DNA of 64,000 bases from an uncultured Planctomycetota bacterium (GTDB lineage: Bacteria > Planctomycetota > UBA1135 > UBA2386), in NCBI GenBank assembly GCA_963823025.1, contig CAWGKH010000004.1, positions 9,253 to 73,252 of the forward strand, read 5' to 3'. Shown in pieces: positions 1 through 64,000 of the stretch (position 1 is the stretch's first letter; every line of letters begins with the position of its first letter). The position numbers were made by a program, and so were the translations under genes. Under the pieces are notes generated by a model. The model had not been told where the DNA came from. It made no database searches and saw only the letters and a program-made list of their open reading frames with translations.

Positions 1-1176
1 CGGTCAGGCACGCGTTCGAGGATGCGGTGAGCGTCGTCACCGGCGGGCCGGGCGTCGGCAAGACGACGATCGTGCGCGCGATCGCGGCGATCTGCGCGGG
101 GAAGGGACTGCGGCTCCGGCTCGCGGCACCGACCGGACGCGCGGCGAAGCGGCTCGAGGAATCGACCGATCACGGCGCTTCGACGATCCATCGACTGCTC
201 GAGTACCCAGGCCGGCATCGGGCTGTTCCTCCGCGATCCGGACCATCCGCTCGAGGGCGACGTTCTCGTCGTCGACGAGACGTCGATGCTCGACGTGCGA
301 CTGGCCTACGACCTGCTGCGCGCAGTGCCGCCGGGACTCCGCCTCGTGCTGGTCGGCGACGTCGATCAACTGCCGGCGGTCGGCCCCGGCCAGGTCCTGG
401 GCGACGTCATCGAGTCGGGGCTCGTGCCGGTGACCCGGCTGACGCGCATCTTCCGGCAGGAGGGCGGTTCGGCGATCGTCCAAGCCGCGCACGCGATCCG
501 TTCCGGGGAGGTCCCGGTCAGCGCCGGCGAGGGCGGCGACTTCTTCGTCATCGAATCGCCGAGTGGCGCGCACGCACGGTCGGTGGTGCGCACGCTCGTG
601 ACCGAGCGCATCCCGAAGGCGTTCGGCCTCGACCCGGTGCGCGACGTGCAGGTGCTGTGTCCGATGTACCGTGGCGATGCCGGCGCCGACGCGATCAACG
701 ACGACCTGCAGGCGGCGCTGAACCCCGAGGGGGACGAGCACGAGCGCGGCGGCAAGCGCTACCGGGTCGGCGACAAGGTCCTGCAGGTGCGCAACGACTA
801 CGACCTCGACGTGTTCAACGGCGACGTCGGCCGCGTGACCGCGATCCACCGCGGAGCGCAGGCGCTGCGCGTGCGCTTCGACCAGCGCGAGATCGAGTAC
901 CCGTTCGCCGACCTCGATCAGCTCGTCCCCGGCTACGCGATCACCGTGCATCGCGCGCAGGGCAGCGAGTATCCGGCGGTCGTGCTCCCGCTCGTGACCG
1001 AGCACTACGTGATGTTGCGCCGCAACCTGCTCTACACCGCCGTGACCCGGGCGAAGCGCCTGTGCGTCTTGGTCGGCCCGGCGAAGGCGCTGGCGCTGGC
1101 GGTGCGGAACGCCGACGAAGCGCGGCGGCACACGGGGCTGGCGGGGCGGTTGCGGGGTGGAGGATCCGTGCGGTGA
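1..1176 (+). CDS. recD2: RecD2-like SF1 DNA helicase, 5'-truncated by the window edge, one frame break near nt 200-212
   Basis: Frame 3 from nt 3 reads [12 protein letters not shown] (Walker A) ... STIHRLLEY. Frame 1 continues [18 protein letters not shown] (motif II), [30 protein letters not shown] and [11 protein letters not shown]. The two halves lie in different frames. Confidence 0.85.
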
Positions 1177-1281
1177 CCCTGCGATCCGTCGTGCGGCCCG
1201 CTCGCCTCGCCGGTCATCCGCGGCTCCGCCCGATGAACAGACGCGCCCCCGCGTCGCTCGGCGACCTCGAGCCGTCGTGGA

Positions 1282-1755
1282 TCAGAACCCCGGCGGTGCC
1301 TCGAACGGCACCGAGACGAATCCGTAGGGCTCGTCCCAGCTCACGGGGACGTCGACCAGGACCGACGTGAATCCCGGTGCGCTGATCTCGACTCGGACGA
1401 CCGCCTCGTCGGCGTCGTAGTCGGGGCCGAGGACCGCGCGGCCGTCGACGTCCTCGGCGAAGCCGACCTCGGCGGCAGCCAGGTAGAACGGCGAGAAGTA
1501 GACGAGGCCGTAGCTGTCGGTGAGCTGGTACTGCACGTCCGGACTCTCGCAGACGCAGTCCGACCACTCGTTCCAGGCGGACACCACGCGCACGCCGACG
1601 TTCTCCCAGACGCCGTTGGTGACCGGGTCGTAGACCTCGATCTCGACCTCGGCGGGGACCGGCGACGGCGGCGGGGCGACGACCACCGTGTTGTTCTCGG
1701 TGCACGCGGGGAGCGCGAGCAGGGTGAGGGCGGCGGAGGCGAGGAGTCGGCGCAT
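1282..1755 (-). CDS. Hypothetical lipoprotein
   Basis: 157-aa ORF with signal peptide and lipobox (LTLLALPAC). Normal amino-acid composition, unlike the Arg-rich overlapping ORFs. Confidence 0.6.
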
Positions 1756-1993
1756 GGGTGAACCGAGTCAAACGGCGTGCCAGCGGGTGGGATCGCGCGG
1801 GGGGCGCGGTGGGAGCGGGGAATGCGGGCGAGCCGGCGCCGGTGGGGCTGCCCGGGATGTCGCGTGAGGGCGACACGCGTGTCCGGGGCGGCGGCACGGG
1901 CGCGGCGCGGGCCGACGCGGTCGGGCCGATCTCCTCGGTCGCCCCGTGCGGCTCGCCGCCACAATGGCGCGCCACCCCGACCGAGGCCCCGCG

Positions 1994-2545
1994 ATGTCCA
2001 TGCTCTTCCTCTCCCGCTCCCTCTGTCTCCCTGCGCTCGCCCTGCTCGTGGGCTTCACCGCCGGCGCGCGCCAGCTCGCGGACGCCGAGCCGGCGCCGAA
2101 GGCGTTCGCGCCAGGCGGCTACGAGTTCGACCTCGAGGTGACGGTGCCGGTCAAGGCCGACGCTGCGTGGGACGCGTTCACCGGCGACGTTTCCGCGTGG
2201 TGGGACCACCACTTCGCCAAGTCCCCGAAGTCGCTGGTCATCGCGCGGAAGCCCGGCGGGTCGTTCCTCGAGATCTTCGACGACGACGGTCAAGGCGTCG
2301 AACACGCCCGCGTGACGCACGCGATTCGCGGGGAGCTCCTGCGCCTGGTCGGGCCGTTCGGCCTGGTCGGACACGGGGTCGAGATCGACACGACCTTGCG
2401 GTTCCTCGGCGACGGCGACCAGACGCAGGTGCGCCTCGTCACGTACGTCACCGGCAAGGTCGATCAGGACATCGCCAAGACCGTCGAGCAGGTCTGGCGA
2501 CACTTCCTGATCGATCAGTACGCCGCGCACGTGCGCGGTGGCTGA
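1994..2545 (+). CDS. SRPBCC / AHSA1-like domain protein, secreted
   Basis: MSMLFLSRSLCLPALALLVGF signal-like N-terminus, then an Aha1/SRPBCC-like pattern (DAAWDAFTGDVSAWW ... QTQVRLVTYVTG). I chose the internal ATG at 1994; the ORF opens at 1946. Confidence 0.6.
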   Translation: MSMLFLSRSLCLPALALLVGFTAGARQLADAEPAPKAFAPGGYEFDLEVTVPVKADAAWDAFTGDVSAWWDHHFAKSPKSLVIARKPGGSFLEIFDDDGQGVEHARVTHAIRGELLRLVGPFGLVGHGVEIDTTLRFLGDGDQTQVRLVTYVTGKVDQDIAKTVEQVWRHFLIDQYAAHVRGG

Positions 2546-2546
2546 C

Positions 2547-3098
2547 TCAGCGCTTGCCGCGCCGCAGCACGTACCGGCGACCGGCGAGCCGGCCTTGCTC
2601 CGGTGTGCCGGCCGAGGCGTGGCGCGGAGCCGGCCCTTCGTCGACGAAGCCGAGGTTCTGCGCGACGCGGACCGACGCAGCGTTCTCCGGAGCGACGAAC
2701 GCGACGAGCTTCGCGACACGCGTGTGGGCGAACACGTGGTCGGCGATCGCCCGCAGCGCCTCGGTCGCGACCCCGCGGCCCTGGTGTTCGGGGAGCACCG
2801 TGAAGTAGACCTCGACGCCACCCTCGTCCGCGAGTGGCTGCAGGCCGCAGGAGCCCAGATACGCGTCGCTGTCGGGATCGGCGATCGTCATCGAGAACAC
2901 CGCGTCCTTCCCGTCGTACGACTCGATCACGTAGTCGAGGATCTGCTTCGCGCCGGCGCGCGTGCGCTGCTCCGCCGGGAACGGGATGAACCGCGTCGCC
3001 TCGTCGTCGGCCAGGAACCGCGCGAACGCGTCCAGGTCGTCGTCGCGGTGACGGCGAAGGCGCAGGTTCTCGGTCCGGATCTCGCGGGGGACCTTCAT
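2547..3098 (-). CDS. GNAT N-acetyltransferase, RimJ/RimL-like
   Basis: MKVPREIRTENLRLRR ... FTVLPEHQGRGVATEAL (Q/RxxGxG/A acetyl-CoA motif). The ATG at 3096-3098 overlaps the upstream stop (ATGA). Confidence 0.8.
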   Translation of the reverse strand: MKVPREIRTENLRLRRHRDDDLDAFARFLADDEATRFIPFPAEQRTRAGAKQILDYVIESYDGKDAVFSMTIADPDSDAYLGSCGLQPLADEGGVEVYFTVLPEHQGRGVATEALRAIADHVFAHTRVAKLVAFVAPENAASVRVAQNLGFVDEGPAPRHASAGTPEQGRLAGRRYVLRRGKR

Positions 3099-3601
3099 CG
3101 TGCGTCGGCGATCGACCGGGCGTAGATGCGCTTCGAATCGCCCGGCCCGTAGAAGTCGCGCAGCTCGGCCTCGAGCTGGTAACCGCAGCGCTCGTAGAAC
3201 GCGCGCGTCGGCGCGTATTGGGCCCGCCCGGACGTCTCGACCCAGATGCGCCCGCCACCGCGTGCGGCGATCCGCGCTTCGGTCTCGTGGAGCAGGTTTC
3301 GCCCGATGCCCTGCCCGCGCAGCTCGTCGCTTACGGCGATCCAGTAGAGGTCGTAGCTGTCGCGTGTGCCGTCGACGTGACCCCAGCACGAGTACCCGAG
3401 CAGCGCGTCCCCGCGATCCGCGAACAGGAACTCGTAGCCGCTCGCCGGGCCCTTCGCGAGGCGCGCCTCGACGAGCTCCGCGGCGATCCGCACCTCGTCG
3501 TCGTTGAAGTAGCCGGTGCGGCGCACGAGGTCGCGCACCGCTGCGACGTCGGACGGGCGCACTGCCTCGCGCAGGACGAACTCGGGAACCGCCTCGCTCA
3601 T
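3095..3601 (-). CDS. GNAT family N-acetyltransferase
   Basis: 168 aa; WIAVSDELRGQGIGRNLL acetyl-CoA motif and FYERCGY tail. ATGA overlaps at both ends (3598-3601 and 3095-3098). Confidence 0.8.
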   Translation of the reverse strand: MSEAVPEFVLREAVRPSDVAAVRDLVRRTGYFNDDEVRIAAELVEARLAKGPASGYEFLFADRGDALLGYSCWGHVDGTRDSYDLYWIAVSDELRGQGIGRNLLHETEARIAARGGGRIWVETSGRAQYAPTRAFYERCGYQLEAELRDFYGPGDSKRIYARSIADAR

Positions 3602-5331
3602 CGGTCACCTCCGGACACGAGCCCAGCGAAGAACGCCCGCGCATTCTGCCCGAGCGAGGTCGTCCGGTAACCACCCTCCTGGACGACCAGCGCCGGAACC
3701 CGGAGCGCGCCGAGCAGCTGCCCGTTGTTCTCGAAGTCCGCGCTCCTCAGCGACCAGGTCCCGGTCGGGTCCTTCTGGGCCGTGTCGAGGCCGAGCGCGA
3801 TCACCAGGAACCGCGGGCCGAACTCCTGCACCGCGCGCAGCGCCTTCTTCAGCTCCTTCCGATACCGCTCGCCGTCGACCTGCTCGGGCAGTGGGAAGTT
3901 GTGATTGCAGCCGAGACCGGGCCCGGCGCCGTGCTCCTCGGCGAACCCCGAGAAGAACGGATACGCGAATCGCGGATGGCCGTGCAGCGACACGGTCAGG
4001 ACGTCGTCGCGCTCGTAGAAGATGTCCTGCTGCCCGTTTCCGTGGTGGTAGTCGACGTCGACGATCGCCACCCTGCCGTGGGCGCTGAGATAGTGCGCGG
4101 CGATCGCGGCGTTGTTGAAGTAGCAGAAGCCACCGAACACCTTTCGCTCGGCGTGGTGCCCGGGCGGACGCACCAGCGCGTAGGCGACGCGCTGGCCGTT
4201 CAACACGGCATCGGCCGCGGTCAGCGCGCAATCGACGCCGCGACGTGCCGCCTTCCACGCGTTGCGATTCAGCGGCGTGAACGTGTCGATGCACCAGTAG
4301 CCCGCGGCGTACGCGAGATCCTCCGGGGGCCTCGCCTGGTTGCGCACCGGGAACACGTACGGATAGATCGACTTGCCGGCTTCGACCGTCTCGCACGCCG
4401 CCTTCACGTAGCGAAACAGGCCTTTGTCGTGCACGGCGAGGACGTGAGCGTCGGGAAAGCTCTTCGGCTCGATGCGCCAGAACATCCCGCTGGGCTCGAT
4501 CGCCTTGAGGATCGAGCGCACGCGAGCCGGCGCTTCGACGTAGCCGCGTTCCCGGACGTGGTGGATGTCGTGCTCGGTGTTGACGACCAGGGCGATCAGC
4601 CGTTCGCCGGTCAGCTGGTTCCGCGGCGGCTTGGGCTTCCGGTGATAGCGCGGCTCGCGCAGCCGCACCGGATCGTCCTGGAACGACTCGACGACGCGCT
4701 CGACGTACGCCGGCGGACACAGCGCCGCGTACTTGCGCTCGAGGATCGCGCGCACGACCAGCCGCGCATCGTCGCGCCGGAGCGGTGCCTCCCGGTCGAG
4801 CCCGTCCCACACCAGGTGCGGCATGTCGAGCTGTCCCGCGCTCAGCGGCAGCTCGTAGTCGGTGCCCGCGATCGGGCGTGCCCCCCAGCGCTCGTAGAAC
4901 GCGAGGCGCTTCTGGTTCGGCTCGACGAAGCTCGGGTCGCTGACGGCCTCGGGCTCGTCGGGCAGACACTCGTAGAACAGCCCGAGCGGCGCGATCGCCC
5001 GCGCGGCCTCGCGGATGCGCTCGTAGAGGGCGCCGCCGACGCCGTGGCCCGACAGTCCGCTGGCCGCCGCGACGTAGTCGAGCAGGCAGAAGCCGATGTC
5101 GGGAGCGTGCGAGAGCAGTGCGAAGCCCTTGTGGCGACCACGCAGGTCGTCGGCCACGAACAGCAGCGCCCGGAACCGATGCGCGAGCGGGTCGCGGAGG
5201 CGGTCGGGGAGCTCGTCGATCTCCTCGGTGGGGATCCCCGGCAGGCGCTCCTTCAGGATGCGCTGCACGGTCGCGATCTCCCGGCGATCGGCCGGGAGCG
5301 ACGAGTCGGTGACCTCGCGGATTCGGAACAT
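3598..5331 (-). CDS. Fusion protein: N-terminal GNAT-like domain plus C-terminal histone-deacetylase-family (acetylpolyamine/acetoin-type) amidohydrolase
   Basis: Start MFRIREV at 5331. The N-terminal ~200 aa carry GLSGHGVGGALYERI (GNAT-like). The C-terminal half has RPPGHHA, DVDYHHGNGQQ (Zn ligands) and QEGGY, the HDAC class signatures. Confidence 0.8.
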   Translation of the reverse strand: MFRIREVTDSSLPADRREIATVQRILKERLPGIPTEEIDELPDRLRDPLAHRFRALLFVADDLRGRHKGFALLSHAPDIGFCLLDYVAAASGLSGHGVGGALYERIREAARAIAPLGLFYECLPDEPEAVSDPSFVEPNQKRLAFYERWGARPIAGTDYELPLSAGQLDMPHLVWDGLDREAPLRRDDARLVVRAILERKYAALCPPAYVERVVESFQDDPVRLREPRYHRKPKPPRNQLTGERLIALVVNTEHDIHHVRERGYVEAPARVRSILKAIEPSGMFWRIEPKSFPDAHVLAVHDKGLFRYVKAACETVEAGKSIYPYVFPVRNQARPPEDLAYAAGYWCIDTFTPLNRNAWKAARRGVDCALTAADAVLNGQRVAYALVRPPGHHAERKVFGGFCYFNNAAIAAHYLSAHGRVAIVDVDYHHGNGQQDIFYERDDVLTVSLHGHPRFAYPFFSGFAEEHGAGPGLGCNHNFPLPEQVDGERYRKELKKALRAVQEFGPRFLVIALGLDTAQKDPTGTWSLRSADFENNGQLLGALRVPALVVQEGGYRTTSLGQNARAFFAGLVSGGDR

Positions 5332-5332
5332 C

Positions 5333-6307
5333 TCAGCGTGACGCGTCGGCGACGATGCGCGCGATCGCGTCCGGCAGCGTGAGTCCCGCTCGCTCCACCG
5401 CAGCCGCGAAACCGGCGTCCGGGGACAGGCAGGGGTTGGTGTTGACCTCCAGGATCCACGGCTTGCCCGCGGCGTCCACTCGAAAGTCCACCCGGGCCCA
5501 GCCGCGCAGACCGAAGGCGTGCCAGCACGCGAGCGCGAGCCGTTCGAGCTCCCGCAGCAGCGGTGCGTCCGTGGTTGCGAAGTCGAAGCGCCGCGGCGTC
5601 GTGTGGTACTCGCGGCTGTCCGTGTCCCACTTCGCACGCCAATCGACGATGCGCGGTCGGTCCGTGTCCCAGTCGATGAAGTCGATCTCCGCCGGCGGCA
5701 GGACCTCCGGTCCGTCCTCGCTCGCGAGCACCGAGAGATTGAACTCGCGACCGTCGACGTAGCGCTCCGCGAACGACTCGCCGCCGAGCTCGACGCGGCG
5801 GGCCGCGATCGCCGCGCGCAGCATCGCTTCGTCGGTGGCGTCCACGAGGGCGTCCGCGTCGAGACCCAGGGAGCCGTGCTCCCACACCGACTTGATCAGG
5901 TGCCGACCCGGGACCACGTCGGTGCTGCCGTGCGCCTCGCACCAGTCGGGGGTCGGCAGGCCGGCGCCGCGGAGCAGCCGCTTGGCGAGCACCTTGTTCG
6001 ACGTCGTGTAGATCGCGTCGGCCGGCGCGCCGGTGTAGGGCACGGCGAGCGCGTCGAGCAGGGCGGGCGCGAAGTGGATCAACCGGCCGGTGCGCGCGAT
6101 CGACTCGACGAGGTTGAACACGAGATCGGGAGACTCGCCGTTCACGGCGTGCACGAGCTTCTCCAGGTCGAGTCCACACGGCGCCGCGCTCACGACGTGG
6201 CCGAGTGTCCGCAGCGCGTCCGCGACCTCATCACGCTGGACCAGCACGTCCAGCTCGTCGGGACGCGCATCGGCGTCGACGTCGTCGTGGAGGATCAGGA
6301 CGCGCAT
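5333..6307 (-). CDS. D-Ala-D-Ala-ligase-like ATP-grasp enzyme
   Basis: MRVLILHDD ... HGSLGLD ... GWARVDFRVDAAGKPWILEVNTNPCLS, the Ddl-family ATP-grasp C-terminal pattern. The start overlaps the upstream gene by 13 nt. Confidence 0.75.
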   Translation of the reverse strand: MRVLILHDDVDADARPDELDVLVQRDEVADALRTLGHVVSAAPCGLDLEKLVHAVNGESPDLVFNLVESIARTGRLIHFAPALLDALAVPYTGAPADAIYTTSNKVLAKRLLRGAGLPTPDWCEAHGSTDVVPGRHLIKSVWEHGSLGLDADALVDATDEAMLRAAIAARRVELGGESFAERYVDGREFNLSVLASEDGPEVLPPAEIDFIDWDTDRPRIVDWRAKWDTDSREYHTTPRRFDFATTDAPLLRELERLALACWHAFGLRGWARVDFRVDAAGKPWILEVNTNPCLSPDAGFAAAVERAGLTLPDAIARIVADASR

Positions 6308-7290
6308 GGCTCGTTCGCGCGTGCGCGACGCTTCGCCGAGTCGAGGATCTGGCCGATCAGATCGCGGTACGCGATGCCCGCGAGGCCCGCCATGATCGGC
6401 AGGTCGGAGTGGGTGGGATGCAGGCCGGGCAGCGGGTTCAGCTCGAGCACCTCGAGTCGGCCACCGTCGGCCTGACGGACGTCGACGCGTCCGCCGTCGC
6501 GGCAGCCGATGCCGCGCCAGGCGGTCAGTGCCAGGGCTTCGGCCTCTCCGGCGAGCGGGCCGTGCGCGAGCCGGTACTCCACCAGCGACTCGCAGTCCTC
6601 CTTGTTGCGCTGCGTGTAGACGCCTGCATCCGCGCCGGCGAGCAGCACGACCTCGAGCACGGCGACGGCGCGCGCGTGCTCGCCGGTGCCGATCACGCCG
6701 ACCGTGAACTCGCGACCGGGCAGGAAGCGCTCGACGAGCACCGGCTGCCGATGGTTGGCGAGCAGCTTCGCGCAGATGCGTTCGAGACCGGCGCGGTCGT
6801 CGACCCGCGAATCGGCGTGCACGCCCTTGCTCGTGCCCTCGGCCACCGGCTTCGCGAACAGCGGGAACGGCAGCTCGACGCGTGCGGCGTCCGCGACGCG
6901 TTCGACGAGCGCGAACGCTGGCGTCGGCACACCCAGGTCCCTGAGCACGCGCTTCGCCATCGCCTTGTGGAGGGTCAGCGCGCAGACCAGCGGATCGGAG
7001 AACGTGTACGGGATGCCGTGGGCGTCGAGCAGCGCCGGGACCTGGGATTCGCGGCCGATCCCGTGCATCCCCTCGGCGATGTTCCACACGAGGTCCCAGC
7101 GGTCACCGGCGCAGAGCCGCGGCAGGAGCGCGTGCAGGTTGCCGATGCGATCCGGTGCGTGGCCGAGCTCGACGATCGCGCTCTCGATCGCGTCGACGGT
7201 CGCCGGGCTGTCGAATTCGGCGACCTCCTCGAGCGAATGACCGCGGGCGAGCCAGTCGTCGCGCAGGTCGTAGGTCAGTCCGATCTTCAT
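6295..7290 (-). CDS. D-Ala-D-Ala-ligase-like ATP-grasp enzyme (second, divergent copy)
   Basis: MKIGLTYDLRDD ... PLFAKPVAEGTSKGV ... VERFLPGREFTVGV ... GRVDVRQADGGRLEVLELNPLPGL. The ATG at 7288-7290 overlaps the stop of the YkgJ gene. Confidence 0.75.
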   Translation of the reverse strand: MKIGLTYDLRDDWLARGHSLEEVAEFDSPATVDAIESAIVELGHAPDRIGNLHALLPRLCAGDRWDLVWNIAEGMHGIGRESQVPALLDAHGIPYTFSDPLVCALTLHKAMAKRVLRDLGVPTPAFALVERVADAARVELPFPLFAKPVAEGTSKGVHADSRVDDRAGLERICAKLLANHRQPVLVERFLPGREFTVGVIGTGEHARAVAVLEVVLLAGADAGVYTQRNKEDCESLVEYRLAHGPLAGEAEALALTAWRGIGCRDGGRVDVRQADGGRLEVLELNPLPGLHPTHSDLPIMAGLAGIAYRDLIGQILDSAKRRARANEPCAS

Positions 7291-7802
7291 GCCGCGCCTC
7301 CGATCGTGCCGGCGTCGGCGTGCAACTCCGCGTAGAGGCGCGTCCGCCAGCGGTCGGCGTCCGCCTGCGCCATCGCGAGCACGGCGAGCATCGACGTCGA
7401 TGCGCCGCCGAACAGCGCGATGGGGCAGTAGTCGGGGTCCTCGCCGTCGAGTCCGGCTGCGGTGTAGGTCCACGGATAGAGGCGGCAGACGAGCGGCCGC
7501 ACCGATTCCGGAAGCGTGCAACCTGCCGCGCCGAGGAACGTGCAGTCGCCGTCGTCCCGCCGGCGGAGCATGTGCCGCCGGCCGTCGGCGCAAACGGTGA
7601 GCGCTCGCCATTCCGGATCCCGCGGGTCGTGCTCGACATACGCGGGATCGGTTGGGACGCGCCGCTCGTGGAAGTCGTCGCGACCTCCGAGGTGCGCGCG
7701 GATGCGTTCGACGTCGCCGCCGGTCACGAGGATCTCCGCGCGCTGGCAGCACGTCCGCTGCACGCGGGCGCACCGCGCGCAGGGGTGGAGTTCGTCGGTC
7801 AT
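7287..7802 (-). CDS. YkgJ-family (CxxCxxCC) zinc/iron-chelating cysteine-cluster protein
   Basis: 171 aa; N-terminal CARCARVQRTCC plus further Cys (DCTF, GCTLPESVRPLVCRLYP), typical of the UPF0153/PF03692-like family. Confidence 0.65.
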   Translation of the reverse strand: MTDELHPCARCARVQRTCCQRAEILVTGGDVERIRAHLGGRDDFHERRVPTDPAYVEHDPRDPEWRALTVCADGRRHMLRRRDDGDCTFLGAAGCTLPESVRPLVCRLYPWTYTAAGLDGEDPDYCPIALFGGASTSMLAVLAMAQADADRWRTRLYAELHADAGTIGGAA

Positions 7803-7806
7803 CGGA

Positions 7807-9255
7807 TCAGCCGCAGCGCGGCCCGTGGCCGTTGCCGTTCCGCGCGGAGGTGGCGATCGCCGGGATCCGCGCGCCGCCGTTCGGCCCGCCGTGAAGCGGG
7901 TCGGGGTAGCGGAAGGTCTTGCCTTCGTAGTTGCGCAGCACGACGTCGTCGCCGTCGCGACCGACCAGGTAGCTCGGCAAGAGCGGGATCTTGCCGCCGC
8001 CGCCGGGCGCGTCGATCACGAACTGCGGCACCGCATAGCCGGTGGTGTGGCCGCGCAGACCCTCGATGATCTCGAGGCCCTTCTCGACCGGCGTCCGGAA
8101 GTGCGCGGAGCCCGGGATCGGATCGCACTGGTAGATGTAGTACGGCCGCACGCGGATCCTCAGGAGCTTGTGCATCAGCTCCTTCATCGTGTCGACGTCG
8201 TCGTTGACGCCCTTCAGGAGGACGGTCTGGCTGCCGAGCGGGATGCCGGCGTCGGCGAGCCGTTCGCACGCCTGCGCGACCTCTGGGGTGACCTCGTTCG
8301 GGTGCGTGAAGTGCACGCTGAGCCAGAACGGGTGGTAGCGCTTGAGCATCGCGCACAACGCGGGCGTGATGCGTTGCGGCAGCACGGCCGGGACCTTGGT
8401 GCCGATGCGGATGAATTCGACGTGCGGGATCGCGCGCAGCCGCGACAGCAGCCACTCGATGCGATCGTCCGCCATCGTCAGCGGGTCGCCGCCCGAGATC
8501 AGCACGTCGCGAATCGCCGGTGTCCTCGCGATGTAGTCGATCGCGCGCTCGTACTGCGCCTGGTTGAAGTGGTACTCGCCGGTCTTGCCGACGAGCCGCG
8601 AGCGTGTGCAGTAGCGGCAGTAGACCGCGCAGAAGCTCGTGACGAGGAACAGCACGCGGTCGGGATAGCGGTGGACGAGCCCCGGCACCGGCATGTCGTG
8701 GTCCTCGCCGAGCGGGTCCGCCAGCTCGCCGGGAGACTCGAGGTCTTCGCTGCCGACGGGGACCATCGTCCGGCGCAGGCCGTCGCTCGGATCGTCGGAT
8801 GCGAACAGCGACGCGTAGTAGGGCGTGATGCCGACGGGCAGACGGTCGCCGAGCGACGCGACCATCGCGCGCTCGTCGTCGGTCAGCCGGACGATGCGCT
8901 CGAGGGCCGGCAGCTCGCGCACGCGATGGCGGAGCTGCCACTTCCAGTCGTGCCACTCGGCGTCGCTGGCCAGCGGGAAGTGCCGTTCGCGGAACGCGCG
9001 CGTGGGTTCGCCGACGACGAACGCGTCGTCCTCGGCGCGGGCCAGCAACGCGGGGTGTGCGACGTGCAGCGGCGCGGGGGTCGCCCGCCACGGGCCTCGC
9101 AGGACGAGATCGCCGCGCAGCGTCGAAGGCACAGCGACCTCGGGTTCTCCCGGATCCGGGGGTTCGTCGCTCGTCGTCTCCGCTTCGGCCGACGAGGACG
9201 GGGTGTCCGAACGGACGTGCGATGCCAGGGCATCGCAGCGATGAGCAGGTGTCAT
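7807..9255 (-). CDS. kamA: Lysine 2,3-aminomutase (KamA-family radical SAM / PLP enzyme)
   Basis: WHDWKWQLRHR, TPYYASL, radical-SAM cluster motif SFCAVYCRYCTRS, ISGGDPL, YIYQCD, FRTPVEKGLEIIEGLRGHTTGY and DAPGGGGKIP (PLP lysine). About 85 aa of unmatched N-terminal extension, so the true start may be further downstream. Confidence 0.9.
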   Translation of the reverse strand: MTPAHRCDALASHVRSDTPSSSAEAETTSDEPPDPGEPEVAVPSTLRGDLVLRGPWRATPAPLHVAHPALLARAEDDAFVVGEPTRAFRERHFPLASDAEWHDWKWQLRHRVRELPALERIVRLTDDERAMVASLGDRLPVGITPYYASLFASDDPSDGLRRTMVPVGSEDLESPGELADPLGEDHDMPVPGLVHRYPDRVLFLVTSFCAVYCRYCTRSRLVGKTGEYHFNQAQYERAIDYIARTPAIRDVLISGGDPLTMADDRIEWLLSRLRAIPHVEFIRIGTKVPAVLPQRITPALCAMLKRYHPFWLSVHFTHPNEVTPEVAQACERLADAGIPLGSQTVLLKGVNDDVDTMKELMHKLLRIRVRPYYIYQCDPIPGSAHFRTPVEKGLEIIEGLRGHTTGYAVPQFVIDAPGGGGKIPLLPSYLVGRDGDDVVLRNYEGKTFRYPDPLHGGPNGGARIPAIATSARNGNGHGPRCG

Positions 9256-9494
9256 CAGTGCTCTGGGTCGAGCGATTGCCTCGGCGATCTACGGCCGCGG
9301 GGACCTGACAGGTCCCGTTCCTTCCGCGGAGGAGCACCGAAGCGGCCGCGGACCATAGATCCGCTGTCGGTCACTGCAAGGGGGTGACCGCGCCGCGCGT
9401 CGGATTTTTTCCGACCGTGCCCCGGCCCGTGGCGGTCACCGCAACGCGCGCCGCCGGCCGCTCGCGCCCGGGCGAGCTTCGGGATGAAACGCGA

Positions 9495-9527
9495 GCGGCC
9501 GCGCCCGGCAGATCCGGGCGCGGCCGC
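9495..9527 (-). terminator. GC-rich hairpin, candidate intrinsic terminator after the 9583-11157 gene
   Basis: Perfect 14-bp stem gcggccgcgcccgg / ccgggcgcggccgc with a 5-nt loop, ~55 nt downstream of the stop. On the minus-strand RNA it is followed by UCGCGUUUCAU, a weak U tract. Confidence 0.4.
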
Positions 9528-9582
9528 GGGTATGGGAATCGCTCGCCCGACCGGGGCCGGCCGGGCGACGCTCACCCTTCGA

Positions 9583-11157
9583 TCAGTTGACGTCGAGCTT
9601 CCAGTCGATGCCGTTCGTGGCGGAGATCCCGAGCGGGTTGACGCCGGGGGCCACGACGAGCGACTGGAGGTAGACGTGGACGCCGGCGAGCGACGGGTCC
9701 ATCGGCACCGGGATGCTGCTGCTCGCCGTCGCGCCCAATGTCGCGAAGCCGAACTGCGCGTTGAAGCCGGCGTTGAGCGTGCAACCGGGCATGCCGATGA
9801 TCGAGAGGTCGATCGGGGGCATGACCGGCGCCACGCCGAGGGCCAGCACGCCACCGAGCGCGGTGGCCGGGATGTTCTGGGTCTCGACGCTGCCGCTGGT
9901 GCCGATCACCGGCCGTGCGCCCGGAGCGAGCGCGAGAGCCGCATAGCCGTCGGACAGGGCCGTGGCCATGAGCGTCGAGAGGTCGCTCGAACCCGGGTCG
10001 GACGCGTTGCCGCCCTGGCTGTAACCGACGATCGAGTCGAGGCTCGAGCACGCGCCGTACTTGACCTCGATGTTGCCGGACTGGCTGAACGTGACCTGGA
10101 AGGTGTTGGAGCCGGTATTGGTGTACTCGGGCACGCCGGTGAAGGTCACGTGGAACAGCGACGGGTTGCCCGCATCCTGTTCGGCGTTGATCGTGCCGCC
10201 GCCGGCCGCGCTCGGATTGAGGTCGTCCCACAGCGGGCAGACCCGCGGCGGGCTCGACAGCAGCTCGGTCACGCTCTCGGTGAACGACGCGCCGCTCCAC
10301 ATTTCGAGGCTGATGAACCCGTTCGAGCAGACCCAGACGCTCGAGGTCATGCCGTTGGCGTACGGCATCGCCCACGGCAGGGCGATCTGCTGCGTGTCGT
10401 CGTCACCGAACGTGATCGCGGCGCCGGTCGGCGCGACGATCGGGCTCGCGCCCTGCACGAAGGCGTACGCGCCCGGGCCGCGGTTGAGCGTGAAGCCGCT
10501 GTTCGACAGGTCGAATGCGTTGGTGGTGCCGTCGAACAGCTCGTAGAGCGAGGGTTTCGGGGTTGCGCCGCAGCCGCTGCCGTACGGCGTGGCCGACGCG
10601 TAGTTCGCACCCGGCTGGTAGTAGATCGTGCCGTTCCACACCCGGGGGTCGTAGAGACCGGTGAACAGGCCGGTGGTCGAGGAGCCCAGCGCCAGCGACA
10701 GGTCGGCGTTCGAGTAGCTCTGGTTCGTGCCGTTGCCGTTGGTGTAGTTCATCCCGACGCCGTTGAACAGGATCGCGATCCCGTAGGTGCCCGGGGTCAA
10801 CACGATCGGCGTGTTCAGCACGGCGTTGGTCGGCAAGCCGGTGCCGGCGGCCGAGAACGACGCGCTGCTGGACACCAGCGTCCAGGCGCCGGCGTTGTTC
10901 TGGTTGCCGACGTAGGTGCCGCCCGCGGCGGTGATGTAGACGTCGATCGTGCCGCCGGTGCCGGCGGCGCTCGAGAGGTTCAGGTCGAAGCTGGTGATGG
11001 TGACCGCGATGTTCGGCGTGATGTCGAACATGTTCATCCAGCCGGCGCTGCCGCCGTTGCCACCGGCGAACAAGGTCGTGATCGACGATTGCGCCGGAGC
11101 GACGGCCGCCAGCGCGGCGAGGATGGAGAGGGAGCGGAGGACGTGGGTGGTCTTCAT
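9583..11157 (-). CDS. Secreted protein of unknown function, tandem paralog A (524 aa)
   Basis: Start MKTTHVLRSLSILAALAAVAPAQS (signal peptide). The central VCSNGFISL ... PLWDDLNP ... NTFQVTF region resembles a NIDO-like pattern. C-terminal module GMPGCTL ... IPVPMDPSLAG ... LQS ... ATNGIDWKLDVN. About 60% identical by eye to the next gene. Confidence 0.75.
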   Translation of the reverse strand: MKTTHVLRSLSILAALAAVAPAQSSITTLFAGGNGGSAGWMNMFDITPNIAVTITSFDLNLSSAAGTGGTIDVYITAAGGTYVGNQNNAGAWTLVSSSASFSAAGTGLPTNAVLNTPIVLTPGTYGIAILFNGVGMNYTNGNGTNQSYSNADLSLALGSSTTGLFTGLYDPRVWNGTIYYQPGANYASATPYGSGCGATPKPSLYELFDGTTNAFDLSNSGFTLNRGPGAYAFVQGASPIVAPTGAAITFGDDDTQQIALPWAMPYANGMTSSVWVCSNGFISLEMWSGASFTESVTELLSSPPRVCPLWDDLNPSAAGGGTINAEQDAGNPSLFHVTFTGVPEYTNTGSNTFQVTFSQSGNIEVKYGACSSLDSIVGYSQGGNASDPGSSDLSTLMATALSDGYAALALAPGARPVIGTSGSVETQNIPATALGGVLALGVAPVMPPIDLSIIGMPGCTLNAGFNAQFGFATLGATASSSIPVPMDPSLAGVHVYLQSLVVAPGVNPLGISATNGIDWKLDVN

Positions 11158-11347
11158 CGGATCTCGCGAGTAGGGGGAGAGGGAGGAGCGGGGCCGGAGA
11201 CACTCCGGAGCTGCCCGGGCACAAATGCCGGTGGGGAGACGGATGCCGTCGAGGAGGTGTTCCGTGGGGCCGGTCGGTCGCCGGGATTTTTCGGGCGGAG
11301 AGACGCCGAGAGACCGCGCGAATACGGCGCCCCGGATCACCGCGCGC

Positions 11348-12922
11348 TCACTGCACGTCGAGGCGCCAGTCGAGGCCGTTGGTCGCCGCGATGCCGAACG
11401 AGTTGACGCCCGGCGCCACGACGAACGACTGCAGGTAGAGGTGCGCGCCCGCGAGTCCGGGGGTGGACGGGAGTGGCAGGCTCTGCGGCGCCGTGGAGCC
11501 GCTGATCGGGAGCCCGAGCTGCGCATCGAAGCCGACGAGCAGCGAGCAGCGGGTCATGCCGAGGAAGGAGAGATCGACCGGCGGCGTGACCTGGGCGAGA
11601 CCATAGGCCACGACGCCGCCGAGGCTGCCGGTGGGGATGTTCCGCGTCTCGATCGTCGCGGTCTGGCCGAGCACGGGCCGGGCGACCGAGGCGAGCATGA
11701 GGTTCGGGCGATCGTCGCCGATCGGCACGGCGGTGATCGCCGAGATGTCGGTGGCCCCCGGGTCGAGGGCGCCGCCGCCCCGGCTGTAGCCGACCATGCA
11801 GTCGCCGACGCTGCAGCTCCCGTACTGGACTTCGATCTGGCCGGACTGCGCGAACGTGACCTGGAACGTGTTGGCGCCGACGGCCGGATACTCAGGCACC
11901 CCCGTCCACGTGACGTGGAACAGCGCGGGGTTCGTCGGATCCTGCTCGGCGTTGACGGTGCCGCCGCCGGTCGTGCCCGGATTGAGGTCGTCCCACATCG
12001 GGCAGACGCGCGGCAGACCCGAGGTCAGCAACGAGACCGATTCGGTGAGGTCGGTGGCGGCCGTCGACTCCAAGGACACGAACCCGTTGGAGCAGACCCA
12101 GATGTTCGCGGTGACGCCGTTCTGGTAGGGCATCTGCCACGGCAGGGCGATCGGCAGGGTCTGGTCGTCGGCGATCGTCAGTGGCGCGCCGGTGGGTGTG
12201 ACGATCGGTGTCGCGCCGGGAGTCACCACGTAGTTGCTGCCGGCGGCCAGCATCGTGAACCCGCTGTTCGAGAGATCGAACGCGTTGGTGCCGCCGAACA
12301 CCTCGTAGAAGCTCGAGGGGAAGCCGCCGCCACAGCCGGTCCCGAACGGCGTCGCCGACGCGTAGTTGGCGCCGACGAAGTAGTAGACGGTGCCGTTCCA
12401 GACGCGTGGCGTGTTGATCGTGCCGCCGAAGCCCGCCGTCGTCGAGCAACCGAACTGCATCGACAGGTCGGCGTTGGACACGGTCTGGTTGCTGCCGTTG
12501 CCGTTCGTGTAGCTCATCGACACGCCGTTGTAGAGGATCGCCACCCCGTAGGTTCCCGGAGCGACGACGATCGGTGTGTTCAAGGTCGCGTGCGTCGGTG
12601 AGTTCGCGGCGGACGCCGTGAACGTCGCGCTGCTCGACACCTGCATCCAGGGCGTGGCGGTGAGCTCGTTGCCGAGATAGGTGCCGCCGGGTGCCGTCAT
12701 GTAGACGTCGACGGTCCCGGTGGCGCCGGCGCCGCTGGAGATGTTGAGGTCGAGCGCGGTGATCGAGATCCCGTTGTTGGCCGTGAGGTCGAACATGTTC
12801 GTCCAACCGGCCGAGCCGCCGTTGCCGCCGGAGAACAAGGTGGTGATCGTCGATTGCGCGGGGGCGAGGGCGGCGAGCGCGCCGAGAGCGACGAGGGAGC
12901 GCAGAAGATGGGTGGGAGTCAT
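11348..12922 (-). CDS. Secreted protein of unknown function, tandem paralog B (524 aa)
   Basis: MTPTHLLRSLVALGALAALAPAQS signal. Same length and domain order as 9583-11157. C-terminal GMTRCSL ... LPLPSTPGLAG ... LQS ... ATNGLDWRLDVQ. Confidence 0.75.
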   Translation of the reverse strand: MTPTHLLRSLVALGALAALAPAQSTITTLFSGGNGGSAGWTNMFDLTANNGISITALDLNISSGAGATGTVDVYMTAPGGTYLGNELTATPWMQVSSSATFTASAANSPTHATLNTPIVVAPGTYGVAILYNGVSMSYTNGNGSNQTVSNADLSMQFGCSTTAGFGGTINTPRVWNGTVYYFVGANYASATPFGTGCGGGFPSSFYEVFGGTNAFDLSNSGFTMLAAGSNYVVTPGATPIVTPTGAPLTIADDQTLPIALPWQMPYQNGVTANIWVCSNGFVSLESTAATDLTESVSLLTSGLPRVCPMWDDLNPGTTGGGTVNAEQDPTNPALFHVTWTGVPEYPAVGANTFQVTFAQSGQIEVQYGSCSVGDCMVGYSRGGGALDPGATDISAITAVPIGDDRPNLMLASVARPVLGQTATIETRNIPTGSLGGVVAYGLAQVTPPVDLSFLGMTRCSLLVGFDAQLGLPISGSTAPQSLPLPSTPGLAGAHLYLQSFVVAPGVNSFGIAATNGLDWRLDVQ

Positions 12923-13078
12923 GAGGGCCGGGAGAAACGGGAGAGAGGAGCCGAGCGACCGGGAAGGATACCCGCGTATCCCGCGCGCGACAGCGGTGGA
13001 TGAACGCGTTGGGCGAACCCCGCCGCTCGTTTCTGGCTCGCCGAAAGCGGGCGCCCGGCCGTGCCGCCGGACCCGCGG

Positions 13079-13942
13079 TCAGCGACCCTGCACGATCGCC
13101 CACACGCGCTCGAACTCGCCCCGCCGGAGCACCGCCTCCTGCATCCAGACGAACCACCGGCCACGCGCGCCGAACGCGGTCCTGGCCGCGTCGTCGGTGT
13201 CGAGCTGCAGCAGCAGCCGCCAATCCGGCGCGCCGAGCGCGAGGCCGGCGGCGCGCGGATCGGCGTAGGCGTCCGGGCGGCCGCAGCGGATGCCGTGGGT
13301 CACGAGCTGGCAGTCGAGCTGCATGTCACCGGCGAGGGGTGACGGATGGCCGAGGAGCCGGTGCTGCGGCAGACCGTCCGCGGCCGCGGCGCGGTCGCGC
13401 GCTGCGAAGAACTCCGCGTAGGCGGCGAGCTCGGCCTCGTCCGGCTCGAGCGCATCGACGACCGCGGAGTCGGGTGGCGGCAGCGTGATCTCCGGGACCG
13501 TCGTGACCGCACACGCGCGGAGCGCATCGACGCCCGCCGGGGATCGGCGGGTCACGGTGCCGGCGCGTCGCGGCTCGAGTCGGACCACGGCGCTGCCGCG
13601 ATCGCCCGGATCGGTGCCGCGCGGGCACCGGTCGAGGTCGAAGAAGAACTGCAGCAGACCTTCGGCCGGGAGCTCGCGGGCCGCGGGCTGCCGGTGGACC
13701 GATGCGAGGTCGATCTGGGCGAGGAACGCGAGCGGCCGGCCGTCGCGTTCGGGCCAGACCGCGTCGGGGCGGAGATCGGGCGCGCCGCCGATGCGGGTCG
13801 CACGCGCGCGCAGGGTCGCGCCGTCCGCGGGGACGGTCAGGAGTCGGATCGCCGGGCGGGCGGCGGCAGCCAGCGGCGCGGCGAGCCGGTCGAGGCCGGC
13901 CGCGGCGAGCTCGGCCTTGAGGTCTTGGGGCATGGCAGACAC
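13079..13942 (-). CDS. DUF1963 (YwqG-like) domain protein
   Basis: 287 aa; IGGAPDL ... FLAQIDLA ... LLQFFFD ... HRLLGHP ... LLLQLDTDD ... RGRWFVWM, the YwqG-family pattern. Confidence 0.65.
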   Translation of the reverse strand: MSAMPQDLKAELAAAGLDRLAAPLAAAARPAIRLLTVPADGATLRARATRIGGAPDLRPDAVWPERDGRPLAFLAQIDLASVHRQPAARELPAEGLLQFFFDLDRCPRGTDPGDRGSAVVRLEPRRAGTVTRRSPAGVDALRACAVTTVPEITLPPPDSAVVDALEPDEAELAAYAEFFAARDRAAAADGLPQHRLLGHPSPLAGDMQLDCQLVTHGIRCGRPDAYADPRAAGLALGAPDWRLLLQLDTDDAARTAFGARGRWFVWMQEAVLRRGEFERVWAIVQGR

Positions 13943-13966
13943 GTTCGGAGGTCGGGGCGGAGCATG

Positions 13967-14374
13967 CTACTCGCCGTGGCGCAGCGCCTTGCGGATCACG
14001 AGCTTCAATCCCGACCAGGTGTCGTCGACCGCGCAGACCTTGACGTCGACGAGACCCAGCGGGAGGGCGACGGCCCGGACGGTGTCCTCGGTGACGTCGG
14101 TCGCCATCTTCGACGACCGCTTCGGCCAGGACACCCAGATCGCACCGTTCGATCGGATCCGGCCGGCGAAGTCCGGGAGACGTCGTTCGAGCTCGCGCCG
14201 CGATTGCGTGAAGAAGTGGATCACGTCGAGGTGCTTCGTGACGCGGCGGCGAATCCGCACGTCGCGGATCGCCAACAGGTCCTCGTAGTCGTCCGGCGCG
14301 TTGCACACGGCGATGCGCAGCCCCGGCCCGAATCCGAGCTTCTTCGCGAGAGGGGTTCCGGAGTAGCCGGCCAC
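13967..14374 (-). CDS. DUF3052 domain protein
   Basis: GTG start at 14374 gives VAGYSGTPLAKKLGF ... HLDVIHFFT ... IWVSWPK ... VDVKVCAVDDTWSGLKL, the DUF3052-like pattern. Confidence 0.65.
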   Translation of the reverse strand: MAGYSGTPLAKKLGFGPGLRIAVCNAPDDYEDLLAIRDVRIRRRVTKHLDVIHFFTQSRRELERRLPDFAGRIRSNGAIWVSWPKRSSKMATDVTEDTVRAVALPLGLVDVKVCAVDDTWSGLKLVIRKALRHGE

Positions 14375-14451
14375 GTGAATCTCCGAGCGGCGTTCTGGCT
14401 GGACGCGATCGTTCCCCAGCGATCGCAGTCTAGCCAGTTCGGCGCGAGCGT

Positions 14452-16134
14452 TCAGTCCCTTGGCAACGCCGGTTCGACGTTGCGCAGCCCGTTCAGGATC
14501 GCCCACGTCACGAACGGCAGCGCGACGATCCCCGCCCAGAGCGCCGGTGGCCAGAGCCGGAGCAGCGCCTGCACGCCCGCGCACGCGAAGTTGACGAACA
14601 TCAGGCCGAAGAGTGCGCCCGTCTGGCTCCCGCCGGCTGCCTTGACCGGCTTCTGGGTGAACGGCACCTCCCGCCCGAACACGAGCGCGGCGAGCGCCGT
14701 CATCGCGAGGATCGCCTCGGCGGCGAACAGCGCGTCCGGCAAGAGGGTCGGCCCCGCGCTCACGACGAGTACCAGCGTCGCCAACAGGACGATCGGCACG
14801 AAGAAGGCGACCATCAGTCCCGTGAATCCGCCGAGGAGGAAGGTCCCGGCCCGTCTCGTCGGCGCCGTGCGGAACAGCCAGCGTGCTTCGTGATCGTCGC
14901 TGAAGCGCGACGCCATGACGACCATCGGCGTGTACAGACCCAGGTAGTACATCGCGGCCCAGGCCCAGCTCGGATCGAGCCCGCGGTGACTCGACCAGAT
15001 CAGGCTCCCGCCGAGCACGAACGACAACGCGATCGCGGGATACGTGCGCATCCGGAATTCGCGCTCCCGGCGCGACAGCGCCACGACGAAGTCGTAGCCC
15101 GCGCGCGCTCGCGGATCGCGCAGCAGGAGATCGCGCACCGGTCGGCGTCCGAGCCTCGGTCGCACGGCGGAGCGCGCGCCGGTCGCCATCGCCGACAGCC
15201 TGGCGAGGAATCCGCCCGCCGCGAACCGGAACAGCACGAGCGACGCGGCCACCGGCACGCCGACCGCGAGTGCCGCGAGCCACGGCGTCAGTCGATCGAT
15301 GTCGCCCAACGTCCACGAGATCAGCCCGGCCGCGTGGAACGGCGGCAGCGCGAGCAGCCAGACGGGTCGCCCCGAAGTGATGGCCTCGAAATCCGCCGTG
15401 GAGATCACGCGCGGAGCGATCTGGAAGCCACCGACGATGATCACCATCGCCACGGTCTGCACCCAGATCATGACGTCGCGGAACCGTTCGACGTCGAGCA
15501 CGCGCAGGAGCAGCAGGAACAGGCCGAACGCCAGAGCCGCGCAGGTCACGGTGGCGAGCACGCAGCCGAGGATCCACATCGGCAGGAACGGCACGATGCC
15601 GAAGCGGACCGATCCGACGATCGCGGGCACGAAGCCGAGGCACGCGACCGACGAACCGATGTAGACGACGGCTCGGAACACGCGTGCGGCGACCACCGCC
15701 CGATCGTCGACCGGCGTCGCCGCGAGCAGCTCGACGTCCGCCGTGTCGAGGAGGCCCGGCAGGTAATCCGCGATCAGCGAGAGCGTGACCACCACCATCG
15801 CGAACGAGAGCGCGAGGGCGATGCCCCACAGCGGGTCGTCCGACTGGCCCAGCGCGAATCCGGCGAACGCACCGAACAGGAAGTACAAGAGGAACGTGAA
15901 GGCGTTGGCGACGGTGGAGGCGGCTTGTCGCGCGCCGGTCCGCGAGTCGCGGCCGCGTCGGTTGGCGAGCACGAACTCGAGCAACAGGAGCTGGCGGAAC
16001 GTGGGTTGATCGATGCCGAGCGCGGTGAGCGGATGCCGGCACAGCCGTGCGAGCGCGAGCGCGACCGCTCCGCTGAAACCGGGCTCGAACGGCCGCTCGT
16101 GGCCCCTCGGAGTGCGGCGGACCGGTCGAGTCAC
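14452..16134 (-). CDS. Polytopic membrane protein, putative permease partner of the upstream ABC ATPase
   Basis: 560 aa with many hydrophobic helices. The GTG start overlaps the ATPase stop (GTGA at 16131-16134), implying translational coupling. Confidence 0.65.
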   Translation of the reverse strand: MTRPVRRTPRGHERPFEPGFSGAVALALARLCRHPLTALGIDQPTFRQLLLLEFVLANRRGRDSRTGARQAASTVANAFTFLLYFLFGAFAGFALGQSDDPLWGIALALSFAMVVVTLSLIADYLPGLLDTADVELLAATPVDDRAVVAARVFRAVVYIGSSVACLGFVPAIVGSVRFGIVPFLPMWILGCVLATVTCAALAFGLFLLLLRVLDVERFRDVMIWVQTVAMVIIVGGFQIAPRVISTADFEAITSGRPVWLLALPPFHAAGLISWTLGDIDRLTPWLAALAVGVPVAASLVLFRFAAGGFLARLSAMATGARSAVRPRLGRRPVRDLLLRDPRARAGYDFVVALSRREREFRMRTYPAIALSFVLGGSLIWSSHRGLDPSWAWAAMYYLGLYTPMVVMASRFSDDHEARWLFRTAPTRRAGTFLLGGFTGLMVAFFVPIVLLATLVLVVSAGPTLLPDALFAAEAILAMTALAALVFGREVPFTQKPVKAAGGSQTGALFGLMFVNFACAGVQALLRLWPPALWAGIVALPFVTWAILNGLRNVEPALPRD

Positions 16135-16926
16135 GGGGCGACTGATCCGGGGAGGACGTCCACGATCGCCTTCGCGCGCTCGACGGCCTCACCGCCCTGC
16201 GTCAGCTCCAAGAACACGTGCTCGAGCGTCCCGCCGTCCTGGCTCCGCGCGCGGAGCTCGTCGAACGTCCCCGTCGGCGGCGATCGCACCGCCGTGGAGG
16301 ATGACGATGCGATCGCACACGCGCTCGACGACGTCCATCATGTGCGAGCAGTAGAAGATCGTCCGGCCCGTGTCCGCGAGGGATCGGATCAACGTCTTGA
16401 TCAGCACCGTCGAGTGCACGTCGAGGCCCGACAACGGTTCGTCGAGGAACAGGATTTCAGGATCGTGCAGCATGGCCGACGAGATCACGACCTTCTGCCG
16501 CATGCCTTTCGACAGCGAGCCGATGCGTGAGTGCAGCCGCGCGGTCAGATCGAACGCGTCGAGGAATGCGCCGCCGCGCGCGGTGATGAGATCGTCGTCG
16601 AGTCCGAACAGGCGTCCGACGAGCAGCAGGTGCTCGAAGACCGTCAGCGATTCGTAGAGCGTGGCGTTCTCCGGGACGTAGCCGATGCGCTGCTTGACAC
16701 GCTTCGGCTCGCGGGCGACGTCGTGCCCGGCGACCACGGCCCGGCCCTCGAAGCCGCCGAGCATCCCGACCAGGATGCGCACGGTCGTGCTCTTGCCGGC
16801 GCCGTTCGGGCCGAGGTACCCGAACACCTGTCCCTGCGGCACCCGGAGGTCGATCCCCTGCAGCACGCGCTTGTTGCCGAACGAGCGGCCGAGGCCCTCG
16901 AGGACGATCGCGTCGGACGTGGACAT
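16131..16926 (-). CDS. ABC transporter ATP-binding protein, one frame break near 16270
   Basis: GPNGAGKST (Walker A), LSKGMRQKV (signature), [12 protein letters not shown] (Walker B). The C-terminus continues in another frame as [38 protein letters not shown]. The break sits at a run of four C at 16269-16272. Confidence 0.85.
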
Positions 16927-17063
16927 CGTGCGGACCATACCGCGCCCGGGACGCCGAGGCGTCGGGACGCACACTCGTGCGCGATTCCTGGCGGCCGTTC
17001 CTGTACACTACGGGGCCCGTTTTTTTCGCACCCCCGCCAAGAACATCCGATCGAGTCACCTCC

Positions 17064-18332
<1,269 letters not shown>

Positions 18333-18336
18333 AAGA

Positions 18337-18365
18337 CAGACAACCAGACCCGGTCTGGATGTCTG
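18337..18365. repeat. 29-nt near-perfect palindrome in the convergent gltA/esterase intergenic region; related to the 54.7/56.8/58.1 kb element; possible bidirectional terminator
   Basis: CAGACA-A-CCAGACC-C-GGTCTGG-A-TGTCTG, with 13 of 14 positions pairing. A small GCCC-TTC-GGGC hairpin follows. Confidence 0.5.
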
Positions 18366-18384
18366 CCCTTCGGGCCGATCCGCG

Positions 18385-19495
18385 TCATTTCACCTCGACC
18401 GGCTCCGCGTGCTCCGGCGTCGCCGGCGGCTCCTCGGCCTTCGGCTGATCGGCGGCCGCGAACGCGTGCGCGACGAATTCGAGCGAGTGGCTCATGTTGT
18501 CGCGCATCGATGCCGAGCCCCATGAGTGTCCGCCGCCTTCGACGAGGCGGAACGTGTGCTCGATGTGCTTCGCGGTCATCTCGCGATCGAGCTCCTGATT
18601 CGGCGCGTTGAAGTGGTAGCGGTCGTCGGTGCCGACGTCGAAGTAGATCTGCATCGACGCGAAGTACGCGGCGTCGTGGTCGGCGACGATGCCGAGCGGC
18701 ATGTTGGCGGCCCACTTCTTCGGGTCGATCGGGTCGCCGAACGCCTTGTCGAGCCCCAGCATCTGCCCCATGCGCCCGCGGTAGCGATCGGTACTCCGGC
18801 GGCAGCTCGGTCGGATCGGACGGCAAGATGGCGGACGAGTGGGCGGCGACGATGCTCCACACGTCGGGATGCCGCATCGCGATCTTGAGCGCGCCGTAGC
18901 CGCCCATGCTGACACCCATCAGCGCTCGGTGCGCGGCGCCCTTCTTCACCGGCAGGTTCTTCTCGACCCAGGTGACGACGTCGGTGCAGATGGCCGTCTC
19001 GACGTTGCCGATTGCCTCGCCGTCGACGTAGAGCGTCGCGCGGGCGATCGTCGGCACGACGACGACCATGTCCGGGATCTTGCCGGAGTCGCGCAGCGCG
19101 TCGAGCGTCTCGGCGCCGCCCTCGTTCTGGAAGCGGAAGTAGCCGTCGTTCAGACCGTGGAGCCACAGCACCCAGGGGTACGTCGCCGCCGGGGCGTCCT
19201 TCGCGGTGGTCTTCGCGGTCGCTTCCTCCGCGGCCGGCTCCGCAGCCGCGTCCTCGCCGGCCGCCGCGACCTCGGGCTTCGCCGTCTTCGGCACGTAGAC
19301 CATGCAGTCGATCGTGCCGCTCGTCAGGCTCGGCGCCTCGATCGACATCTGCTTGACGTCGAAGTGGACGAGCTCGATCTCGCGGACGGGCATCGGTCGG
19401 CCGCGGCCGCGCCGCCCACCGCCGTCCGGACGTTGTGCCGCGACGTCGACGGCGAGCAGGGACAGCGCGAGGGCGCAGACGAGGGTCGTTCGCAT
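18385..19495 (-). CDS. Secreted alpha/beta-hydrolase, putative esterase family, one frame break near 18790
   Basis: [16 protein letters not shown] signal; WLHGLND; nucleophile elbow [10 protein letters not shown]. The C-terminal part ([17 protein letters not shown] ... GGGHSW) is in a different frame. Confidence 0.75.
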
Positions 19496-19662
19496 GGGGG
19501 AGCCTCTCTCTTCGAGCCGGGGCGGCCCGGCGGGGGGGCCGGGCGTCGCGCGGGTTCTACGTCCGCGACTGGTCAGTCGGCCACAGGAAAGCGGAGGGGG
19601 GCGTCGGCCGGCCGCCCGGCTAACCTCGCGCGCCCGGCTCCGACCGGACTCCACCCCGGACC

Positions 19663-20535
19663 ATGTGGTCGACCGTCGCACTCACCGCGCTCGCGATGGT
19701 GGCGTTCGCCGCCAACTCGGTGCTGTGTCGCCTCGCCCTCGCCGAGCGCGACCTCGATGCCGCGTCGTTCACGTTGCTCCGCATCGGCAGTGGCGCGGCG
19801 GTGCTGATCGCGATCGTCCTCGCCCGGCGACGCGCGGGCTGGCGCGGTGGCTCCTGGCGCTCGGCGGCGATGCTCTCGATCTACGCGTTCGGTTTCTCGA
19901 TCGCCTACCTCGAGCTGAGTGCGGGCACCGGCGCACTGATCCTGTTCGCCGCGGTCCAGGCGACGATGATCGGCGCCGGCATCGTGCGGGGTGAACGTCC
20001 GCGTCCGCTCGCGTGGACCGGCGTCGCTTGGGCGCTCGCCGGCACGGTGTTGCTGGTCCTGCCCGGGCTCACGGCGCCGGCGCCGGTCGGGGCGCTGCTG
20101 ATGGCGGCGGCCGGGGTCGGCTGGGGCGTCTACAGCCTCCGCGGCCGTGCGGTCGTCGATCCGATCGCGGCCACGGCCGGCAACTTCGCCCGGGCCGCCG
20201 TGCTCGCGGTGCCGATCGCCGCCGCACTCTGGCTGCGATCGGGCGGCGCGGGGCCGGCGAGCCCGCGAGGGATCGCGGCCGGACTGGTGTCGGGCGCGAT
20301 CACGTCCGGCCTCGGTTACGTGATCTGGTACGCCGCGCTTCGCCACCTCCGCGCGACGCAGGCCGCGATCGTCCAGCTGACGGTTCCGCCGATCGCGGCG
20401 CTCGGTGGAATCGCGTTTCTCGGCGAGTCGCTCAGCGCGCGGCTCGCGGTCGCGAGCGCGTCGATCCTCGGCGGGGTCGCGCTGGTGTTCCGCGACCGCG
20501 GGCGGCGGCCGGCCGGTCGGGATGGCGACGCCTGA
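19663..20535 (+). CDS. DMT-superfamily (EamA-like) transporter
   Basis: 290 aa with about ten hydrophobic helices and two EamA-like halves (FAANSVLCRLAL ...; GYVIWYAALRHL). Confidence 0.8.
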   Translation: MWSTVALTALAMVAFAANSVLCRLALAERDLDAASFTLLRIGSGAAVLIAIVLARRRAGWRGGSWRSAAMLSIYAFGFSIAYLELSAGTGALILFAAVQATMIGAGIVRGERPRPLAWTGVAWALAGTVLLVLPGLTAPAPVGALLMAAAGVGWGVYSLRGRAVVDPIAATAGNFARAAVLAVPIAAALWLRSGGAGPASPRGIAAGLVSGAITSGLGYVIWYAALRHLRATQAAIVQLTVPPIAALGGIAFLGESLSARLAVASASILGGVALVFRDRGRRPAGRDGDA

Positions 20536-20658
20536 GGCCCGGTGACATGGGCTCCATCCGGAATCGGCGGCGGAGAGCCGCCCGGGCCCGGACCCGCTCC
20601 GTCGTGCCTTCGAAACCGCGACAGTTCCGCCAGTCGAGCGGCCGATACCCATTTCGGG

Positions 20659-21762
20659 ATGGAGATGGTGGGAGCCCGAGACAGTGTCATGCCGCCTCGT
20701 TCGATACTGACCGCCTATTGCGAGGAGTTCGGCAAGCTCGCGCGCACGCTCGCCGATCTGCTGGACGTCGCGCGCCCCGGCGTGGACGGCGCCGCCGCCG
20801 ATGACAGTGCGGCCCTCGAGCGCATCGCGCCGTTGATCGAGCGGATCGCGTCGCACATCCAGGGCTGCCGGGTCGACACCGCCCCGCAGGGCTGTGTCCC
20901 CGCGACGCGGAGTCCGCTCGGGGTGTTCGCCGTGGACGAGATGTGTCGTCCCGCAGTCGCGGAGATGTGCCGGCCCGCGGTCACGGCGTCCGTGTCGCAG
21001 ATCCTCGCGGGATCGGCAGAGGAAGCGAGCCCATACACGCTGCGTGAAGGTCCCGGCAACTTCGCGGATCTCGACGACGAGCCGTTCGATCCGTTCGCGC
21101 ACGGTGCGGGCGGCTTCGGCGTTCGCACACCCGGTGCGGCGGAGGACCCCGACGACGAGGACGACGAGCCCGAGGACGAGCCGGAGGAGGAGCGCGAGCC
21201 GCTGCCACCGAGCCGCCTGTCCGACACGTTGCGCGACGAGATCGATGGGCGCGCCTCCCTGCAGGGCACGTCGACCAGTCTGCCGATCCAGGCGTTGATC
21301 GAGCTGATCGGTGGCTCGAAGAAGACCGGCATGCTCCACCTGCGCACACCGGTCGAACACATTCAGTTCGAGTTCGATCGCGGGTTCGTGGTCGCGACCT
21401 CCACCGACCATCCGCCGCCCGGACAGCGCCTCGGCGACGTGCTGGTCGAGCTCGACTTCGTCACGGTGGACGTTCGCAAGGCGGCGTTGAAGAAGGCCCG
21501 GAAGCAGTCGAAGCCGCTCGGTGCGATCCTCGTGGGGGACGGTTCGATCACCGTCGATCAGCTCAGCGAGGCGCTCCAGTTCCAGGTGCAGTCGCGCTTC
21601 GATCGCGCCTTCCGCGCCGAGCATGTCGCCTACGCGTTCGTGCCCCGCGCCCACGACGAGGATGACGGACGACTGCGGATGAGCGCGCGCGAGCTGCTGC
21701 TGCAGAGCGCGCGGCGGGCCGACGAGGACGACCGCCCGGACGACGACGAGAAGCCCGCCTGA
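20659..21762 (+). CDS. DUF4388 domain protein with acidic linker
   Basis: LPIQALIELIGGSKKTGMLHLR ... FEFDRGFVV ... LGDVLVE matches the DUF4388 pattern. Preceded by the acidic run EDPDDEDDEPEDEPEEE. Start uncertain (ATG at 20659, 20665 or 20689). Confidence 0.6.
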   Translation: MEMVGARDSVMPPRSILTAYCEEFGKLARTLADLLDVARPGVDGAAADDSAALERIAPLIERIASHIQGCRVDTAPQGCVPATRSPLGVFAVDEMCRPAVAEMCRPAVTASVSQILAGSAEEASPYTLREGPGNFADLDDEPFDPFAHGAGGFGVRTPGAAEDPDDEDDEPEDEPEEEREPLPPSRLSDTLRDEIDGRASLQGTSTSLPIQALIELIGGSKKTGMLHLRTPVEHIQFEFDRGFVVATSTDHPPPGQRLGDVLVELDFVTVDVRKAALKKARKQSKPLGAILVGDGSITVDQLSEALQFQVQSRFDRAFRAEHVAYAFVPRAHDEDDGRLRMSARELLLQSARRADEDDRPDDDEKPA

Positions 21763-21763
21763 C

Positions 21764-21785
21764 GTCGGCGCGAGGACTCGCCGAC
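21764..21785. terminator. Short hairpin between convergent genes
   Basis: GTCGGCG-cgaggact-CGCCGAC, a 7-bp stem immediately after the DUF4388 stop. No clear U tract. Confidence 0.25.
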
Positions 21786-21822
21786 ACTTGCCGGTCACCG
21801 TCCAGCCGAGTCACGTCCGCCG

Positions 21823-25850
<4,028 letters not shown>

Positions 25851-25858
25851 CGGATCGA

Positions 25859-26431
25859 TCACGTGCGGTCGAGCTGACTCTTGAGCCAGGCTCTGGCCAT
25901 CAACCAATCGGCCTTCGCCGTGCTGCGGGACACGCCGAGGATCTCGGCGACGCGGTCGAGATCGAAGCCACCGAAGAACCGGAGCTCGACGACGCGGCTC
26001 TTGCGTTCGTCGAGCAGCGCGAGGCGCTCCAGCGCCTCATGGACGTCGATCACGTCGAACTCGCGGTCGTCCGACTTCGCCAGGTCCGAATCGACGAGCG
26101 TGATGCGGAGGCGATCGCCGCCGCGCTTCTCCGCGTTCCGGCGACGGTGTTCATCGACGAGCACGTGGCGCATCACCGACACCGCGAGCCGGAAGAAGTG
26201 GGAACGATCCGCGAGCTCGAGCGCCGCCGGATCGATCAGCCGGACATACGCCTCGTTGACGAGCGCCGTCGGTTGCCAGGTCAACGCGTCGCGCTCGCTC
26301 TGGAGCTGTCGAGCCGCGAGCTCACGCAACTCGCCGTAGACGTGGGCGAACAGCCGTTCGCGTGCATCGCTGTCGCCGTCCCGCGCCTGGCGCAGCAGCA
26401 TGGTGACGGCCTGGGAATCGAGGTCGGACAT
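25859..26431 (-). CDS. ECF-type RNA polymerase sigma factor, TIGR02999-like (kinase-associated class)
   Basis: 190 aa; [83 protein letters not shown]. Ends 8 nt before the kinase start. Confidence 0.85.
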
Positions 26432-26545
26432 GTCGGCGACCCTCGCATCGTAGGGTGCCTGGGGAGGCAGGTGGTAGCCTCCGCTCCGGCACGACGGAAC
26501 CGCACGATCGCCGTTCCGCCCGGTCCGGTTACCGTGATCGGCCGC

Positions 26546-29258
<2,713 letters not shown>

Positions 29259-29336
29259 GCGGGCCGCGAGGGTGCCGCGGTTCGTCGCGGAGAACGCGTA
29301 GAATCGGCGGCGGTCCGAACGACGAGGAGGTGCCCG

Positions 29337-30568
29337 GTGCGCGTGACGACGATGGTCCTCGCGGGAGGCCGCGGCGAGCGGCTCAGACCGTTGACCGACA
29401 AGCGCGCGAAGCCGGCGGTCGCGTTCGGCGGGGGCTTCCGGCTGATCGACTTCACGTGGATCAACTGCGCGACCTCGGGATTGCGCGACATCCACGTCCT
29501 CGTGCAGGTGGCCGCGCGTTCGATCGCGCGCCACGCCGAAGAGCGCTGGCAGGAGATCCGGGACGTGACGGTCACGTCGTGTCCCCGCGCTTCGAGCACG
29601 ACGATCGTCCGTATCGCGGCACCGGGGACGCGATCCTGCGCAACCTCGACGTCGCCCTCGAGGAGCGCGCCGAGGTCGTGCTGGTGCTCTCGGGCGACCA
29701 CGTCTATCGCCTCGACTATCGCCCGATGCTCGCGGCCCATCTGGCGAGCGGCGCCGTCGCGACGGTGTTGACCGGTCGTGTCCCGATGTCGGACGCGTCG
29801 GCGTTCGGCGTGCTCCGCGTCGGCGCCGGCGCTCGCGTGGAGGAGTTCGTCGAGAAGCCGGTGGACCCGCGATGCTGGTCACGCGGGGGCGAGTGCTCGG
29901 TCAACCTCGGCGTCTACTGCTTCGAGCCGGTGGCGGTACGCAAGGCGCTCGAACGGGCCGCGCGCGCCGGCCAGCACGATCTGTCGCGCGGAGCGCTGCC
30001 GGCGCTCGCGCGCGCGGGCCGGCTGCGTGCGTTCGAGACGGATGTGTACTGGCGGGACGTGGGCACCGTGGACGGCTACTTCGCGGCCAGCATGGACCTG
30101 CTCGGCGCGCCGCCACGGTTCGAGCTCGGGGACCCGGCCTGGGAGCTCGGGTGCCGGTTCCGCGAGTGGCTGCCGGCGCGGGTCGAGGCGCGTGCGCAGA
30201 TCGCTGGCGAGTCGTTCGGCGGAACCGTCCTGGTCGGTCCCGGCGCGGTCGTCGAGTCCGCGGACGTCGTCGACAGCATCGTGTGCCGGGGTGCGCACGT
30301 CGCGGCGGGCGCGGTGCTCGACCGGTGCATCGTCCTGCCCGGCGCTCAGATCGGTCCGTTCGCGCACTTGCGCAGGACGATCGTCGACGAGCAGATGCGG
30401 GTGCCGAGCGGCGAACGCATCGTGCCCGGCGAGCCAGACGTGCGGACCTCCGCCGGTGGTGTCGCGGTCGTCTCCAGCGACGGGCACGTGCTCCGGCCGC
30501 GGCCGCTCATCAGCGCTCGGGCCGCATCGTCATCGCATCCTCCGACGCTGCCGCGGACCATCGCATGA
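29337..30568 (+). CDS. glgC: Glucose-1-phosphate adenylyltransferase, one frame break near 29570
   Basis: GAGGAGG Shine-Dalgarno then a GTG start. VLAGGRGERLRPLTDKRAKPAVAFGG, then in another frame YRGTGDAI ... VLSGDHVYRLDY ... FGV ... FVEKP ... NLGVYCF ... YWRDVGTVD. Confidence 0.8.
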
Positions 30569-30659
30569 AGCGCGAGCTGACGAACGGAGCGACGTCGGCG
30601 TCGGTGACTGGCGCGACGCGTTGTCGGGCGACCAGACTGTCGGCGGCGGCACGCGCCGG

Positions 30660-31984
30660 TCAGAACGACCATCCCCGGAGCTCGGTCGCGCCTCTCGCGA
30701 TCGAGAACGCGAAGTCGTCGCTGTGGCCGTCGGCCCACAGAATCCGGGCCCGGTATCGTCCGGGGAGCCGTCCGTCGATGTTCCACGTCCGGCGGTCTCC
30801 CCCGGAGTTGCCGCTGCTCCCCTCGATGGGCATCAGCTCTTCGGGAAGCTGCCCGCGCAGGTAGACGAGGTCGAGACCGCGCAAGTCGGAGGGGAATCCC
30901 CGTTCGCTGTGCAGGAGCAACGTCCCGTCCGGAACGACGGCGTTCTCGTCACCCCCGACGACGCCGAGCCAACGCAGGCCCCCGTACGGCCGGTGCATAT
31001 GGATGCCGAGACGGAACGGTCCCGAACCGATCGTCAGATCGGTCTTTCCGACGCGATCCACGACCGACCCCATCGAGTACCGGAGCGATCGGATCCCGAC
31101 TGCATCGACCACATGGCCGACGAGTCGGGCGTCGCCCGAGCCGACGATGCGGCCGCCCCAGGGCCGATCGCCGCCGAGCCGGATCTCGACGCCGTCCACA
31201 TTGCGGCCGCGGACCTCCACGATCTGGCGGGACCAGGACGGTCGCTCGCCAACGCGGCGCCGTTTCCGGGACCGGGTGGCGTGGACCAGCCACTGCCCAT
31301 CGGCCACCCCCTCGAACTCGAAGGTCCCGTCATCCTCGACCGGTCGCCACGAGTAGTTCGTCACCCTTCGGGCGTCCGACGTCAGGGCGCCGCGCGTTCG
31401 AATGTTGCCGAGTCCGGGCTTGCCCTCCTCGGGCGTGGCTTCGGCGAGACATTCGGCACCGGCGGCGCCGAGGACGTGAATCCGGATCGCCCCCGCGGGC
31501 GTCATCTCGATGTGGACGTCTTCACGTCCGGGCTCGACGATCCCGGTCGTCAGCACACCGAATTCGTGTCGGGCACCGAAGTGCACCGGCTCGTCCATCG
31601 GCAGGTCCACCGCGAAGGCCCCATCGGGTCCGGTGACGGTCTTGGCGATCGCATCGTCCGGTTCGTCGTCCTCGGCCGCACCGTCGACGTCTCGGAACCA
31701 GAGGATCTCGGCGCCGGCGGCCGGGATCCGAGCGTCCGCCGTCTTCAGCCACACGTGACCGAGCGCTCCCGGGCTGTCCACTCTGGAACCGGCTCGCGCC
31801 GTCCGGAACCGCCGGTCGCCGACGGCCAAGGGGCACGAACTTGTCGAGCGGCGTCGCTCGAGACCGTGCTCGACGGGCCGGTGCCCGGCCCGCCGAGGAC
31901 CAGGCCCAGGATCACGGCCGCCGCGACCGTCAGGGCCGCAGCGACGAGGATGTGGCGACGCGTTCGTGAGATCGAAGAACTCAT
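30660..31984 (-). CDS. Membrane-anchored protein with carboxypeptidase-regulatory-like (Ig-fold) segments, one frame break near 31830
   Basis: N-terminal anchor MSSSISRTRRHILVAAALTVAAAVILGLVL (ORF 31745-31984) joins the 30660-31829 ORF in another frame. Contains KTVTGPDGAFAVDLP-type motifs. Confidence 0.5.
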
Positions 31985-31985
31985 G

Positions 31986-32234
31986 TCACAAGCAGCTCAC
32001 GCTCTTGGCGTCCGTCTCACAAGACCCGCCGCAACCACTGGCGGCCTCGCCGACGTTGCGGCGGCTGGATGTCTGCGCCGGATCGCCGGACACCCATCCT
32101 TCGCTGTCGTCGAGCTGCCCCGAGTCCTCGTGGTCGCGAACGACGTCGTGGAACAGGATGTCCCGCTCGACGACGTCGTCGCTCGATGGACCTGCGTCCT
32201 CCGAAACTGCGTTCGCGCCGATCGCGAAGCTCAC
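31986..32234 (-). CDS. Small acidic protein with Cys-rich C-terminus (hypothetical)
   Basis: 82-aa ORF ending SGCGGSCETDAKSVSCL. GC-rich third codon positions. Its stop lies 1 nt before the ATG of the next gene. Start codon uncertain. Confidence 0.35.
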   Translation of the reverse strand: MSFAIGANAVSEDAGPSSDDVVERDILFHDVVRDHEDSGQLDDSEGWVSGDPAQTSSRRNVGEAASGCGGSCETDAKSVSCL

Positions 32235-32331
32235 CGACGCGACGGACTGGCGTTCGCGGCGGATGGGAGCATCGGTCGGCCGCGACGCGGTGTCGGCCAG
32301 CGGTCGGTGCGTCGTGCCGACACGTTCCCGC

Positions 32332-33714
32332 TCAACTCTCGAGCAGCATCGTCAGCGGATCCTCGAGGGCTTCGGCGAACCAGCGCGTGAAGCGCGCCGC
32401 GTCCGCGCCGTCGACCGCGCGGTGGTCGTAGCTGAGCGACAGCGGCAGCACGCGAGCCGGCGCGATCTCGCCGTCGCGGTCGATCAGGGCCGGCTGCTCG
32501 GCGCCGACACCGAGGATCGCGACCTGGGGCCAGACGACCAGCGGGGTGAAGTGGGAGCCGCCGATCGGCCCGACGTTGGTGATCGTGAAGGTCGCTCCGG
32601 TGAGGTCGTCCGGGGCGAGGTCGCCGGTGCGCGCGCCATCCAGGAGGCCGGCGAGCTCCTCGGCGACCTCGACCAGGCCCTTTCGGTGCACGTCGCGTAC
32701 GACCGGGACGAGCAGGCCGCGTGGCGTGTCGACGGCGACTCCGACGTGGAAGTAGCGCTTGAGCACGAGCTCGCCGTTCGCCATGTCGATGCTCGAGTTG
32801 AACGCTTCGAACTTCTTCAGTGCCTCGGCGGCGAGGCAGACGAGGATCGCCGTCAGGGAGATCTTCTCCGCGCCGACGCGGTCACCGTGGCGGGCGCGGA
32901 ACGCCTCGACGCCGGCGATCGCGGCGCGGTCGAAGTGCGTCACCTGCGGCACGCTCTTCCACGAGTCCGACACGGTCTCGGCGGTGGCGCGCCGCACGGC
33001 GCCGAGCGGCACGCGCTCGACCTCGCCCCACTGCGTGAAGTCGGGCAGCTCGGCGCGGGTCTCGGTCAGCTCGCCGCTGCGACGCAGTGCATCGCGCACG
33101 TGGCTCTTGACGTCCTCTTCGGTGACCTGATCGGCGTGCGCTCGGGCGACGTCGTCGAGGTCGACGCCGAGCTCGCGCGCGAGCCGGCGGACGTGGGGCG
33201 CGGCGCGCGACATGCGCGGGGTCGGCTTCGCGGGCTCGGCCTTGGGCGGGGTCGGGGCGGCGGGGCGCGAGGGTGGTTCGCGTTCGGGCTCCTCGGCCGT
33301 CGCCGACTCCTCGGTGGCGGGCTCCGGCTCCGGCGCGGTCTCCGACGTCTCCTCCGCCGGCGCCGCCTTCGGTTCGGGTTCGCTCGGCTCGTCGTTCGGC
33401 TTCTTCTTTTGCGTCCGCTTCGGAGCCTTCGACCGCTTCGGCTTCGACTTCGTGTCCTCGGTCTTCGCGCTGCCCTCGTCCTCGCCGATCACGCAGATCT
33501 TCTGACCGCTCTCGATCTCGTCGCCCTTGCCGACCAGGATCTCCTCGATGACCCCGCTCGCCGGGCTCGGCACCTCGACCGTGGCCTTGTCGGTCTCGAT
33601 CTCGAGGAGCGGGTCCTCCTCGTTCACGTGGTCGCCCTGCTTGACGAGGACTTCGAGGACGGTGCCGCCTTCGACGGATTCACCGAGGGACGGCAGCTTC
33701 ACTTCCTGGCTCAC
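32332..33714 (-). CDS. aceF: Dihydrolipoamide acetyltransferase (pyruvate dehydrogenase E2)
   Basis: GTG start overlapping the aceE stop (GTGA). One lipoyl domain (LEIETDKATVEVPSP), a Pro/Glu/Lys-rich linker, E3-binding domain (APHVRRLARELGVDL) and catalytic domain (LSLSYDHRAVDGADAARF). Confidence 0.9.
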   Translation of the reverse strand: MSQEVKLPSLGESVEGGTVLEVLVKQGDHVNEEDPLLEIETDKATVEVPSPASGVIEEILVGKGDEIESGQKICVIGEDEGSAKTEDTKSKPKRSKAPKRTQKKKPNDEPSEPEPKAAPAEETSETAPEPEPATEESATAEEPEREPPSRPAAPTPPKAEPAKPTPRMSRAAPHVRRLARELGVDLDDVARAHADQVTEEDVKSHVRDALRRSGELTETRAELPDFTQWGEVERVPLGAVRRATAETVSDSWKSVPQVTHFDRAAIAGVEAFRARHGDRVGAEKISLTAILVCLAAEALKKFEAFNSSIDMANGELVLKRYFHVGVAVDTPRGLLVPVVRDVHRKGLVEVAEELAGLLDGARTGDLAPDDLTGATFTITNVGPIGGSHFTPLVVWPQVAILGVGAEQPALIDRDGEIAPARVLPLSLSYDHRAVDGADAARFTRWFAEALEDPLTMLLES

Positions 33715-36434
33715 GAGGTCACCTCCGGGGGAATGGGATAGGGCGGCGCACCGGCCGCGAGGCCGAGCGCCTTCGCGGCCGCACGCACGTCGCCGGCGCT
33801 TCGGCGGCCGGCGCGCTGCAGTCCGCACAGCGCCGCGTGCACGATGTGGCTCCGGTCGACCTCGAAGTGCGCGCGCAACGCATCGCGTGTGTCGCTGTGC
33901 CCGAAGCCGTGCGTGCCGAGTGCGATCAGGTCGCCGGGCAGCCATCGCGCCAGCACGTGTGGCAGATGCTGGACGAAGTCGGAGACCGCGACGATCGGCG
34001 TGTTGTCGTCGCCGAGCACCCGGGTGATCCACGGCTCGCGGTCGCCGCCTTCGAGTCGCGCCTCGCGGTCGGCCGCGAGCGCGTCCAGGTAGAGCGCGTT
34101 CCACGAGCTCGTGATGAACAGCTCGACCGGGACGTCGTGGTCGGACTCGAGCATGCGCCTGGCGGCGAGCGCCTCCGACACCAGGGGGCCGCTGACGAGC
34201 AGCCGCACACGGCCGTCGTCGTCCACCGCGTCCGACAGCCGGTAGCAGCCGCGCACGATCCCTTCCTCGGTGCCGTCGGGCAGCTTCGGGTGCGGGTACG
34301 ACTCGTTGGCGACCGTCAGGTAGAACAGCTCCTCCGCGCCCTCGCCGAGCATGCGCCGCAGCCCTTCGCGGACGAGCACGGCGAGCTCGAACCCGAACGT
34401 CACGTCGAAGGCTCGCACACCCGGGTACCCCATCGCCAGCAGATGGCTGTGTCCGTCCTGGTGCTGGAGGCCCTCGCCGTTCAACGCGGTCCGACCCGAC
34501 GTCGCGCCGATCAGGAAGCCGCGTGCCAGCGCGTCGCCCGCGGCCCAGATCAGGTCGCCGATCCGCTGGAAGCCGAACATCGAGTAGAAGAAGTAGAAGG
34601 GGATGCAGGGCACGCCGTTCGTGACGTGCGCGGTGCCGGCGGCGATCGCCGTCGCCATCGAGCCGGCCTCGGTGATGCCCGCCTCGATCAGCTGGCCCTT
34701 CGGCGTCTCGCGGTACTCGGTCAGCGTGCCGGCGTCGACCGGCTCGTAGTGCGGCTTGTCGGGAGCGTGGATGCCGACGCTCCGGAACAACGGCTCCATC
34801 CCGAACGTGCGTGCCTCGTCGGGGACGATCGGCACGAGCAGCTCGCCGACCGAGTCGTCGTGGAGCAGCGCAGTCAGGAGCCGGACGAGGATCACGGTCG
34901 TGCTGGCGTCGCGGTCGCCCGAGCCTTCGAGGTACGGGGCGAACAGGTCGTCGTCCGGCAGGGACGGTTTCGCGTCGGCGGGAACCCGGTTCGCCCGGCG
35001 CGGCACGGGTCCGCCCAGCGCGCGCCGGTGCTCCTCCAGGTAGCGTGCCTCCGGCGAGCCCTTCTCGGGCGCGACGAATGCGGCGTCCGCCGCCGCGTCA
35101 TCGTCGAGCGGCACTTCGAAGCGGTCGCGGAAGTACCGCAGCGCCTCCTCGTCGAGCGTCTTGCGCTTGTGGGTCGCGTTGCGGCCCTCGCCCCAGCGGC
35201 CGAGGCCGTAGCCCTTGATCGTGTGGGCGAGGATCACGGTCGGCCGCTGCTCCTCGGCGAGCGCCGCGGCGTAGGCGGCGTGCACCTTGACGCGGTCGTG
35301 ACCACCGCGGCCCAGCGCCAGCGCACGCAGCTTGCGCTCGTCCAGACCGTCGACCAGCGCACGCAGTGCGCGCGAGTCGAACAGCTCGTCGCGGAACGTA
35401 TCGGCGTCCGCCACCGCCCAGTGCTGCCAGTCGCCGTCGACCGTCCGCTCGAGTCGTGCGACGAGCGCGCCATCGACGTCGCGTTCGAACACCGGATCCC
35501 ACGCGCCACCCCACAGCACCTTGATGACGTTCCACCCGGCGCCGTGGAAGCGCGCTTCGAGCGAGTCGATCACGCTGGCGTTCGGCCGCACCGGTCCGTC
35601 GAGGCGCTGCAGGTTGCAGTCGACGACGAAAGTCAGGTTCGAGAGGTTCTCGCGCACCGCGAGGTCGAGGCCGGCGAGCGACTCGGGTTCGTCCATCTCG
35701 CCGTCCCCGCAGACCACGAACACGCGGCCGATGTCCTCGACCAGGCCACGGAGTTGCAGATAGCGGTCGAAGCGCGCCTGATGCACGCCCATCAGCGGCG
35801 CGAGGCCCATCGACACCGACGGGAACTCCCAGAAGTCCGGCATCGCGCGCGGGTGCGGGTACGACGGCAGCCCGTTCTCGGAGAGCTCGAGGCGAAACCC
35901 CGCGAGCTGCGCTTCGGTCAGTCGGCCTTCGACGAAGGCGCGGGCGTAGACACCGGGCGATGCGTGACCCTGGAGGAACACCGTGTCCCCGGGAACATCG
36001 CCATCGCGGCCGCGGAAGAAGTGATCGAAGCCGACCTGGAACAGCATCGCGGCCGACGCATAGGTCGAGATGTGGCCACCGAGTCCGGGATGCTCGCGGT
36101 TCGCCCGGACGACCATCGCCATCGCATTCCACCGGACCAGCGCGTCGATCCGGTGCTCGATCTCGAGGTCACCCGGATGGACGGGCTCGGCGTTGTGCGG
36201 GATCGAGTTGACCGGTGGCGTCGTCGTCCGTACGGGCGCCGGCGGCGCGGCACCGTGTGCGGCCGCGGCGCGCTCGAGCTGCTCGACCAGATCGGCACCG
36301 GCCTCGGTGCCGTAGCGATCGATGTGGCTCCGCAGCGCGTCGAGCCACTCGCGGACCTGCCGTCGCCGGGCCTCCCGAAAGCCTGCATCCTCGCCGACCA
36401 TGCGCGCCGGAGTGCGCAACCGCCGTGCCGACAT
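33711..36434 (-). CDS. aceE: Pyruvate dehydrogenase E1 component, homodimeric type
   Basis: 907 aa; HISTYASAAMLFQVGFDHFFRG, ThDP motif VCGDGEMDEPES ... VVDCNLQRLDG, HTIKGYGLG. Full length with no frame breaks. Confidence 0.92.
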   Translation of the reverse strand: MSARRLRTPARMVGEDAGFREARRRQVREWLDALRSHIDRYGTEAGADLVEQLERAAAAHGAAPPAPVRTTTPPVNSIPHNAEPVHPGDLEIEHRIDALVRWNAMAMVVRANREHPGLGGHISTYASAAMLFQVGFDHFFRGRDGDVPGDTVFLQGHASPGVYARAFVEGRLTEAQLAGFRLELSENGLPSYPHPRAMPDFWEFPSVSMGLAPLMGVHQARFDRYLQLRGLVEDIGRVFVVCGDGEMDEPESLAGLDLAVRENLSNLTFVVDCNLQRLDGPVRPNASVIDSLEARFHGAGWNVIKVLWGGAWDPVFERDVDGALVARLERTVDGDWQHWAVADADTFRDELFDSRALRALVDGLDERKLRALALGRGGHDRVKVHAAYAAALAEEQRPTVILAHTIKGYGLGRWGEGRNATHKRKTLDEEALRYFRDRFEVPLDDDAAADAAFVAPEKGSPEARYLEEHRRALGGPVPRRANRVPADAKPSLPDDDLFAPYLEGSGDRDASTTVILVRLLTALLHDDSVGELLVPIVPDEARTFGMEPLFRSVGIHAPDKPHYEPVDAGTLTEYRETPKGQLIEAGITEAGSMATAIAAGTAHVTNGVPCIPFYFFYSMFGFQRIGDLIWAAGDALARGFLIGATSGRTALNGEGLQHQDGHSHLLAMGYPGVRAFDVTFGFELAVLVREGLRRMLGEGAEELFYLTVANESYPHPKLPDGTEEGIVRGCYRLSDAVDDDGRVRLLVSGPLVSEALAARRMLESDHDVPVELFITSSWNALYLDALAADREARLEGGDREPWITRVLGDDNTPIVAVSDFVQHLPHVLARWLPGDLIALGTHGFGHSDTRDALRAHFEVDRSHIVHAALCGLQRAGRRSAGDVRAAAKALGLAAGAPPYPIPPEVTS

Positions 36435-36522
36435 CGGTGCGGGGCCGATGCCGTCGGACCGGCGATTGCTCGGTGGGGATGGAGCCGATCGTTCGGCGAG
36501 CCAGGTTCCGAACCCGGGACGG

Positions 36523-38898
36523 CTACTCGGAGCGCTCGCGTCCGGCGTCGCCGTTCCGCGCGGACGCCGCCAGAGCGCCGTCCTGGCCGGCGAGGTGCAG
36601 CGGCGGTGAGTTGCCTTGCTTGTCTTCGCCGACGTAGATCGTCCGGTGCGGGAACGGGATCTCGATGCCGCGTTCGTCGAAGGTGCGCTTCATGCGCCGG
36701 TTGAACTCGCGGCCGACCGACCACTGCTGGCTCGGTGCGGTCTTGAGTCGCGCGCGCACGATCACGGCAGAGTCCTCGAAGCGGTCGAGGCCGAAGATCT
36801 CGATCGGCTCGAGGATCTTCGAGCCGAAGTCGGGGTCGTTCTGCATCTCCTCCCCGAGCTCCTTCAGCACCTCGATCACCTCGTCGACGTCCTCGCGGTA
36901 GGCGACGCCGCACTCGATCAGGTAGCAGCTGAACTCCTTGGTCAGGTTCGCGAACTGGCCGACCGTGCTGTAGGGGATCGTGTGGACGTTGCCGGAGAGG
37001 TCCCGCAGGCGGATCGTGCGGATGTTGATCGCTTCGACGAGGCCGCCGGTGCCGTCGATCATCACGATGTCGCCGACCGACACGGCGTCCTCGAGCAGGA
37101 TGAACACGCCGGTGATGATGTCCTTGACGAGGGTCTGCGCGCCGAAGCCGATCGCGAGGCCGAGCACGCCGATCGACGCGACCACCGGCGCGAGGTTGAC
37201 GCCGAGCTGACCGAGGACGGTCAGCGACGCGAGCACCCAGACGACGAGTTTGATCGCCTTCTGCGTCAGCGGCAGCAGCGTGCGCAGCTTGGCCGTGTCG
37301 TCGTTGCTGAGCTGCTTGCGGCGGAGGTACGACTCGGTCACGGCCGTGGACACGTCGATCGTCGCGAACGCGAGGAACACGATCGCGAGCACGACGAGCG
37401 CGGTGGTCAGCACGTCGCGCAGCAGCGTCGACTGCAGGGCTTCGATCGCGCCGACGCCCCACGCTTCGAACGCGAACCCCGCTGCGACGATGCCGACGAC
37501 GATGCCGAGCACGATGCGCGCGCCGGACAGATACCGCGGGATGCGGCGGCGGATCGTCGGCAGCGGTTTCGCCAGCGACGCGAGCCGCGAGCCGAGCTTG
37601 CGCAGGCCGGCGTCGGCCAGCGCGTAGACGGCGATCGCGGCGGCGGCGCAGCCGAGGGTGATGCCGGTGGACGCGAGCGCTCGCCCGAACGCGCCCTGGA
37701 TGCCGCTCATCCACAGGGTGTAGAGCCCGAACATGTAGACGAGCGCGGCGATCCACCAGAGGCCGAGCACGGCTCGGGCGGCGGACACCCAGCTTCGAGC
37801 GGGCTCGTGCTCGGATCCGGCCGACGGGGCGGTCGGCGCGTCGCTGCGAGCCTCCTGGCTCGGCTCGTCGTCGGCGGCCGACGCGGGCCACCCGCGGTAA
37901 CGCAGCACGAGCGTTACGCCGACGATCAGCAGCACGATCGCGTACAGGCTCCGCAATGCGTCGACGAGTGCGGCATCCGCGCCGAGTGCCCGCACCGCGA
38001 CGATCGCGAAGTACCCGTAGATCCCTAGCGCGCTGGCGCGCAGCAGCGAGCGGGCGAGGGCCGAAGCCGGTGCGTCGCCGACCGGCACGACCCGCAGCTC
38101 GGGTGTGCGTGGCGCGAGCACCGCGCCGAGCAGGGCGCGCGCCGCCCCGCGCAGGGCCACCGCCGAGGCGACCGCGAGCGCGATCGCACCGCCCGCGGGG
38201 TCGATGCGGATCAACGAGATGCCGGCGAACGCGATCGCGAGCGCCGCGGCCGGCGATGCGAGGTCGACGAGCAGGCGCAGCGTGACTCGACCGATGCGCT
38301 CGAGGCGACGGAGCGGGCGGTCCTGCGCGTGCCGACCCAACAGCGCGCGCACGCGGCCCAGGAGGAACCAGACGAGCAGGTAGCCCGCGATCGCGGCAGC
38401 GGCGATCGCCGCGGAGAGGCCGGTCTGGGTCAGCAGCGCCGCGCGTTGCTCGGGATTCGCGAGACGCGCCTGCAACGCGCGCAGGCGATCGGGCACCGTG
38501 GCGACCTGGTCGACGACGCCGTCGATCGTGTTGCTGGCCTCGTCGCTGAGGCCTCGGAAGAACGCGACGAGCTTCTCGACGAGCGTCGACTCGGGCGCGG
38601 TCGCCGCGCCGGACGGTGCCGGCTCCTCGGCGGCCCGGATCAGCGCCTGCAGGCGCTCGATCAGCTTCTGGCGTTCCGCGGGATCCTGGATGTCCTGGAC
38701 GAGCTGCTGCAGCGTGTCGACCGACACCTGCTGCCCGCCGGCCTGCTGCCCGCCGGCCTGCTGGGCCGACGGAGCGGGTGCGGTCGGAGTCTGCTGGCAG
38801 CGAGGGGCTGCTGCGCAGGTGAGCGCGACGAGGGCCGCGAGGAGGACGAGGAGCGAACGCGGCGTCCAGCGCATGCGCGCGACGAAGGCAACATCCAT
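36523..38898 (-). CDS. Large MscS-family mechanosensitive channel (MscK/MscM-like architecture)
   Basis: 791 aa; signal/coiled N-terminal region and multiple TM helices. MscS core LGLAIGFGAQTLVKDIITGVFILLEDAVSVGDIV ... IRLRDLSGNVHTIP ... IEIPFPHRT. Confidence 0.88.
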   Translation of the reverse strand: MDVAFVARMRWTPRSLLVLLAALVALTCAAAPRCQQTPTAPAPSAQQAGGQQAGGQQVSVDTLQQLVQDIQDPAERQKLIERLQALIRAAEEPAPSGAATAPESTLVEKLVAFFRGLSDEASNTIDGVVDQVATVPDRLRALQARLANPEQRAALLTQTGLSAAIAAAAIAGYLLVWFLLGRVRALLGRHAQDRPLRRLERIGRVTLRLLVDLASPAAALAIAFAGISLIRIDPAGGAIALAVASAVALRGAARALLGAVLAPRTPELRVVPVGDAPASALARSLLRASALGIYGYFAIVAVRALGADAALVDALRSLYAIVLLIVGVTLVLRYRGWPASAADDEPSQEARSDAPTAPSAGSEHEPARSWVSAARAVLGLWWIAALVYMFGLYTLWMSGIQGAFGRALASTGITLGCAAAAIAVYALADAGLRKLGSRLASLAKPLPTIRRRIPRYLSGARIVLGIVVGIVAAGFAFEAWGVGAIEALQSTLLRDVLTTALVVLAIVFLAFATIDVSTAVTESYLRRKQLSNDDTAKLRTLLPLTQKAIKLVVWVLASLTVLGQLGVNLAPVVASIGVLGLAIGFGAQTLVKDIITGVFILLEDAVSVGDIVMIDGTGGLVEAINIRTIRLRDLSGNVHTIPYSTVGQFANLTKEFSCYLIECGVAYREDVDEVIEVLKELGEEMQNDPDFGSKILEPIEIFGLDRFEDSAVIVRARLKTAPSQQWSVGREFNRRMKRTFDERGIEIPFPHRTIYVGEDKQGNSPPLHLAGQDGALAASARNGDAGRERSE

Positions 38899-38902
38899 GC
38901 CG

Positions 38903-39178
38903 TCAGGTCTGTCCGCGGGTCCGCGCGGCGGTCCGGCCGAGGCGCGCGCGGTGGTCGACGCAGTTGTTCACCTGGACCTCGTTCTTGAAGACCTCGCGCG
39001 GACCGAAGCCGCACAGCGTGCCGTCGTCGAACAGCTTGCGGCAATGGACGCAGTCCGCGCACTTCGAGCGCTTGCCGATGCCGAGGCCGGATGCGCGAAG
39101 CGCCCACCACAGCAAGCCGCCGAGCAGCAGGGCGGCGAGGATCATCTGGATCGGCATCGGCATCGCGCGTTGGTCCAT
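38903..39178 (-). CDS. Small membrane protein with five Cys (hypothetical)
   Basis: 91 aa; TM helix IQMILAALLLGGLLWWAL followed by CADCVHC ... LCGF ... NNC. Ends 4 nt before the MscS start. Confidence 0.45.
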   Translation of the reverse strand: MDQRAMPMPIQMILAALLLGGLLWWALRASGLGIGKRSKCADCVHCRKLFDDGTLCGFGPREVFKNEVQVNNCVDHRARLGRTAARTRGQT

Positions 39179-39241
39179 CTGCGGCCGTGCGTGCCGTCCG
39201 CAGGGCGGGTCAGTGTAGCACGATCGGCGTGGCGTGCGGGC

Positions 39242-40411
39242 TCAGTCGCCGCGGAGCAGTCGCCTGCCCTTCCAAGCGCTGCCGCGGCCGCGTGCGTGGG
39301 CGAGCGCCGAGTCGATCGTCATCGCGGTGTAGAGCAGGCCGGCGAGCGGCAGCGCGGCCGCGAGGAGCCGCGGCTGCCGGTAGAACCGCAGGATCGGCAG
39401 CATGCTGACCGCCATCAGCGTCCACGCGCTCGCGCCGAGCGCGGCCGCGAGCGTGTCGCGGTGCAGGGGCCAGGCGAGGAGCAGCAGCGGCGGCAGCAGG
39501 TAGAGCAGCAGCATGCCGGCGACGGTGCCGAGCAGCTTCCCCGGCGAGTAGCCGAGCTGCGTGTACGCGCTGCGTGCGACCATCTTCCACACGCCGCGGA
39601 GACCGCCGTAGCCACGGATGCTCTTGCTGCTCTCGGTGAGACCGAGCCAGGTGCCGCGGCCGCGCGCACTGGCCACCGGCTTGATCGCGCGCGCGAGCGA
39701 GCAGTCGTCGATCAGCGCGTCGTGGATCGTCGCGAAGCCGCCCGCGCGGTCGAGCGCGTCGCGGGCGAGCAGGATGCAGCCACCGGCGGCGGCGGCGGTC
39801 GAGCGCGAACGATCGTTGGCCCAGGCGAACGGGTACAGCTTCTGGAAGAACAGCACGAACGCCGGGATCAGCAGCCGTTCCCAGGCACTCTCGATCGCGA
39901 GCTCGACCATCAGCGAGACCTGGTCGAGCGAGTCGTGCTCGGCCTTCGCGACGAGGTTGCGGAGCGTGTCGGGGGCGTGCTCGACGTCGGCGTCGGTCAG
40001 CCACACGAACTGCGCGGCCGGCGCGACCTCGGCCGCGCGTGCGTGGCCCTGCGACATCGCCCAGACCTTGGGCGCCCAGCCGTCGGGGCGCGGCGCGGCG
40101 CGGAGGAGGACCAGCCGGTCGGTGTCGGGCACGGCCGCGCGCGCGACGTCCGCGGTGCCGTCCTCGCTCTGGTCGTCGACGAGGACGATCGTGAGCCGGC
40201 CCGGGTAGTCCTGCGCTGCGACCGCACCGATCGTGCGTGCGACCACGTCAGCCTCGTCGCGCGCCGGGATCACGGCGACGACGTCGGGCCAGTGCGCGGG
40301 CGCCGGCGACGCGGTCAGGCGTTCGCGCGTGCGCCAGAACCCGCCACGGAACGCCAGCAGCCATGCCCACGCGAGCACGTCGATGCCGGCGGCGATCGCG
40401 AGAGGCGTCAA
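39242..40411 (-). CDS. Family 2 glycosyltransferase, membrane-bound (HpnB-like architecture)
   Basis: N-terminal TM helix plus FWRTRE; VAVIPARDEADVV, VLVDDQSEDGT, LTDADVEH (DxD-type) and C-terminal TM helices. The resemblance to hopene-associated HpnB is from memory only. Confidence 0.7.
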   Translation of the reverse strand: MTPLAIAAGIDVLAWAWLLAFRGGFWRTRERLTASPAPAHWPDVVAVIPARDEADVVARTIGAVAAQDYPGRLTIVLVDDQSEDGTADVARAAVPDTDRLVLLRAAPRPDGWAPKVWAMSQGHARAAEVAPAAQFVWLTDADVEHAPDTLRNLVAKAEHDSLDQVSLMVELAIESAWERLLIPAFVLFFQKLYPFAWANDRSRSTAAAAGGCILLARDALDRAGGFATIHDALIDDCSLARAIKPVASARGRGTWLGLTESSKSIRGYGGLRGVWKMVARSAYTQLGYSPGKLLGTVAGMLLLYLLPPLLLLAWPLHRDTLAAALGASAWTLMAVSMLPILRFYRQPRLLAAALPLAGLLYTAMTIDSALAHARGRGSAWKGRRLLRGD

Positions 40412-40438
40412 ATCACACCGGGTCTGGTTCGACGCCTG

Positions 40439-42967
40439 TCACCGGCCGGGTCGCGGGTCGCGGACCTTGGTACCGGTCGCGAGCGATTCGAGCGTCGAGT
40501 GGACGACCTCGAAGTGATCGCGTCGCCGCAGCAGCGTGGCGGCCGCGATCCCGTCGATCTTCTCGCGCGCGGCCTGCACGACCGCCAGGTCTTCGTTGGC
40601 GGCGAATTCGCGACCGTGATGGGTCACGAGGATCAGCACGCGGCGACCCTCGATGTCGGGGCGTAGCTCGTCGAGCCGCGCACCGATCGCAGCGAGGTGC
40701 TCGTCATCGGAGCCCTGATCGACGCCGAGCAGCAGCAGCGGTGGAGTCGCGCCGTCGTTGCGCCCGAGTACGGTGACGTACTCCGGTGTGACCTCGGGAA
40801 GGAGCTGGACCGCATGGCCGTCCCCCGCGTCGAGCGTCAGCTTGCGCGGCCCGGCGGTCGACAGCTCGTCGATGGTCCGCGACAGCGGCAGCGAATACGG
40901 CTGCGAGGCCCCGGGCCAGACGAGCGTCACGTCGACGTCCGCGAGCTGGCCTTCGCGCGCCAGCAGCCCGGGCAGCTCGTGTTCGACCTGCGCGAGGACC
41001 AGCTCGTCCTCCGAGCCGGGATCCGCCGTGATGCGCAGCCGGTCGCCGTCGCGCACCGGTGCGGCGAACAGCGCCGGATGCACCTGCACGGGAGGCTCGC
41101 CGTCCACCACCACGCGCGTGGCACCGAGCTCGACGAGGCGCTCGACCAGCCGATCCGCGAGCGCCGAAGGTGCGACGCGAACGGTCGAGCCCTCGGGAAT
41201 CTCCGCGGCGTCGAGCTCGCGCTGCATCGAGCTCTCGAGCTGTGCATCGTCGCGGTCGGTCGCGTCCGCAGTGATCTGGAACGCCTTCTCCCCGGTCCGC
41301 TCGATCGTCAAGAGGCTCGGGAACACGACGTCGAGCGTGCCGTGATCGTCGAGCTCGAGCCGCCGCGTGCCCGCGTGCTCGATCGTTTCGTACAACGTCC
41401 GTTGCATCGTGCGCGAGAGCGCACCGGAGCCCGCGATCTCGACGCGCACGCGTTGATCGCGCAGCCCCCGCGCAGCCCGCGCGAGTCGCCGCTCGATGGC
41501 GCGGGCGAGCTCCGCCGGCTTGCCCGCGTCGGTGTCGACGCGGACGATCCGCAGCTCACCGAACCCGTCGCTATCGGTCCGAAACGTGACCGGCGATGGC
41601 AGGAACGGCTCGCGTTGTTCGCCGCCGAACGTGCACGCGACGCTCTTCGGCGCGAGAGGCCCGAGCGCCTCATCGATGCAACGGCGCTCGACCTCGGCTT
41701 CGAACGCGAACCCGGCCGGCCAGTCGACGGTCACCTGCTTGCCGCCGATGGTGTCCACGAGCTTCGCCACCTCGCGTTGGAACGCCGCGATGTTCGACGC
41801 GTCGTCGCGCTCGCTCTGCTGCACGCCGAGGAGAATGCGATCGCCCTTCGCCGCGACGCGCAGGAGCCTCGGCCACAGCAGGTCCGGCGTGCCGTCGGCA
41901 CGCGCCAACTCCATCTGCTGCGGCTTGAGCGCGGCGGCGAGCTCGAGGAGTGTCGCGACCTCCTCCGGGCGTGCCGCATGGCCGTCGAAGCGCACCTCGA
42001 CGCTCCGGCCGCCGATCCGTTCGCGGGCACCCCGCAGCACGAGACCGAGCGCGGCCGCAGTCACCGACGGGTCCTCGGCCGGTGACACCGTGACCGCGAC
42101 GTTGCCGTCGCGATCCTCGATCCGGACGCGAGTCTCGAGCTCGCGATCGAACAGCACCGACTCCGCGCCCTCCTCGTCGGCGATCACCGCACGCACCGCG
42201 CCGGCCTTGCTCAGGGCGACCCGGATCAGGTCGTTGACCTCGGCGTCGGGGCGCACGTTGCCGGAGAACGCGAACGAGAACTGCCGGCCGTGGGCGCCGA
42301 TCCCGAGGCGCGCGAGCTCCGGCTGCATCGCACCGGGCAGGTCCGCCGGATCGAGGTCACCGGTGTCGATCGACACGCGCACCGCGTGACCGTGGAGGTC
42401 GGTCGTCGCACGCACGGTCGGCATCGTGTCCTCGTGCACGATCTCGTTCGGATAGCCTCGCTGGACGATCACGCGCAGCGGCTTGACCGGCGCGAGCGCG
42501 CGCGCGACGACCGCCTTGATCGCGCTCGGGATCAGCGCGTCCCCCTGGAACTCGACCGCGACGCGTTGCCAGCGCAGCTGCTTGCTCGCGCCACGTGCGG
42601 CGCGCGCCAGCGGCCCCTCGACGGCACCGGCGATCGCGTCCTTCTCCATCGCGGGCACGGTCACCGTGAACCGGAGATCCCAACCGTCTTCGTCGGCAGG
42701 ACCGAGCGACACGGTCACCGGGGACTCGTCGTCGGCGGGTTCGAGCGTCTCGAGCTCTTCGTCGCCGGCGGGCTCGGGCGTGGCCAGCTCCTCGTCGTCG
42801 GCGAACTCCAACGTCTCGAGCTCTTCCTCCTCCACCGGCTCCAGCTCCTCGGCGGGCTTCGCGGGGCCTCGCTTCTGGGGTTTCTCGCGAGCGGGACGGT
42901 TCGGCTTGCGGCGGCGGGATGCGCTCATCGGCGAAGTTCGATCTGCGGGGAGCCGGCGGCGCGCCAC
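40439..42967 (-). CDS. 842-aa protein of unknown function with basic/acidic N-terminus and about eight internal ~100-aa repeats
   Basis: Clean high-GC3 ORF. N-terminus RRRKPNRPAREKPQKRG, then EELETLEFADDEELATPEPAGDEELETLEPADDE. Recurring modules such as RVAVEFQGDAL ..., RQFSFAFSGNVRPD ..., RSVEVRFDGHAARP ..., KQVTVDWPAGFAF ..., RVRVEIAGSGAL ..., DVDVTLVWPGASQ ..., RRVLILVTHHGREF. I recognise no family. Confidence 0.7.
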   Translation of the reverse strand: MARRRLPADRTSPMSASRRRKPNRPAREKPQKRGPAKPAEELEPVEEEELETLEFADDEELATPEPAGDEELETLEPADDESPVTVSLGPADEDGWDLRFTVTVPAMEKDAIAGAVEGPLARAARGASKQLRWQRVAVEFQGDALIPSAIKAVVARALAPVKPLRVIVQRGYPNEIVHEDTMPTVRATTDLHGHAVRVSIDTGDLDPADLPGAMQPELARLGIGAHGRQFSFAFSGNVRPDAEVNDLIRVALSKAGAVRAVIADEEGAESVLFDRELETRVRIEDRDGNVAVTVSPAEDPSVTAAALGLVLRGARERIGGRSVEVRFDGHAARPEEVATLLELAAALKPQQMELARADGTPDLLWPRLLRVAAKGDRILLGVQQSERDDASNIAAFQREVAKLVDTIGGKQVTVDWPAGFAFEAEVERRCIDEALGPLAPKSVACTFGGEQREPFLPSPVTFRTDSDGFGELRIVRVDTDAGKPAELARAIERRLARAARGLRDQRVRVEIAGSGALSRTMQRTLYETIEHAGTRRLELDDHGTLDVVFPSLLTIERTGEKAFQITADATDRDDAQLESSMQRELDAAEIPEGSTVRVAPSALADRLVERLVELGATRVVVDGEPPVQVHPALFAAPVRDGDRLRITADPGSEDELVLAQVEHELPGLLAREGQLADVDVTLVWPGASQPYSLPLSRTIDELSTAGPRKLTLDAGDGHAVQLLPEVTPEYVTVLGRNDGATPPLLLLGVDQGSDDEHLAAIGARLDELRPDIEGRRVLILVTHHGREFAANEDLAVVQAAREKIDGIAAATLLRRRDHFEVVHSTLESLATGTKVRDPRPGR

Positions 42968-43109
42968 CGGCGGGGGATCGGACAGGCTAGCCCTTGGCGT
43001 TCGGCAGCGTCCACTGCGAGTCGCTCATCTGCACTGGCCGACCTTCAGCGTCGCTTCAGCACCCGTCCGTAGTCTCCCGCGCTCGAACCACGGAAACGAG
43101 GTGACCCTG

Positions 43110-43904
43110 ATGAACATCGGTATCTACGCACCAATCCTGCTGGCGTTTGCGTCGGCCCCTTCCTCCCCGTCGACCCCCGCGCCGACGTCCCCGCTGCCGC
43201 GCACCGCCCCTGCGCCGGTCGCCAGCGGCGAGATCGATCCCCGCGACATCGTGCAGGAGGCCCGCATCTCGCTGCGCGACGCGATCGCTCGCGCGCTGAC
43301 CATCCAACCAGGACGTGCCGTCGAGGCCGACCTCGAGGGCGAGATCAACAACGGCAAGCGCGAAGTGTTCTTCGAGGTCATGGTGCTCACCGACGCGGGC
43401 GGTCTCGTCGAGGTCCACCTCGATCCCGCGACCGGTGAGAAGCGCGAGAGCGAGAACGCCGAGGACGACGCCGACGAGATCCCCGGCTTCGTCGCGGCAC
43501 TGCGCTACGCCGAACTCGACCTCGCGACGCTCGTGGAGAAGGCCGAGGCGGTCGTCAAGGGCACGCCGGTCCACGCGTCCCTGAAGCTCGAGGAGGAAGG
43601 CCCCGTGTGCGGCATCCGCCTGGTCCACACCCGCTACCTGATCTCGGCCGAGATCGAAGCGCGGGCCGGCCAACTCGTCGAGCTCGGCCTGAAGTCGGAG
43701 CACGGCGAACACGGCGAACACGGCGAGGAAGGCGAGCGCGGGGAAGCGGGCGAGCACGGCGAGGAAGGCGAGGCCGGCGAACGCGGCGAACGCGGCGAGG
43801 AAGCCGAGGAAGGCGAAGCCGGCGAGCACGAGGAAGCCGGCGAGCACGAGGAGCGCGGCGAGGACGAGGAAGCCGACGAGGAGCGCGGCGAGCGGCAAGG
43901 CTGA
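43110..43904 (+). CDS. PepSY-domain protein with His/Glu/Gly-rich C-terminal tail
   Basis: Two PepSY-like segments (ISLRDAIARALTIQPGRAVEADLE ... FFEVMVL; DLATLVEKAEAVVKGTPVHASLKLEE), then EHGEHGEHGEEGERGEAGEHGEEGEAGERGERGEE... Confidence 0.65.
   Translation: MNIGIYAPILLAFASAPSSPSTPAPTSPLPRTAPAPVASGEIDPRDIVQEARISLRDAIARALTIQPGRAVEADLEGEINNGKREVFFEVMVLTDAGGLVEVHLDPATGEKRESENAEDDADEIPGFVAALRYAELDLATLVEKAEAVVKGTPVHASLKLEEEGPVCGIRLVHTRYLISAEIEARAGQLVELGLKSEHGEHGEHGEEGERGEAGEHGEEGEAGERGERGEEAEEGEAGEHEEAGEHEERGEDEEADEERGERQG
43698..43901 (+). repeat. Degenerate in-frame tandem repeat (GAR-SRS-GGC periodicity) encoding the E/H/G-rich tail
   Basis: gagcacggcgaacacggcgaacacggcgaggaaggcgag ... repeating at 6-9 nt periodicity, entirely within the PepSY ORF. 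Confidence 0.7.
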
Positions 43905-43920
43905 GCAGTACGCTTCTCCC

Positions 43921-44601
43921 GTGGTCCGGCTCCTCCTGGTCGAAGACGAAGACGCGCTCGCGCGGTCGCTGATCCGCGGCCTGCGCGAGGAGGGCTACGT
44001 CGTCGACCACGCGCGCGACGGCGAGGAGGCGCTCTGGGCCGCGGGCAGCACGTTGCACGACGCGATGATCCTCGACGTCCGCATCCCGAGGCCCGACGGC
44101 CGCGAGGTCTGCCGGCGCCTGCGGCACGACGGTTCCCGTCTGCCGATCCTGATGCTGACCGCCTGCGATGCGAACGAAGACATCGTCGCGGGCCTCGACG
44201 CCGGCGCCGACGACTACGTGACCAAGCCGTTCCAGTTCGCGGTGCTGCTCGCGCGTCTGCGCGCGCTCGTCCGGCGCGGCTCGGCCGGGACCTCGGCGCG
44301 ACTGTCGATCGCCGATCTCGAGCTGGACGTCGCCGCGCGGCGCGCGTGGCGCGGCGGCGAGCCGGTGGACCTCACGGAGATGGAGTTCCGCGTGCTCGAG
44401 CACCTGATGCGCCACGCAGGTCGCGTGCAGACGAAGGCACGCCTGTCCGCCGCGCTCTGGGACGACGAGATCGGGCCGGGCTCCAACGCGCTCGAGGTGC
44501 ACGTCGCGAACCTGCGCCGCAAGATCGACGCGCCGCCCGCGACGCGGCTCCTCCACACGCGCCGCGGCGTCGGCTACGTGCTCGAGTTGGAGGAGAGTTG
44601 A
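43921..44601 (+). CDS. OmpR-family response regulator
   Basis: RLLLVEDED, phospho-acceptor context AMILDVRIP, DYVTKPF, and winged-helix output EFRVLEHLM ... RRGVGYVLE. Confidence 0.9.
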   Translation: MVRLLLVEDEDALARSLIRGLREEGYVVDHARDGEEALWAAGSTLHDAMILDVRIPRPDGREVCRRLRHDGSRLPILMLTACDANEDIVAGLDAGADDYVTKPFQFAVLLARLRALVRRGSAGTSARLSIADLELDVAARRAWRGGEPVDLTEMEFRVLEHLMRHAGRVQTKARLSAALWDDEIGPGSNALEVHVANLRRKIDAPPATRLLHTRRGVGYVLELEES

Positions 44602-46004
44602 GGTCCCTGACGCTGCGGGCCAGCCTGTCGCTGTGGTTCGCCGGGCTCGCGATCGTCGTGCTCGGCGGTGCGTCGGCCGCGCTCTACCTCGGCGTGCGCG
44701 CGTCGTTGTTCGAGGGGCTCGACGCCCAGCTCCGCGCGCGCGCCGAGGGCGTCGCCGCACTGTGTGAATGGGAGGACGACACGATCCAGCTCGAAGGCGT
44801 CGCGGAGTCCGGCATCGATCTGCCGCTGCTCGGACCCGACTACGCGATCGAGATCCGGAGCTGGCCCGGGCAGGAGCTCGTCCGCCGCTACGGACCGGAG
44901 CTGCCGGCTCCGGACGTCGCCGCGAGCGCGGACCGTGAGCCAGGCGCCGTCTTCCGCACCTGTCCGGTGAACGGTGGTGCCGACCGTCGCGTCTGCTCGC
45001 TCCACGCCGCGTTCCCGGCGGCCGTGGCGTCCGAGGAGGAGAGCGCGCATCCGGCGTACGCGGTGGAGGTCCGGGTCGGCACGTCGCTCGCGCCGCTCCA
45101 CGCGCAGCTCGCGCGTATCCGCTGGTCGGTGCTCGCCGTCATCGGCGTCTCGGTCCTGGTCGTGCTCGCGTTCGCGGCCTTCGTGTCGCGGCGCGTCACG
45201 CGGCCGCTCGACGAGCTGGGCCGCGCCGCCGTCGCGGTGCGCGCCGGCGGCGACGCCCCGATGCCGAGTCGTGGGACCGGCGACGAGGTCGACCGGCTCG
45301 CGTCGATCCTGGACGAGGCGTTCGCGGCACTGCGACACGAGATGGATCGCCAGCGTCGGTTCACCGCGGACGCGTCGCACGAGCTCCGCACCCCCGTCTC
45401 GATCGTCCAGAACCACACCGAGGTCGCGCTGCGTCGGGACCGTACACCGGCGGGTACCCGGGAGGCTCTCGCGGAGATCCTCGACACCGCACAGCGGATG
45501 GGTCGCACGCTCGAAGCGCTGTTGACGCTGACGCGACTCGATGCCGGCGCGCGCTCCGAAGGCGAACCGGTCGAGTTGGTCGAGCTCGCGCGCGAGGCCG
45601 CGGCCGGGACGCACGGACGCGACGAGATCACGATCGAGGTCGCGGGCGACGCGGACGCGACGGTCCATGGGGATCGCGACCTGCTCCGTATCCTCCTCGA
45701 CAATTTGATCGCGAACGCCGTGCGCCACGCGCGCTCGGTGGTGACGGTTGCGGTCACAGCGACGGCCGGCGACGAAGTCGAGTTGGTGGTGCGCGACGAC
45801 GGCCCCGGCATGCCGGCCGAGGAGCGCGGGCGCGCGTTCGAGCGGTTCTTCCGCGGCGCCGGCGCCGCCGGGCAGGCCGGTGCCGGGCTCGGCCTCGCGC
45901 TGGTCGAGTCGATCGCGCGGGTCCACGGCGCCGCGTGCGCGCTCGAGGACGCCGCGCCGGGGCTCCGCGTCCGGGTTCGATTCCCGCGGGCCGACGCTGC
46001 ATGA
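44598..46004 (+). CDS. Sensor histidine kinase (periplasmic sensor, HAMP, HisKA, HATPase)
   Basis: Putative TTG start overlapping the response-regulator stop. Two TM helices; H-box FTADASHELRTPVS; LIANAVRHA; DDGPGMP; GAGLGLALV. Confidence 0.85.
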   Translation: MRSLTLRASLSLWFAGLAIVVLGGASAALYLGVRASLFEGLDAQLRARAEGVAALCEWEDDTIQLEGVAESGIDLPLLGPDYAIEIRSWPGQELVRRYGPELPAPDVAASADREPGAVFRTCPVNGGADRRVCSLHAAFPAAVASEEESAHPAYAVEVRVGTSLAPLHAQLARIRWSVLAVIGVSVLVVLAFAAFVSRRVTRPLDELGRAAVAVRAGGDAPMPSRGTGDEVDRLASILDEAFAALRHEMDRQRRFTADASHELRTPVSIVQNHTEVALRRDRTPAGTREALAEILDTAQRMGRTLEALLTLTRLDAGARSEGEPVELVELAREAAAGTHGRDEITIEVAGDADATVHGDRDLLRILLDNLIANAVRHARSVVTVAVTATAGDEVELVVRDDGPGMPAEERGRAFERFFRGAGAAGQAGAGLGLALVESIARVHGAACALEDAAPGLRVRVRFPRADAA

Positions 46005-46038
46005 TCCGGCGCTGCATGTTCGTGCGCACGACACCGCG

Positions 46039-47361
46039 ATGAAGAGTTCGACGTGGATCTCCGGTGTGCTCGTGCTGGTGGCCGGCGTCGCCGGTGGCTG
46101 GGCGCTGCACGGTTTCCTCGGTGGTGTCAGCTCGGACCAGTCCGACGAGCAGAGCGCACCGTCCGTCTCGCCGGCCGACATGGCGGTCACCGTCGCGACC
46201 GCGGACGTGCGGCAAGCGGACTTCCCGGTGCTCGTCGCGGCTCTCGGCATGGTGCAGGCCACGCCGAGCGCGAGCATCGATCTGACCTCGCGCGCCGGCG
46301 GGCGCGTGGCCGAGGTGCCGGTCGTGCAGGGACAGCACGTGAGCAAGGGCGACGTCGTCGTGCGCTTCGACCCGACGCCGTCGGAGGCGACGCTCGCCCA
46401 GGCGCGCGCCGACCTCGCGCGCGCGGAGGCGGCGCTCGCGGCGTTCGATCGCGGCGGACGGGACACCGAGCGAAGGAAGCTCGAGGTCGACCTCGAACGG
46501 GCGCGGACGGGGGCCGACGTCGCGTCGGCCCAGCTCGCGCGCCTGGTGCCGCTGCAGAAGGACGGTCTCGTCGCCGATCGCACCGTCGAGGAGACGCGGC
46601 TCGAGGTCGCACAGCGCGAGCTCGAGCACACCGCCGCCGAGCAGGCGCTCGAGACCTACCGGTCGTCGGGTGCGGATCTCGAGCGCCAGCGCCTGGTCGC
46701 CGAGCGTGCGTCGGCCGCGGCCCGCGTCGCGGATGCGGAGGCGGTGCGCGCGGACGTCGAGGTGAAGGCGCCACTGGACGGTGTCGTCACGACACTGATG
46801 GTGCGGCCCGGTGAGACGACGGACCCGATGCGCGCGCTGGCGCGGCTCCTGGTCAACGAGGATCGGCGCGTGCAGTTCGACGTGCAGCCCCATGACGCGG
46901 CTCGCCTGACGGTCGGCGCCCGTGCGCAGTGGACCGGGCGGGGCGGCATCGAGCGCACGGGCATGGTGGAGTCGATCGGCGCGGTCGTCGACGAGTACTC
47001 GGGGCTCGTGGCGGTGTACGTGCGCGCCGACGACGGCAAGCACGCGCCGCAGCCAGGCCTCGCGGTGAGCGGCAGCCTCGAGGTCGAGCGGCTCAGCGGT
47101 GCGTTGCTCGTGCCGGAGCGGGCGATCATCCGGTCGAACGACCAGCAGGCCGTCGTGGTCGCGAGCGCCGATGGTGTCGCGCACATCGTGCCGGTGACGG
47201 TGCGCACGCGGCACGAGGGCGTCGCCGCGGTCGAGGGTGAGCTGAAGGCCGGCGATCGGGTCATCGTCGACGGTGCCTACAACCTGCCGGAAGGTGCGCA
47301 CGTGGTGCCGGAGTCGAACGGCTCGTCGAGCAGTGCCACGTCCGACGGGAGCGGGCATTGA
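46039..47361 (+). CDS. Efflux RND periplasmic adaptor (membrane fusion protein)
   Basis: N-terminal anchor; lipoyl-like hairpin RVAEVPVVQGQHVSKGDVVVRFD ... VKAPLDGVVTTLMVRPGE; long coiled-coil; beta-barrel tail. Confidence 0.85.
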   Translation: MKSSTWISGVLVLVAGVAGGWALHGFLGGVSSDQSDEQSAPSVSPADMAVTVATADVRQADFPVLVAALGMVQATPSASIDLTSRAGGRVAEVPVVQGQHVSKGDVVVRFDPTPSEATLAQARADLARAEAALAAFDRGGRDTERRKLEVDLERARTGADVASAQLARLVPLQKDGLVADRTVEETRLEVAQRELEHTAAEQALETYRSSGADLERQRLVAERASAAARVADAEAVRADVEVKAPLDGVVTTLMVRPGETTDPMRALARLLVNEDRRVQFDVQPHDAARLTVGARAQWTGRGGIERTGMVESIGAVVDEYSGLVAVYVRADDGKHAPQPGLAVSGSLEVERLSGALLVPERAIIRSNDQQAVVVASADGVAHIVPVTVRTRHEGVAAVEGELKAGDRVIVDGAYNLPEGAHVVPESNGSSSSATSDGSGH

Positions 47362-50300
47362 ACACGCTGCCGTTCCTCCATCGCCACCGACGCGCGCTGT
47401 TCGTGCTGCTCGGCCTCGCGATCGTCGCGGGCATCTACTCGGCGACGACGCTGGCGCGGTCGATCTACCCGCAGGTGTCGTTCCCGCGCATCGTCATCAT
47501 CGCCGAGCGCGGCGAGGCCCCGGTGCGCGGCATGCTGATCGAGGTCACGCGACCGCTCGAGCAGGCGGTGCTCGCGCCCGGGCTCGTGCGCATGCGGTCC
47601 AAGACCGTGCGCGGCGCGTCGGAGTTCTCGCTCGACTTCAGCCCGTCGACGAACATGCTCGAGGCGCTGAGCTACGTGCGTGCGCGGGCGGCGCAGGCGG
47701 GGCTGCCGTCCGACGTCAGCCTCGTCATCGAGCAGCAGACGCCGGCGGTGTTCCCGGTGCTGAGCTTCAACGTCGTGCCGGGCAAGATGGCCGCGAACGA
47801 TCCGGTGGCGCGCGCGCGGCTCGCCGAGTGGGTCAAGATCGAACTGGCGCCACGGCTGGCCCGGCTGCCCGACGCGTTCCGGGTCACGGTGCAGAGCGGC
47901 GACACGCGCGAGTTCGTGTTCGAGACCGACCCCGACGTGCTGGCGAGCGCCGGCATCGACGTCCTCGACGTCGAGAACGCGATTCGCAGCGTGCAGCGGG
48001 TCGAGGCCGTCGGCCGATCCGAGGTCGAAGGACTCCAGTACCAGCTCCTCGTCGATGGCCGATTCGACGATCCGGAGGCCGTGCTGGACGTCGCGGTGCC
48101 GCGCCCAGGCAAGTCCGCGGTGCCGTTGAGTGCGCTCGGACGCGTCGTCGAGACCACTGCGGTCCAGACCATGATCGTGACCGGCGGCCGCATCGACAGC
48201 GTGGTCGTCAGCGTGTTCCTGCGCGACGGCGGCAAGGTGACGACGCTCTCGGACGACGTGTCGCGCGAGCTCGCCGATCTCGCCGGCTCGATCCCGCAGG
48301 GCGGGCACTTCGAGCCGGTCTACGACCAGGCGCACCTCGTCAACGAGTCGATCGCCGGCGTGCGCGACGCGATCGGCATCGGCGCGATCCTGGCAGTCCT
48401 GGTGATGGCGCTGTTCCTCGGCAACTGGCGCATGACGCTGGTCGCGGGGCTCGCGATCCCGATCTCGGTGATCCTCACCGTCGCGTTGTTCCCGGTCGTC
48501 GGCGAGTCGTTGAACCTGATGAGCCTCGGTGGGCTCGCGGTCGCGATCGGCCTGATCATCGACGACTCGATCGTCGTCGTGGAGAACGTGGCGCGGCGAC
48601 TGGCGGCGGAGCGCGAGCGCGGCGCGTTCCACGCGATCGGTGAGGGCACGGCCGAGGTGGTCGGTGCGATCGTCGGCTCGTCGTTGACGACGGTGGTCGT
48701 GTTCCTGCCGCTGGTCCTGCTGGAGGGCGTCGTCGGCCAGTTCTTCCGCAGCCTGGCGCTCGCACTCGGCGTGAGCATCGTCGTGTCGATGTTCGTGTCG
48801 CTGGTGTTCGCGCCGTTGTTCCTGCTGCTGCCGGCGCTGACGCCGCGGCGCGCGATCCGCCCGCGGCGGTTCGTGACGTGGTTGCAGGACGGCTACGAGC
48901 GCGTCGTCGGCGCGGCGTTACGCCACGCGATTCCGGTCGGCCTCGCCCTCGTCGCGCTGGTCCTCGTCGGTGCCGGCGCGCTGCGAGGATTGCCTTCGGG
49001 ATTCCTGCCGGAGATGGACGAGGGCGGCTTCGTGCTCGACTACGCGATGCCGGTCGGGACGAGCCTCCAGGAGACCGATGCGATGTGTCGTCGCGTGGAG
49101 GCGATCCTCCTCGACACGCCCGAGGTCGCAGCGTTGTCGCGCCGGACGGGAGCGGAGCTCGGCTTCTTCGCGACCGAGCAGTTCACCGGCGACATGCTCG
49201 TCGGACTCGAGCCGCGCGGGCAGCGCGACCGCAGCGTGTTCGAGGTGCTCGACGGGCTGCGCGAGCGGTTCTCCCGCGAGGTGCCGCAGATCGAGATCGA
49301 GTTCGTGCAGGTGATGCAGGACACGATCGCCGACCTCGCGGGCAACCCGGCGCCGATCGAGGTCAAGGCGCTCGGCGCCGACTACAAGTCGCTGCAGCAG
49401 TTCGCGAACGCCGTGGCGGCGCGCATCGAGTCCGTGCCCGGCGTCGTCGACATCAAGAACCACGTGTCGTTCGGCAGTCCGGAGCTGACGTGGCGACCCG
49501 ATGCGGGCCGCTGCGTCCGGAGTCGGGCTGTCGACGGAGTCCATCGCCGCACAGGTCGCGGCGCAGCAGCTCGGCGACGTCGCGACGCGCGTGCAGCAGG
49601 GCGAGCTGTTCGTCGATCTGCGTGTGCGATACCCGGAGGCGTGGCGGACCGACGCGATCGTCGGGGGCGAGGGCCCCCCGGTGTTCGTCACGACGGCGAG
49701 CGGCAAGCGCGTGCCGCTGGCGTCGATCGCGACGTTCGAGCGGCGGCTCGCCGAGAACGAGCTCGAGCGCGAGAACCAGGTGCCGATGGTGCGCGTCACG
49801 GCGGGCGTGTCGGGGCGCGACCTCGGCTCGACGAGCCGCGACGTCGCGGCGGCGGTGGCGGGTCTGTCGCGTCCGCCGGGCGTGAGCTTCGAGATCGGCG
49901 GGCAGGCGGCGAGCCAGGCGGCGGCGTTCTCTCGGCTCCTGATCGTGTTCGGGATCGGCACCGGGCTCGTGTTCCTGCTGCTCGTCGTGCAGTTCCGGTC
50001 GTTGCGGCTGCCGGGCGTGCTGTTCCTCGCGTTGCCGTTCGGTCAGGTCGGCGGGCTGCTGGCGCTGAAGCTGTTCGACGTGCCGCTCAACGTCAGCTCC
50101 GGCATGGGGCTGATCATGCTGGTGGGCCTCGTCGTCAAGAACGGAATCATCCTGATCGAGTACGCGCAACAGCTCCGGGCGGACGGCATGGAGGAGATGG
50201 CGGCGGTGGTCGCGGCCGCGCGCGTGCGGTTGCGGCCGATCCTGATGACGACGTTCGCGGCGATCGCGGGGCTCGCACCGCTGGCACTGAACGTCGGTGC

Positions 50301-50448
50301 GGGTGCCGAGCTGCAGCGGCCGCTGGCGATCGCGGTGATCGGCGGGTTGATCGTGTCGACCACGTTCGCGTTGATCGTCGTGCCGATCGGTTGCGCCTTG
50401 TTCGCGCGCGGACACCTGCTGCCGGAGGAGCATGATGCGCGCATGTGA
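47358..50448 (+). CDS. RND efflux permease (CusA/CzcA-like), one frame break near 49500
   Basis: TTG start overlapping the MFP stop. SLNLMSLGGLAVAIGLIIDDSIVVVENV. The last ~315 aa (LSTESIAAQV ... GLIMLVGLVVKNGIILIEYA ... ILMTTFAAIAGLAPLAL) are in another frame. Confidence 0.88.
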
Positions 50449-51723
50449 CGTGGCGATCGCGGGGCTCGTGCTGCTGGTCGCGTGCGGCAGCGTGCACGAG
50501 CCGGTCGTCGCGGCCGGCTGGGTGCCGGCCGAGGCCGCCCGTCCGCTGCACCGCGAGGATTGCGTGCGGCTGGCGGTCGATTTCGCACCGAACGCCGCGA
50601 CGTGGAAGGCGCGGCTGGACGGTGCCGAGGCTCAGCTCTCCCAGGCGTCGAAGCTCCCGAACCCGACGTTCAACATCAACTGGGAGGACTTCGGGCTGCT
50701 CTCGGCGACCGGCTCGCGCGCTGCAGACGACCTACACGCTCGGCTATGCGCTCGCGGATCTGTTCGCGAGGCCGCGGCGCGCGGGAGCCGCGCGCTTCGA
50801 GCGCGACGCGGTGATCGCGGACCTGCTGGCGGAGCGGCGCAACCTCGCGGTCGCGGTGTGCGATGCCTACGACCGGCTCGTCGCGGCGCGGCGCGGTGTC
50901 GCGCTCGCGCAGGAGCTCGCGGCGATCGCCGCGCGCCAGAAGGACGCGGCGCAGCAGCGCGTCGCGGTCGGCGAGGAGGCGCCGTTGGTGCTCGGCCGCG
51001 CGGAGGCCGAGCTCGCCGAGGCCGAGGCGGAGGTCGCGAAGCAGCAGAACGACGCGCGCGCGCAGGAGCTGGCGTTCGCGTTCGCGCTCGGGTTCACGCG
51101 TCCGGTCGAGCTCCAGCTCGCGGACGACCTGGTCGTGGACGATCGGGCTGCCGGTCGACGATCTCGAGGCATTGTTGAAGGCGGCCGCGGCGAGTCGGCC
51201 GGAGATCGCGGCCGCCGAGGCGCGCTATCGCGCGGAGCTCGAGCGCCTTCAGCTCGCGGCGTCCCGGGTGCAGTTCCTGCCGACGATCCTCCCCGCGTAT
51301 CGCTCGCTCGATGGCATGAGCCTCGGCGTCGCGTCGATCGAGTTCCAGGTGCCGTTGTTCGACGCGGGCGGCGCCGAGGTCGCGGCGCGGGACGCGGGGC
51401 TGCTCCTGGCTGCCGCGGAGCTGCAGAAGGTCGCGCACGCGACCGCGCGGGACGTCGCCGCCGCGGCGCAGGGCACGGCCGCGGCGCGTGCGTTCCTCCA
51501 CGATCACGCCGAGCCGGTCGCGGCGAAGCGCACGGCGCTGCGCGCCGGCGCCGAGCGGCTGTTCGAAGCGGGTCAGGTCAACTTCGACGAGCTGCTGACC
51601 ACGCGCCGCGACGAGGTCCGCGCGCGTCAGGCGCTGCTCGACGCCGCACTGGCCCTCTCCGAAGCGGGTTGGCCGCTGCGCGTCGACACGGTGCTGGAGA
51701 AGGTCGAGCCGAGCGGCGACTGA
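50432..51723 (+). CDS. TolC-family outer-membrane efflux lipoprotein, about 2 frame breaks (near 50715 and 51150)
   Basis: Lipobox LLVACGS, then OEP-repeat coiled segments spread over three frames (AQLSQASKLPNPTF; RNLAVAVCDAYDRLVAARR; EIAAAEARYRAELERLQLA ... FDELLTTRRDEVRARQALLDA). Confidence 0.75.
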
Positions 51724-51734
51724 CTCGGCGCGAA

Positions 51735-52394
51735 TTGGGGCGGCGGATCCGAATTGCCCGTCACCGAAGCGGCGGATTCGACACAGGGTCGTTGCGGAGC
51801 ACGGAGCTCGTGGATCTGTTCGACCTGGACGACACGACGCGGCCGGTGCTGGCGCCGTTGCTGCCGCGGCTGCGGTTCCTCCTGGACGGCTTGTCGGCGG
51901 CGACGCCGGCGCAGCTCGCGGCACGGACGCTGACGGCACTCGGGCGGCTGGCGTTCGGGTGCATGCAGCGGATGCGGCAAGGTCACGACGCCCGGACCGA
52001 GCTGCGCCGCTTGCGCGGGGCGTTCGATGCGGCGCGGCGCGCGCCGGACACCGGCGAGGCCCTGTCCGCGGCGCTAAGCCACATCGCGCGGGTCATGGAC
52101 GTGCCGCACGCAGAGCTGCGGCGCATCATTCGTGTCGAGCTGGGACCCGAGATGGAGGCTGCGATGACGTCGACCTACGACCAGTTGCTGAACGAGGGCC
52201 GCGAGCGGGGTCGCGAGGAGGGCCGGTTCGAAGCGTCGGTCGCCATCCTCCGACAGATGCTGACGAAGCGGTTCGGCGCGCTCTCCGACGCGGTCGGGGC
52301 GCGTATCGCGCGCGCCGATGCAGCGCGGCTCGAGCGCTGGACACTCCGCGTGCTCGATGCGGAGGGCATCGAGCAGGTGTTCGCGGACGAGTGA
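51735..52394 (+). CDS. Rpn-family (YhgA-like putative transposase / PD-(D/E)XK nuclease) C-terminal fragment with DUF4351
   Basis: TYDQLLNEGRERGREEGRFEASVAILRQMLTKRFGALSDAVGARIARADAARLERWTLRVLDAEGIEQVF is a DUF4351-type tail. The ~150-aa N-terminal nuclease core is absent. Start undefined (no ATG before ~51963). Confidence 0.5.
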   Translation: MGRRIRIARHRSGGFDTGSLRSTELVDLFDLDDTTRPVLAPLLPRLRFLLDGLSAATPAQLAARTLTALGRLAFGCMQRMRQGHDARTELRRLRGAFDAARRAPDTGEALSAALSHIARVMDVPHAELRRIIRVELGPEMEAAMTSTYDQLLNEGRERGREEGRFEASVAILRQMLTKRFGALSDAVGARIARADAARLERWTLRVLDAEGIEQVFADE

Positions 52395-52427
52395 GGTACC
52401 AGGCTCGCGGGTCGTGGGCGCGCCGCG

Positions 52428-54653
52428 TCAGCGGATCCGCACCTCGATGCCGTTCGAGCTGAGCAGCCCGAGGGGCGTCGGGCCCGACGTGATCGCCTGG
52501 CAGAAGATCGAGCCACTCAGCGGGGCCGGAAGCGGGAACGGGAAGTGGTAGGTGTGCACGCCGCTGCCCATCAGGATCCCGGAGTCGGGGAACACGCCGA
52601 GCAACGCGCTGGGCGACAGGCCGACGGCGAGCGTGCACGTGCCCATCCCGATGAAGTTCAACGGCACGCTGCCGGGCGCGAGCGAGATCGCGACCATCAG
52701 GATGCTCGTCGGTGCGGACGTGATGTCGAACCCGAAGAACTCGTTCCCGGCCCACGCATAGTCGGACTGGGCGAGTGTCGGACCGCAGGACGTGCCGTAG
52801 GACAAGGCCGGCAGGATCTGGGGGCTGACGAGGAATCGGCCGTAGACCGTGTCCGAAGCGCCGCTCGTCCCGTAGCCGATGACCGCGTCGTGGAGCGGTA
52901 CATCGGTGATTCCGCTCGCATACGCCGAGCCGACGCCGCCGTCGTTGACGTAGGCGGTTTCGGCGATCGACAGCTCGTAGCCGACGCGGAGTGCATTGAG
53001 GTAGCCGAACTGGTCGCGCACGAGGACGTTCCAGTGGCTCCGGTGCTGCTCGTCGTAGCTGATGCCGTCGACGCCGACTCCGCCGAGCAGGCCTCCGCCC
53101 GACGACCGCAGGGTCCGCAGGTCGACGTAGTTCGCGTAGCCCCCGAAGTCGGGCCAGTCGATGCGTTGGGCCTCGATGCGTGAGCCGAAGGTGCCGGTCG
53201 GCCGCGAGCCGCCGTTGCTGCTCGCGACGAACGCGATCAGGTAGCGTCCGTCGTTGCCGCCGATCTTCGGCGCGAAGCTGTGGTCGTTGGTCGTCGAGCG
53301 ACCGAACTCGAGGCTCGGGACCGCCGTGCCGTTGGGTCGGAACTGCGTGCCGTGGATCTCGAGATCGTCGCCGGCGACGTTGCCATACTCCTGCCAGACG
53401 ACGAACCACGGCGCGGTGCCGCCGAGCGAGGTCTGGTTGATCGCGGGCCGCTCGGCGTCGACGCCGTTCGGCGACAGCGCGGCGGGCGGCCCTTGCCAGA
53501 CCACAGCCGACGAGTCGAACCGCATCGCGTAGACGCGGGTGTTCTGCGGCGTCGACGTGTATTCGACCTCGTAGGCGATGGCCGCGTAGTTGCCGGGGTT
53601 CTGCGCGTAGGTTCCGCCGACGGCGGGGTGGCGTTCGACGGTGCTCGAGGCGGGTGCACGTGACAGGACCATCGACGTCACCGAGCGGCTGCGCGCCGGG
53701 ATGACCGCCACCGTGATGCTCGTGTAGGTGCTGCCGACGAGCGTGCGCTCGAACGCCGCTACGAACCGCCGTGTCGCGCCGACGAACGCGCAGCTCGGGT
53801 TGCTGGTGTCGACGGTTGCCAGCAGGTCGGTGTAGACCGTGTAGCTGGTGCTGAAGTCGTCCGGCGCGATGCGAGCGTAGATGTCCTGATCGCTGGTCGT
53901 CACTGCGCGCGCGTACACGAACAGCAGCTCGTTGTTGATGTCGTCGTGCGCGACGGCCGTGGCGAGGACCGGGCTCACGCCCGACGCGACGGCGTGCGCC
54001 GCGAGAAGGGGGTCGACGGTCACCGGCAGCTCGGCTCCGGCGAGCCAGGCGCCGTCGACGCGGAGCTCGACGGTGTCGCCGGAGACCGCGGTCGTCACCG
54101 TGGTCTCGCGACCCGCGGCGTCGACTGCGATCGCCTCGCCGTAATGGGCGATCGTCCGGCCGTTCGCGTCCATGAGCTCGAGCCGGTCGTGACGCGGGCT
54201 CCGGGGCTTCGCGTGGAGCGCGCCGGTGAGCTCGCCGCGGATCACGAGGTCGCCGGCGGCGGGGAGCGCGCGGATCAGGAAGCTCTGCTCGAGGCCGTCG
54301 GCGCGGACGTCGTAGCTTTCGCACCAGGACCCGCGGTCGTAATCGAGCCGCCAGTCGTCGTGGCGGGTCGCCGTCGACTCGATGGGCAACGGCTCGCCGT
54401 CCGCGGTGACGGCCGTGGTCCGCCAGCCCACGGGCAGGTGCTCGGGCGCGTCCGCTCCGAGCACCGGATAGAACATCGGGCCGTCGACGCCGAAGTCGAC
54501 CTTGTACGCGTCGCGCGACGCCCACAGCGAGCCGTCTTCGTCGGCGGCGTGGATCGGCGCGTCGAACGCCCCCTGCAGCGGCACGGACTGCGCCGCGAGC
54601 GGCGCAGCGAAAACGGTCAGGATCGGCAGCAACAGCGATTGCATCGGTTCCAT
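52428..54653 (-). CDS. Large secreted protein of unknown function carrying the shared C-terminal module
   Basis: MEPMQSLLLPILTVFAAPLAAQS signal (alternative ATG at 54644; the ORF opens at 54710). C-terminal FIGMGTCTLAV ... FPFPLPAPLSGSIFCQA ... LLSSNGIEVRIR. Confidence 0.7.
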   Translation of the reverse strand: MEPMQSLLLPILTVFAAPLAAQSVPLQGAFDAPIHAADEDGSLWASRDAYKVDFGVDGPMFYPVLGADAPEHLPVGWRTTAVTADGEPLPIESTATRHDDWRLDYDRGSWCESYDVRADGLEQSFLIRALPAAGDLVIRGELTGALHAKPRSPRHDRLELMDANGRTIAHYGEAIAVDAAGRETTVTTAVSGDTVELRVDGAWLAGAELPVTVDPLLAAHAVASGVSPVLATAVAHDDINNELLFVYARAVTTSDQDIYARIAPDDFSTSYTVYTDLLATVDTSNPSCAFVGATRRFVAAFERTLVGSTYTSITVAVIPARSRSVTSMVLSRAPASSTVERHPAVGGTYAQNPGNYAAIAYEVEYTSTPQNTRVYAMRFDSSAVVWQGPPAALSPNGVDAERPAINQTSLGGTAPWFVVWQEYGNVAGDDLEIHGTQFRPNGTAVPSLEFGRSTTNDHSFAPKIGGNDGRYLIAFVASSNGGSRPTGTFGSRIEAQRIDWPDFGGYANYVDLRTLRSSGGGLLGGVGVDGISYDEQHRSHWNVLVRDQFGYLNALRVGYELSIAETAYVNDGGVGSAYASGITDVPLHDAVIGYGTSGASDTVYGRFLVSPQILPALSYGTSCGPTLAQSDYAWAGNEFFGFDITSAPTSILMVAISLAPGSVPLNFIGMGTCTLAVGLSPSALLGVFPDSGILMGSGVHTYHFPFPLPAPLSGSIFCQAITSGPTPLGLLSSNGIEVRIR

Positions 54654-54690
54654 GCGGAGTGGAATGCCGATCGCCAGCCAGCCGAACGCG

Positions 54691-54734
54691 GGAATCGCGA
54701 AGGGCAGCAAACCACGCCGGGTGTGGTTGTCTGC
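54691..54734 (+). repeat. Palindromic intergenic element, copy A
   Basis: GGAATCGCGAAGGGCAGCAAACCACGCCGGGTGTGGTTGTCTGC. It shares both the core and the left flank with copy C at 58076-58122. Confidence 0.6.
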
Positions 54735-54743
54735 CCCTCGCGT

Positions 54744-55445
54744 TCACCACCCGAAGTTGAAGATGGGGAAGAACTTCAGGAACCCGTGCTGGTTGTAGTT
54801 CAAGAGGCCGAGCTGGACCCCACCGCGCTTCGTGACGTTGAGCAGGCCGACCTGCACTCCACGGAGGTGCATCGCGGTGTTCCACGCCGCGACCTGCACC
54901 CCATCGGCGTCGCCTGCCCAGGACCACACGATGCCGAGCTGGACACCGCGGAGGTCGCCGGCGTGGTCCATCAGGCCGAGCTGCGCGCCGTAGATCTGAT
55001 CGCCGCGCGTGTCGTGCGTGAACGGCAGTCCGTTCCACAGTCCGACCTGCAGGCCGCGCAGGTCACCCGAGTTGCCGAGCAGCGCGATCTGCGCGCCGGA
55101 GATCGTGCGCGGCTCGTCACTCCAGAGCGGTTGGACGAAGTTGACGCCGCCAGCGAGCTGCAGACCCGCGAAGGATCCGCTGGCCTCGTTGCCGCCGAGC
55201 GCGACGGCGAGGCCGCCGCTCGGCGCGCGCGTGCATCCCCAGAAGCCGTTCACGTCGAGGCCGGCGACCCGGTGATATTCGCTCGACAGGAGGCCGAGGC
55301 GCAGGCCGGTGACGTCGTGATCGGGGTCCGGCAGCTCGGACTTGCGCGTCAGGGCCACGGCAACCGGCGTGCTGCTCGCGCAGGCGGGGAACAGCAGGGC
55401 GGCGGCTGCGAGTATCGCGCCAAGCCGCGGTTCGCGAATCGTCAT
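54744..55445 (-). CDS. Lipoprotein built of GxQxGLxN-type short repeats
   Basis: Lipobox LLFPAC. Repeats GLRLGLLS, GLQLAGGVN, GAQIALLGN, GLQVGLWN, GAQLGLMD, GVQLGIVW, GVQVAAWN, GVQVGLLN, GVQLGLLN. Tail FFPIFNFGW. Confidence 0.65.
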   Translation of the reverse strand: MTIREPRLGAILAAAALLFPACASSTPVAVALTRKSELPDPDHDVTGLRLGLLSSEYHRVAGLDVNGFWGCTRAPSGGLAVALGGNEASGSFAGLQLAGGVNFVQPLWSDEPRTISGAQIALLGNSGDLRGLQVGLWNGLPFTHDTRGDQIYGAQLGLMDHAGDLRGVQLGIVWSWAGDADGVQVAAWNTAMHLRGVQVGLLNVTKRGGVQLGLLNYNQHGFLKFFPIFNFGW

Positions 55446-56326
55446 CAGAACAGCTCTCCTTGCGCTCGGCGCGCGATGCGCGCCAGTTCGGGGAACGCCG
55501 CGAGCAGCGTCGGCGGGACGTCGACCGCGTGTCCGCGCACGCGCGACAACAGCTCGAGCGCGACCTTCGGGGCCTGGCCGCGGAAGTGGTTGTTCGCCGC
55601 GACCATCACTGGGCTCGTGCCCGCAAGCGCGACGAGCTGGCCGATACGGGTCTCGAGGTCGTGGATTTCGCCAGGGCCGTAGTGCCAGTCGTAGGTCGCG
55701 TCGCGGCCGGCCGACTTGTCGAACCACGCGCGCGTGTTGCGGCCGTGCAGACGCAAGTAGGTGGGGCCCGGCGGTCCGCCGACGTCGGGATCGGGTCCGG
55801 CGAAGCCACTGGCCATGCCCGGCCAGTCCAGATGCGCGATGCGGAACCCGAGCGTCGCTGCACGCTCCTGCGCCTGCCGCTCGCGCCACGACCGGTGCCG
55901 AACCTCGAGCACCAGCGGCGCGAGCTCGCCGAACGCCGACGCCACATCTGCCAGCAGCGCGAACGCGCGTTCATCCGCTTCGAGCCGGTAGCTGAACTGC
56001 GCGAGCAGCGCCGCGAGCCGATCGGCTGCGCAGAGCGGCGCCATCGCCGCGTGGAACGCCGACACCGTCCCGCGCTCGATCCGCCCCTCGTGCGTCACCG
56101 CCTGCGGCAGCTTTGCCGTGAACATGGTCGGCAGCTCCGCGACGCGTTCGACCCAGCTCGCGGTCCTCTCCGGGTCCGGAACGCGGTAGAACGTGACGTT
56201 CACCTCGAGGAAGTCGACGAGACTCGCGAGGAACCGCAGCTCGTCCTTGCACCCCTTCGGGTAGACGATGCCTCGCCAGTCCGGGTACGACCAACCGGAC
56301 ACACCGATCTGCACGCGCGGTCCCAC
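55445..56326 (-). CDS. DUF72 (YecE-like) protein
   Basis: 293 aa; GVSGWSYPDWRGIVYP, FLEVNVTFYR, YLRLHGRN, NNHFRGQAP, the DUF72 pattern. Confidence 0.8.
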   Translation of the reverse strand: MGPRVQIGVSGWSYPDWRGIVYPKGCKDELRFLASLVDFLEVNVTFYRVPDPERTASWVERVAELPTMFTAKLPQAVTHEGRIERGTVSAFHAAMAPLCAADRLAALLAQFSYRLEADERAFALLADVASAFGELAPLVLEVRHRSWRERQAQERAATLGFRIAHLDWPGMASGFAGPDPDVGGPPGPTYLRLHGRNTRAWFDKSAGRDATYDWHYGPGEIHDLETRIGQLVALAGTSPVMVAANNHFRGQAPKVALELLSRVRGHAVDVPPTLLAAFPELARIARRAQGELF

Positions 56327-56386
56327 GCGCCCATCATCGACGACTTTCGCACCAGCGTCACGGCGCGCGCACCTCGCAAGCCACCC

Positions 56387-56764
56387 ATGAACGATCCCAA
56401 GGACCCGCGCTTCGACGACGGAGTGCCCGCGCGTCGCGATTTCCGCGACCTCTCACCGCAGGCGGCGCACGGCGGCCGCAAGACGCTCCAGCTCTGCGCC
56501 CAGGTCCGCCGCGCGCTCGAGCTCGCGCTGGTCGGGGTGTGCGCCGACCCGGTTCTCCAGGATCTGATGGTCCTCGACGTGCGACCGGCCCCGGACGCCA
56601 GCCGTCTCGAGGTCGTGCTCCAGCTGCCACCCGACGCGGACCCGGCCGATTGCCAGCGCCGCCTCGATCGGGCACGTCCGCTCCTCGTCGACGAGGTCGC
56701 GCACAGCATCCACCGCCGAAAAGTGCCGGACTTGGCGTTCCGCCTCCAGACGCAGCAAATCTGA
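56387..56764 (+). CDS. Ribosome-binding factor A-like protein (divergent)
   Basis: RKTLQLCAQVRRALELALVGVCADPVLQDLMVLDVRPAPDASRLEVVL ... LLVDEVAHSIHRRKVPDLAFRL follows the RbfA topology. Assigned from pattern memory only. Confidence 0.45.
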   Translation: MNDPKDPRFDDGVPARRDFRDLSPQAAHGGRKTLQLCAQVRRALELALVGVCADPVLQDLMVLDVRPAPDASRLEVVLQLPPDADPADCQRRLDRARPLLVDEVAHSIHRRKVPDLAFRLQTQQI

Positions 56765-56796
56765 CCCGGTGTAGAATGCTGCCTCTCACGCCGTGG

Positions 56797-56827
56797 ACAG
56801 CAGTTCACACCGGGTGTGGTTGTCTGC
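56797..56827 (+). repeat. Palindromic intergenic element, copy B
   Basis: ACAGCAGTTCACACCGGGTGTGGTTGTCTGC, 30/31 identical to copy C. Lies 17 nt upstream of the GGGAGG-ATG of the next gene. Confidence 0.6.
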
Positions 56828-56844
56828 ACTCGGGAGGTTGCCCG

Positions 56845-58047
56845 ATGACCTTGCGCTCGATCGCCCTGGTGTTCGTCCTGGCGGGCCTCGCGGCGGCGCA
56901 GGGTCGGACCTTCGTCGTGGATCAGGCCAACGGGCCCGGAACGAACTTCCTCGACCTGCCTCAGGCCGTCGCGCAGGCCGCGGATGGGGATCGGCTCATC
57001 GTGCGCGCCGGGACGTACACCGGCTTCACGACGGCGAAGGCGCTGACGATCCTCGGCGAGGGGTTGGTCCAGGTGTTCGCGCCGTTCGTTCCGCCCGGCG
57101 CGCCCGCCGTCGAGGTCCGCGGACTGGCGTCGGGGAAGACGTTCGTGATGAAGAACCTGCAGCTCACGGCGGTCTTCTCGACCAGCGCGCTGGCTCTCGC
57201 GCTCGACGCCGGGCGGATCCACCTCGAGGACGTGCACGTCGACGGGTTCACGGCGTTCGTCCAGATGCCGACCGGGCTCCTCGCCGCGTCCTGCACCGAA
57301 GTGACCGTCACCGGCGGTCGCCTCGACGGCTGGCCGGCGATGTCGTGCGGCGACTCGTTCGTGTCGCTGGTCGGCACGCAGGTGGTCGGCGGCAGCGCCT
57401 CGAACTCGCCGCGCGGATCGACCCGTCCCGCCGCAGGGATCCGGGCCACCCGCAGCGCGCTGCTCCTGTCGCGCACCGACGTCGCCGGCGGCAGCGGCAG
57501 CCTGCTGTTCCCGGGCGCGTCGTCCGCGATCGTCGAGACGGACTCGGCCGTCACGCTGGCCGGGAACGCCACGACACTGGTGGTCGCGGGGTCGGGCGGT
57601 CAGCCCACGTCGGCCGTCGACTCGACGCGCGGCGGCCTGCTCGTCGACCCGGCGATCGGCGTCGCGGGCAGTGGCGGTGCACCGGCGTTCAGCGGATCGG
57701 CCACGGTCGTGCTGCGTCCGGTTGCTTCGCTCCGGGCCGACGGCGCGCCGATCGGCGGCACGGCCCACGTCGAGCTCGTGGCGCCCGCGGGTGACCCGAT
57801 CGCCGTCCTCGCGAGCCGTCCGGCCGATCCGGCGCTTCTGCCCGAAGGGTTCGTCTGCCTCGATCCGTTCACGGTCGTGCCGCTGATCGTCGGCCCTCAG
57901 GGACCATCCGGATTCTGGACCACGACGATCCCCGTCCCGATGGACCCGAACCTGCGCGGCATCGCGGTCGCCTTCCAGGCCGGCTGGCTCGACCGCACGC
58001 GCAACGCGCTCGAGCTCTCGAACCCCGCCGTGATCGTCGTCGACTGA
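56845..58047 (+). CDS. Secreted right-handed beta-helix-like protein carrying the shared C-terminal module
   Basis: GGGAGG Shine-Dalgarno; signal MTLRSIALVFVLAGLAAAQG. FVVDQANGPGTNFLDLPQAVAQAADGDRLIVRAGTY is a DUF1565/beta-helix style N-terminus. Tail GFVCLDP ... IPVPMDPNLRGIAVAFQA ... LELSNPAVIVVD. Confidence 0.65.
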   Translation: MTLRSIALVFVLAGLAAAQGRTFVVDQANGPGTNFLDLPQAVAQAADGDRLIVRAGTYTGFTTAKALTILGEGLVQVFAPFVPPGAPAVEVRGLASGKTFVMKNLQLTAVFSTSALALALDAGRIHLEDVHVDGFTAFVQMPTGLLAASCTEVTVTGGRLDGWPAMSCGDSFVSLVGTQVVGGSASNSPRGSTRPAAGIRATRSALLLSRTDVAGGSGSLLFPGASSAIVETDSAVTLAGNATTLVVAGSGGQPTSAVDSTRGGLLVDPAIGVAGSGGAPAFSGSATVVLRPVASLRADGAPIGGTAHVELVAPAGDPIAVLASRPADPALLPEGFVCLDPFTVVPLIVGPQGPSGFWTTTIPVPMDPNLRGIAVAFQAGWLDRTRNALELSNPAVIVVD

Positions 58048-58075
58048 TCCGAAGGACCAACATCCGGGCCGGGTC

Positions 58076-58122
58076 GGAATGCTCGCGAAAGGCAGCAGTT
58101 CACACCGGGTGTGGTTGTCTGC
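58076..58122 (+). repeat. Palindromic intergenic element, copy C (extended form)
   Basis: GGAATGCTCGCGAAAGGCAGCAGTTCACACCGGGTGTGGTTGTCTGC, 42 nt upstream of the kinase ATG. Confidence 0.6.
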
Positions 58123-58164
58123 GTTTGCGCCTTGGGATCGGGGCGGAGGTCACGCTGAAGGCAG

Positions 58165-60781
58165 ATGACCGAGTCCGCGCGGCTACACTCGCGGCCGGAG
58201 ATCCGACCGATGCCGGAAGAACACGTTCAGGACGACGAAGATCTCCTCGTCGAATACGTGCGCCGGGCGCTCGAGGCGCGCGAGCGCGGGGAGGAGCTCG
58301 ATCCCCGCGATCTTTGCAGCGAGCGTCCCGACCTCCTCCCCGTGGTCCGCGAGGTCCTCGGCCTCGGCGACGACATCGCGGTGCTGCGGTCCGCCGACCA
58401 CCCGGACCCCGCCGCCGGTCGCGTCCTCGCCGGCCGCTACCGCCTCGACGCGCGCCTTGGCCGCGGCGCGATGGGCGTGGTCTGGACCGGCACCGACCTC
58501 GAGCTCCAGCGCGAGGTCGCGATCAAGTTGTTCGAGACGCTCGGCCGTCCCGGCCGCAACGCCAGCGAGCGCTTCCGTCGCGAAGCCGAGGCCCTCGCCG
58601 CGCTCCAGCACGAGCATGTCGTCCGCATCCACGACCGCGGTGAGAGCGAGGACGGCACGCTGTTCCTCGTCATGGAACGCCTCTCCGGCGTCCCGCTCTC
58701 CGCGCTCCTCGCGCGCGCCGAGGACGATCCCCCGACCGACTCCGCCTTTCCCGGTTGGCTCGACGAAGCGATGGGCGGCACCGACGCGCCGCCCCCTGAG
58801 ACCACCTGGCTCCGCTCGGTCGTGCGCTGGTGTGCAGACGTCGCCTCCGGTCTCGGCGCAGCGCACGCGCGCGACGTGTTCCATCGCGACGTCAAGCCGT
58901 CGAACATCGTCATCCGCCGTGACCTCGACGCCGTCCTCCTCGACTTCGGCATCGCCGCCCGCGCCGGCGATCCGACGCTCACCGCCGGCGATTCCGCGCT
59001 CGGCACGCCGTGGTACATGGCCCCCGAGCAGGCCGAGGGAGACGAGCGCACGTCCGCCGCGATCGACGTCTACGGCCTGAGCGCCACTCTCCACCACCTC
59101 ATCACCGGCCGCCCGCCGTTCGACGGCGATGCCGTGCAGGTGATCGCGAAGCTCCGCACCGAGGATCCCGATCCCCCCGCCAGGATCCGGCCCGACCTCC
59201 CGCGCGACCTCTGCGCGATCGTCGAGAAGGGCATGGAGCGCGACCCACGTCGCCGCTACCCGACGATCACCGCCCTCGAAGCCGATCTCCGCGCCTTCCT
59301 CGCGCACCGGCCGGTCACCGCGCGTCCGCTCACGCCGCTCGCGCGCCAGCTCCGCCGCATCCGCCGCGCTCCGGCCAAGCCCGTCGCCATCGCCGCCTCT
59401 GCCCTCGCCGTCCTCCTCGCCGTCACCGTCGTGCCGCTGTGGTCGAGCCACGCCGCCCACGCGCGCGCCGAGGAACGCGCCGACCTCCAAGCCCGCCTGC
59501 CCGCGCTCCTCGCCCTCGAGGGTCAGCCGAGCGAACGACTCCTTCAACCGCTCACCGAGCGCGCCGAGAGCCTCGCCGTGCTCGACCGCCTCATCGAGCT
59601 CGACGCCGACGACCTGCCGAGCCGTCTCTGGCGCGCCGCGCTCCTCGCCGATCAGGGCGCACTCGACCGCGCCGCGACCGACCTCCACGAGATCGTCGTC
59701 CGCTCCGGCGACAGCCCCTACCTCCGCGCGGTCGCGCAGGCCTACCTCGACGCCGACCCCGCGCGCGGCGGCACGCAGGCGATCGACCTCGACGGGCTCC
59801 CCGAACCCCGAACCGACTTCGACAAGTTCGTCGCCGGCTTCCACGAGCTGCGCAACCGCGACCGCGACGGCTTCGCCAGACGCGCCTACGACGACCTCGG
59901 CGGAATCGCCGACCGCTACCCGCCCGCCCGCGACCTCCTCGCGATCGCGCTGCTCGCCCGCGCCGAGAACGAGAAGAGCGCCGCGCTGTTCCGCCAGGCC
60001 GCCGACGAGACGATCCGCCTCGAGGGCTTCTACGGCCACCCGACTGCACGCACCCTCGCGCTGCGCGGTGCGGCGTTCGTCGGGCTCGCGCGCTTCGAGG
60101 AGGCCGTGCCGCTGCTCCAGCAGTCCCTCCGTCTCCGCCCCGATCGCCACGGCCCGTTGCACAACCTCGGCGTCGCGATGCGCCGGCTGGGCGAGTACCG
60201 ACCGCGCCGAGCGGTACTTCGAGCAGGCCCACGCGCTGCGCGCGCACTTCTGGAACACCACCTACATGCTGGCGCTGCTCGAGAAGGACCGCGGCAAGTT
60301 CGACCGCGCGTTCGAGCTCGCGGACGCGCTGCCCGACGACATCCCCCCGCAACACGCGTGGCGCCGTCCGGAGCTGCGCGCGACGATCCTGCTGCGCCGC
60401 GCGATCGACACGCGCAAGACGTCCAAGCACTGGCACGACGACGCCGAGCGAGCGGTCGCCGCGTTCGACGAGGCCCTCGGCCTGGTGCGTTCGAGCGGCA
60501 TCCGCGCACGCCTCCAGGTCCGCCGCGAGGTCGCGCGCTACGTCGCCGACGCGGACGACCTCGGCGCGACCCGCGCGTTCGTCAACCTGCTCCGCCTCAC
60601 TCCCGACGACCCGTACGAGATCGCCAACCTCGCGTCGATCCTGCCCGATGACGGCCTCGATGCGACGGCCACCACCTGGCTGCGTGCGTGGCTGCGCCGA
60701 CTCGCGATCGCCCTCGCCAAGGGCGATCCGGCGTTCCGGGAGCGGCAAGATTCCATCCTCTCGGCCGAGGAGGGTCGCTGA
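58165..60781 (+). CDS. Ser/Thr protein kinase with TM helix and TPR-like C-terminal region, one frame break near 60198
   Basis: GRGAMGVVW, VAIKLF, HRDVKPSNIVI, DFGIA, GTPWYMAPEQ. TM helix VAIAASALAVLLAVTVVPLW. The C-terminus continues in another frame (RAERYFEQAHALRAHFWNTTYML...). Confidence 0.85.
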
Positions 60782-60828
60782 GCGCGGATCTCGTCTACCA
60801 TGTCCGGCCGCTCGCTCAGGAGGTCACC

Positions 60829-62265
60829 GTGGAACTCACCCGCATCGCACTCACCGCACCGCTCGCCCTGAGCCTGGCGGCACCGCTCGCCGCGCAATGC
60901 TCGGCGGGACCGTTCGTCGGCGCGCCTTTCGATCTGTCGGTCGCGGACGAGCCGGGGGCGTCGCTCAACGCCAGCTACGCCTATCAGAAGGCCGCCGGCT
61001 TCCAGACGACGGCGCCGGGCTCGTGGGCGCCCATCACCGGGGTCCCGGACTTCCGCCTCCGCGTGATCTTCCGCTCCTGCGGTGCCGCGCCGACCGCGTT
61101 CCCCGACGTCGACGCGATGTCGCTCGGCGAGGACTGGATCCTCGCCGACGACGCGACCGGACGCGTGTCGGTGCCCGGCGTCAACTGGGGCGGCCTGACC
61201 TTCTCGGTGACGCGTGGCACGAACGGCCGGGCCGGATCGGTGATCCGCGACTCGACGCTCACCCCCGAGGGCGCCGCCGGTGACGTGTTCAGCTACGTCC
61301 TCCCCGGCAGCGCGATGCCGCAGCCGCTCGTCGGGCGCACCGAGCGCGTCAACGGCGGGCGCGAGATCGATCTCGGCCCGGGGGCGCACGACGTCGACGC
61401 GCTCGATCAGTTCATCCCGATCGAGGCCCTCGACCCGCCTCTCCAGGCGTCGATGCTGCCGACGCCCGATTGGTACTTCTCCTTCTCGAACGCGTCGTTG
61501 TCGAACGTCCCCGCCACCTGGTGGGGCGGCACGACGCCGAGCGGGGCGACGATCTTCCTCGCGCATTTCAGCGCGGCCACCGGGCAGTGGACGTGCCCGC
61601 GCATCTGGAAGTCCTACGCGCAGCTCGGTCTGACCGCGGCCGACGACGTCGACGCGCTCGCGGTCGACGTGCGCAATCAGCGCGTGCTGCTGTCGACGAC
61701 GTCGCACACGCGCAATCCGATCCTGTTCGCGTTCTTCGGCAACGACACGCTGACGCTGTTGCCGTACGAGGACGTCGACACCATCCCGATCAGCGACAAG
61801 ATCGGTCTGATCGGCGACGACGACATCGATGCGATCTGCGCGATGGATCCGTCGGTGCGTGTGACGACGACCGGCGGCCTGAACGCGTTCTGGTACGCGA
61901 TGGGCACCCCGGTGCCGAAGGCGTATCCGTTCCCCGCGTCGGACGTCTCCGCGAGCGCGTTCCGCACCTATGACGCGAGCGGCGCCGGCGTGCGCACGAT
62001 CGTGTCCGGCTGGACGCCGAGCGGTCCCGCCGCGGGCTTCGCGGTCTTGTTCCTGTCGTCGCCGACGGCACCGGGCACATGGCTGCCGGGTCCGATCCTG
62101 ATGCGCAATCCGGGCGATCTCGTCTGCGGCAACCCGCTCGCCGCAGATCTCCACATCCCGGCGAGCCTGGCGCTGTCCGCCGACGCGGTCGACCTGCGCT
62201 GGTTCGTCGCCGATCAGGCCATCACCGAGATCGCCGAGGCGTATCCGCTGCGCGTGCGGCTCTGA
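60829..62265 (+). CDS. Secreted protein of unknown function (weak copy of the shared C-terminal module)
   Basis: AGGAGG Shine-Dalgarno plus a GTG start; signal VELTRIALTAPLALSLAAPLAAQC. No family recognised. Confidence 0.65.
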   Translation: MELTRIALTAPLALSLAAPLAAQCSAGPFVGAPFDLSVADEPGASLNASYAYQKAAGFQTTAPGSWAPITGVPDFRLRVIFRSCGAAPTAFPDVDAMSLGEDWILADDATGRVSVPGVNWGGLTFSVTRGTNGRAGSVIRDSTLTPEGAAGDVFSYVLPGSAMPQPLVGRTERVNGGREIDLGPGAHDVDALDQFIPIEALDPPLQASMLPTPDWYFSFSNASLSNVPATWWGGTTPSGATIFLAHFSAATGQWTCPRIWKSYAQLGLTAADDVDALAVDVRNQRVLLSTTSHTRNPILFAFFGNDTLTLLPYEDVDTIPISDKIGLIGDDDIDAICAMDPSVRVTTTGGLNAFWYAMGTPVPKAYPFPASDVSASAFRTYDASGAGVRTIVSGWTPSGPAAGFAVLFLSSPTAPGTWLPGPILMRNPGDLVCGNPLAADLHIPASLALSADAVDLRWFVADQAITEIAEAYPLRVRL

Positions 62266-62275
62266 AGGACGGCGG

Positions 62276-62914
62276 ATGAACGGTGCGTTCGCCGATCTCG
62301 TCGGACGGTGCGTCGCCGGGGATGCAGCGGCGCGCGACGAGCTGGTCGAGGCCTTCTACCCGAAGGTCCGCGCGCGCGTGCACCGGCAGCTCGAAGGCGA
62401 CTTCCGCCAACGTCACCGTTGGATCCTGCCGCTGTTCAGCACACGCGACGTCGTGCAGGACGTGTTCGCGTCGGTCGTCGACGAGCTCGAGACCACGGAC
62501 TTCGCCGACGAAGACGCGTTCATCGGCTACCTGAGCACCATCGTGCGCAATCGCCTGCTCGACGCCGTGCGCTTCCACGAGGCGCACAAGCGCGACGCGC
62601 GCCGCGACGTGTCCGGCAGTGACACGGCGATCGCACGATCGCACGCCGACGAGCGCGCGGCGACCCCGCAGCTCGCCGCCCAGCTCGCCGAGCAGGCCGC
62701 ACTGATCCGCGACGTGCTCACCGAGCTCCCCACCCGCGCCCGCGCCCTCGTCACGATGCGCGTCGTCGACGAGGAGACCTTCCCCTCGATCGCCGCGAAG
62801 CTCGGCTACGCGTCTGCCGAGACCGCCCGCCAGGCATTCGTCGAGGCGCAGGCGCGCCTGCTGGTGAAGCTGCGGGCGCGGGGCATGCGGCCGCCGGGAG
62901 AGACGCTCTGGTGA
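62276..62914 (+). CDS. ECF-type RNA polymerase sigma factor
   Basis: 212 aa. Region 2 (VQDVFASVV ... FIGYLSTIVRNRLLDAVR) and region 4 (ELPTRARALVTMRVVDEETFPSIAAKLGYASAETARQAF). Starts 10 nt after the preceding stop. No anti-sigma gene follows. Confidence 0.8.
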   Translation: MNGAFADLVGRCVAGDAAARDELVEAFYPKVRARVHRQLEGDFRQRHRWILPLFSTRDVVQDVFASVVDELETTDFADEDAFIGYLSTIVRNRLLDAVRFHEAHKRDARRDVSGSDTAIARSHADERAATPQLAAQLAEQAALIRDVLTELPTRARALVTMRVVDEETFPSIAAKLGYASAETARQAFVEAQARLLVKLRARGMRPPGETLW

Positions 62915-62924
62915 GCTGCGCGCG

Positions 62925-63161
62925 CTACTGCCGGCCGAACAACCCGACGTACCACTCCAGCGGCTTCTCGAGGAAGGTGTGGTCGTGGAGCCAGATGACC
63001 GGGGCGTAGACCTTCGGGAGGATCGTCAGGGCGGCGCGGTTGCTCACCAGCGCGGCGGCGGGGCCGATGCTGAGGACGTAGAGGACGAGGCCACCGACGA
63101 GGGCGGCGAGCCAGAGGCTGGCGCCGGGGCGTTGCGCGGGGTCCTCGGGGGGGCCGGTCAT
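62925..63161 (-). CDS. Small membrane protein (hypothetical)
   Basis: 78 aa starting MTGPPEDP. One TM helix SLWLAALVGGLVLYVLSIGPAAAL. The start overlaps the rarA stop region. Confidence 0.45.
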   Translation of the reverse strand: MTGPPEDPAQRPGASLWLAALVGGLVLYVLSIGPAAALVSNRAALTILPKVYAPVIWLHDHTFLEKPLEWYVGLFGRQ

Positions 63162-64000
63162 GGGTCGGTTCGACGGCGGCGTCGCTCGATCTCTGCCAGG
63201 CGTTCGCCCACCTTCTGCTCGAAGCCCCAGTCGCCGGCGGCGTAGAACGCGCGGCCGATCAGCGCGTCCGGCAGGCAGTCCATGTCGGCGACGTGGCCAG
63301 GCTCCCTGGGCGCGAAGCGGTAGGCCTGGCCGTGGCCGAGCTCCTTCGCGAGTCGGGTCGGGGCGTTGCGCAGGTGGAGCGGGATCGGGTGCTGGCGGCC
63401 GCTCGCGCACCTCGCCGAGCGCGCCGTCGATCGCGTCGACGACGCCGCGGCTCTTCGGCGCGGTCGCGAGGTAGATCGCCGCCTCGCAGAGCGGGAGACG
63501 GCCTTCCGGCAGGCCGAGGTTCTGGAACGCGAGCAGTGCACTGGTCGCGATCTGCAGCGCCATCGGGTCGGCGAGGCCGATGTCCTCGGCGGCCATCGCG
63601 AGCATCCGGCGCGCCGCCTGCAACGGATCGGCGCCGGCCTCGAGGAAGCGCGCCAGCCAGTAGACCGACGCGTGCACGTCCGAGTTGCGCAGCGACTTGT
63701 GGAACGCGCTGAGCAGATCGAAGTGGTGGTCGCCCGACTTGTCGTGCGCGAGGGCACGCTGCTGCGCGGCCTCGGCGATCTGCTCGACGTCGATCGCGGC
63801 ACCGCTCTGTGCGGCGATCGCGGCCGCGGCCTCGAGCGCGTTGAGCGCGCGGCGGGCGTCGCCGTTCGCGAACCAGCACAGCCGCTCCCGCGCCTCGTGG
63901 TGTCAGCTCGAGCCGCATCGCGCCGAGGCCGTGCTCGCTCGTCGGCGAGCGCACGGTCGATGACGAGCCCGATCGCCGCGTCGTCGAGCGGCCGCAGGTT
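63158..64000 (-). CDS. rarA: Replication-associated recombination protein A (MgsA/RarA), 5' part outside the window, about 3 frame breaks (near 63400, 63905 and 63935)
   Basis: FANGDARRALNALE, DKSGDHHFDLLSAFHKSLRNSDVHASVYWLARFLEAGADP, LAMAAEDIGLADP, LPEGRLPLCEAAIYLATAPKS and, in another frame, IPLHLRNAPTRLAKELGHGQAYRF. Confidence 0.85.
   Translation of the reverse strand, partial: NLRPLDDAAIGLVIDRALADERARPRRDAARADTTRRGSGCAGSRTATPAARSTRSRPRPRSPHRAVPRSTSSRSPRPRSSVPSRTTSRATTTSICSARSTSRCATRTCTRRSTGWRASSRPAPIRCRRRAGCSRWPPRTSASPTRWRCRSRPVHCSRSRTSACRKAVSRSARRRSTSRPRRRAAASSTRSTARSARCASGRQHPIPLHLRNAPTRLAKELGHGQAYRFAPREPGHVADMDCLPDALIGRAFYAAGDWGFEQKVGERLAEIERRRRRTDP

Follow-up and report, generated by a model that had tools for sequence, protein, structure and literature searches.

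A conserved lysine 2,3-aminomutase and paired ATP-grasp ligase cluster of several bacterial phyla as a candidate pathway to N-acetylated beta-lysine peptides or amides

The seven minus-strand open reading frames (ORFs) at positions 2547-9255 of the window, the whole stretch of 64,000 nucleotides that was analysed, contain a conserved unit of four genes: kamA, ATP-grasp 1, ATP-grasp 2 and the GNAT gene at 3095-3601. With about even confidence, the operon is read here as a cytoplasmic pathway that converts L-lysine to an N-acetylated peptide or amide containing beta-lysine. The pathway is uncharacterised; as the earlier note on this DNA had supposed, no characterised pathway or product for this gene set was found in curated families or searchable papers. 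An N-acetylated beta-lysine peptide or amide is the best reading of the product, to which we would give an even chance. Computation showed which domains are present, that their catalytic residues are intact, that the core is conserved, that its genes are fused in some relatives and that a sequence motif lies in the tail of KamA; these results are described below.

The features of the locus are listed in Table 1. All seven ORFs are without frame breaks, and each has a GC3 of 0.87-0.92 in the called frame. The kamA gene is followed after a 4-nt gap by the ykgJ-like gene, which overlaps ATP-grasp 1 through an ATGA (7287-7290). ATP-grasp 1 and ATP-grasp 2 share a 13-nt overlap (6295-6307, ATGCGCGTCCTGA), a 1-nt gap separates ATP-grasp 2 from the GNAT-like/HDAC gene, and two more ATGA overlaps join the latter to the core GNAT gene (3598-3601) and the core GNAT gene to the RimJ/L-like GNAT gene (3095-3098). 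The earlier note had described this packing of seven intact genes, and coordinates, junctions and GC3 all agree with it. Its statement that frame breaks occur elsewhere in the window also holds, with a RecD2-like helicase split between ORFs 27-1370 and 286-1176, and its domain calls were right throughout: Pfam gave LAM_C and Radical_SAM, CxxCxxCC, Dala_Dala_lig_C twice, Hist_deacetyl, Acetyltransf_1/7 and Acetyltransf_3. The region upstream of kamA carries, after the next gene upstream, a GC-rich hairpin and is a likely candidate for the operon promoter region. A consensus scan of 9256..9582 found neither a sigma-70-type promoter nor a canonical terminator, and an Rfam search upstream of kamA gave zero matches, indicating that a lysine riboswitch is absent there.

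Table 1. Features of the kamA locus (positions in the window).
Feature	Position	Strand	Basis
KamA-family radical-SAM/PLP lysine 2,3-aminomutase (predicted), 482 aa	7807..9255	-	Pfam LAM_C + Radical_SAM
Acidic proline motif D-E-P-P-D-P-G, aa 30-36 of KamA	9148..9168	-	disordered N-terminal tail
YkgJ-family CxxCxxCC cysteine-cluster protein, 171 aa, accessory	7287..7802	-	PF03692 26.2 bits
ATP-grasp ligase 1, 331 aa, Ddl-like fold	6295..7290	-	Dala_Dala_lig_C 82 bits
ATP-grasp ligase 2, 324 aa, Ddl-like fold	5333..6307	-	Dala_Dala_lig_C 63 bits
N-terminal GNAT-fold domain of fusion, aa 1-255	4567..5331	-	sub-threshold Acetyltransf_7/1, AF2
C-terminal HDAC-fold amidohydrolase domain of fusion, aa 256-577	3598..4566	-	PF00850 252 bits
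Core GNAT N-acetyltransferase, 168 aa	3095..3601	-	Acetyltransf_7/1
Acetyltransf_3 (RimJ/L-like) GNAT, 183 aa	2547..3098	-	PF13302 102 bits
Intergenic region upstream of kamA, GC-rich hairpin 9495-9527	9256..9582	-	direct sequence reading

Tight coupling in the window is no proof that the seven genes form one conserved unit, and the seven-gene unit proposed earlier has to be reduced to four. In related loci, kamA adjoins the ligases in 60 of 62, ATP-grasp 1 is present in 61 of 62 and the core GNAT in 52 of 60, which upholds the expectation that the gene combination is conserved in relatives. The GNAT/HDAC fusion occurs in 18 of 60 loci (~30%), each time between ATP-grasp 2 and the GNAT gene, and ykgJ lies between kamA and ATP-grasp 1 in 14 of 62 (~23%). 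No homolog of the RimJ/L-like GNAT was found in 83 related loci, including the closest relative; this gene is a lineage-specific passenger that is translationally coupled in the window, and its absence removes it as an argument for the RimJ-style tail modification system to which it had been taken to point. Loci with the core are found in Planctomycetota, Desulfobacterota, Myxococcota and Krumholzibacteriia, and the recurrence of the core order in several phyla places the arrangement far beyond chance. Relatives of ATP-grasp 2 were detected in at least 588 bacterial species genomes in a scan of a genome collection, and the family has 1162 representatives at E <= 1e-30. Natural fusions link the parts: 10 of 150 family representatives join ATP-grasp 1 to ATP-grasp 2, 26 of 150 carry ATP-grasp 2 and the core GNAT in one protein, and Desulfococcus has a single GNAT-HDAC-GNAT protein. 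The neighbourhoods of related loci held no conserved exporter, precursor peptide or carrier protein, and the remaining neighbours are lineage-specific housekeeping genes.

KamA is predicted from its sequence to be a lysine-type 2,3-aminomutase that is distant from EpmB. It passes the KamA-family model TIGR00238 (364 against a cutoff of 199), and its best NCBIfam model is AblA (TIGR03820), with 499.7 bits under a cutoff of 525.4. The order of scores is AblA > Glu > Arg > EpmB, and identities as a glutamate (439.6 < 650), arginine (403.5 < 600) or EpmB-type (256.3 < 369) enzyme were rejected, as all three scores are under their cutoffs and under the AblA score. The position of the glutamate 2,3-aminomutase model below AblA supports the lysine rather than glutamate substrate proposed in the earlier note. 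KamA matches 2A5H at E = 4e-143 and is 55% identical to Clostridium lysine 2,3-aminomutase (LAM) in a trimmed alignment, against 34% to EpmB. CAVYCRYC aligns with Cys125/129/132 of LAM and GGGGK with PLP Lys337; Asp293 (in YQCD), Asp330 (in VIDAPGGGG) and Arg134 are also kept, so that the LAM residues named in the earlier note, CxxxCxxC among them, are all in place. In the 2A5H structure, Asp293 and Asp330 hold the epsilon-ammonium of lysine and Arg134 its carboxylate. All 20 cluster KamAs that were sampled have the Cys triad, Arg134, Asp293, Asp330 and Lys337. In a tree that held no glutamate-aminomutase reference, the cluster KamAs form one clade beside the KamA/AblA references, outside EpmB, which is the outgroup. 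NCBI labels the orthologs 'KamA family radical SAM protein'.

Neither ATP-grasp protein is a bona fide D-alanine--D-alanine ligase (Ddl), one of the points on which the proposal had been made to depend. On the Ddl model NF002378 (cutoff 243), ligase 1 scores 138.9 bits and ligase 2 scores 97.8 bits, and in both the substrate triad E15/S150/Y216 and the pair S281/L282 are changed, so that a Ddl assignment was rejected. Pocket residues were mapped onto E. coli DdlB by sequence alignment at ~25-30% identity. Every ATP, Mg and transition-state residue of DdlB is kept: Lys97, Lys144, Glu180, Lys215, Arg255, Asp257, Glu270 and Asn272 (DdlB numbering) are invariant or nearly so in both families, with Glu270 to Asp in the ligase 2 family as the single exception. 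Ligase 1 has E/T/E at the triad and S/D at S281/L282, with H63 and Y216 both replaced by Glu and L282 by Asp; these acidic replacements would suit a cationic substrate. Ligase 2 has D/(A,G)/W at the triad together with S281 to A, L282 to G and G276 to C, and its predicted nucleophile pocket is enlarged relative to Ddl. The altered residues are conserved in 72 (ligase 1) and 84 (ligase 2) orthologs. A RimK type was also rejected, at 19 bits against a cutoff of 143, as was a TTL type, at 18.5 bits against 20.1 over 26 residues. On a Thioflavicoccus plasmid, a separate cluster has KamA and a Ddl-like ATP-grasp protein alongside Dap and Dab enzymes and shows the same pairing in another small-molecule-type context.

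The N-terminal domain of the fusion has GNAT beta/alpha topology in its AF2 model (pLDDT mostly > 80); its GxGxG(A)LY is invariant in 65 homologs, some of which carry a precomputed PF00583. The best solved relatives of the HDAC domain are acetylpolyamine amidohydrolases (APAHs; 9GKZ, 6PHR, 3Q9B and 3MEN, E ~1e-64 to 1e-68), whereas the bacterial lysine deacetylases (Kdac1, 5ZMP) and the HDAH-type amidohydrolases match at ~1e-32 to 1e-35. Foldseek gives the same order, with APAHs at E ~1e-30. H392, H393, D425/D427, H429, D516 and Y555 do not vary among 65 homologs and comprise the His-His dyad, the Asp/His/Asp metal (zinc) ligands and the catalytic Tyr. By its nearest relatives, the domain is closest to the APAHs and not to protein deacetylases. 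APAHs act on small N-acetylated amines; the physiological substrate of the domain studied here is expected to be other than N-acetylated polyamines. As 70% of loci lack the HDAC module, the chemistry cannot depend on a protect/deprotect cycle. The core GNAT matches PDB 2R7H ('putative D-alanine N-acetyltransferase') at E = 1e-39, with about half of the aligned residues identical by eye, and 2R7H looks like its ortholog. The YkgJ-like protein matches PF03692 weakly (cutoff 23), and the NCBI name of an ortholog is 'YkgJ family cysteine cluster protein'.

An ordinary ablAB-type N-epsilon-acetyl-beta-lysine osmolyte operon that happens to lie beside cell-wall D-Ala-D-Ala ligase genes could account for the AblA model as best match of KamA, for the GNAT in the core and for the database label of the ligases, 'D-alanine--D-alanine ligase'. 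This is very improbable. The ligases, at 139 and 98 bits against 243, are without the Ddl substrate triad and are linked to kamA in ~60 of 62 loci. Fusions of one ligase to the other, and of ligase to GNAT, exist in other species, and it was on these fusions and the residue mapping that the reading was rejected. KamA stays under the AblA cutoff in a clade of its own. Neither GNAT domain is AblB-like: BLASTP against Bacillus velezensis AblB gave nothing better than E = 0.22 for one and 0.041 for the other, with only short stretches aligned, and an assignment as AblB beta-lysine N-acetyltransferase was rejected. The host genomes come from groundwater, lake sediment, sludge and marine sediment, and a purely osmolyte role is therefore not indicated.

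The pair of ligase active sites, which a single polypeptide sometimes combines, would also fit a polymerase in the manner of cyanophycin synthetase or RimK. Its product would be a cationic oligomer or polymer of the beta-lysine type, whose charge or toxicity the GNAT and deacetylase would regulate. Nothing conserved nearby encodes an enzyme that would supply a second dedicated building block, which would allow beta-lysine to be the sole special monomer, and the acidic pocket of ligase 1 is in line with this. The GNAT also has weak similarity to streptothricin/nourseothricin acetyltransferases, which act on beta-lysine chains, but at E = 1e-3 to 1e-4 this is ordinary for GNATs. Known Ddl-type enzymes form single bonds, however, and genes to handle, export or degrade a polymer are not conserved, making a polymer quite improbable.

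A detail that the earlier note missed is a conserved acidic E-P-P-G/S motif in the disordered tail of KamA. The protein has an N-terminal extension of ~90 aa outside the LAM fold, with pLDDT < 50 for residues 1-67 in the AF2 model. Of 170 cluster-type KamA tails, 118 contain the pattern [DE]PP[GSDNEAT], where shuffles gave an expectation of 9.3 and a maximum of 18; 27 further tails have a looser P-x-P form. Clostridium LAM and the plasmid-borne AblA/KamA homologs begin at the LAM core, without a tail. EF-P-dependent stalling is known for both E-P-P-G and P-P-G, and EpmB, the beta-lysine supplier for EF-P, is a paralog of KamA; the cluster could thus be imagined as a new EF-P beta-lysylation route with the P-P-G of KamA as a translational sensor, all the more as we know of no description of EF-P modification in these phyla. 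There is very little to recommend this route: no efp gene lies within 10 kb of the cluster in the window or in 83 related loci, KamA is closer to LAM (55%) than to EpmB (34%), the 27 P-x-P tails have no diprolyl and would not stall, and the GNAT and the polyamine-type deacetylase are left unexplained.

The conservation of the acidic motif keeps a protein-directed reading alive. It is not obvious why the first enzyme of a plain metabolic pathway would need an acidic tail that is disordered yet conserved, and such tails are more typical of carriers or substrates; acidic disordered tails are classical substrates of peptide-modifying ATP-grasp enzymes (RimK, TTLL, LysX/LysW). One ligase could initiate and the other elongate the addition of beta-lysine to Glu/Asp of an acidic tail, with GNAT and HDAC switching the charge of the added amines. 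The tail of KamA itself, as primer, carrier or regulatory site, would be the most obvious target; other LAMs are without the motif. All parts of the cluster are strongly conserved, at 50-65% identity across phyla, which is typical also of enzymes whose target is a conserved macromolecule, and ligase 2 has weak TTL-family matches. The TTL match, however, is a 26-residue stretch common to many ATP-grasp proteins, and the ligases belong to the Ddl-type, small-molecule clade, neither RimK- nor TTL-type. The acidic pocket of ligase 1 fits a cationic small substrate and not an acidic peptide, the deacetylase is nearest to polyamine and not protein deacetylases, no release enzyme is conserved, and the RimJ/L-like GNAT that had prompted the idea is not conserved either. 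Protein-tail modification is hence considered fairly unlikely. Its more specific form, in which the KamA tail is a built-in carrier or primer whose Glu/Asp side chains receive beta-lysine units from the ligases while GNAT and deacetylase edit the amines, is unlikely. If true, it would be a bacterial counterpart of tubulin polyglutamylation or LysW-tethered biosynthesis, and would add an enzyme-tethered or self-modifying type of beta-lysylation, new in kind and found in several phyla of mostly anaerobic bacteria.

For the preferred small-molecule pathway, we infer as follows which substrates besides lysine take part, in what order the steps run, what is made and what the tail does. KamA would convert L-lysine to beta-lysine, with the (3S) configuration assumed from its closeness to Clostridium LAM. 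The two Ddl-derived ligases, probably as a heteromer, would then form two successive ATP-dependent amide bonds via acyl-phosphate: ligase 1, with its acidic pocket, may join cationic beta-lysine with a cationic or ordinary amino acid or another beta-lysine, and ligase 2, with its widened nucleophile pocket, may add to the larger intermediate. The core GNAT, often fused to ligase 2, would acetylate a free amine of the product. Where present, the GNAT/APAH fusion could put on and remove acetyl at a long aliphatic amine, for example the epsilon-amine of beta-lysine, for protection and deprotection or pool turnover. YkgJ may be an optional metal-cluster helper and the RimJ/L-like GNAT a local add-on. 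The acidic tail most likely docks KamA to the ligase/GNAT complex for handover of beta-lysine. Beta-lysine formation, two ligations and acetylation/deacetylation would make a reasonable scheme, in keeping with the fusions and with the residues of the pockets.

Several known systems resemble parts of this cluster. In ablA-ablB, for the N-epsilon-acetyl-beta-lysine osmolyte of methanogens, and in kamA-yodP-yodQ of Bacillus, a KamA/AblA-type aminomutase is likewise linked to a GNAT and beta-lysine is made and then N-acetylated; the Bacillus operon also has a deacetylase-type hydrolase. The cluster described here, in contrast, has two ATP-grasp ligases as obligatory partners and GNATs that do not resemble AblB; its deacetylase is of the HDAC/APAH fold and fused to a GNAT, and its KamA forms its own clade under the AblA cutoff with an acidic N-terminal tail. 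The Ddl/Van family has the closest fold to both ligases and the same ATP, Mg and transition-state residues, whereas the ligases described here are far under its cutoffs, differ at the triad and S281/L282, and are encoded with kamA and a GNAT instead of cell-wall genes. The HDAC domain has its best sequence and fold match in APAH, with catalytic and metal residues intact, and differs in its fusion to an N-terminal GNAT domain inside a beta-lysine operon.

The Ngg/AsnO pathway makes N-acetylglutaminylglutamine amide in the cytoplasm, non-ribosomally, with an ATP-grasp ligase fused to a GNAT, the same architecture as in the ATP-grasp 2-GNAT fusions. Its ligase is RimK-like and not Ddl-like, and it is not known to include the aminomutase, second ligase and optional deacetylase found here. 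In EpmA/EpmB, a KamA-family aminomutase also supplies beta-lysine for an amide bond, on EF-P; the KamA described here is LAM-type (34% to EpmB), its ligases are ATP-grasp enzymes instead of a LysRS paralog, and it has no efp linkage. In LysW/LysX, RimK-S6 and the tubulin TTLLs, an acidic disordered segment is likewise conserved alongside ATP-grasp ligases. In the present cluster, the ligases fall in the Ddl clade, and the motif lies inside the N-terminal tail of an enzyme and not in the C-terminal tail of a carrier.

The operon was called as seven tightly packed genes on the minus strand (2547-9255), with the junctions exactly where the earlier note had placed them. ORF calls and sequence give ATGA overlaps at 7287-7290, 3598-3601 and 3095-3098, a 13-nt overlap at 6295-6307 between the two ATP-grasp genes, and gaps of 4 and 1 nt between the remaining gene pairs. 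The third-position G+C is 0.87-0.92 in all called frames of the operon, and the domains named in that note were borne out by Pfam. The operon is delimited by a 327-bp intergenic region upstream and by a convergent gene ending at 2545 downstream, and the genes flanking it are unrelated to it.

Features of the operon and its flanks. Occurrence is the number of loci with the gene per loci with sufficient flank, after mapping the window proteins onto the best 80 loci.
Feature	Position	Strand	Evidence	Occurrence
RecD2-like helicase, split over two frames	27-1370 and 286-1176	+	AAA_30, SH3_13, UvrD_C_2; frame break around 200-290	
RimJ/L-like GNAT	2547-3098	-	Acetyltransf_3 (Pfam)	0
Core GNAT	3095-3601	-	Acetyltransf_1/7 (Pfam)	52/60
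GNAT/HDAC fusion	3598-5331	-	Hist_deacetyl (Pfam) after a 255-residue N-terminal domain	18/60
ATP-grasp 2	5333-6307	-	one Dala_Dala_lig_C (Pfam)	
ATP-grasp 1	6295-7290	-	one Dala_Dala_lig_C (Pfam)	61/62
ykgJ-like product	7287-7802	-	CxxCxxCC (Pfam), weak but above threshold	14/62
kamA product	7807-9255	-	LAM_C and Radical_SAM (Pfam)	60/62
Acidic proline motif D-E-P-P-D-P-G, aa 30-36 of KamA	9148-9168	-	sequence motif	
Inverted repeat	9495-9527		14-bp perfect, GC-rich	
ORF, 647 aa	9583-11526	-	signal-peptide-like N-terminus; 0 Pfam matches	
ORF, 524 aa	11348-12922	-	signal-peptide-like N-terminus; 0 Pfam matches	
DUF1963-family protein	13079-13942	-		

Frame breaks elsewhere in the window, also mentioned earlier, were seen in the helicase, which is either a pseudogene or the product of an assembly error. 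On the other side of the operon, the two adjacent ORFs are closely similar in sequence and look like tandem paralogs of a secreted protein family, while the DUF1963-family protein has no apparent tie to the operon. The inverted repeat between the upstream gene and kamA (GCGGCCGCGCCCGG, 5-nt loop, CCGGGCGCGGCCGC) is a possible terminator lacking a T-tract. A consensus scan matched neither a promoter nor a terminator and left this repeat unflagged, and no Rfam match to a regulatory RNA was found in the window.

Relatives of ATP-grasp 2 are present in at least 588 species, as found when genomes, one for each species, were scanned with the ATP-grasp 2 alignment as query. The per-locus gene counts show that four genes form the conserved core, namely kamA, the two ATP-grasp ligases and the core GNAT, that the GNAT/HDAC fusion and ykgJ are accessory modules, and that the RimJ/L-like GNAT is a local passenger. 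The seven-gene unit of the earlier note therefore stands in its packing but not as a conserved unit; the gene combination itself recurs in other genomes, with the counted core genes in 52/60 to 61/62 loci. The fusion has more than 7,500 homologs at E <= 1e-10, the best 120 of which are full-length, 59-79% identical and distributed over phyla that include Planctomycetota and Desulfobacterota. Three genomes have the fusion within this cluster, those of Desulfococcus multivorans and Engelhardtia mirabilis and a planctomycete MAG. When all ORFs of 84 loci were clustered in an unbiased way, there was no additional conserved partner and no exporter, precursor peptide or carrier protein; the recurrent neighbours are lineage-specific genes (Lon, ClpX, RF2 and a response regulator).

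Two single loci were observed besides. In D. multivorans (L001, 3794-5873), divergent genes for an alanine racemase and a class IV (D-amino-acid-type) aminotransferase adjoin the cluster; this adjacency is absent from every other locus and is therefore probably coincidental. On a 1.5-kb contig assigned to 'Methanobacteriota archaeon', ATP-grasp 2 (57% identity) precedes the GNAT; this is either a genuine archaeal copy or the result of faulty binning, the contig being too short to decide.

KamA aligns with the lysine 2,3-aminomutase (LAM) of Clostridium subterminale (2A5H) at E = 4e-143, including CxxxCxxC, Arg134, Asp293 (YQCD), Asp330 (VIDAPGGGG) and PLP lysine 337, which confirms the two Asp residues named in the earlier note. 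It scores highest with the NCBIfam AblA model (499.7 bits, cutoff 525.4), followed by the glutamate 2,3-aminomutase (439.6, cutoff 650), arginine 2,3-aminomutase (403.5, cutoff 600) and EpmB (256.3, cutoff 369.3) models. In a neighbour-joining tree, the cluster-linked KamAs group in a single clade, adjacent to the KamA/AblA references and distant from EpmB. Reference sequences drawn from annotated records were those of Bacillus AblA, a Deinococcus KamA-family protein, Escherichia coli EpmB and 2A5H; that of an Acetoanaerobium KamA homolog came from a record lacking annotation. The window KamA shares 55% identity with LAM and 34% with EpmB, in keeping with a place outside the EpmB clade. Lysine is well supported as the predicted substrate, because both Asp residues are retained in 20/20 sampled cluster KamAs. 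The preference for a lysine- over a glutamate-type enzyme thus held, and a glutamate-aminomutase assignment appears excluded by the HMM scores and the Asp residues, the tree containing no glutamate-aminomutase reference. A plasmid search found none with a cluster-type KamA. Plasmid pTHIMO01 of Thioflavicoccus mobilis (L090, 3956-9047) has a different cluster, in which a KamA-family gene is followed by opposite-strand genes for a Ddl-like ATP-grasp, an ornithine cyclodeaminase-family (SbnB-like) protein, SbnA (2,3-diaminopropionate synthesis) and a diaminobutyrate transaminase, which suggests another orphan pathway joining beta-lysine with other diamino acids.

A feature that escaped the earlier note is the N-terminal extension of 60-95 residues in cluster-type KamAs, which is absent from Clostridium LAM and from plasmid-borne AblA/KamA homologs. 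In the AF2 model of KamA, residues 1-67 are predicted to be disordered (pLDDT < 50), and the model therefore yields no docking site for this tail. The extension carries an acidic proline motif, [DE][DE]-E-P-P-[GS], conserved across phyla; in planctomycetes a hydrophobic S-L-x-V-L element often stands ahead of it. Counted as [DE]PP[GSDNEAT], the strict form occurs in 118 of 170 cluster-type tails, against 9.3 expected from shuffles, and a P-x-P variant in another 27 of the 170. We interpret the motif as a docking peptide, but it could alternatively be a modification site or carrier. Since it occurs with or without the HDAC and ykgJ genes in the locus, its partner, if any, is probably a core protein. 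An EF-P modification route is very improbable for the cluster, as none of the loci has an efp gene nearby and the P-x-P tail variants are without a diprolyl.

The nearest solved structures of both ligases are D-Ala-D-Ala ligases, and in public databases the proteins are named 'D-alanine--D-alanine ligase (family protein)' or 'ATP-grasp domain-containing protein'. Their scores with the Ddl model are 139 bits (ligase 1) and 98 bits (ligase 2), against a cutoff of 243. Residues were mapped by aligning 72 orthologs of ligase 1 and 84 of ligase 2 with E. coli DdlB, at low identity. All ATP, Mg and transition-state residues of the catalytic core are retained in both, and therefore both should be active. 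At the positions of the Ddl substrate triad Glu15/Ser150/Tyr216, ligase 1 carries E/T/E and ligase 2 carries D/(A,G)/W, which argues against bona fide Ddl enzymes, a possibility that had been raised earlier. As leads rather than proof, His63 to Glu, Tyr216 to Glu and Leu282 to Asp would make the pocket of ligase 1 acidic, suiting a cationic substrate such as beta-lysine, and Ser281 to Ala and Leu282 to Gly would make the nucleophile site of ligase 2 roomier.

A HMMER search with the single window ATP-grasp 2 protein against 1.84 billion representatives gave a family of 1162 proteins at E <= 1e-30. Among the best 150 of these 1162, there are 26 grasp2-GNAT and 10 grasp1-grasp2 fusions, and Desulfococcus has one 750-residue GNAT-HDAC-GNAT protein. 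Through these natural fusions, both ligases, the deacetylase and the core GNAT are tied together as a single functional unit. A plain ablAB operon that happens to lie beside true ddl genes is contradicted by both the fusions and the residue mapping, and is hardly credible.

The GNAT/HDAC fusion, for which an exact look-up of the window protein returned no record, was modelled with a mean pLDDT of 86 (AF2). Its N-terminal domain has GNAT topology, with GxGxG(A)LY invariant in 65 homologs, and its C-terminal domain retains all HDAC catalytic residues. The nearest relatives of the HDAC domain, by sequence (E ~ 1e-64 to 1e-68) and fold, are acetylpolyamine amidohydrolases (APAHs), whereas bacterial lysine deacetylases and HDAH-type amidohydrolases match much more weakly (~1e-32 to 1e-35). 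A small N-acetylated aliphatic amine would therefore fit as its substrate. The core GNAT matches PDB 2R7H at E = 1e-39, with about half of the aligned residues identical by eye. 2R7H, labelled only 'putative D-alanine N-acetyltransferase of GNAT family', appears to be its ortholog, and a crystal structure of one pathway member would thus exist, without a function. AblB was considered for both GNATs and ruled out, as neither resembles it.

We give about an even chance to the reading of the operon as a cytoplasmic pathway, in which lysine would be converted to beta-lysine, the ligase pair would form two ATP-dependent amide bonds, and the core GNAT would N-acetylate the product. Where the module is present, the GNAT/APAH protein would acetylate and deacetylate, resulting in protection and deprotection or in turnover. 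Tail-directed beta-lysylation of a protein by the same enzymes is unlikely, and a beta-lysine polymer as the product is rather more doubtful still.

Several lines of evidence indicate that the system is uncharacterised. The ligases, the fusion and the core GNAT fall below the cutoff in every NCBIfam model, and PADLOC defence-system models matched 0/7 operon proteins. In a full-text literature search, nothing was found on this gene set, in line with the earlier expectation, and a 2009 survey of ATP-grasp amidoligases might list the neighbourhood as a prediction. We rate the system as a widespread candidate beta-lysine pathway that draws on familiar enzyme families. Its apparent spread is wide in both species and protein-family representatives, and among its hosts are sulfate reducers, syntrophs and planctomycetes that are difficult to study. 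The finding defines a four-gene set for heterologous expression, with two testable features in the acidic ligase pocket and the conserved aminomutase tail motif, and flags a systematic mis-annotation of the ligases as D-Ala-D-Ala ligases. The main known roles of beta-lysine in bacteria and archaea are those of osmolyte precursor, fermentation intermediate, antibiotic building block and EF-P modifier, and the operon would give it a fifth use. It differs from ablAB in its GNATs, and its ligases share fold and catalytic core with Ddl but differ from it in the substrate triad.
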